Shown here one piece after another: positions 1-28,084 of a DNA stretch of 28,084 nt. The notes under the pieces were generated by a model, which had not been told where the DNA came from, did not search any database, and saw only the letters and a program-made list of their open reading frames with translations. Origin of the DNA: Candidatus Bathyarchaeota archaeon. Lineage in GTDB: Archaea > Thermoproteota > Bathyarchaeia > 40CM-2-53-6. The position numbers were made by a program, and so were the translations under genes. Positions within the stretch are counted from its first letter, which is position 1. The number at the start of each line of letters is the position of its first letter. The stretch lies in contig VBBA01000146.1 of assembly GCA_005888675.1 (NCBI GenBank), positions 1 to 28,084 of the forward strand, read 5' to 3'.

Positions 1-516
1 GAGCAGAGCCTCAGCGAGCTTCTCTTCAACGCTCACTCCCGCGATTTCGTACAACTGCGCAACAATTTCAGCGGTGGAGGATGACGTGGAATCTATGATC
101 TCCACTGATATGCGCCCTTTCATTTCTGGGTGTTCGTGATGATGATCCACGACCACCAACGGTATAGAGGATTCGATGATTTCTCTCGAAGCCTCAGCTC
201 CTAGCTGGCCTAGGTTGTTAGTGTCGACGAGCACTGCCACCCCAATTTTGTTCAGCGGCTTCTTTTCAGGAATAGCTAACCCAAGGTTTCGAATCAGATA
301 TTTCGTGGGGGCGCTGATGCCACCAGGACTAGCAATACGGACTTCTGTTCCTGGGGCAATCTTCTCAATTAGAGACTTGAGGGCGAACGCTGAACACAGA
401 GAGTCCGGATCCGCGTTCTGATGGCAGAATAATGTCAGAATCCTGCTGACTTTCGCAAGCTTTACGATTTCCCTGAGATGTTTCTCTTGGGGTATCTGTG
501 TAGTGGTGCTTATCAG
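1..516 (-). CDS. DHH-family phosphoesterase (partial, runs off the window start; start codon uncertain)
   Basis: Not in the ORF track. Manual minus-strand translation gives ...LTLFCHQNADPDSLCSAFAL...AVLVDTNNL...LVVVDHHHEHP...STSSSTAEIV, i.e. the HxNADPD, D and DHH motifs. No ATG/GTG/TTG is in frame between 424 and 639, so 516 (CTG) is a provisional start. Confidence 0.85.
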   Translation of the reverse strand, partial: MISTTTQIPQEKHLREIVKLAKVSRILTLFCHQNADPDSLCSAFALKSLIEKIAPGTEVRIASPGGISAPTKYLIRNLGLAIPEKKPLNKIGVAVLVDTNNLGQLGAEASREIIESSIPLVVVDHHHEHPEMKGRISVEIIDSTSSSTAEIVAQLYEIAGVSVEEKLAEALL

Positions 517-541
517 GACGGATTTTCTCGTCCCTGGTAGA

Positions 542-919
542 CTAGCTTCTTGTTGTTGTAGGTCCCTGTGGACGAAGACGTTCCTGAAGCTTCTCTTGTG
601 ATTCCTTGAGGCGTTCCTTAGTACGTTCCTCCTGCCGCCCAAGAACTGTGATTCTAGTCGCGAGCAGCTCCTTTCTCTCTTTCAGTTCCTTCAACAAGGC
701 TTGTCGTTCAGACTTGAGAAGGAGGTTCCCAACACTCTTGTACACGGGAATCTCATCGGACAACTTCTCAAGTTCCGCCAGCGCCTTTTCCGTTTCCGAG
801 GCTTCGATTTCTAGCTGTTGTTTCTGGCTGGCGACAGCTTGGAGTGTTTGTTGCAGCTGTTGCAGACGCAGTAATTGTTCCTGTAACTGTGGCGGAAGCT
901 CGACTTCTTCACTCAACAC
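542..919 (-). CDS. pfdB: Prefoldin beta subunit
   Basis: Coiled-coil Gln/Leu-rich protein with central VYKSVGNLLLK hairpin; canonical superoperon position. Start is GTG 919 or TTG 916. Confidence 0.95.
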   Translation of the reverse strand: MLSEEVELPPQLQEQLLRLQQLQQTLQAVASQKQQLEIEASETEKALAELEKLSDEIPVYKSVGNLLLKSERQALLKELKERKELLATRITVLGRQEERTKERLKESQEKLQERLRPQGPTTTRS

Positions 920-939
920 TGGATTCCTTACTATTCTCG

Positions 940-1344
940 CTATTCTCGCTCTAGGCCCTTGTCGCCTTCCGTCTTATTAAAGCCTGATAGCCTCTGTACA
1001 GATGCCAAAGCTGCAGATATGAAGTGCACATAAGAATTCGCTGCTGCTCTTAGAGCGATAATGTCTGTAGCATCGATATTCAATTTCAAGGTCGATCTTA
1101 TTGAGCTGATCTTGGTTCTTGATCTGAATCCTGCTCTTGCCATTGTCTCGGGCTGCAGAGAGTCTGCAAGGGCTCTAGCTAAACTCGGGTTCGAGACTGT
1201 AATCGCGATCTTGAGCGAAGCGGAGATCTTAGGGTCAGGCTTCTTCTGGTGTCGACGGGGGTTGGACGGATTCTGTCTCTGTCGCTGCTTCCGGCTGGAC
1301 CTCAGCCTTCTTCTTCCTCGTCCTAGGCTTTCTCTGCTTGACAA
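940..1344 (-). CDS. pcc1: KEOPS complex Pcc1-like subunit (start uncertain)
   Basis: C-terminal ~95 aa match the Pcc1 pattern (ARALADSLQPET...LKLNIDATDIIALRAAANSY); canonical position before pfdB. The only upstream canonical start is TTG 1344, inside rpl37ae. Confidence 0.85.
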   Translation of the reverse strand: MSSRESLGRGRRRLRSSRKQRQRQNPSNPRRHQKKPDPKISASLKIAITVSNPSLARALADSLQPETMARAGFRSRTKISSIRSTLKLNIDATDIIALRAAANSYVHFISAALASVQRLSGFNKTEGDKGLERE

Positions 1345-1663
1345 TAACGGATGGGGCTACAGTTGCTCCAGCTCTGAGGCTCTCTAGCTCGGTTGATAAG
1401 GTTGAAGGACTCATCTGTCCCCGCGTTGCTCGGGCTGCAATCTGACCTAGCTTAGTGCTAGGGATGTATGCTCCGCCTGCGAACTTGTAACCGCATTTCT
1501 TGCACAGCCATACACCCACGCTCCGACGTTTCACGGTTTTGAATCGACAACGAGGACATTCATGTTTCTGTCTTAGACCTGTAACAACATCAATGTACCG
1601 GCGCCTGACGAGGGTTCCGTATCTGGCGCCGAATCCACCGCCGAGGCCCGTCTTCCTAGCCAT
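1235..1663 (-). CDS. rpl37ae: 50S ribosomal protein L37Ae (eL43) with C-terminal extension
   Basis: FGARYG motif, CPRC...CKKC zinc ribbon, FAGGAY; directly follows rrp42. Confidence 0.95.
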   Translation of the reverse strand: MARKTGLGGGFGARYGTLVRRRYIDVVTGLRQKHECPRCRFKTVKRRSVGVWLCKKCGYKFAGGAYIPSTKLGQIAARATRGQMSPSTLSTELESLRAGATVAPSVIVKQRKPRTRKKKAEVQPEAATETESVQPPSTPEEA

Positions 1664-2481
1664 TAGATCTTTGCCGCTGCGAGGATCTTCGCTCTATTCT
1701 CTGCTGCACGTTCAACGGCTATGTGGACGATTTTCCTCAACTCTTCGGTTGTGAATCCCGACAAGCCGCCCTTTTGCATCGCGCATATCGACCCGGATTT
1801 TTCGATCGTAACGGTCAGTCGGGCGTTCATGACTTGCTCTTCTTCGAGGGAGGGATCTACGATTATGTTTCGGTCAACTTTTCCGAAGGTGACTGATACC
1901 GGGTAGTTGTTGATTGGTAATGGTCGGCGGTCAGGTTTGACGATTACCTCGTCGCCTTTTATCTCGTACTTGCCTATCTTCGCGTTTGCGAGGGCTGCCA
2001 GGGCTGCCATCGAGCCGGCGTCGATTAGGTTTCCGTCGTGGTCGAGGACGTAGACGTCCACGTAGACAACTTGCACCTTCTTACCTTTCTGAAGGCAGAG
2101 CGCTTTGAGGTCGATGGCCTTTGATTCTCTTATCCCTCGGTCTATTACTCTGGCTAGCTCTATCGCGTTCTCATCCGGTGGTCCAGGTTCGAAGGATGGG
2201 TGAGCCAGGGGGACAAGTTCCGCGTTTACTGTGAGTACCCCTTCCTCAGGTGTATCTGCAAACGGTTCGCCTGTCTCAACCTTTATTCCAACAAGCACCC
2301 TTGTTTTTCCTAGAAAGATTTGTGCTGATCCGTTGGCTTTCTCGATTACACCTGTTTGTATTGTGATCGGCCTGTAGCTGTCGTGTCCACGCTCGTCGAT
2401 TCTATTGCCTTTTGCGATTAGATCCACCACTGTTTTCTGTTCGAGCTTTGCAACTGGTGGTAATTGTGGGGTCGCGGACAT
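1663..2481 (-). CDS. rrp42: Exosome complex component Rrp42
   Basis: RNase PH fold: RIDERGHDSYRPITI, GPPDENAIELARVIDRGIRES, LDHDGNLIDA. Confidence 0.97.
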   Translation of the reverse strand: MSATPQLPPVAKLEQKTVVDLIAKGNRIDERGHDSYRPITIQTGVIEKANGSAQIFLGKTRVLVGIKVETGEPFADTPEEGVLTVNAELVPLAHPSFEPGPPDENAIELARVIDRGIRESKAIDLKALCLQKGKKVQVVYVDVYVLDHDGNLIDAGSMAALAALANAKIGKYEIKGDEVIVKPDRRPLPINNYPVSVTFGKVDRNIIVDPSLEEEQVMNARLTVTIEKSGSICAMQKGGLSGFTTEELRKIVHIAVERAAENRAKILAAAKI

Positions 2482-3246
2482 TTATGCGATGACCTCCGGC
2501 TCTTCTTTCTCTTCGGCCACTTCTCTGATTTGAGAGTACTTGTTTTTCAACGCCTCACGTTGCATAGTGTGGAGGGTCTTACATGCTTCTATTGCCATAT
2601 TGAGCCCTTTTTCGAATTCAGGGAGGGTCAGGATTCCGTCCATTTGAAGTAACGTGACGAGATTTGAGTTTGGCATGTAGGCAACCGGTAGATCTGCTTC
2701 TCCCTGTTTGTCTTCGATATCTGACAAGTCAAGCGCGAGCTGACCTTGCACTTTCCCAACCGCACATGCGGCCACAAGCTCTCTCATCGGGATCCCAGCA
2801 TCTGCGAGTGCGAGAGATGCGGCAGTGATTCCCGCGCATCTTGAGCCTCCATCAGATTGGAGAATCTCGACGAATAAATCGATGGTTGTTCTTGGGTAGA
2901 GATCTGTGAGGACCGTTGGTTCCAATGATTCTCTAATTACCTTGGAGAGTTCTAGTTCTCTTCGAGAGGGTGCAGGAGATTTTCTCTCGTCTACCGAAAA
3001 TGGTGCCATGTGATATCGGCATCGTATCACGGCCCGATCCGGTAGGGCAATGTGTTTGGGGTGGGCCTCGCGAGGACCGTAGACAGCAGCTAGAATCTTG
3101 TTCTTTCCTTGCTCGATGTAGGCTGATCCGTTGGCCTTGTCTAAGATTCCTACTTCCAGTCTCACTGGTCTCAGCTGGTCTAGCCTCCGACCGTCTACTC
3201 TGAGGCCTTTCTCGTCCAGTAGTTTCTCAGGGTGCTTGTTTTGCAA
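2482..3246 (-). CDS. rrp41: Exosome complex exonuclease Rrp41
   Basis: [24 protein letters not shown], phosphate-binding DGGSR, catalytic [10 protein letters not shown]. Confidence 0.97.
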
Positions 3247-3940
3247 CTTCCTCTTCCATCCTAGGTGATTTGGCTATCATTTCTCTTATCCTGTCCGTTA
3301 AACCTCTCATGTGAGCCTCTCTCTCTATCATGTATATGGCTTCAACTGCAACTCGCTCGCCTTCAGGAGATCGTCCCCAGACGAGGACGATCCCGTTCTG
3401 GCCGACAGAGATCTGGCATCCTGTCTCGCGCTTTAGCATGCTGATCATCGACCCCTTCCGTCCAATTAGCCTTGGTATCTTTGCTGCTTGGATCTGGATT
3501 ACTCTGCCAGAAGAAACCTTTCCGAGTCCAGGCCCTTTCGCGGTTAGTAGTGGGTCTCTGGTTCTGTCGAACGATAGTATTTGGGCCATTACCATGTCTC
3601 CAACATCGAACATTTCCGACAAGTCTCGTCTCCGCGGTCCTCGTGGACCCTCGGTCTCCGACGCTGGAAGCATTGCAACGTATGGTGCGAGAATATCGAC
3701 GGTCCAGCCTGACAGCCCGATGTCCATGACCCGACCACCGACAATATCCCCGACATGTGGTATGTATCCCCCCTTCAACGGAACAACCGAAACCCTGTTG
3801 CCATCCACTTCTAACAGACCGACACATGCCGAATAGATCTGGTTTCCAATCTTGTACGAATTTTCTCCCAGCAAGTGGTCTCCCTCGGCCAGTAATTCGC
3901 CTGGGGCGACGACTTGTCTTGGTTCGGCTAACACTACCAT
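3227..3940 (-). CDS. rrp4: Exosome RNA-binding protein Rrp4 (S1+KH)
   Basis: [10 protein letters not shown]-terminus, [11 protein letters not shown] motif [21 protein letters not shown]. Confidence 0.96.
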
Positions 3941-3959
3941 TTCTCATGACACGCTCTGT

Positions 3960-4649
3960 TTAAGTCAAAACCTTTGTTTGGATTGTCCCTTGGGTAACCT
4001 TGCCTACTCGATCAATGAAGCCCCCGTACATTCCCGCGGGCATCTCGACGACAGCTACCAATGAACCGTCCGTCTGCCATTCTTCGCGGCTGACGTTTCC
4101 GTAACTTTTCAATACATTGAACGCTCGTGCGGCAAACTCTGGAAATACCTTGACTGCAATGCGCATCTGCTCCATCTTCAACGGGATTACCGGTCTAAGC
4201 TGGTCGATGATGTTCTTCGCCTGTTCTTCAGCACTCTTGAAAGGGTCAATCGAGATCCGTATCTGCTCCATGGCTTGTTCAATCCGCAACGGAGGATGAG
4301 GCGCTCCAGTCCTCGGGTCAATGGCATTTCGGACAATTATCGCGACTATCTGGCGTCTCTTGTCTTCGACTAGCTTCCGTCGCTGATCAGTAGTAAGTTG
4401 AAGTTCTCCACTTTTCATTATCTCCTCGGCGACCTTGATCGCATCGGCGCTGCCGAAGGCTTTCTGCAGTTTTTCTGTAGATGCTCTTGTGCCCTTTCCA
4501 GCGTCAGAGTAGATCTCCTCTATGAGTAGAACTTGGCTCAACGCGATCTGTTTTCCCAACTTGTATTCTAGTGCAGGCTCAGGCTTCACGAGTATCTCGA
4601 AATGATCGGGACCCTTTGCTAGTCTCGCGGTAGTGTACTTGTCACTCAT
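3960..4649 (-). CDS. Ribosome maturation protein SBDS/Sdo1
   Basis: HFEILVKP, GELQLTTDQRR, AIDPRTGAPHPPLRIE motifs; canonical position. Confidence 0.96.
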   Translation of the reverse strand: MSDKYTTARLAKGPDHFEILVKPEPALEYKLGKQIALSQVLLIEEIYSDAGKGTRASTEKLQKAFGSADAIKVAEEIMKSGELQLTTDQRRKLVEDKRRQIVAIIVRNAIDPRTGAPHPPLRIEQAMEQIRISIDPFKSAEEQAKNIIDQLRPVIPLKMEQMRIAVKVFPEFAARAFNVLKSYGNVSREEWQTDGSLVAVVEMPAGMYGGFIDRVGKVTQGTIQTKVLT

Positions 4650-5395
4650 TTGCTAGTCGGGGCCTTTCTGCCAGCATCCAGTCGCTTGATATACTTGTCA
4701 ACTTCTTCCACCGGTAGTTTCCGGAATTTTCCAGACTCTCGATCTATGAGCGCGACTCGAATCTTTTGAGGCTCTGCTTTGCCCTCGAGCACTTTCGTCA
4801 TACATTTTAGCCCAAGGGCTATCGAGTCGTCAAGCGACAGATCATCGCGATATTCTGCCTCAAGAATTTCGTTGGCCGCATCCCCGCCTGCGCCGATTGC
4901 CCAAGCTCGGTAGGCAAAGAATGCTCCACTTGGATCTGTCCAGAAGAGTCTACTCCCCTTCTTGTCAACACCCCCGAATAACATCGAGATACCGAAGGGA
5001 CGAACTCCAGCGTGCTGCGTGTACAGTTGCTTGATCTCGCCTATTCGACGAGTCAGGATTTCTATGTCGATCGGCTCGTCATACATGAGCTTGTTGCTCT
5101 GAGCGTAAATCCTTGCTTGGTCTACAAGAATATGAGCGTCACAGCTGAGGCCGGCGACGGCGGTTCCGACGTGGTCGTCTATCTGGAATATTTTCCACAT
5201 GAAGGACAAGTCTTGAAGCTTAGATGCTGATCTTTCTTCGGCCGCGAGTACAACTCCCTCTGGGCATGCGATTCCCAATACTGTCGCTCCTCTTTTGACA
5301 GTCTCGCTGGCGTATTCGACTTGGAATAGTCGACCGTCGGGGGAAAATACAGTTATGGCCCGATCGTAAGCCCCGGGCACTGCGAACATGGACAA
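4646..5395 (-). CDS. psmA: Proteasome subunit alpha
   Basis: YDRAITVFSPDGRLFQVEYA signature, GVRPFG. Start is TTG 5395 or ATG 5389. Confidence 0.98.
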   Translation of the reverse strand: MSMFAVPGAYDRAITVFSPDGRLFQVEYASETVKRGATVLGIACPEGVVLAAEERSASKLQDLSFMWKIFQIDDHVGTAVAGLSCDAHILVDQARIYAQSNKLMYDEPIDIEILTRRIGEIKQLYTQHAGVRPFGISMLFGGVDKKGSRLFWTDPSGAFFAYRAWAIGAGGDAANEILEAEYRDDLSLDDSIALGLKCMTKVLEGKAEPQKIRVALIDRESGKFRKLPVEEVDKYIKRLDAGRKAPTSK

Positions 5396-5439
5396 TTTTC
5401 TGTATACCTACCTTGGAATAGCCAGTGCGGACTTGGCGC

Positions 5440-5456
5440 TTACTAAAAACCTTTCC
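5440..5456 (-). promoter_or_regulatory. BRE/TATA promoter for the psmA-exosome operon
   Basis: Minus strand GGAAAGGTTTTTAGTAA (purine-rich BRE followed by T-rich TATA), ~45 nt upstream of psmA. Confidence 0.6.
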
Positions 5457-5489
5457 TGATTCCATTTCCTGTTGCTAGACTTGTTTTTT

Positions 5490-5554
5490 GGGGTCGGCCC
5501 GTCGCTGAGGATATCATCTTAACAATCAATCTGGGACTGGCTTCGTCATCCCCC
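5490..5554 (-). ncRNA. Box C/D guide sRNA (predicted 16S rRNA h44 2'-O-methylation guide)
   Basis: Minus strand GGGG-G-AUGACGA(C)-13 nt-UUGA(D')-8 nt-AUGAUAU(C')-13 nt-CCGA(D)-CCCC. Terminal 4-bp stem has K-turn geometry. The D guide AGCGACGGG(C) is complementary to GCCCGUCGCU of TACK-type 16S rRNA. Confidence 0.8.
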
Positions 5555-5575
5555 AAAGTACTTTGGTGCGGATCG

Positions 5576-5585
5576 ATATATTATT
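5576..5585 (-). promoter_or_regulatory. TATA-like element for the C/D sRNA
   Basis: Minus strand AATAATATAT, centred ~26 nt upstream of the predicted sRNA 5' end at 5554. Confidence 0.5.
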
Positions 5586-5615
5586 GTCCGGATGTCACTG
5601 GTGACAGGTAGGAAA

Positions 5616-6062
5616 CTAGGACCCGAGCTCTTCTAGCTTCTTTGCGATAAGGTTCGTTATGTTCTTGTTGGGAATTCCTTGAAGGTCGAATGATATCTCT
5701 ATTCTTATTGGTTCCGTCTGGCCAAGGATTATGTTACCGTTGACTGCTTCTTGTTTGTCGATTCTAATGTGCAAGCGACCTGACTCGTCTAGATAGCCTC
5801 TTAGGTTGTCGATCATCTCTGTTTGATCTACGAGAGATAGGCGCCTCCAGAAGTAGACTACGAAACCTTCCGCTCGGGATCTGTTTGAAATCGGTAGGCG
5901 TACGGTCTGGATCTCGTTTCCGTAGTGTCCGCTGGCTCTTCGTTTCTCTGGTCGCGCTTCTGCATCTGGACCTACCGCTTGCATAGCGAAAACGATCTTA
6001 TCCGAATCTTCAGTCGCATGTACTATTGCGGACAATGTCACTTTTGCAATTCTTGGATTCAT
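5616..6062 (-). CDS. DUF54 / COG1325 RNA-binding protein (exosome-operon associated)
   Basis: AIVHATEDSDK, GHYGNEI and LHIRIDKQEA motifs. Start moved to ATG 6062 because the 6164 ORF-track start overlaps the divergent pth2 start and promoter region. Confidence 0.88.
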   Translation of the reverse strand: MNPRIAKVTLSAIVHATEDSDKIVFAMQAVGPDAEARPEKRRASGHYGNEIQTVRLPISNRSRAEGFVVYFWRRLSLVDQTEMIDNLRGYLDESGRLHIRIDKQEAVNGNIILGQTEPIRIEISFDLQGIPNKNITNLIAKKLEELGS

Positions 6063-6128
6063 TTGATGAAGCCGTAATTGACGGGCATTTGACGTTAAAT
6101 ATTTGGCTCTATTGAGGGTGAGACAGCT

Positions 6129-6503
6129 ATGACTGGCAGTCCAGAGAACGGGCGGTATAAGCAAGTTCTAGTTGTGCGATCAGACCTTAAGATGGGGAAA
6201 GGCAAGATCGCCGTTCAGTGCTCACATGCTGCGGTTTCAGCTTCTGAAGAAGCGCGAAAGTCGTCTCTTGACTGGTGGAGGACATGGATGCATGAAGGTC
6301 AATCGAAAGTAGCGGTTAAGGTGAGCGGGCTTTCACCAATATTAGATTTGGAAAGAAGATCTCGCGAGAATGGGCTACCATTCTATGTCGTTAGAGACAT
6401 GGGTCTAACACAGGTTGAACCTGGGACGGTGACCTGCATCGGTATTGGTCCCGGTCCGGTTGTCAAGGTGGATTTGCTAACCGGGGACCTGCCCCTTCTT
6501 TAG
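6129..6503 (+). CDS. pth2: Peptidyl-tRNA hydrolase Pth2
   Basis: KQVLVVRSDLKMGKGKIAVQCSHA, DMGLTQVEPGTVTCIGIGP. Confidence 0.96.
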   Translation: MTGSPENGRYKQVLVVRSDLKMGKGKIAVQCSHAAVSASEEARKSSLDWWRTWMHEGQSKVAVKVSGLSPILDLERRSRENGLPFYVVRDMGLTQVEPGTVTCIGIGPGPVVKVDLLTGDLPLL

Positions 6504-6869
6504 TTTGGCTTGACCTATCTGATCTCTCTGCACTGGTGGACGTTGCCTTGTTCCCTCGAATCTTCGTCGTGCTTCGTTCACATGCTCCGAAAATTCGTAC
6601 TCTGAGGTCTCCCTGAACGTTGATCCGATCTTCTGGTATAATTTTCGCAGGATGAGTCTCTCGACGACTCGCGCGGCCCCTCCAAGTGCGTTTTTCAATC
6701 CTGATTGGAAGTCTTCCAATCGATCAGGTATGTCCTTTCTGTCGAGGGACTGCATCGTTGACAGATACTGGTAGACCGCGTTTTTCGGCTCCTCGCCTAG
6801 AATCTGGAGGCTATCATCTATTGATTCTAGAAGGACTTCTCCGAACGGTTGCGTTTTGTTATCGCTCAT
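6477..6869 (-). CDS. Small helical protein, DUF3227/Nitrosopumilus-output-domain-like
   Basis: LLESIDDSLQILGE...VYQYL...DIPDRLEDFQSGLKNALGGAARVVERLILRKLY pattern; ATG 6869 overlaps the upstream stop (ATGA). Confidence 0.7.
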   Translation of the reverse strand: MSDNKTQPFGEVLLESIDDSLQILGEEPKNAVYQYLSTMQSLDRKDIPDRLEDFQSGLKNALGGAARVVERLILRKLYQKIGSTFRETSEYEFSEHVNEARRRFEGTRQRPPVQRDQIGQAKLKKGQVPG

Positions 6870-8695
6870 GAGACTGGACTCCATGAAGGGGTGGTCTCGT
6901 CGTCAATTCTGGCTTCGGACTTGTCGCTTGGTTGTGAGCTACTCTGAAGTGATCTGATGCTTCTAAGGCCGTCTTGTCCGTATCGCAGGTTGTACCTGAA
7001 AAGCCCCCTTAATCCCTGAAGGATCATGTCGTCGATACAGCTATTATTGATTAGAACCAGAGCGGTCGATGAGCCTGATTCTGCCATTTCCATTATCGAA
7101 GAGAGGACTCCATATGACTTTTCGAAACCTTGAGACAGAATTAGGTCCGTGAATGCCTCTATGACGATGGCAACATGCCTACCCTTATGGGCTTGCACTA
7201 CTTTGTCAACAGCGTCGATGAGAAGGGATGTGTCCCTATCCGGAAGAAGAACCTGTCCTTCTGTAGCTCTGGATGGTGTCGAGATCTTGGAGCTGAAGAC
7301 GAAGAGTCGGATGTTCTGCCTCTGTTGGAGTTGCTTATACACAGGGCTTCCAAGGTTCGTGAAGACCGCGACAGGTTCGACGTTGGAAACAAACTCTCCA
7401 GCGAACTCTTTCACTACTTCTTCGTATCCCGAAACGGGATCGTATTCCAAAAGAATTCTTGTTCCAAGGAGGGATTGATGCCTTGTTCCTAATCTTTGTG
7501 AGAATACGTTTTGGTTCGCTGCGAGATCGACGATTGTAACGCTTGGGTCAAGCTTGGCGATGTCATCAAGGACATTCTTTCTGCCGGCGTCTATACTAAG
7601 TGTCCAGACTCTTGCCTGTGGAGATCGTCCTGTCTGATCGATGCGATGTCTTTCCTCCACGAAGCGTCTGCACTGTGCTACATCCAGATCTCCGAAGTCA
7701 ATGAGTTCGCGTCTTGATTTCGAGACCTCCATGCTGGAGATTGCATCGAGGCCTGACGACTCGATCGGTCGTATGGTGACCTTCGACTCTCTTTGTTGGG
7801 CTTCCTGAGGATAGATTTCCTGAAGCAGTACCCTATAGAAAGGAACCTCGCTCTTTGTGACATAGCAAAATATCGGGTCGGTTGACTCAGCTCCAGTTTC
7901 AAGGAACTCCTCGACAATCCTACGCCGATCAGATTCCATGTTGTAGATCACGACTCCGCTCTTTGCCGCCCCGAAGTAGAAACCACGATCGGACTGTGAC
8001 GGGGTCACTAACATTCTACTGAGAACGGTAGGCTCCCTAAGGGCGAATGCGATGAGAGCAAAGAGAGCTCCGTTAGCAAGCTGCGTGGAGCTCTGTACCG
8101 ACGAATAGAGCTCGATGGGACTTGGGGGAACTAATGCTTGAACGAACGCTACAAGCCCAAAGAGTGCCCAAGATATGCTGATCGTTTTGATTGAGGTGGC
8201 GGCTTTGGGATCACGTGTGCCGAGCGATAGCCTGTAGAACGTTAGTACCGGCATGCAGAGGAAGGATACTAGTAGCAGAAAGTTTGCTACGAGAAGGGGC
8301 GGGTCGTACGTGTTGTAATTGAGTCCAAGAGCCAAGGCGGTCCATGCTGCAACGATACCTAAATACACGATAAATTGTGTTGGCGGTCGCATTATGAATT
8401 CTGAGAGACCTTTGAGTCCTGTGAGGCGACTGTTGACTTTCATCATATAACTGGCAAATCCTAGACTTGTCACTGTTACCGAAATCATCGCGAAGTAGAG
8501 GCGCGTCGACCTGTCTACCGGGCCTACATCAACCGCGGTATTTTGGATTAGCAATATTATGAAGGCTAGGTTCGCTAATGCTATGAAAAATCTGGAGCCA
8601 AGGAAATATGTGGACTTCAGGCGCGCCACAAAAAACAGAGCGAGGCTTGAGGTTGCTAGCGCTAGGGCATCTATGGCCAGAATATCTACATTCAA
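6866..8695 (-). CDS. 7TM membrane sensor with cytoplasmic MEDS-like and inactive KaiC/RecA-like (DUF835-like) domains
   Basis: Seven hydrophobic segments in the N-terminal ~220 aa. Then two alpha/beta segments (GVVIYNMESDRRRIVEEFLETG...; RILLEYDPVS...VAIVIEAFTDLILSQG...ALVLIN...LRGLF) lacking a Walker A GxxGxGK. Confidence 0.7.
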   Translation of the reverse strand: MNVDILAIDALALATSSLALFFVARLKSTYFLGSRFFIALANLAFIILLIQNTAVDVGPVDRSTRLYFAMISVTVTSLGFASYMMKVNSRLTGLKGLSEFIMRPPTQFIVYLGIVAAWTALALGLNYNTYDPPLLVANFLLLVSFLCMPVLTFYRLSLGTRDPKAATSIKTISISWALFGLVAFVQALVPPSPIELYSSVQSSTQLANGALFALIAFALREPTVLSRMLVTPSQSDRGFYFGAAKSGVVIYNMESDRRRIVEEFLETGAESTDPIFCYVTKSEVPFYRVLLQEIYPQEAQQRESKVTIRPIESSGLDAISSMEVSKSRRELIDFGDLDVAQCRRFVEERHRIDQTGRSPQARVWTLSIDAGRKNVLDDIAKLDPSVTIVDLAANQNVFSQRLGTRHQSLLGTRILLEYDPVSGYEEVVKEFAGEFVSNVEPVAVFTNLGSPVYKQLQQRQNIRLFVFSSKISTPSRATEGQVLLPDRDTSLLIDAVDKVVQAHKGRHVAIVIEAFTDLILSQGFEKSYGVLSSIMEMAESGSSTALVLINNSCIDDMILQGLRGLFRYNLRYGQDGLRSIRSLQSSSQPSDKSEARIDDETTPSWSPVS

Positions 8696-8907
8696 GGGCT
8701 GGAAGCCTCCTGTTTCCTCTCTATTGTGTTCTCGTCCTCTTTTTTCATCTCGTAAACGAGCCGGACAGTTTCGCTGTCTTCGTCCAACCTGAGATGAAAA
8801 TGCGAGGAAGAACCGACCCCAACGAGCCGTGCAATGTCAACCGGGATAAGGAGGTAGAGGCTGTCACGAAGCTTGACAGGCTTTACCCGTAACGGCGTTA
8901 TTCCCAC
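8692..8907 (-). CDS. AbrB/MazE/SpoVT-like small DNA-binding protein
   Basis: KLRDSLYLLIPVDIARLVGV...FHLRLD...RLVY swapped-hairpin pattern; GGGAG RBS; TTGA overlap with the downstream gene. Confidence 0.75.
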   Translation of the reverse strand: MGITPLRVKPVKLRDSLYLLIPVDIARLVGVGSSSHFHLRLDEDSETVRLVYEMKKEDENTIERKQEASSP

Positions 8908-8991
8908 TGCTCCCTTAGGCGTTTGCTTAGTAGCTGCAAAGTCTGGGGGTTCCCTTTGGGGCCTACGTAACCGATAGGCTTGGCGACTCGG

Positions 8992-10008
8992 TTACAGCGT
9001 AAGGTCAGTTGACGTTTCTTCTTCAGTATTGTCTTCGGCCAATCCTTCCCATCCGAATCTTTCCTTCAGCTGGTCCGCCGCATCTTCTGGACTGTTTGCC
9101 TCAATGATTGTCATTCTGTATAGCGTCGCAAGCCTCTTGGCCTTAGCGGTGAGACCGGGGATCGAGACAAGGAATGCCTGAGTTGGAGACACGTCGAAAA
9201 TCTTAGCGTATAATGAAGCTACGGGTACTTCGTCAATTGGTTTATCCGAGAAGATCAAATCCAAGACAATTGTCTCGCTGCCTTTGGATCCCGTAATGTC
9301 GAATCTTTGTAGGGAACCAGATCTGCCCGCGATCTGTCCCGGGAGATCAGTCCTGAAGCCTAGATCTTCGAGAACTCGGGCGATTGGTTTTATGACAAGG
9401 AACACACGCTTGAACTCGTCCTCAGCGTCTAGGCTGAGACGGTACGTGTAGAGGTTAATGAATCCTGTATCTTTTATTGTAAACGCGTGCCCGCAATTTC
9501 TACACCTGTGAACAGGATTGGGCATGTCGGACCTTTTTCCACATTGATCGCATTGGAACCATGCCCCTAGCTTGTGATAATCAACCCCCGGCTCAACCAG
9601 TTCCTTGTTACACTTAGGGCATATGAGACCTCCTTCCACGAGAAAACTATCAATGCTGTCCACCGTCCCGCAAGCCACGTGCTCGAGAAGCGTTTTCCGT
9701 TCGATATCGATCGAGTTGCAGTTAGGACAGACGTAATCGTTGCTAACGTTAGCCGAGATACAACTGGGACAAACCAGAGCCTTTTCGTGAAATTTCCTCT
9801 TAAAAACGCCAGCCTCCCAAAGTTTTTCGACCAGTTCTTTCGCGTCCCTGGGATCCCCGTCTACCGACGGCTCAACGTCAGGATATCTTACCGTCATGTA
9901 TAGATCGAAAATCGGGACGAGTTCGATGATCTCTCCTTTCACAAACTTGCTCAGAAGGATCTGGACGTTAGGGTCCTGATAGAGAGATAGACGATCCTTG
10001 GATGTCAC
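8992..10008 (-). CDS. TackOD1-like multi-Zn-ribbon protein fused to a PD-(D/E)xK/Mrr-like nuclease-fold domain
   Basis: CPSC, CPNC, HVAC, CPKC, CDQC and CRNC metal motifs. C-terminal VLEDLGF...GRSGSLQRFDI...IVLDL...LYAKIFDV...AFLVSIP pattern. Confidence 0.75.
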   Translation of the reverse strand: MTSKDRLSLYQDPNVQILLSKFVKGEIIELVPIFDLYMTVRYPDVEPSVDGDPRDAKELVEKLWEAGVFKRKFHEKALVCPSCISANVSNDYVCPNCNSIDIERKTLLEHVACGTVDSIDSFLVEGGLICPKCNKELVEPGVDYHKLGAWFQCDQCGKRSDMPNPVHRCRNCGHAFTIKDTGFINLYTYRLSLDAEDEFKRVFLVIKPIARVLEDLGFRTDLPGQIAGRSGSLQRFDITGSKGSETIVLDLIFSDKPIDEVPVASLYAKIFDVSPTQAFLVSIPGLTAKAKRLATLYRMTIIEANSPEDAADQLKERFGWEGLAEDNTEEETSTDLTL

Positions 10009-10192
10009 TACTGAAGACGCCTTTTTCGCTTTTTCTCCTAACGGCCGACCCGGGTCGTTTCCTACTTCGAGGTGTGACCGTTGGTTCGGTCACCTGCAAC
10101 CTTATTCAGGCGTTGTATCTTGTCTGTCGTCGATGGCGGTATCAGCATGATTATGATAGTGGTTACGGCCCGCTTTGATTTGCGAGTCGCTG

Positions 10193-10963
10193 ATGGCCGC
10201 ATCTTCTGCCAGTCCTGAGAACAATGGCAATCGAAGGACCCCGACAGGGATTCCAGGATTGGACAAATTGTTGAGCGGTGGTCTACCAAAGGGGAGGATC
10301 ATACTCTTGACCGGAGGGCCGGGGACAGGGAAGACCATACTCTCGTCACAGTATCTCGTCAATGGAATCATGGACTATGATGAAAATGGTGTTTACGTGA
10401 GTTTAGACGAGAACAAGCAACATGTTTTCGAGGAAATGGTGGACTTCGGTTGGGATTTGCCCGAGCTTGAGCATCAAAAGCGGCTTATTTTTCTCGAGGC
10501 CAGCCCAATCAGGTATCTCCCAGCCGAAATCAAAGTCGGTAGATTGACGGTAGGTCGAAAGGAGTTCTCGATGGCAACTCTCGTCGAGATGATAAAGACT
10601 AGTGTTAAGGAGATCGATGCGAAAAGGATCGTTGTCGACCCTGTAACCACGCTGGTCTTTCAGTACGATGGCGTCGTAAATCAGAGGAATGCTCTTGTGG
10701 AATTGATCGAGGCGTTGGCGGATACTGGCGCTACTTGTATTATCACCACAGAGTTGAGACGGCCCGGTTTCGAAAGAAACGTCGACTACGAAGAGTATCT
10801 AGCTCATGGTGTCGTATTGCTCCAGCAATTACAGGTGGGGAAGTCCTTGTTGAGAGTCATCCAGATCGAGAAGATGCGAAAGACCCCCGTCGACAATCAG
10901 CCGAGACCATATCGGATAACAGATTCAGGCATTGAGGTTTTCCCGCGAGAGAGCGTCCTTTAG
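10193..10963 (+). CDS. Single-domain KaiC-like (RecA superfamily) ATPase
   Basis: TGIPGLDKLLSGGLP, Walker A GGPGTGKT, catalytic DE, Walker B RIVVDP, arginine finger EKMR. Start chosen at ATG 10193. Confidence 0.93.
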   Translation: MAASSASPENNGNRRTPTGIPGLDKLLSGGLPKGRIILLTGGPGTGKTILSSQYLVNGIMDYDENGVYVSLDENKQHVFEEMVDFGWDLPELEHQKRLIFLEASPIRYLPAEIKVGRLTVGRKEFSMATLVEMIKTSVKEIDAKRIVVDPVTTLVFQYDGVVNQRNALVELIEALADTGATCIITTELRRPGFERNVDYEEYLAHGVVLLQQLQVGKSLLRVIQIEKMRKTPVDNQPRPYRITDSGIEVFPRESVL

Positions 10964-10998
10964 GACGCACACTCGCTTTAGCCTTGCAGCCCCTTGAA

Positions 10999-11589
10999 CT
11001 AGTCGACCCGTATCTGCTTCGACTTTTGCCCGGGCCTTTTTCTCGTGAGCACGAGTTCAAGGACTCCATTCTTGTAACTGGCTCTTGACGTGTCTGGGTC
11101 GACCTCGACGGGTAAGTCGAGTTGCTTGAAGTATTTTCGGTTTGCATTCTCAACCTTTAGTGTCAATGATTTCCCGTTGCACTCGAGGTTGATGTCTGAC
11201 TTCTCAACTCCGGGGAGTTCAGCAACGACCTTCACAACATCGTCTAGAACGATTGTGTCGACGAGAGGTTCCCTCTCCTCGCGAACATCAAGGCCAGCCT
11301 TCGGTATGCCGCCCGCTCCTTTTCGGAGTGATGGCTTGACGTTTCCGAACTCCCTGATTACAGGCTTTCCGTCGGGTCCAACACTGAAAGAGTAGCCGTA
11401 AACAAAAGGACCAATTTCCTTCTCGGTCCCGCCAGTCGGAAGTCTCTTTTCACGTATCATCTCCTTTGGAATCTCAAGATCCTTGAACATCTCTTCGAAA
11501 CTCCGCTCGAATTCTTCCATCAAGTTGGGCATTGGATAGCGCCAGCGTCTTCTGAACCACTCTGGGAAGAAATCCTCGTCGCCGCTCAA
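10999..11589 (-). CDS. hsp20: Archaeal small heat shock protein Hsp20
   Basis: GPFVYGYSFSVGPDGKPVIREFGN, EREPLVD, VVAELPGVEKSDI, ASYKNGVLE. Confidence 0.95.
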   Translation of the reverse strand: MSGDEDFFPEWFRRRWRYPMPNLMEEFERSFEEMFKDLEIPKEMIREKRLPTGGTEKEIGPFVYGYSFSVGPDGKPVIREFGNVKPSLRKGAGGIPKAGLDVREEREPLVDTIVLDDVVKVVAELPGVEKSDINLECNGKSLTLKVENANRKYFKQLDLPVEVDPDTSRASYKNGVLELVLTRKRPGQKSKQIRVD

Positions 11590-11622
11590 TCTTCACAAAC
11601 GCCTCTAAGGTCGGCGTAGTTA

Positions 11623-11646
11623 GGACATTGTCCATTATAACTCTTA
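11623..11646 (-). promoter_or_regulatory. hsp20 promoter (AAGAG-TTATAA) with adjacent palindrome GGACAtTGTCC
   Basis: TTATAA at 11635-11640; odd palindrome at 11623-11633 between the TATA box and the expected TSS. Confidence 0.5.
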
Positions 11647-11739
11647 GACCGGCATAAGGATCGGATCGGCACGAAGCAGTTTCTCTGGCGAGGACCATCA
11701 ACAACGCATAAACGATGCCTCACTCACAGGGTCAATATC

Positions 11740-12144
11740 TTGACCCGGGCTTCGATTGAAACAGGGAAGATTACACTGGAGGATTTCCACGACCACGTCG
11801 TAGGCCTGATCCGTGTCGAGAGGAAGCCTGACGAGGCGCTAGAGCTACTTAGTAGGCACTACCGGGTTGAGAAGCCTACTCTCAAGATGGGACTCCCAAA
11901 GGGGGAGAACTCAGCGTTGGGATGCTACGTTACTCGTGAGAAGACAATCTACATTTCGACCCAAGAGTATCTTTACGACCCTTACATAATAATACACGAA
12001 TTCTATCATCACCTTCGGAGCGTCACAGGGAAGCATCGTGGCACAGAGAGGCATGCCAGAGACTTCGCACTTGACTTCTTGAAGAAGTCTGGCGCAGCTC
12101 CTACGGGGAGTAAGTATGAACTAGGTCCAGAGCGTGTTAGGTAG
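11740..12144 (+). CDS. Minimal HExxH zincin, ImmA/IrrE (DUF955)-like
   Basis: IIIHEFYHHL plus a downstream TERHARDFA (ExxAxxFA) motif. Confidence 0.7.
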   Translation: MTRASIETGKITLEDFHDHVVGLIRVERKPDEALELLSRHYRVEKPTLKMGLPKGENSALGCYVTREKTIYISTQEYLYDPYIIIHEFYHHLRSVTGKHRGTERHARDFALDFLKKSGAAPTGSKYELGPERVR

Positions 12145-12333
12145 GTTTTTCTCCGTCTGGACCACGATTGGCGGGTGAGCCTTGAAAGTCTCCCCACAGT
12201 GGGGGCACCTTTGTGAGCCCCTCCACATCCTGTAAACCAATCGAAGCATAATGAACGCAAGCCCCGAGACTAAGACAGAGATCAACGCATTATCGGCGTT
12301 GATGATGAAGATGAAGTAGTGGACGTCTACCAT
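12121..12333 (-). CDS. Small membrane protein with CPHC motif
   Basis: One hydrophobic helix followed by RCPHCGETFKAH; GGAGG RBS at 12346-12350; TTTATA at 12428-12433. Confidence 0.6.
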   Translation of the reverse strand: MVDVHYFIFIINADNALISVLVSGLAFIMLRLVYRMWRGSQRCPHCGETFKAHPPIVVQTEKNLPNTLWT

Positions 12334-12459
12334 CGCCAGCGTTGTCCTCCTTGATCTTTGTTGATGCGCCTGTGGAGGGTAGCGTGGGGAGAATTCTCTC
12401 TCATATGCAGTATAGTGCCGTAGCCGCTATAAACCTACCTAAGGAAGTACGAACCGCGT

Positions 12460-12648
12460 CTACTGTCCCTGAGCTTTCGCAGTTTGTGAAGGAGCCAAAA
12501 CCTCGTCAGCATGGGTGATCTTGACTAATCCCTTCAACAGTAATCTATTAGTTATCTTTGCGCAGATGTCGCAGTCTTTGCCTGGACAGTAGCCCTTGAG
12601 AAAGTTCTCACACTTCCATCGGTAGTTCTCGATCTCGGCCGTTGACAT
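12460..12648 (-). CDS. Small Cys-rich protein (C-x7-C-x4-C-x2-C)
   Basis: ATG start; fills the intergenic space without overlap; CENFLKGYCPGKDCDIC. Confidence 0.55.
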   Translation of the reverse strand: MSTAEIENYRWKCENFLKGYCPGKDCDICAKITNRLLLKGLVKITHADEVLAPSQTAKAQGQ

Positions 12649-12659
12649 GTCGAGAATTC

Positions 12660-12699
12660 CTTTAGCTCGATCGATCCTCGGGTGGAGCGAGAGCTAAAG
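12660..12699. other. Strong stem-loop
   Basis: CTTTAGCTC (12660-12668) and GAGCTAAAG (12691-12699) form a perfect 9-bp stem, with inner TCG/CGA and TCC/GGA pairs. Confidence 0.6.
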
Positions 12700-12730
12700 C
12701 GTCGTGTAACTCTGGATGAGGGGTCCTGGG

Positions 12731-13915
12731 TTACCGGATCATAACCTGCTTTCGGGCCTTTGAGCGGCTTTCTAGGTCGCGATACGCCTCGCGCTGTATT
12801 ATGTGCCTCATTATGTCGCTTGTCCCGCCACCTATCATCATGAACCGAGCATCTCTAAAATATCTCTCGACTGGCGTATCACGGGTGTATCCGATTCCTC
12901 CGTGGACCTGAAGGGCACTGTTCGCCACTTCAAAGGAAGCTTCTGTTGCATAGACCTTTGCGATAGCCCCCGCTTTTCGGATGCTCCGGCCCATATCCAA
13001 CAATCTCCCGCTGTTCAGGATCAGCAAACGAGATGCTTCCAATTTGACTGCCATGTCGGCGATTCGGAAACTGATAGCCTGGAATTCACGTATTGGCCGG
13101 CCAAATTGTTCCCTCTTATTGGAATACTCAAGGGCCGCTTCGTAGGCAGCCCTTGCTATTCCCAGCATTTCAGCAGAAACCACAGGTCTCTCTCGATCGA
13201 GCTCGTCGAGAAGTATGTCGAATCCCTGATTCTTTCGGCCGACAAGGTTCTCTGGAGGAAGTTTGACGTTCCGAAAGCGTATGTGAGCGACATTAGCGCC
13301 CCTCATTCCGAGTAATGAGTAAGCTTTGACAACCTTGACGCCAGAGGATTCTCTGGGGACTAAGAAGGCACTCATTCCCCTTCGCCCCCCTTTCTTTCGG
13401 TCAGTAATAGCGAACAGAAAGTATTGGTCCGCTAATCCGCCGTTTGTTATGAACCTCTTCTCGCCATTTAGGACATAACTATCCCCTCTCTGAGCCACCG
13501 TTGTTCTTATTCCTGCCGCGTCGGATCCTGCGAGAGGCTCAGTAAGGGCAAGTGCTCCAATACTCTCTCCCGTTAGGACAGGTCTAAGGAAATCCTTCTT
13601 CTGTTGATTGTTCCCGAAATAGGCCAGGGGAGCAGCGTAAAGAGTCGTAGAGGCGGCTCTTGACATTTCTGTCGCTGCATTGGCGGCCGATATCTCCTCT
13701 GCCACTATTACTTCGGAAACCCATCCTAGTCCTTGGCCCCCGTCACTCTTGGAAAAAGGCGCGCCTAGTAGGTTCTCTCGGCCCATGTCTCGAATTAGTT
13801 CGCGCGGATACTTGCCTGCTTCAACCTCATTCGCTTGGGGAATTACGTGATCCTCGGCGAAGTTTCGGGCCTTGGTTTTGAAGGCTTCTTCATCTTTGGA
13901 CAGAAAGAGGCTCAT
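12731..13915 (-). CDS. Acyl-CoA dehydrogenase (IVD/LCAD-type catalytic Glu position)
   Basis: ALTEPLAGSDAA, LNGEKRFITNG, REQFGRPI, ALQVHGGIGY, IGGGTSDI. Confidence 0.95.
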   Translation of the reverse strand: MSLFLSKDEEAFKTKARNFAEDHVIPQANEVEAGKYPRELIRDMGRENLLGAPFSKSDGGQGLGWVSEVIVAEEISAANAATEMSRAASTTLYAAPLAYFGNNQQKKDFLRPVLTGESIGALALTEPLAGSDAAGIRTTVAQRGDSYVLNGEKRFITNGGLADQYFLFAITDRKKGGRRGMSAFLVPRESSGVKVVKAYSLLGMRGANVAHIRFRNVKLPPENLVGRKNQGFDILLDELDRERPVVSAEMLGIARAAYEAALEYSNKREQFGRPIREFQAISFRIADMAVKLEASRLLILNSGRLLDMGRSIRKAGAIAKVYATEASFEVANSALQVHGGIGYTRDTPVERYFRDARFMMIGGGTSDIMRHIIQREAYRDLESRSKARKQVMIR

Positions 13916-14014
13916 GGATTTGTCTCTGGGGAGAAGAGGCCTACTTTCAAATCTTATTCCTGACAGTAACAGGTTTCCTGAGAATATGGAGGAAAAGGAT
14001 TGGGACGGAAAGTC

Positions 14015-15592
14015 CTAGGCAAACTGGGCCAAAGCTACTGGCTTGGGCTTTACGATTACCGCGTAGGCTTCCCTGAAGATTGGACGGTATGCGACACCGT
14101 ACAGAATCAGGCCGTCCTTCCCTTCATAGTCCAGTCGTCTGATTACTCCTTCAAGCTTCATGCCGTTTCTTAGCTCCGTTTGTTTGCAATCGACCAGCAA
14201 CACCTTGTTCTCCGTGAGAAGTTCATAGTTCGATGTCCATCTCTGCTTCAGTGGTAGCTTGGCAAAACTCTTCAATTTGGCAACACGTGGAAACTGTTTC
14301 TTGATCATGGGTCCAGGACAGTCGCTGGCGAGGCATTTCTCTCTAGCTGGATAGTATATTCTGTTGCAGCCTCCACAGAGGCTCAGGCTGAATCCATTGT
14401 TGGACAGTGGTTCTATATCGGCTATGATGCGCGGGATCTCGATCTTCTTCTTAATTCTAGAAAGCCTGGCCTTGATCAGGTCTTGGTAAGTATCGATCTT
14501 GATCTCTGTCTTGCGCTTGATGTAATCGTCAACTCCAACGACACGTCCCTTCTTCGCTTCTATTCCTTCTTGGACCTCAAACCAAGTCGCATTAGAGTAT
14601 GCACCGGAGCCGTAAGAGACGGCCAGCACTCGATCGCCCGGCACGCTGCTATCCAATACGCTAGCCAATGATACCATAGTTGAGGCAGCGTAGGTGTTAC
14701 CGGTGTGGAGAACGGTGAGCCATGGTTTGACCTTCCGGTCAATGTCTTCTTCAGTGAGCCGCATCCGGTCTGCAAGCGACGGATCGTCCACGAAGGGTAT
14801 CTTGTCTTGAGTGAGCGCGTTGCATGTTTTCATCGGAAGGTAGCCTGAAGGCTGGTGGAATGTTATCGCATCAAAATCTCTCAGTGTTAACTCGTCATGT
14901 TTGCGAAACAAATTGGATATCGCTCCGATCACGTGCGACATGTACGCCTCAACCGTGGTCCGGCCGAAATGCTTGGGGAATGGAGATTCGTCCCGTCTCC
15001 AAAAGTCCATGAACAGACTTGAGTAGGGCGCGATATCCTCTATCGTCGCAACCAGATCGGTCTTGCCCAAAACGAGGGCAGCTGCTCCTGCGCCAGCTGA
15101 GTATTCCAGGGGATCACCTTTCTCGGCCTGCGCTACGTCGGCGCCTATCGCCAGGCCATACTTTATTCTGCCGCTCCGAATTTCTGCATCCACAAAGCCT
15201 ACGCCCTGCATTCCGCTGTTGCATGCGCCTTCAAGATCGGCGATGAACACGTTCTCGCCGACGCCAATGAATGAAGCTACATGTCTTGCTATAGTTCCGA
15301 CGGCGTAAGGTTTCGACTCGGACCCGACTGTCACGCTGCCGATCTCGTCCGGAGAAATGCCGGCCATACGGACTGCATTTTCAGCTGCTTCGGTCGCGAT
15401 CGTGATTGTGTCCTCTGTGTGTCCCGCGAGACTCTTCTCGCGTAGCAGAAGACCGTTCCTAACTTTTTCGAGCACCTTCTCGAGTTCTTGGCCACGCTTT
15501 CTTTCTCTTTCTCGGACGATCTTGGCCGTTTCTATTCTTTCCCATGGAATGTAGACTCCGTAGCCTACAATTCCCACTCTTCCGTGGCTCAT
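14015..15592 (-). CDS. Hydroxymethylglutaryl-CoA synthase fused to a C-terminal DUF35 (Zn-ribbon/OB-fold) domain
   Basis: HMGS catalytic set: GSESKPY, LEGACNSG, FHQP, GNTY, SYGSGA. C-terminal CGGC-x10-CLASDC and VIRRL...ILYGVAYRP. Confidence 0.9.
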   Translation of the reverse strand: MSHGRVGIVGYGVYIPWERIETAKIVRERERKRGQELEKVLEKVRNGLLLREKSLAGHTEDTITIATEAAENAVRMAGISPDEIGSVTVGSESKPYAVGTIARHVASFIGVGENVFIADLEGACNSGMQGVGFVDAEIRSGRIKYGLAIGADVAQAEKGDPLEYSAGAGAAALVLGKTDLVATIEDIAPYSSLFMDFWRRDESPFPKHFGRTTVEAYMSHVIGAISNLFRKHDELTLRDFDAITFHQPSGYLPMKTCNALTQDKIPFVDDPSLADRMRLTEEDIDRKVKPWLTVLHTGNTYAASTMVSLASVLDSSVPGDRVLAVSYGSGAYSNATWFEVQEGIEAKKGRVVGVDDYIKRKTEIKIDTYQDLIKARLSRIKKKIEIPRIIADIEPLSNNGFSLSLCGGCNRIYYPAREKCLASDCPGPMIKKQFPRVAKLKSFAKLPLKQRWTSNYELLTENKVLLVDCKQTELRNGMKLEGVIRRLDYEGKDGLILYGVAYRPIFREAYAVIVKPKPVALAQFA

Positions 15593-15653
15593 CTAGAAAA
15601 CCGCCAGCTTACCTCTGTAGTCCTACCTTTAGAAAGTCCAATGTGAGTCCCAA

Positions 15654-15671
15654 GGCTATTTAAAATTAGCC
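15654..15671 (-). promoter_or_regulatory. TATA box flanked by a GGCTA/TAGCC inverted repeat upstream of HMGS-DUF35
   Basis: GGCTA-TTTAAAAT-TAGCC. Confidence 0.45.
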
Positions 15672-15835
15672 GGAGGCTTTCACGGAATCCAGTCAAATGC
15701 ATGCGAAATCCTGTCCTTCGCAATATTGGAACTCTTCACTGGAATGGGTGCTAGTCACTTCAACGGTTTCGCAACCGGTTTCGATGCTACTGAGTTACAG
15801 TCTGCTTTTGCGTTTCGGGCCACATCTTTCGTCCA

Positions 15836-17680
15836 GTGCGATTCGAAGGACGATGGACTGTGTTCTCCAGGGTGTCAAGGGCATCCCTTGTCACTGCTAT
15901 AGTCGTGTGTGTGACCATTCTGTCCCTGGTGCCATCAAGCTCAGTCGCGCCTAAAAAACTGCCAGTTGGTTTACCACTTGCAGCGGTGAACGGTCCTCAG
16001 AGGACGATCGTCATCCTCGTCAAATTTGGTGACCAGCCAAACACAACAAAGCCCAGCCAGGTGGCTTCTACCCTGGCAACAATGAACAATTACTACTATG
16101 AGGACTCCTATGGAACCACGTCCTTCCAAACTTCCATCTCACCCAACGGGCCTGCCTGGTACGCGTTACCAAGCCCAATGAGTTACTACGGGACTGATAC
16201 GGCCTCAGCGGACAACCAGCTCGTTGACGATGGTCTACGTGCTGCTCTCAACAACGGTGTGGATTTATCCCAGTTCAAATTTGCCACCTTGGTGCACGCT
16301 GGTAATGACGAAGCAATGACTCACGTTGCCTCAGACATTCACTCATTCACGATCCAAGGCTACATTTTTTCCACGGGCCCGCTAACCTCGATCAAGATTT
16401 CAACTTCGGTTGTATCGGAATCTGATCCAGTGGGAGTGTACGCCCATGAATCAGGTCACCTCCTCGGTCTTCCCGATCTATACGATGTGACGGGACGAAT
16501 CGATCCTACGAACAATTTTCTGGGATATTGGGAAATAATGGCCCTCGGAGAATGGAACCCTAACAATGGACTACCATGTCCAGGGACCTCTCCTTGCCCA
16601 GGAACATACCCCGCCCTTCACTCCGCGTGGTCGAAATTGCAACTTGGATGGCTGGCTGGTGGACAAAGTTGCAGCACTACAACGTCTGGAATGTGCGCCG
16701 TTCAGTCGGGAACCGCTGCAAATATTACTTTACAGAATCTAGAACAGCCAACATCAGGAGTGCAGGCTGTGAAAATCCCGATTGCATTTAACAGAGATGG
16801 CACGATGACATACTATCTTCTGGAATTGAGGGCCAAACTTGGTACTTATGACCGTTATCTGCCGTTTCCCACAACTTACCCAGACGCAGGGGTTCTGATC
16901 TATGACGTCAATGAAAGTATTCCGGCGGGGCATGGAAGCATACGCTTGATTGATGCTCATCCCGGTGGTGGGCTCGATGATGCACCTTTCGGTCCCTGTT
17001 TCAGCCCTTGTGCAAGTGAGAACACCTTTGCAGATCAGCCTAACTATGTGAAGGTCATAATCACCAGTACGTCGCCAACGGCGTATTCAATTACGGTGGA
17101 CCGAACTGCTGCACCGGCCTTGTTATTGCAGATCAATACAAGTCCGGGATCTACTGGAGTCATGGTTTCAATTGACGGTGTCAACAACACGTCCGACTCC
17201 ACTGGTCAAGTTCGGATGCCAGTGAGGTACGGTCCTCATACAATCTACGTTCAATCTCGGATCCCATTGACAGTGGGATCGGCGACAGTGACGGTTGGTC
17301 TTGCCAACGCGTTCGCTTCTTGGGATGACGGAGCAACCACAAACCCACGGGGTGTGTCAGTGGTCAAAGATACTTTTCTCACCGCGATCTACCGTGTGAC
17401 AGTGGAGCCATCCATTCCTACTGCCCTTGTCGCCTTTGGTATTTTCGGGGTCATTCTGACCGCGGTTTTGCTTCATCGTCACAGAAGCAGAAGAGGGAAA
17501 GCTAATTTGGTGATGTCGCAGGGACAAGTGATCTCTCCTGTGCCGAGCGTCATAACGATGCCTACAGGGTCGTCGCGTCCGATTCCTCAAAGAGACCTGG
17601 ACAATGAGGGTCTACTCCCAGGGAACGATAGTTTTGCGAGACAATCCGTAGACCACACCGAGAGTGCCGATGGCCCCTAG
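15836..17680 (+). CDS. Secreted, C-terminally membrane-anchored M6 family (immune inhibitor A-like) metalloprotease
   Basis: N-terminal hydrophobic signal, VHAGNDE, HESGHLLGLPDLYD (HExxHxxGxxD), WEIMALGEW Met-turn, YYLLELR, C-terminal TM helix. Exact start uncertain. Confidence 0.9.
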   Translation: MRFEGRWTVFSRVSRASLVTAIVVCVTILSLVPSSSVAPKKLPVGLPLAAVNGPQRTIVILVKFGDQPNTTKPSQVASTLATMNNYYYEDSYGTTSFQTSISPNGPAWYALPSPMSYYGTDTASADNQLVDDGLRAALNNGVDLSQFKFATLVHAGNDEAMTHVASDIHSFTIQGYIFSTGPLTSIKISTSVVSESDPVGVYAHESGHLLGLPDLYDVTGRIDPTNNFLGYWEIMALGEWNPNNGLPCPGTSPCPGTYPALHSAWSKLQLGWLAGGQSCSTTTSGMCAVQSGTAANITLQNLEQPTSGVQAVKIPIAFNRDGTMTYYLLELRAKLGTYDRYLPFPTTYPDAGVLIYDVNESIPAGHGSIRLIDAHPGGGLDDAPFGPCFSPCASENTFADQPNYVKVIITSTSPTAYSITVDRTAAPALLLQINTSPGSTGVMVSIDGVNNTSDSTGQVRMPVRYGPHTIYVQSRIPLTVGSATVTVGLANAFASWDDGATTNPRGVSVVKDTFLTAIYRVTVEPSIPTALVAFGIFGVILTAVLLHRHRSRRGKANLVMSQGQVISPVPSVITMPTGSSRPIPQRDLDNEGLLPGNDSFARQSVDHTESADGP

Positions 17681-18202
17681 GCTTAGTCCTAGCCAGTTTG
17701 CTGGCCCGTCGTGTGTCACGTACTCGCCAGTGATGTCGAGTTTGATCGAGATAGCATATGAGACTATCTTCTCCTGAGATGAGGGTGTGTTGTCGAGAAC
17801 GAAGTAGTACGAGCCCGAAGTGTTCAGAGGGACCTCTATAGACGCGTTGGACACCGTTTTTTCGTACATGCAATCCGACGGCGGTTCAGCGCTGACGCAT
17901 GAATTCTTATTCGCTTTGTTTGAAATTCGAATATCCAATTGAGACAAGCCTTCGCCGGACGTTGGCTTCACAGTCACGTTCACTATCATTCTTGGGTTTC
18001 CGCCCGCATCTAAAGTAACGTTGAGGGGTCGCGTCAGGACCACTCCGCCCGGAACGACCTCTTGTTTTGGCCCTGAAAGCTCTCTTGCTGAAATTGTCTG
18101 GGTGTTGTGAATGTTTGGAATGGAGGAGTAAATGACCAATCCCAGTGTCAACATCAATAGCCCGATGAAGGCGGGTAGCGGTCTCAAGTGCTTCTGGGTC
18201 AC
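17612..18202 (-). CDS. Membrane protein with two terminal TM helices flanking an extracellular beta-sandwich (GOLD/p24-like)
   Basis: N- and C-terminal hydrophobic helices; VPLNTSGSYYFVLDN motif; GTGA overlap with the ABC ATPase stop. Confidence 0.65.
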   Translation of the reverse strand: MTQKHLRPLPAFIGLLMLTLGLVIYSSIPNIHNTQTISARELSGPKQEVVPGGVVLTRPLNVTLDAGGNPRMIVNVTVKPTSGEGLSQLDIRISNKANKNSCVSAEPPSDCMYEKTVSNASIEVPLNTSGSYYFVLDNTPSSQEKIVSYAISIKLDITGEYVTHDGPANWLGLSLGAIGTLGVVYGLSRKTIVPWE

Positions 18203-19017
18203 TTCTCTTCGATATCTTTCAGACCCTGAAGCTCCTTGATCCGGCTTAACCGTCGTCTCATTATGCTGTTTTCGAGCTCGCTTTGGAGGAGGCTGAAGAT
18301 GTCGCGATGTATTCCAACGAACTCGGACCCTGTTGGGTTGCGTGGTCTGTCAATCTCGATGTCCACTATGCTCTTGATCTTTGCGGGTCTCGCTGTGAGG
18401 ACTAGAATCCTATCGGCAAGTTCGATTGCTTCGGGGAGATTGTGAGTCACGAGGAGAAACGTCTTCTTGGTGCTTGCATGGATCTCTGCAACCTCTTCCC
18501 GCAAGGCTTCAGCGGTAAACTCGTCGATCGCGCTAAACGCCTCGTCCATCAGTACAACCTCCGGATCTACCGCTAATGCCCGGGCGATTCCGACTCGCTG
18601 TTTCATACCGCCCGACAACTGTTTCGGGTAAAGGTTTTCGCTTCCTTTGAGCCCCACCATTTCGATCAGATCGGCAGCAATAGTTGCCCGGTCCTTCCTT
18701 GACCGTCCTTGCGCTTCTAAGCCGAACTCGACATTCTCGACAACGGTTCGCCATGGAAAGAGTGCGAAGGTCTGAAAAACCATGCTGATCTTCGGGTGGG
18801 GCTGGTTGACGATAGTGCCTCTGAACTTGACTTGGCCAGAGGACGGCTTGTCGAGTCCTGCGATCATTCGCAATAACGTAGACTTACCACAGCCGCTCGG
18901 TCCAACGATGCATAGGAATTCGCCCTCGTCTATATGGAAGCTGATATTGTCGAGGGCCGTGAGGGTTTGAGGAGGGTCACTGTAGACCTTAGACACGTTG
19001 GAAAGCTCTACGTGCAA
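18199..19017 (-). CDS. ABC transporter ATP-binding protein, NitT/TauT family
   Basis: GPSGCGKS, VFQTFALFPWRTV, LSGGMKQRV, LMDE, VTHN. Confidence 0.95.
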   Translation of the reverse strand: MHVELSNVSKVYSDPPQTLTALDNISFHIDEGEFLCIVGPSGCGKSTLLRMIAGLDKPSSGQVKFRGTIVNQPHPKISMVFQTFALFPWRTVVENVEFGLEAQGRSRKDRATIAADLIEMVGLKGSENLYPKQLSGGMKQRVGIARALAVDPEVVLMDEAFSAIDEFTAEALREEVAEIHASTKKTFLLVTHNLPEAIELADRILVLTARPAKIKSIVDIEIDRPRNPTGSEFVGIHRDIFSLLQSELENSIMRRRLSRIKELQGLKDIEEK

Positions 19018-19023
19018 CCCTGT

Positions 19024-19827
19024 CTAGGGTCTCCATCTTTTTATTCGTCTTTCTAGTCGGCCGAAGAAGGCTCGGTCCATCAACAAGGTGACGAATCCGA
19101 CTGTCATTATTGCTGCGAGACCATAGGTTAGAGAATGCTGACCCCCCAAGGATGAACTAATGAAGCTTCCAATGCCTGCGACACTAGCGATCAATTCTAC
19201 GGCGAGGAGTACGTTCCAAGCGAATTCGAAGGATAGTCGGAGTCCGGTGAGCATGCTTGGGAATATTGAAGGCATTATTATGTCGGTGAAGGTTTGGAGT
19301 TTGCCTGCCTTGAATATCGATGCGACGTGGAAATAGTCAGCAGGGATCTCAGTGACACCCTGCCGAATTGTGAAGTAAATCGGGAAGAAGGCGCTAAAGG
19401 CCGATATTGCAATGGCGGCTACATTGCCTGGGCCAACGACGCTAATGAGAAGGGTCAGGATCGCTAGATCGGGCAAAGCACCGACCAACATGATCACAGG
19501 AGTCAGAGCCTGATCCAGCTGACTTCTCAAGCCTACCAGGAGACCGAGTGGCAGTACTACCACGAGAGATAATGCGATCCCGAACGCGACGTTAACAAAG
19601 CTCTGACCGACTCGTGTAAGGAATGTGGGAGTCCCTCCAAGCTGGACAAAAGTGAGGACTACAGCATGGAGTGGTGGGAGTTTGTCTGGGGGAATCACCC
19701 CTAGGAGAGAGACGATTTCCCATAAACCGAATATGAGGGAGAAGGAGACAAGCCAAGTTGGAATATGTTTTCGGCCCTTCTGTCTAACTCTGTGAAACCC
19801 TCCTGAGCTAAGAAAAGGGAGTCTCAC
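19024..19827 (-). CDS. ABC transporter permease, NitT/TauT family
   Basis: Multiple TM segments; FFPIY and PSIFPSMLTGLRLSF...AVEL...GIG pattern; GGAGG RBS before the GTG start. Confidence 0.9.
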   Translation of the reverse strand: MRLPFLSSGGFHRVRQKGRKHIPTWLVSFSLIFGLWEIVSLLGVIPPDKLPPLHAVVLTFVQLGGTPTFLTRVGQSFVNVAFGIALSLVVVLPLGLLVGLRSQLDQALTPVIMLVGALPDLAILTLLISVVGPGNVAAIAISAFSAFFPIYFTIRQGVTEIPADYFHVASIFKAGKLQTFTDIIMPSIFPSMLTGLRLSFEFAWNVLLAVELIASVAGIGSFISSSLGGQHSLTYGLAAIMTVGFVTLLMDRAFFGRLERRIKRWRP

Positions 19828-19974
19828 TTGTTACAACCTCCGGGAACAGCCGAAATCCCTCGTCAGAACTAATTAGGTTTGGAAGCCCAGGTGACGTTTG
19901 TACACGCTTACGATCGACGGGTTAGGAACATTGCCCGTTGTGCCCCTTACGGCAAAGCCGAAAGAAGGCCCGGG

Positions 19975-20032
19975 GCCCTCAGAGCCGTTTGACTAGTATC
20001 AGTCCAAAAAGTGCAGGTTTCATCAACCGGGC
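19975..20032 (-). ncRNA. Possible second box C/D-like sRNA
   Basis: GCCC-GG-UUGAUGA(C)-17 nt-CUGA-16 nt-CUGA(D)-GGGC. No convincing C' box and no target identified. Confidence 0.35.
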
Positions 20033-20083
20033 TGTCCCTGTGCAACACTGTGCAGCTGGCTGTGCATGAAGATCAGCTGCGAG

Positions 20084-21337
20084 TCAACTGCGCCAGGACC
20101 TTAGGTACTTCCGCTGGGAAGAAGTGAGCAGATCAATCTTACGGCCAAAAGCAGAAAGCCTTTCCTCAGCGACTCGGACATCGATCTCATCCGGAACCTT
20201 GAGGACCTTGTCCGGCAGTCTTCCGCCGTTCCGTTTTAGATAATCTGCCGAAAGCATCTGATCCGCAAAGCTCATGTCCATAACTTCAGCAGGATGCCCG
20301 TCCGCAGCGGCTAGGTTGACAAGCCTGCCCTCTGACAGAACATAGAGCCTCTTCCCTCCTGGAAGCACATACTCCGTGACCTCACTCCGTGCTTGCCTCT
20401 TCCTTATCGCGATCCTCTCCAGATCCTTCACGCTAACCTCCACATCGAAGTGTCCTACGTTGCATAGGATGGCCTTGTCGGACATCTTCATCATGTGGCG
20501 AGAGGTGATGATGTCAATATTCCCAGTTGCAGTTATGAAAAGGTCTCCAATCTTAGCCGCTTCATCCATTGGCATCACATCGTATCCTTCCATGAGAGCT
20601 TCCAGTGCCCGGACAGGATTGACCTCTGTCACTATCACTCTGGCGCCAAGTCCCTTCGCTCTCTCTGCCACCCCTCGTCCGACCCACCCATAGCCTGCAA
20701 CGACGATGTTGCGACCCGCTATCAGAAGATTCGTTGCTCTCATTATCCCTTCAAGTCCGGATTGGCCAGTACCGTAACGACTGTCGAATAGGTACTTGGT
20801 GAGAGCATCATTTACCGCTATGATCGGAAAGTTGAGCCTCCCGTCACTTTCCATAGCCTTCAATCGCATGACTCCAGTTGTTGTCTCTTCGCAGGCGCCG
20901 ATCACTTTTCGAGTGTACGCCTTTCCTCTCTGATGGGCAGCGATAGAGAGTTCAGCACCGTCGTCGATCAATATGTCTGGATCAGTGTCGAGGACTCTCT
21001 CGAGATTGGATCCGTGATCTTTCGCAGTTACTCCTCTCCAAGCATAAACGTAGACACCGGTTTCGGCTAGAGCGGCTGCAACATCGTCTTGAGTCGAAAG
21101 CGGGTTACTGCCGGTTATCGCAACGCGTTCGGCGCCGCTCCTTAGGAAATCCTCGGCGAGTACGGCAGTCTTTGCTTCCAAGTGGAGGCACATTCCGATT
21201 CGATGTCCTTTGAAGGTTTTCGACGCGGCGAATCGCTTCGCGATTCGGGCGAGGACTGGCATGTTGTCGCGTGCCCATTTCATTTTCACTCTGCCCGTAG
21301 CCGCGAGGCTCGGATCCTTGACTATGCTCAATGTCAT
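20084..21337 (-). CDS. ahcY: Adenosylhomocysteinase
   Basis: CLHLEAKTA, SNPLSTQD, EETTTG, SRYGTGQS, GYGWVGRG, NVGHFD, GHPAEVMDMSFA. Confidence 0.98.
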   Translation of the reverse strand: MTLSIVKDPSLAATGRVKMKWARDNMPVLARIAKRFAASKTFKGHRIGMCLHLEAKTAVLAEDFLRSGAERVAITGSNPLSTQDDVAAALAETGVYVYAWRGVTAKDHGSNLERVLDTDPDILIDDGAELSIAAHQRGKAYTRKVIGACEETTTGVMRLKAMESDGRLNFPIIAVNDALTKYLFDSRYGTGQSGLEGIMRATNLLIAGRNIVVAGYGWVGRGVAERAKGLGARVIVTEVNPVRALEALMEGYDVMPMDEAAKIGDLFITATGNIDIITSRHMMKMSDKAILCNVGHFDVEVSVKDLERIAIRKRQARSEVTEYVLPGGKRLYVLSEGRLVNLAAADGHPAEVMDMSFADQMLSADYLKRNGGRLPDKVLKVPDEIDVRVAEERLSAFGRKIDLLTSSQRKYLRSWRS

Positions 21338-21415
21338 TGCACGTGCTCGATCGAGTTCGACCTCGAACTGCCTTATCAGATCGATCCTGGCCTCCTGAAC
21401 GTTGCTCCCACTGCG

Positions 21416-21430
21416 GAAAGGCTTTTCTAA
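21416..21430 (+). promoter_or_regulatory. BRE/TATA promoter for guaB (probably a leaderless mRNA)
   Basis: GAAAGGCTTTTCTAA resembles the psmA element; TATA is ~25 nt before ATG 21451. Confidence 0.5.
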
Positions 21431-21450
21431 GGCCAGAGTGCAGGTGCAAT

Positions 21451-22920
21451 ATGGGAGTTATACAGGGAGAAGGATTCCGGGCTAAGGCGAGTCAGACCGA
21501 TCTCGCTGTAACTTTTCGAGATCTAATTTTGTTGCCAGGCTGGACGGAGGTTGAGCCGTCACAGGTGGAACTGTCTACCCAAGCAACACTCCATCACTCG
21601 ATCAACATACCCTTCATCTCCAGTCCGATGGATACTGTGACCGAGAGCGACATGGCTATCGCCCTTGCCAGGCTCGGCGGATTAGGAGTACTTCACAGAA
21701 ACTGCACGGCGGAGGAGGAAGTGGAGATGGCACGAAAAGTGAAACGGGCGGAATCCTTGATCATAAAGGACGTTATCACGATAAGCTCCGCGGAGACCGT
21801 CAGATATGCAACTGAACTAATGCAGAAGCACAACATTTCCGGACTGCCAGTTGTTGAGGGCGAGACCCTTGTTGGGATAGTTACGGGAAGAGACGTTAGG
21901 TTCGCGGACCCTGGACTTCTCGTCAAGGATGTTATGACGAAGAAGGTAGTAACTGCCCCGGAAGACACCAATATCGAAGGGGCGAAGGAGCTTCTTCACA
22001 AGCACAGAGTCGAGAAGCTTCCTTTGACCGACAAGCAAGGAAGGCTGAAAGGATTGATCACGATCAAAGACATGTTGTTGAGAGGACGCTTTCCAAACGC
22101 TGCCCGTGACGAAAACGGCCAGCTACTCCTCGGTGCCGCGGTCTCTCCCTTCGACCTCAAGAGAGCAAAGATGCTTGACGAAATTGTTGACATACTTGTA
22201 ATTGACGTCTCACACTTCCACAATGCGAACGTATTCAACTCGACCAAGAAGCTGCTTGAAGAGGTCGAAGCAGATGTGATCGTTGGCAGCATCGGTACAT
22301 ACAAGGCTGCCGAGGATGCCCTAACGAAATTGGAAGGCATCGCAGGGTTCAGGGTAGGGATAGGCTCAGGCTCGATCTGCACGACAATGGAGTCGACGAA
22401 AGCAGGCTCTCCTACTGTTTACGCAACCGCACAGGTCGCAGACGCCGTCCAGACTTATGGATCGAAGGTTCCGATCATCTCCGATGGCGGAATAAGGGGC
22501 CCGGGCGACGCTGCTGTTGCCCTCTCTTTGGGCGCGTCTGCAGTGATGATCGGGAACCTATTCGCTAGATGCAGAGAGGCTCCTGGCACTTTGATCGCTA
22601 TAGGTGGCCGATACTACAAGCAATACCGAGGAATGGGGAGTCCATCGGCCATGGCTAAGAGATTAGCAACGGATCGATATGGTGCTCCTTCAAAGGGACT
22701 GCCGGAAGGAGTCGAGGGTTGGGTTCCGTACAAAGGCGAAGTCAACGTCGTGATCCAAGAATTGACTGCCGGATTACAGGCTTCGATGGGCTATGCTGGT
22801 GCCCGAAAGGTGCCGGAGCTATGGGAGAAGGCAAGACTGGCCGCGATATCTCAATCCGGCTCTGAAGAAGCCAGACCTCACGACATCTTACTGCCATCAG
22901 AATCCCCCGAAAGGGTCTAG
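21451..22920 (+). CDS. guaB: IMP dehydrogenase with CBS pair
   Basis: SSPMDTVTE, CBS domains, RVGIGSGSICTT (catalytic Cys), YRGMGS, DRY flap dyad, PEGVEG. Start moved from 21331, which overlaps the ahcY start, to ATG 21451. Confidence 0.96.
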   Translation: MGVIQGEGFRAKASQTDLAVTFRDLILLPGWTEVEPSQVELSTQATLHHSINIPFISSPMDTVTESDMAIALARLGGLGVLHRNCTAEEEVEMARKVKRAESLIIKDVITISSAETVRYATELMQKHNISGLPVVEGETLVGIVTGRDVRFADPGLLVKDVMTKKVVTAPEDTNIEGAKELLHKHRVEKLPLTDKQGRLKGLITIKDMLLRGRFPNAARDENGQLLLGAAVSPFDLKRAKMLDEIVDILVIDVSHFHNANVFNSTKKLLEEVEADVIVGSIGTYKAAEDALTKLEGIAGFRVGIGSGSICTTMESTKAGSPTVYATAQVADAVQTYGSKVPIISDGGIRGPGDAAVALSLGASAVMIGNLFARCREAPGTLIAIGGRYYKQYRGMGSPSAMAKRLATDRYGAPSKGLPEGVEGWVPYKGEVNVVIQELTAGLQASMGYAGARKVPELWEKARLAAISQSGSEEARPHDILLPSESPERV

Positions 22921-22944
22921 GGCTGAGACACGTCAAACTCGCGA

Positions 22945-23103
22945 ATGAAAAAAAGTAGACTAAGACTCCTCTGGCCAGCCGGTAAGAGGAGGCAATCATG
23001 CACCAAGCACGGTCCATACGACGGGCCTTATTGTTCTGTATGCTTTGAGAAAGCAATGGGATCAGAATCTGAGTCAAAGCCAGATGTTTCTAACAAGAAT
23101 TGA
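22945..23103 (+). CDS. 52-aa Zn-finger micro-protein (CxxH-x7-CxxC)
   Basis: Not in the ORF track. Manual translation: MKKSRLRLLWPAGKRRQSCTKHGPYDGPYCSVCFEKAMGSESESKPDVSNKN. It fits cleanly between guaB and the HEAT gene. Confidence 0.6.
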   Translation: MKKSRLRLLWPAGKRRQSCTKHGPYDGPYCSVCFEKAMGSESESKPDVSNKN

Positions 23104-23133
23104 AATATCGCGAATAATCGCCCAGATTTTGGG

Positions 23134-23643
23134 ATGCTACAAGTGGAGACAAGTTCTAGGTTGAAGGATGCGGTTGATTATTCGAAGGACTTTCAGATTC
23201 TGGAGAAGATGGAGTGGGCATTTTCCAAAAGGGACGTAAACCATTTCCGAAATGTATTGGAGAGTCGACCGAGCCTATTCTTGAGAGTGCACGCGGTGTG
23301 CATGCTAGCAGATTTAAAAGACGAAGGAGCAGTGTCACCATTAGCAAAGGTCCTGCGGGAGGATGCAAGTCCTCTTGTTAGGCATGAAGCTGCTTTCGTT
23401 CTGGGCCAGCTGGGATTTAAATCGGCAGTACCAGCATTGATCGAAGCCATGGAGCAGGACGACAGCGTCCTTGTTCGGCATGAGTCGGCCGTGGCGTTGG
23501 GGTCAATTGGGGACGAGCGGGCGAGGTCAGGGCTTCAGAAAGCGGCACAGGATTTGGACGAAGACGTCCGATACTCAGCTGAGATCGCCTTGGCAGACCT
23601 AGCGTTTCTCAAGCATCTTAGATCGCGAACCCAAAGGACCTGA
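23134..23643 (+). CDS. HEAT/PBS-lyase-repeat protein with two His-Glu motifs (half deoxyhypusine-hydroxylase-like)
   Basis: LVRHEAAFVLGQLG and LVRHESAVALGSIG repeats. Confidence 0.85.
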   Translation: MLQVETSSRLKDAVDYSKDFQILEKMEWAFSKRDVNHFRNVLESRPSLFLRVHAVCMLADLKDEGAVSPLAKVLREDASPLVRHEAAFVLGQLGFKSAVPALIEAMEQDDSVLVRHESAVALGSIGDERARSGLQKAAQDLDEDVRYSAEIALADLAFLKHLRSRTQRT

Positions 23644-23905
23644 CCTCTCGTACCGGATATTCATACTTCAAAACACTCCCGCTTAGGAAAATCTAGCCTA
23701 CCAATCGCATTTGTCGCAGAACTCGTTCACTTTGAGCCCTGATTGCCAATCGGAGCTCGCTTTTTCTGGCCTCCGATGTGCTCCTCGTGAATTTCCGCTA
23801 TCTTCAAATGAATAAATCCGGTTCCGCAAAATGCTTTTCCTAGCATAATGAACGATTAGAGGCAGTTCCCTTCCAAAATAGGGCGCTTTAGAAAATAAAA
23901 TTGTG

Positions 23906-24019
23906 AAAAAAAGGGGGGCTGATTCACTTGTCTTAAGACGTGAAAGAAGACTTTCGGAGTGCCTTCACCTGTACTCCACACAGCCTCGCGACGTGAAAGG
24001 GCTTTTTGGGAATACAAGC
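23906..24019 (-). ncRNA. Candidate ~114-nt structured small RNA of unknown class
   Basis: Upstream TTTACTATAA, 5'/3' pairing GCUUGU/ACAAGU, two internal hairpins, downstream U7 tract. Confidence 0.3.
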
Positions 24020-24139
24020 TCACGTGAATCGAAAGAGAGATTATAGTAAAGCAGACTCGCCAGAACCATCGAGTCCTCGAAGAACCCGTAAAGCTTCTTA
24101 TTTTGTGGAACCTTTAGTCACCCGGAAAGTAAGTCGGAA

Positions 24140-25339
24140 TTGACCGAACTAGTAATCTCTGAAACGGAGCATAAACAGCGTCTTCAAAAAATTCGCCGAC
24201 AATTGAGTCAGCGTCGGCTGAAAGCACTATATCTAGTCGACCCAACAAGGATACTCTACGCGACTGGATTCAGCTACCTTCCAACAGAGCGGCCGCTGGC
24301 TGTTGTAATCCCCGAGGACGGACCTATTTTCATTATGGGCCCAGCACTGGAATACGAGCACGTACGCCAAGACGCTCGTTTGATCGATGAGGTCTATGCA
24401 TATCCCGATTATCCAGGCAAAGAGCATCCAATCAAATATTTCGCAAACGTCCTGAACACGAAGGAACTGGGAAAGGGAAGAATCGCGACCGACTCTTTCG
24501 AAGGAGCGGCAGGTGGATACGGATACCGTGGCCCTTCACTGAGCAACGTGATGCGTAATGCCAGATTCCTAGACGGCAGAGACATCATCGACAAAATGAG
24601 ACTCGTCAAATCAAACTCGGAACTACGATTGTTACGCGAGAGCGCCAAATGGTCGAGGACGGCCCACGACATTCTGCTCGAGAATACATCAGCCGGCTCC
24701 TGGGATGTCATTACTGGTGTAAGGGCAAGCCTAGAAGGACTCGAAAGGATGCTGAAACAGTTGAATGGAAGTTATCGCCAACTCAAGTGGGCCCTGTCAC
24801 CTCTTGTCGTAGGCTATCGTGGACAAGTTGGGCCAGAATCCGCGATACCTCATACAGTCTTCACCAGACGCAAGATCAGGCGTGGAGATGTATTGGTGAG
24901 TGAGGCTGGAGTTGAGATCGGCGGCTACACCAGCGAGCTCGAAAGAACGGTCATAGTTGGAAAACCACCCTCTAAGGCCGAGAAGTACTTCACGGCGATG
25001 CTGGAGGCGCAAACCTCGGCTCTCAAGACCTTCGGACCTGGAGTAGAATGTCGGACTGTAGACCGAGCAGCAAAAGTCACAGTGCAGAAGCTTGGCTTGG
25101 AAAAGCACCTCCTTCATCATACGGGCCATGGAATTGGCCTTGAAGGGCATGAGCCTCCATGGCTTGATCCAGGCGACTTCACAGTCATGAAGCCTGGCAT
25201 GGTGCTTTCCTGCGAGCCAGGCTTGTATGTCCCAGGTTACGCAGGATTCCGACATTCAGACACTGTGGCGATAACGAAGTCTGGAATGAGTTTCATAACG
25301 GAGTATCCGCGAAGCTTAGAGGAACTGACCATTCGCTAG
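24140..25339 (+). CDS. M24B-family (Xaa-Pro peptidase/creatinase-like) hydrolase with non-canonical metal ligands
   Basis: N-terminal creatinase-like domain; RLVKSNSE, HHTGHGIGLEGHEPP, SCEPG; SEAG, SELERT and RHSDT substitutions. Confidence 0.9.
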   Translation: MTELVISETEHKQRLQKIRRQLSQRRLKALYLVDPTRILYATGFSYLPTERPLAVVIPEDGPIFIMGPALEYEHVRQDARLIDEVYAYPDYPGKEHPIKYFANVLNTKELGKGRIATDSFEGAAGGYGYRGPSLSNVMRNARFLDGRDIIDKMRLVKSNSELRLLRESAKWSRTAHDILLENTSAGSWDVITGVRASLEGLERMLKQLNGSYRQLKWALSPLVVGYRGQVGPESAIPHTVFTRRKIRRGDVLVSEAGVEIGGYTSELERTVIVGKPPSKAEKYFTAMLEAQTSALKTFGPGVECRTVDRAAKVTVQKLGLEKHLLHHTGHGIGLEGHEPPWLDPGDFTVMKPGMVLSCEPGLYVPGYAGFRHSDTVAITKSGMSFITEYPRSLEELTIR

Positions 25340-25351
25340 TGAAGGAATGTC

Positions 25352-25912
25352 TCAGGCTTTGAACCATCTGAAGACGATATAGCGGACTTTGCTGCTGCCC
25401 TTCTTCTTGTCGGGGATTGCGATTATGAATTGTTTTCTAACAGTGGTCGCTAATCTTCCGGCTCGAACAACCTCGAAGGGCCCCATTAACGAATCTGGGG
25501 TTTCCACGGAGACGATGAAGGGTGCGTGGTCTATTCCGGGGCCACGCTCGTACACTGCAAAATCGGCACCAAACTTGATTCCGGGAGTTACTATGAACCC
25601 CTTGTCCCTTAGGTCCCTGTAAACCCTGTAGGCAAGCTCGAAGCCTCTGTAGGTTCGACGCGCAGCGGCCAGCAAGACTTGACGGCCTACACTTTTTCTG
25701 CTCTTGGAATCAACGACGATTATTCTTCCTTCTTCGAGAAGATAGAGGCCTTCCATTAGATCGAGTAGAAGCGGAACGTCGAATTCCTGTTCGGGCTTAG
25801 GTTTCGGGATTCCCACGGGTTTGCCGAAAAAGCCGGATCTGTAGATTTCAAGGCCAGCTTTGTGATCCCAGACAATCAACCTAGTTCCGACAAGTTCTGC
25901 CTCGCCGTGCAT
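25352..25912 (-). CDS. endA: tRNA-splicing endonuclease, catalytic subunit
   Basis: GIKFGADFAVY (Tyr), GIDHAPF (His), RLATTVRK (Lys). Start chosen at ATG 25912. Confidence 0.95.
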   Translation of the reverse strand: MHGEAELVGTRLIVWDHKAGLEIYRSGFFGKPVGIPKPKPEQEFDVPLLLDLMEGLYLLEEGRIIVVDSKSRKSVGRQVLLAAARRTYRGFELAYRVYRDLRDKGFIVTPGIKFGADFAVYERGPGIDHAPFIVSVETPDSLMGPFEVVRAGRLATTVRKQFIIAIPDKKKGSSKVRYIVFRWFKA

Positions 25913-25939
25913 CAAGCCGCGATTATTGCTCGGCAATCC

Positions 25940-27007
25940 CTATGAGATAACCCCGGTGACTTTTGCAGCTTTCTCGGCAGCGGGTTCAGCAATCCCGGTC
26001 TCGCCAAGAATCGTATACCGATCCGGCCGGAGCGAATGCGCAGTCATCAATGCCTTGACTACTTGGTCCTCAGATACTTTCAGTTCTTTTGATGTTGTCG
26101 GGGCCTTGATCTCTTTCAGAAACAATTTTATGGATTCCCAATTGGACCCTTGAAGATATGAACATAATATTGCGCCGACCCCTGTCCTCTCACCGTGCAA
26201 GCTAGTCTCGCCTGCGATGATGTCCAAGGCATGACTGAAAAGGTGCTCGGCACCGCTGCAGGGACGAGAGCTACCTGCAATGCTCATCGCGACTCCGCAA
26301 CTTATCAAAGCCTCGACAACAGTCCTCACTCCGCCTATGCGGCGCTCTACTATCTCCCTAGCGTTCTTCGTCACAAGCTCGGCACTCATCAAGGCCAGCT
26401 CAGCGGCGTAGTCACCATAGTATTCATTTTTCAACTTGTGAGCTAACTGCCAATCCTTAACGGCAGAATACTTTGCGACAACGTCTCCACAACCAGCGGC
26501 CAGCAATCTATATGGTGATCCAGCAATTGCCTCTACATCTGTAAGAATCGCGGAGGGTGCCTGCGCACGTATCGAATACGGCTTCTCTGCACCCTTTATC
26601 GACGCGTAAGGACTTGCGATCCCATCATGGCTAGCGGCTGTAGGAATGCTCAGGAAGGGAATCCCGCTCTTGGCCGATGCTAGCTTTGCTAAGTCGATGT
26701 CTTTGCCCCCTCCGAGCCCGAGCACCAACCTCGCCTTTGTTCTCCTCACCTCCTTTACCACCGAGTCTAGACTGGCCTCCGTCGATTCTTTCACGATGAC
26801 ATGTTCCACTTTCGAGCCTGTCTTCGCAACGGATTTTGCCACTCTGACACCCGCCAACGGATAGGTTACAGGTCCGGATACTATCAGTGCTGTCCCGCGG
26901 AATCCCAAACGTTCACAGACCTCGCCTGTCCGGTCCAAAACGCCGCGGCCAACAATTACCTCTCTAGGGAGTTGCATGTAATGGAACGAATCTTGTTTCG
27001 AAATCAA
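25940..27007 (-). CDS. egsA: sn-glycerol-1-phosphate dehydrogenase
   Basis: GLGGGKDIDLAK, PTAASHDGIASP, SRPCSGAEHLFSHALD, LHGE. Start is TTG 27007 or ATG 26977. Confidence 0.96.
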   Translation of the reverse strand: MISKQDSFHYMQLPREVIVGRGVLDRTGEVCERLGFRGTALIVSGPVTYPLAGVRVAKSVAKTGSKVEHVIVKESTEASLDSVVKEVRRTKARLVLGLGGGKDIDLAKLASAKSGIPFLSIPTAASHDGIASPYASIKGAEKPYSIRAQAPSAILTDVEAIAGSPYRLLAAGCGDVVAKYSAVKDWQLAHKLKNEYYGDYAAELALMSAELVTKNAREIVERRIGGVRTVVEALISCGVAMSIAGSSRPCSGAEHLFSHALDIIAGETSLHGERTGVGAILCSYLQGSNWESIKLFLKEIKAPTTSKELKVSEDQVVKALMTAHSLRPDRYTILGETGIAEPAAEKAAKVTGVIS

Positions 27008-27015
27008 TCTTGAAT

Positions 27016-28084
27016 CTACACGATTGCCAATACGAGTAAGGCGATAGTTATAGACACCAACTCCAAGAGATAGAATAGGCTTCTCACTCGAACCCCGACA
27101 CGTCTGATAGAGGACGTCAGATTCTGAAACGTCTCCTTCCCCATCACCCGAACCCTGATACTTGAGCTAGAGACGCCTAATGAGGCATCCTCCAGATCAT
27201 CAATTCCCTTCTTGACAGCATCCCTTATCCTGGTTATCAACAGGGCCTTGTCGAGATGGGCCCCGACCGGATAATAACCGAGCGGAGACCTGACGAGACC
27301 CGTTACGAGATGAGTATCAGTAGTCATTACCTCGCCATCAGCAACGCCTAATTCGCTCAGTGAGGAAAGTATCATTTCTCTGAAACCAGGCTCCATGTTA
27401 TTCCCATCGATAGTCAGGTAGGCCACGCGCTGGCCTTGGTTGCTCAGCACCAAAACTGACACGCCTCCAGGGCCTATTCCATCTTCAAGTCTAAAATCGT
27501 GAAGAGCATCAAAAGAAAAGCCAGCCTTGAACCCGGACTGATCAAGGACTTTCAGCGATCTCAGAACATCCTTGGCAACCAGACCAAGACTTTCGGCTTG
27601 GGCAGGCGTTACTACCGTCTCGACGCTCATGCTATTGTGAGCGTCAACCACCGCCACGCCAAGACCCAACGAGTCCCCAATTTGGCGTAGGGTTTCGCCA
27701 AGTTCTCGAGGCATATCTTCCATATTCTCTGGGGATAGAGTTAGTATAATCAGCGCTGTGTGGTCGAAGACCTGCCCGCTGGTTTTTGCGGTTTCTCTTA
27801 CAGCTCTCACCATTATGGACGCCGTCGCCGTAGTTGGTTTAGAGGGAAAATTGGATTCCACATGGTTCAAGAACCTGGAGACATCTTTGCGGGAAATGAT
27901 GTTCGATTGATGGCCTGATATTCCGTGAGGCACATGTACAATTCCTCCCAGTCTGCTTTCGAGATGTTCCTTCAACTGTGAGGGCAATCCGCCGCTTCCC
28001 AGATCACGGTATGGACCAGGATGAAAACTGGAAACTACTAGTGCTCCCTTCCGCCTCCCGTTCTTTCCAAAAAACGCAATGATG
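27016..28084 (-). CDS. DUF2070-family membrane protein (partial, 5' end beyond the window)
   Basis: The frame stays open upstream of the ORF-track start (…SSFHPGPYRDLGSGGLPSQL…). VVDAHNS, IDGNNM and TTDTH motifs; C-terminal TM helix. Confidence 0.85.
   Translation of the reverse strand, partial: IIAFFGKNGRRKGALVVSSFHPGPYRDLGSGGLPSQLKEHLESRLGGIVHVPHGISGHQSNIISRKDVSRFLNHVESNFPSKPTTATASIMVRAVRETAKTSGQVFDHTALIILTLSPENMEDMPRELGETLRQIGDSLGLGVAVVDAHNSMSVETVVTPAQAESLGLVAKDVLRSLKVLDQSGFKAGFSFDALHDFRLEDGIGPGGVSVLVLSNQGQRVAYLTIDGNNMEPGFREMILSSLSELGVADGEVMTTDTHLVTGLVRSPLGYYPVGAHLDKALLITRIRDAVKKGIDDLEDASLGVSSSSIRVRVMGKETFQNLTSSIRRVGVRVRSLFYLLELVSITIALLVLAIV

Follow-up and report, generated by a model that had tools for sequence, protein, structure and literature searches.

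The Locus and the Element

The window, by which we mean the whole 28,084-nt stretch of DNA that was analysed, carries on its minus strand a gene for a PF01877 RNA-binding protein (5616-6164), followed by the genes for proteasome alpha (psmA, 4646-5395), SBDS (3960-4649), and Rrp4 (rrp4, 3227-3940). A 65-nt element lies between the PF01877 gene and psmA, on the same strand (5490-5554). Because these genes flank the element on its own strand, the exosome superoperon setting named in the original prediction holds.

Read on the minus strand from 5554 to 5490, the element is 5'-GGGG G AUGACGA AGCCAGUCCCAGA UUGA UUGUUAAG AUGAUAU CCUCAGCGACGGG CCGA CCCC-3'. A GGGG arm (5551-5554) and a CCCC arm (5490-5493) form the terminal stem. 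The C box, AUGACGA (5543-5549), has C rather than U at position 5, and the D box, CCGA (5494-5497), has C rather than U at position 2. Each box thus departs once from its consensus (RUGAUGA and CUGA, respectively), and the two positions face each other at position 3b.3n of the K-turn, the 3-nt bulge of which is GAU (G5550-A5549-U5548, 5548-5550). The internal boxes are D', UUGA (5526-5529), and C', AUGAUAU (5511-5517), with an 8-nt linker between them (5518-5525). Both guides are 13 nt long, making the spacers symmetric and one nucleotide longer than the canonical length of about 12. The D' guide, AGCCAGUCCCAGA (5530-5542), has C5534 at position 5 and a predicted bulged A at position 9 (A5538); the D guide, CCUCAGCGACGGG (5498-5510), has A5502 at position 5 and A5506 at position 9, which varies among homologs. 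The stem, the four boxes, and the two 13-nt spacers described in the original prediction were all confirmed. The limits of the element, with a 5' end near 5554 and a 3' end near 5490, are those of the block conserved in relatives. This is a genuine and conserved box C/D sRNA that had previously gone unannotated, an assignment that draws support from conservation, covariation, the AT box upstream, and the genes for the RNP proteins.

No ORF of 40 amino acids or more overlaps the sRNA, as had been said. An Rfam scan of the window gave no family at the gathering threshold; the best sub-threshold hit, sR20, scored 13.4 bits against a threshold of 44, and we discarded it as a meaningless match. When the MAG was scanned with a loose C/D pattern, a stem of 6 was found at the sRNA locus only, and the other six matches resembled chance. 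Unconstrained RNAalifold predicted a small hairpin unrelated to the C/D fold, because the program does not model K-turns.

A TATA-like promoter element, AAUAAUAUAUC (also read as AAUAAUAUAU), lies at 5575-5585 on the minus strand, where it had been proposed, and is centred about 26 nt before the start of the sRNA. In 57 distinct upstream regions of homologs, an AT-rich box of the TATTA, TTATA, or TTTTT type recurs about 27 nt upstream of where the RNA begins, while the flanks otherwise differ. The conserved AT box supports a promoter belonging to the sRNA itself. The original prediction had also pointed to a perfect 14-bp palindrome, CCAAAGTACTTTGG, overlapping the 5' end. It is present at 5553-5566 and is the sole one of that length in the window, but 1.7 such palindromes are expected by chance in 28 kb and it is absent from relatives, so we do not regard it as a meaningful feature.

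Two soil metatranscriptome RNA-library runs hold the psmA region, in contigs that end at 5486 and 5400 and leave the sRNA outside; assembled contigs cannot show a 65-nt RNA. The end at 5486 may be an assembly break, since small branching contigs begin at 5486 in a DNA run. A BRE/TATA-like motif, GAAAGGTTTTTA, is found at 5440-5456 on the minus strand and at the matching place in relatives. It follows the sRNA at a distance of 30-45 nt, precedes the start codon of psmA by about 50 nt, and probably serves as the promoter of that gene. As an RNA-library contig reaches 5486, upstream of this motif, transcription from the sRNA promoter may run on into psmA.

Conservation and Covariation of the Fold

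With a 111-nt query, blastn found homologs in all 36 of the same-family genomes and in several other families of the order, and the block conserved among them coincides with the proposed ends of the RNA. We aligned 37 distinct homologs of the order with MAFFT (alignment A1) and built a covariance model (R1) from the alignment. The box GA dinucleotides are invariant in 37 of 37 sequences. The guides are nearly invariant, and the linker between D' and C' varies in both length and sequence, with a covarying stem in relatives. Only the GA of the D' box is fixed, its first two letters being variable, and the C' box reads AUGACGA or AUGAUGA in sister genera. The model scores the sRNA at 75 bits across 5489-5555 and, in a class-wide sample of 151 Bathyarchaeia genomes, finds one copy in each of 65.

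The structure specified for the pairing test comprised the terminal stem, 3b.3n, 4b.4n, and the linker stem. In the MAFFT alignment 87% of cells pair, compared with 58-65% when the partner columns are slid by one. In the class-wide alignment, compensatory changes were seen in 10 of the 10 modelled pairs, including all four pairs of the terminal stem, and the observed covariation score was reached by none of 500 shuffles; this alignment was fitted to the model and leans towards the structure, whereas the MAFFT alignment is independent of it.

Spacers of 13 + 13 nt are found in most of the host's order and 13 + 12 in family f4, while most Bathyarchaeia outside the order have 12 + 12. The site directly upstream of psmA is kept in much of the order. 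Among 13 hits examined from other families, psmA lies within 1.5 kb in none, and a PF01877 gene is nearby (about 1.1 kb) in six.

These observations bear on whether there is an RNA gene here at all. A conserved intergenic DNA element, such as a regulatory site of psmA, could in principle resemble C/D boxes, and both the absence of an Rfam match at the gathering threshold and the position of the sRNA outside the metatranscriptome contigs (uninformative as these are for an RNA of 65 nt) would agree with it. A DNA site, however, would not account for compensatory changes in the stems, for fixed boxes and guides around a linker of variable length, for guide content identical to that of known sRNAs, or for occurrence away from psmA in other orders. 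We consider this explanation extremely improbable.

In genus g5 we observed a second, degenerate copy of the sRNA about 20 to 200 nt from the intact one, for example L119:287-357 (+) beside L119:375-453 (-), and two copies about 200 nt apart occur in L052. In the second copy of g5 the C'/D half is lost, and what is left is the C box together with a D' half that is diverged or truncated. It looks like a decaying duplicate.

The K-Turn and the RNP Proteins

Box C/D K-turns normally have U.U at 3b.3n. The original prediction held that the C and D boxes of this sRNA co-vary so that C.C replaces that pair. The geometry was right, and both positions are C in this genome, but the relatives mostly carry Watson-Crick pairs. 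Position 5 of the C box is C, G, or A within the order and U, G, or A elsewhere, and it covaries with position 2 of the D box. Across the order the counts are G-C 12, A-U 7, C-G 7, G.U 2, and other 9, and across the class U-A 16, G-C 8, G.U 6, A-U 2, and other 4. As the alignments indicate, the sRNA family has a covarying Watson-Crick pair at 3b.3n, with C.C, the state of this genome, in the minority.

A K-turn in which a Watson-Crick pair follows the tandem G.A does not fold in Mg2+ alone and depends on a protein of the L7Ae family (McPhee et al. 2014, PMC4382518). With a Watson-Crick 3b.3n, therefore, the K-turn of these sRNAs should fold only on L7Ae binding. The K-turn of U4 snRNA, in which 3b.3n is G-C (PMC4382518), is like that of the present family in having a Watson-Crick pair after the tandem G.A, although U4 is a spliceosomal RNA.

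The MAG encodes the proteins of a C/D RNP, namely fibrillarin (PF01269, 306 bits), Nop5 (PF01798, 224 bits), and L7Ae (PF01248, 101 bits). The fibrillarin and Nop5 genes are adjacent and on the same strand (G000 contig C286:303-1948), which is the usual archaeal arrangement.

The D' Guide and the 23S P-Loop

This MAG contains neither its own 16S nor its own 23S gene, so all pairings rest on the rRNAs of relatives. The 16S and 23S sequences searched came from four same-family genomes (G010, G015, G017, and G022), each being paired with its own guide. As a control, guides were shuffled and a site was counted when positions 2-8 paired with at most one G.U, followed by three more pairs either in register or after a 1-nt bulge. 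Under this bulge criterion, some site in 16S + 23S turned up for 4-9% of the D' shuffles and for 10-14% of the D shuffles. The bulge model was framed after inspection of the data and, at these rates, the statistical weight lies in the comparative data and not in this genome alone.

Several rRNA genes of Bathyarchaeia far exceed in length the Rfam models of 1478 and 2987 positions: the G022 16S (L041) has 1848 nt, the G022 23S (L046) 4805 nt, and the G017 23S (L044) 3360 nt, and the 16S genes of G037, G043, G042, and G050 have 1650-1740 nt. The excess length suggests introns or large insertions.

The original prediction had named no target for the D' guide. When the guide was scored against 16S and 23S with RNAduplex, however, the lowest-energy site was the P-loop in all four relatives (-18.8 to -20.9 kcal/mol), in a duplex that bulges one nucleotide of the guide. 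The site, in helix 80, reads AGUU(C/U)GGCUGGGGCGGCA. In this register the duplex has 7 + 3 bp, formed by guide positions 2-8 (U7 as a wobble with G) and, beyond the unpaired A9, by positions 10-12 (CCG) with GGC; position 5 (N+5) faces the second G of UGGGGCG, E. coli G2251. The guide sequence GCCAGUCCCAG is invariant in the host's order, and the P-loop sequence was confirmed, unchanged, in nine genomes, the four of the same family and five further ones. Outside the order, the spacer is 12 nt long and the guide, GCC-GUCCCAG, is contiguous with CUGGGGCGGC over 10-11 bp, from which we infer that A9 is an insertion into an ordinary P-loop guide.

Like other archaeal P-loop (G2251) guides, this one includes a stretch complementary to CUGGGGCGG that sets N+5 on its second G. 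Its core, GCC(A)GUCCCAG, is identical, but for the inserted A, to that of three sRNAs derived from RNA-seq, Pca sR36, Tte sR107, and Iho sR410, which share GCCGUCCCAG (PMC4644070 supplement), and methylation of G2251 (alignment position G2520) has been predicted in three of seven archaea (PMC4644070).

Several other candidate targets were examined and rejected. A 23S site near E. coli 2085, CUUGUCGCUGG, forms a good duplex in G017 and G022 but varies without a change in the guide. In G010 the 23S 5' hairpin CCCGUCGCGGAU offers 11 bp, but it is a variable hairpin that is absent from the other three genomes, and we attribute the match to chance. The 16S sites near 411-428 and 733 (CCCGACGGUGAGG) can pair only if the target is bulged or N+5 is mismatched, and they show no conservation alongside the guide. 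For the D' guide, a segment downstream in h44, UCUGGCUCUGG, leaves two central mismatches and lies in a variable region. No convincing match was found among the 18 tRNAs that aragorn reports in the MAG, several of which are doubtful.

The D Guide: 23S Helix 93 or 16S h44

According to the original prediction, the D guide directs methylation of U1406 in h44, the decoding centre of 16S. The 16S sequence given there, CCGCCCGUCGCU, proved correct for the relatives. Their 16S reads CCGCCCGUCGCUCC and forms nine contiguous Watson-Crick pairs with the host guide (with G1 and A9), placing N+5 at U1406. The match to h44 thus stood, while the target assignment did not fare as well when the homologs were compared, since the 8-9 bp formed with h44 in the host's family shrink elsewhere, most homologs having at most 8 bp and leaving CUC unpaired.

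We found a second site in 23S helix 93 (H93), 5'-ACCGUCGCGAGAC-3' (E. coli 2589-2601), where the match is CCGUCGCGAG and N+5 is U2593. Presumptive E. coli numbers for this site were derived from the anchors U2552, U2585, A2602, and C2606. They agree with the numbering in PMC4644070. In the H93 register positions 2-8 pair, position 9 is left out, and positions 10-12 (CUC) pair with GAG, so that 7 + 3 bp are formed, as in the D' duplex.

Among the 37 homologs of the order, positions 10-12 of the D guide (CUC) are invariant and positions 2-8 are conserved except in family f6. By contrast, any of the four bases can stand at position 1, position 13 also varies, and position 9 holds A or U or is missing, which is what one expects of a base left unpaired. 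With position 9 bulged, all homologs of families f1, f5, and f9 form 10-12 bp with H93, except L030 (9 bp), compared with 5-9 bp for h44. In family f4, which has no nucleotide at position 9, there are 9 contiguous bp with H93 and 6 with h44. Outside the order, D guides with a 12-nt spacer, CUC(G/A)(U/C)GACGG, form about 10 contiguous bp with H93 through positions 2-11.

Three families differ in detail. The f17 D guide has CUU and retains a wobble with G2597. In f6 the GCGAC block stands one nucleotide further from the D box, and N+5 would be G2592, at the edge of the helix. The f14 D guide has CAC in place of CUC and forms just 7 bp with H93.

The 7-mer CCGUCGC is common to h44 (1403-1409) and H93 (2590-2596). 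Its last base, 16S 1409 and 23S 2596, is U in both rRNAs of G124 and G160 and C in both in the other genomes in which the two sites were read. The guide has A8 where 23S has U2596 (G124 and G160) and G8 where it has C2596 (G063 and the host's family). This covariation speaks for pairing with one of the two sites but cannot separate them, because 16S 1409 likewise changes from C to U in G124 and G160.

Could the D guide nevertheless methylate 16S U1406, alone or beside 23S U2593, in this lineage? The duplex energies are nearly equal in G022, the guide of which is identical to the host's (h44 -17.7 versus H93 -18.2 kcal/mol), and it is precisely G1 and A9 that lengthen the pairing with h44. In G124 and G160, where 16S reads GUCGUU and the guide has A8, 8 bp are kept. 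Methylation of a nearby h44 residue, A1408, has been predicted in two archaea (Dennis et al., PMC4644070). However, most homologs have U in place of A9, a base other than G (U, A, or C) at position 1, or both, and cannot exceed 8 bp, and f4 has 6; the invariant positions 10-12 never pair with h44, which reads UCC or CCA there; and position 9, which should be a fixed A if h44 were the target, varies. The match is accounted for by the 7-mer. We therefore think it unlikely that U1406 is a target. The h44 match is best explained by the occurrence of CCGUCGC in H93, two flanking chance pairs in the genus adding the rest, and on the comparative sequence evidence the D guide fits H93 better than h44.

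In f32 g72 (L181, L182, and L189) and in some members of f17 (L192 and L195), the P-loop D' guide is kept and the D guide has been swapped for unrelated sequence, for example CUACAAGGCUGG. Such replacement is guide turnover within one sRNA family.

Guide replacement could also be read as a sign that the sRNA acts chiefly as an rRNA-folding chaperone or on a non-rRNA target (tRNA, mRNA, or another ncRNA), its rRNA complementarity being partly or wholly incidental. Dual guides have been proposed to bridge segments of rRNA (PMC7994747), and when 37 genomes were searched for an exact 11-mer target of the D' guide, several yielded only the sRNA gene itself. An incidental match is hard to reconcile, however, with the P-loop as the top site in four of four relatives and with a core shared with published P-loop guides, and the tRNA search described above is unfavourable to a tRNA target. 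A chaperone role, moreover, would supplement methylation guidance and not substitute for it. We regard a principal function of this kind as very unlikely.

Discussion

Our preferred interpretation, to which we assign a probability of roughly 70%, is that of a dual-guide sRNA of a soil Bathyarchaeon with its own TATA promoter, in which the D' guide would target 23S G2251 and the D guide 23S U2593, each with position 9 bulged. The RNA would be transcribed from the TATA-type promoter between the PF01877 gene and psmA and would assemble with L7Ae, Nop5, and fibrillarin into a methylation RNP. Pairing of the D' guide with the P-loop sequence 5'-CUGGGGC GGC-3' would lead to 2'-O-methylation of G2251, and pairing of the D guide with 5'-CCGUCGC GAG-3' of helix 93 to that of U2593. 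Both predicted targets are in domain V of 23S, in the peptidyl-transferase centre. In the host's order each guide would have gained one nucleotide at position 9, giving the 13-nt spacers, and the extra nucleotide would bulge out, leaving 7 + 3 bp. What was directly observed is the sequence, its conservation, the covariation of the fold, the complementarity to the rRNAs of relatives, and the protein genes; from these we infer that the RNA is transcribed, that an RNP assembles, that the extra nucleotide bulges, and that the two sites are methylated. To our knowledge, it is not established that archaeal C/D RNPs act on guide-target duplexes containing a bulge.

A more far-reaching version of this history is possible but doubtful in our view. 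Both guides would have gained 1 nt at position 9, so that the spacers grew from 12 to 13 nt with no change in the rRNA targets, and, in addition, the D guide of this genus, with G1 and A9, would have become bispecific for U2593 and U1406.

P-loop ribose methylation is universally conserved. In yeast the P-loop Gm is guided by snR67, and in bacteria Gm2251 is made by the stand-alone enzyme RlmB; the modification is the one predicted here, obtained with another guide RNA or with a protein-only enzyme. For helix 93, yeast snR73 directs Cm2959, which we place near E. coli 2590, at a distance of 3 nt from the predicted U2593. We know of no report of methylation at U2593 itself.

The closest resemblance is to sR410 of Ignicoccus hospitalis (Dennis et al. 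2015, BMC Genomics 16:632, Additional file 1). It has the same D' core, GCCGUCCCAG, including the U that wobbles with G2253, together with a non-canonical C box, GUGAGGA, a CCGA D box (3b.3n being G-C), and a GGGG/CCCC terminal stem. It differs in having no extra A in the D' guide and in its D guide, GUAGCGAACCGC, and it belongs to a hyperthermophilic crenarchaeon; the likeness is known from the guide, the boxes, and the stem. Pyrobaculum calidifontis sR36 and Thermoproteus tenax sR107 share GCCGUCCCAGU followed by CUGA, but they carry the P-loop guide at D and not at D', with canonical boxes, shorter spacers, and other partner guides. The sRNA is thus of an ordinary kind, a member of a widespread group of P-loop guides, and its oddities are the Watson-Crick 3b.3n and the parallel one-nucleotide insertions in its guides.

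The family offers several cases for the study of how much geometry the C/D RNP tolerates: the Watson-Crick 3b.3n, the parallel guide insertions, and the 7-mer common to h44 and H93. If the RNP works with a bulged guide nucleotide in both helices, these sRNAs would be a natural experiment on the ruler of a 12-nt spacer and at most 10 bp. If the D guide is bispecific, one guide would serve both ribosomal subunits through CCGUCGC. The case also carries a lesson for annotation, since complementarity of 9 bp to a famous site may be the by-product of a better match elsewhere.

A search of a library of papers returned no reports of C/D sRNAs for Bathyarchaeia, a major uncultured lineage of soils and sediments, to which the present work adds an unannotated guide for rRNA modification. 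It suggests that in Bathyarchaeia the conserved Gm2251 of the P-loop is RNA-guided, by a core shared with Thermoproteales and Ignicoccus, and a second methylation is predicted in helix 93.

Follow-up and report, generated by a model that had tools for sequence, protein, structure and literature searches.

A single-lobe homologue of deoxyhypusine hydroxylase in soil Bathyarchaeia and ammonia-oxidising archaea

Introduction

Eukaryotes cannot do without the hypusine modification of translation factor 5A, the second step of which is catalysed there by deoxyhypusine hydroxylase (DOHH; EC 1.14.99.29; e.g., yeast Lia1, Drosophila Nero and the human enzyme with the structures 4D4Z and 4D50). DOHH consists of E-Z type HEAT repeats arranged in two covalently linked lobes of four repeats each (~300 aa), between which an oxygen-activating two-iron centre is formed. 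A His-Glu motif is present in the second and third repeat of each lobe, 32-33 residues apart, and each His is followed by a Gly seven residues later. In the human enzyme, an iron site is made of two His and one Glu, and each lobe needs both its Glu residues and the Gly that comes seven positions after the first His for the binding of eIF5A(Dhp).

The same repeat type (HEAT_PBS and HEAT_2) is found in CpcE/CpcF, NblB and MTH187, and also in the alphaRep proteins, which are artificial and go back to the HEAT_PBS family. However, these are open solenoids and not closed two-lobe proteins. Much closer to DOHH are ~280-aa proteins from metagenomes (P0281, P0292, P0297, P0299, P0302, P0304, P0337; one of them is named by NCBI as coming from a Nanoarchaeota MAG). 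These prokaryote-type relatives possess two lobes and four His-Glu motifs, with a spacing of 32 residues inside each lobe.

In Archaea, hypusine has been reported for Sulfolobus, Thermoproteus, Pyrodictium and Acidianus without any DOHH being assigned. According to the hypusine literature (2016, 2020), deoxyhypusine synthase (DHS) is present in archaea, whereas a homologue of DOHH is missing; this raises the question of where the second step comes from. A reading of the DNA studied here that was made from the letters alone (the sequence-only reading) had likewise stated that no archaeal DOHH has been identified; this agrees with that literature, and a targeted full-text literature search found no description of one. 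The same reading proposed a half-size DOHH-like protein as a candidate for the missing archaeal enzyme. Here we compare this protein with DOHH and with other HEAT proteins, and analyse its distribution and genomic context.

Results

The analysed stretch of DNA (the window, 28,084 nucleotides) belongs to a soil Bathyarchaeia MAG of 1.86 Mb (81% complete). An intact open reading frame with an ATG start (23134..23643, plus strand) encodes a protein of 169 aa. Our sequence check agrees with the sequence-only reading on this frame and on its two motifs, RHEAAFVLGQL (residues 83-93) and RHESAVALGSI (residues 115-125). The His-Glu pairs themselves, H84-E85 (codons at 23383..23388, plus strand) and H116-E117 (codons at 23479..23484, plus strand), are 32 residues apart. 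Two HEAT repeats had been claimed; the two His-Glu repeats are indeed there, but the structural model (single-sequence AlphaFold2, mean pLDDT 80) has four repeats in total. It consists of a short N-terminal helix, four helix pairs (16-31/35-43, 48-60/64-75, 80-92/96-108 and 112-125/128-140) and a long C-terminal helix (143-168). In this model, the His-Glu repeats correspond to helix pairs three and four; in the comparison with DOHH, they are counted as repeats two and three of a lobe. Furthermore, two terminal elements are conserved in the family, i.e., the family-specific N-terminal helix (residues 14-23; 23173..23202, plus strand) and the C-terminal helix (residues 144-161; 23563..23616, plus strand).

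Rather than being a generic HEAT protein, the 169-aa protein is specifically homologous to one of the two lobes of eukaryotic DOHH. In this respect the sequence-only reading was right, as the PDB sequence ranking, the fold matches in Swiss-Prot and the tree all agree. The best natural match among PDB sequences is human DOHH (4d4z, E 5.3e-27), preceded in the ranking by artificial consensus alphaRep proteins only, whereas other natural proteins match far more weakly (MTH187, 1.5e-5; CpcE, 3e-4). A Foldseek comparison of the model with the PDB also ranked 4d4z first, and the best 30 matches in Swiss-Prot were all DOHH, aligned over one lobe. Identity to either lobe of DOHH is 31-42%. The Foldseek alignment places residues 33-160 on residues 156-284 of human DOHH, an offset of 123-124, which puts H84, E85, G91, H116 and E117 on human H207, E208, G214, H240 and E241. 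These human residues are iron ligands and substrate-binding residues known from mutagenesis and crystal-structure work; their counterparts in the first lobe are H56/E57 for the first motif and H89/E90 for the second. In the eukaryotic sequences that we fetched, the motifs read KHEVAYVLGQ and RHEAAEALGA in the first lobe and RHEVAYVLGQ and RHEAAEALGS in the second, so that the versions given in the sequence-only reading were approximately correct.

The residues in question are strictly conserved. H84, E85, G91, H116, E117 and G123 are invariant in 22 aligned family members, and the matching columns of a second alignment are also invariant across the archaeal (tandem relative), DPANN-type and eukaryotic forms. 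Mean column identity of the family alignment is 67% at phylum-level distances. Conservation extends to both terminal helices, with S17, D19, F20 and L23 near-invariant in the N-terminal one and D144, V145, R146, S148, A149, A152, L156 and F158 invariant in the C-terminal one; most of the generic HEAT repeats that were aligned for the tree stop short of both. The paired His-Glu signature was found in 119 of 120 family members. Sampled generic HEAT_PBS proteins do not have it, and natural ones among them score far below DOHH. In fact, only one of 1581 repeats from 146 generic long HEAT proteins, obtained by a search of representative proteins, has His-Glu at the same position, and none of these 146 proteins contains a correctly spaced pair. 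Note that, owing to the abundance of HEAT_PBS repeats, this search gave ~48,000 matches at E <= 0.001, and that true relatives were outranked in it because very long multi-repeat proteins sum their scores. What we used from it are a tandem protein (P0164, see below) and the sample of generic repeats, which served as outgroup and control.

A maximum-likelihood tree was calculated from 89 lobes and 125 columns, a short alignment in which deep branches are moderately supported. A phylogeny against HEAT families had been suggested in the sequence-only reading as a check of the DOHH assignment, and the tree separates the His-Glu lobes from generic HEAT repeats with moderate support (93/73). The half-size proteins group together in a single clade (97/92), whose sister comprises the eukaryotic lobes and those of the ~280-aa DPANN-type proteins (99/97). 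The latter differ from the half-size clade also in the context of their second motif (HECLMSLG, HEGLFALG). Within the tree, lobes pair by lineage: the N- and C-lobes of the DPANN-type proteins group with each other (100/99), as do the N- and C-lobes of the eukaryotic enzymes (86/61) and, inside the half-size clade, the two halves of P0164 (98/83). Since the DPANN-type N- and C-lobes are mutual sisters, the duplication in this group appears independent of the eukaryotic one. The simplest reading of these sequence relationships is that an ancestral protein with a single lobe was duplicated in tandem at least three times independently; alternatively, the lobes may have undergone concerted evolution.

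P0164 (363 aa, from a Logan metagenome contig) is a tandem fusion of two half-size units in one chain. Its halves share 42-43% identity with the window protein, terminal helices included. Unlike the window protein, it is a fused single chain, has a hydrophobic N-terminus and is encoded in a pathway gene cluster. With P0164 as a query, half-size relatives were retrieved first, followed mostly by eukaryotic DOHH and the ~280-aa proteins with four His-Glu motifs, whereas a scan of viral contigs gave no match. When the P0164 model, whose input alignment included eukaryotic DOHH sequences, was superposed on human DOHH, both lobes matched (TM 0.84 by target, rmsd 3.9 A, ~297 columns); straight alphaRep solenoids reached a TM of 0.5 or less in the same comparison. 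The contig carries, in this order, genes for an IF5A-like protein, DHS, a PLP-dependent decarboxylase, N-carbamoylputrescine amidase, agmatine deiminase and the tandem DOHH-like protein, with the IF5A-like gene divergent from the run that starts with DHS. The IF5A-like product consists of an acidic extension and the N-terminal domain only, and its loop KAGKHGG is, judged by sequence, a clear counterpart of the hypusination loop.

With its 169 aa, the window protein comprises a single lobe with two His-Glu motifs, not the two lobes and four motifs of a DOHH chain, and a two-iron site would therefore need a homodimer. Two copies of the protein probably pair in this way and would thereby rebuild the site. 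Such a homodimer had already been put forward in the sequence-only reading, and a symmetric dimer is now predicted with high confidence relative to controls. The prediction of two copies with two Fe(II) scored 0.88, as compared to 0.00 for the best control, although the score may partly reflect the memory of the model for the solved pseudo-symmetric structure of human DOHH. Of 30 proteins whose known structure is a pair of one chain, 20 attained the 0.88 mark, as compared to one of 23 proteins that were solved as single chains. Three runs shared at least 96% of the contacts, with a partner pLDDT of ~90.

The predicted interface is symmetric and is made of the loops 48-52, 79-81 and 111-113, which precede the first helix of successive repeats, of H116, and of the N-terminal (14-23) and C-terminal (144-161) helices. 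H116 is situated near the two-fold axis (contacts 113-116, 113-113, 112-112), and residues 14, 16, 19-20 and 23 of one copy touch residues 153-161 of the other. On the C-terminal helix, residues 144, 147-148, 150-151, 153-154, 157-158 and 161 belong to the interface. The terminal helices would thus take the place of the linker that joins the lobes of DOHH. Natural fusions such as P0164 lend independent support to the predicted dimerisation.

In the window itself, the half-size gene is not adjacent to genes for DHS or aIF5A, and its flanking genes (guaB and those for SAH hydrolase, an M24 peptidase, tRNA-splicing endonuclease and G1P dehydrogenase) are not conserved neighbours among the loci of relatives. 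Upstream of it, and ending 30 nt before its start, there is a zinc-knuckle micro-ORF of 52 aa (22945..23103, plus strand), which is probably co-transcribed with the half-size gene. Of 19 soil Bathyarchaeia loci, 17 have a homologue of the micro-ORF upstream of the half-size gene and in the same orientation, with the conserved core C-[ST]-K-H-G-x-Y-x-G-P-Y-C-x-x-C. It is the sole conserved neighbour of the half-size gene found in Bathyarchaeia in this survey of the same loci, and it is absent beside the Nitrososphaerota copies. Neighbours that are conserved elsewhere, and are loosely suggestive only, encode tRNA methyltransferases of the Trm5/Taw2 and Trm61 types (Bathyarchaeia) and TatA/TatC, PurP and a 187-aa protein (Nitrososphaerota).

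A direct link to the hypusine pathway was found in several lineages of relatives. In three Nitrososphaeraceae loci (L041, L056, L060), the half-size gene is followed after ~190 bp by a DHS gene in the same orientation. In another genome (G192), whose protein is ~45% identical to those of this group, a DHS paralogue is divergent at a distance of 76 bp and is followed by a second DHS gene. In four genomes of one genus (g44), DHS is ~5 kb away from the half-size gene, and in G025 the two are separated by an aspartate kinase gene and a molybdenum-hydroxylase cluster of three genes. Most Nitrososphaerota copies have no adjacent DHS gene.

The genome from which the window comes encodes both DHS and an IF5A substrate with a GKHG loop: on another contig (C219), the gene for aIF5A (loop KPGKHGSAK) overlaps that for DHS by 4 nt in an operon, and a fragment of a second DHS gene is present on a separate contig. 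Note that aIF5A was detected with TIGR00037 and missed by Pfam PF01287; as the former found it, the blank result of the latter is a problem of sensitivity. The genome also encodes subunit I of a haem-copper oxidase, and the organism can therefore use O2, consistent with an enzyme that needs it. Two DHS paralogues were found in all but one of the Bathyarchaeia and Nitrososphaeria genomes checked, the exception having a single DHS gene. The idea that this pair tracks the half-size gene was rejected, since nearly all of these genomes have two paralogues regardless of the presence of the gene, and the presence of DHS is for the same reason not discriminating.

Close relatives of the protein (67-75% identity) are found in soil Bathyarchaeia MAGs, and more distant ones (42-53% identity) in Nitrososphaerota (Nitrososphaera, Nitrosocosmicus, Nitrosocaldus, Nitrosopumilales). 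In a census of ~400 Thermoproteota genomes at least 80% complete, 75 genomes had a match at E <= 1e-15. These were 59 of the 61 genomes of an ammonia-oxidiser family of Nitrososphaeria (f16), 10 of 16 in a second family (f23), five in families that are not itemised in the census (f38, f58 and f59 appear in its rows) and the genome of the window. The gene is single-copy in the ammonia-oxidiser family; together with its presence in nearly all members, this fits a housekeeping role. The other 28 itemised families gave no match, several of them with 23-27 genomes and including the other sampled families of the order and class to which the window belongs.

Discussion

The most likely function of the half-size protein, and one that we favour with some confidence, is that of a deoxyhypusine hydroxylase that works on aIF5A as a homodimer with two irons; iron binding, the dimer in the cell, the substrate and the reaction are what we infer here from homology, structure prediction and gene context. 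Two copies would associate head-to-head about a two-fold axis, each of them providing one iron site of two His and one Glu (H84, H116, E117), as well as the substrate-anchoring E85 and the glycines G91 and G123. The dimer would in this way rebuild the oxygen-activating centre that eukaryotic DOHH forms between its linked lobes. It would then hydroxylate the deoxyhypusine that DHS has set on the conserved lysine of aIF5A (in the loop KPGKHGSAK in this organism), yielding hypusine.

The main rival is that the protein is an oxygenase like DOHH, with two irons in a homodimer, but has a different substrate, e.g., another aminobutylated protein, the product of a second DHS or a free polyamine. We regard this as clearly less probable, though it deserves to be taken seriously. 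The two DHS paralogues that occur nearly everywhere mean that a second product of the DHS type may exist, and candidates for non-canonical substrates can be named: the shortened, acidic IF5A-like protein of the P0164 contig points to such substrates in the clade, and the zinc-knuckle protein encoded beside the half-size gene in Bathyarchaeia carries a C-[ST]-K-H-G motif. Furthermore, Sulfolobus contains hypusine, and the half-size family is absent from Sulfolobus acidocaldarius, the hypusine archaeon checked here, so that archaeal hypusine can form in another way and a different substrate is conceivable here. However, the Glu and Gly residues that human DOHH needs for binding eIF5A(Dhp) are all conserved in the family, and where the half-size or tandem gene is linked to others, the linkage points to DHS and a protein with a GKHG loop, i.e., to the hypusine pathway itself. 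We know of no DOHH from any organism that acts on a substrate other than deoxyhypusine-IF5A.

Alternatively, the protein could be a non-catalytic HEAT protein (a scaffold, a chaperone, an adaptor resembling phycobilisome lyases or a metal binder), its likeness to DOHH being due to shared repeat ancestry. The Pfam matches are in line with this, as they comprise the generic families HEAT_2, HEAT_PBS and HEAT alone, and so are the sheer number of proteins retrieved by the representative search and the weak NCBIfam matches to NblB, CpcE and CpcF. These matches, however, are far below the curated cut-offs (41.5 versus 300 bits for NblB, 31.5 versus 330 for CpcE and 28.6 versus 220 for CpcF), and to our knowledge there are no phycobilisomes in archaea; a phycobilisome lyase or NblB identity was rejected on account of the scores. 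The His-Glu pair, invariant in the family and essentially missing from generic repeats, argues against a non-catalytic protein as well, as does the position of the family in the tree next to DOHH and apart from generic HEAT repeats. Finally, the high column identity combined with invariant predicted metal ligands suggests catalytic constraint. A purely structural HEAT protein is thus unlikely.

The much broader proposal that the half-size protein is the missing DOHH of archaea in general, responsible for the hypusine of Sulfolobus, Thermoproteus, Pyrodictium and Acidianus as well, draws on the hypusine reported there and on the archaeal nature of the family, which GTDB taxonomy places in the same phylum, but it is most improbable, because the Sulfolobus acidocaldarius genome used as a control has no HEAT_2 or HEAT_PBS match at all and the matches of the census are confined to few families. 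In this generality, the claim of the sequence-only reading is not supported.

Returning to a homodimeric deoxyhypusine hydroxylase, the tree permits a wider, more tentative proposal, which we consider possible but would not yet prefer to its negation. The half-size protein would be the ancestral, unduplicated form of DOHH, aerobic mesophilic archaea (the ammonia oxidisers and the soil Bathyarchaeia lineage) would make true hypusine with a homodimeric two-iron enzyme, and the two-lobe form would have arisen by tandem duplication at least three times, with eukaryotes, the DPANN-type proteins and the P0164 lineage as separate cases, the enzyme of Sulfolobales being a different one. The half-size and tandem proteins would then offer a route to the two-lobe enzyme of eukaryotes, leading from a homodimer to a tandem fusion.

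The novelty of these findings is tempered by the fact that IMG already labels many of the relatives automatically as "deoxyhypusine monooxygenase", presumably through KEGG orthology assignment. Nevertheless, a single-lobe homologue that is linked to DHS by gene position and near-universal in a family of ammonia oxidisers allows a concrete experiment, which is cheap because cultivable carriers of the gene exist. The prediction is that true hypusine is present in ammonia-oxidising archaea and in the aerobic soil Bathyarchaeia lineage, and this suggests an oxygen-dependent maturation of a translation factor in aerobic archaea. The old question of archaeal hypusine is thereby narrowed, as the hypusine of Sulfolobus still needs another explanation; on the wider proposal above, there would be two unrelated archaeal routes to hypusine.

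Neighbourhood of the half-size gene

In the window, the gene for the half-size deoxyhypusine hydroxylase (DOHH) homologue is preceded by a micro-ORF of 52 aa encoding a zinc knuckle (22945-23103, + strand), whose stop codon lies 30 nt 5' of the DOHH-like gene. Its core reads C-[ST]-K-H-G-x-Y-x-G-P-Y-C-x-x-C-[YF]-E, and it is kept on the same strand, 5' of the DOHH-like gene, at 17 of the 19 soil Bathyarchaeia loci; alongside the Nitrososphaerota copies of the half-size gene it was not found. The K-H-G tripeptide resembles the G-K-H-G hypusination loop, but its histidine is probably a zinc ligand.

In 37 Nitrososphaerota loci (L039 and 36 others), the conserved neighbour of the half-size gene is a divergently oriented gene for a protein of 187 aa with no Pfam family (e.g., L039:5387-5947, - strand). 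It lies ~200 bp upstream, and TatA/TatC and PurP are located past it. A relative with 79% identity (P0012) has the bacterium 'Candidatus Binatus sp.' as its source label at NCBI; as the distribution is otherwise archaeal, its 1.1-kb contig was probably mis-binned.

Genes for aIF5A and deoxyhypusine synthase

The window's own genome possesses an operon of aIF5A and deoxyhypusine synthase (DHS) genes overlapping by 4 nt (contig C219, 2-1005), as well as a second DHS fragment on contig C296. A pair of DHS paralogues that have diverged from each other, in many cases neighbours in divergent orientation, is present in almost every Bathyarchaeia or Nitrososphaeria genome checked (among G001-G369).

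A compact hypusination-type cluster can be found on Logan contig SRR21363124_14 (L099:2857-9092; GC ~40%), where genes for DHS, a PLP-dependent decarboxylase, N-carbamoylputrescine amidase, agmatine deiminase and a tandem DOHH-like protein (363 aa, with a hydrophobic N-terminus) lie in a row. An IF5A-like gene is divergent from this run; its product consists of the N-domain only plus an acidic extension and has a KAGKHGG loop. The cluster is adjoined by a gamma-butyrobetaine-dioxygenase-like gene.

Paired and fused lobes

At another locus (L100:1213-2410), two different half-size His-Glu paralogues of 161 and 204 aa are encoded side by side and divergently, which suggests a heterodimeric variant. 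The L100 contig is a mirror-image palindrome, and it is probably an assembly artefact.

Furthermore, seven DOHH-like proteins of ~280 aa (P0281, P0292, P0297, P0299, P0302, P0304 and P0337; the source of one is, by its NCBI name, a Nanoarchaeota MAG) comprise two lobes with four His-Glu motifs. The nearest relative of each lobe is the other lobe of the same protein group, which implies that these proteins were duplicated independently of eukaryotic DOHH.
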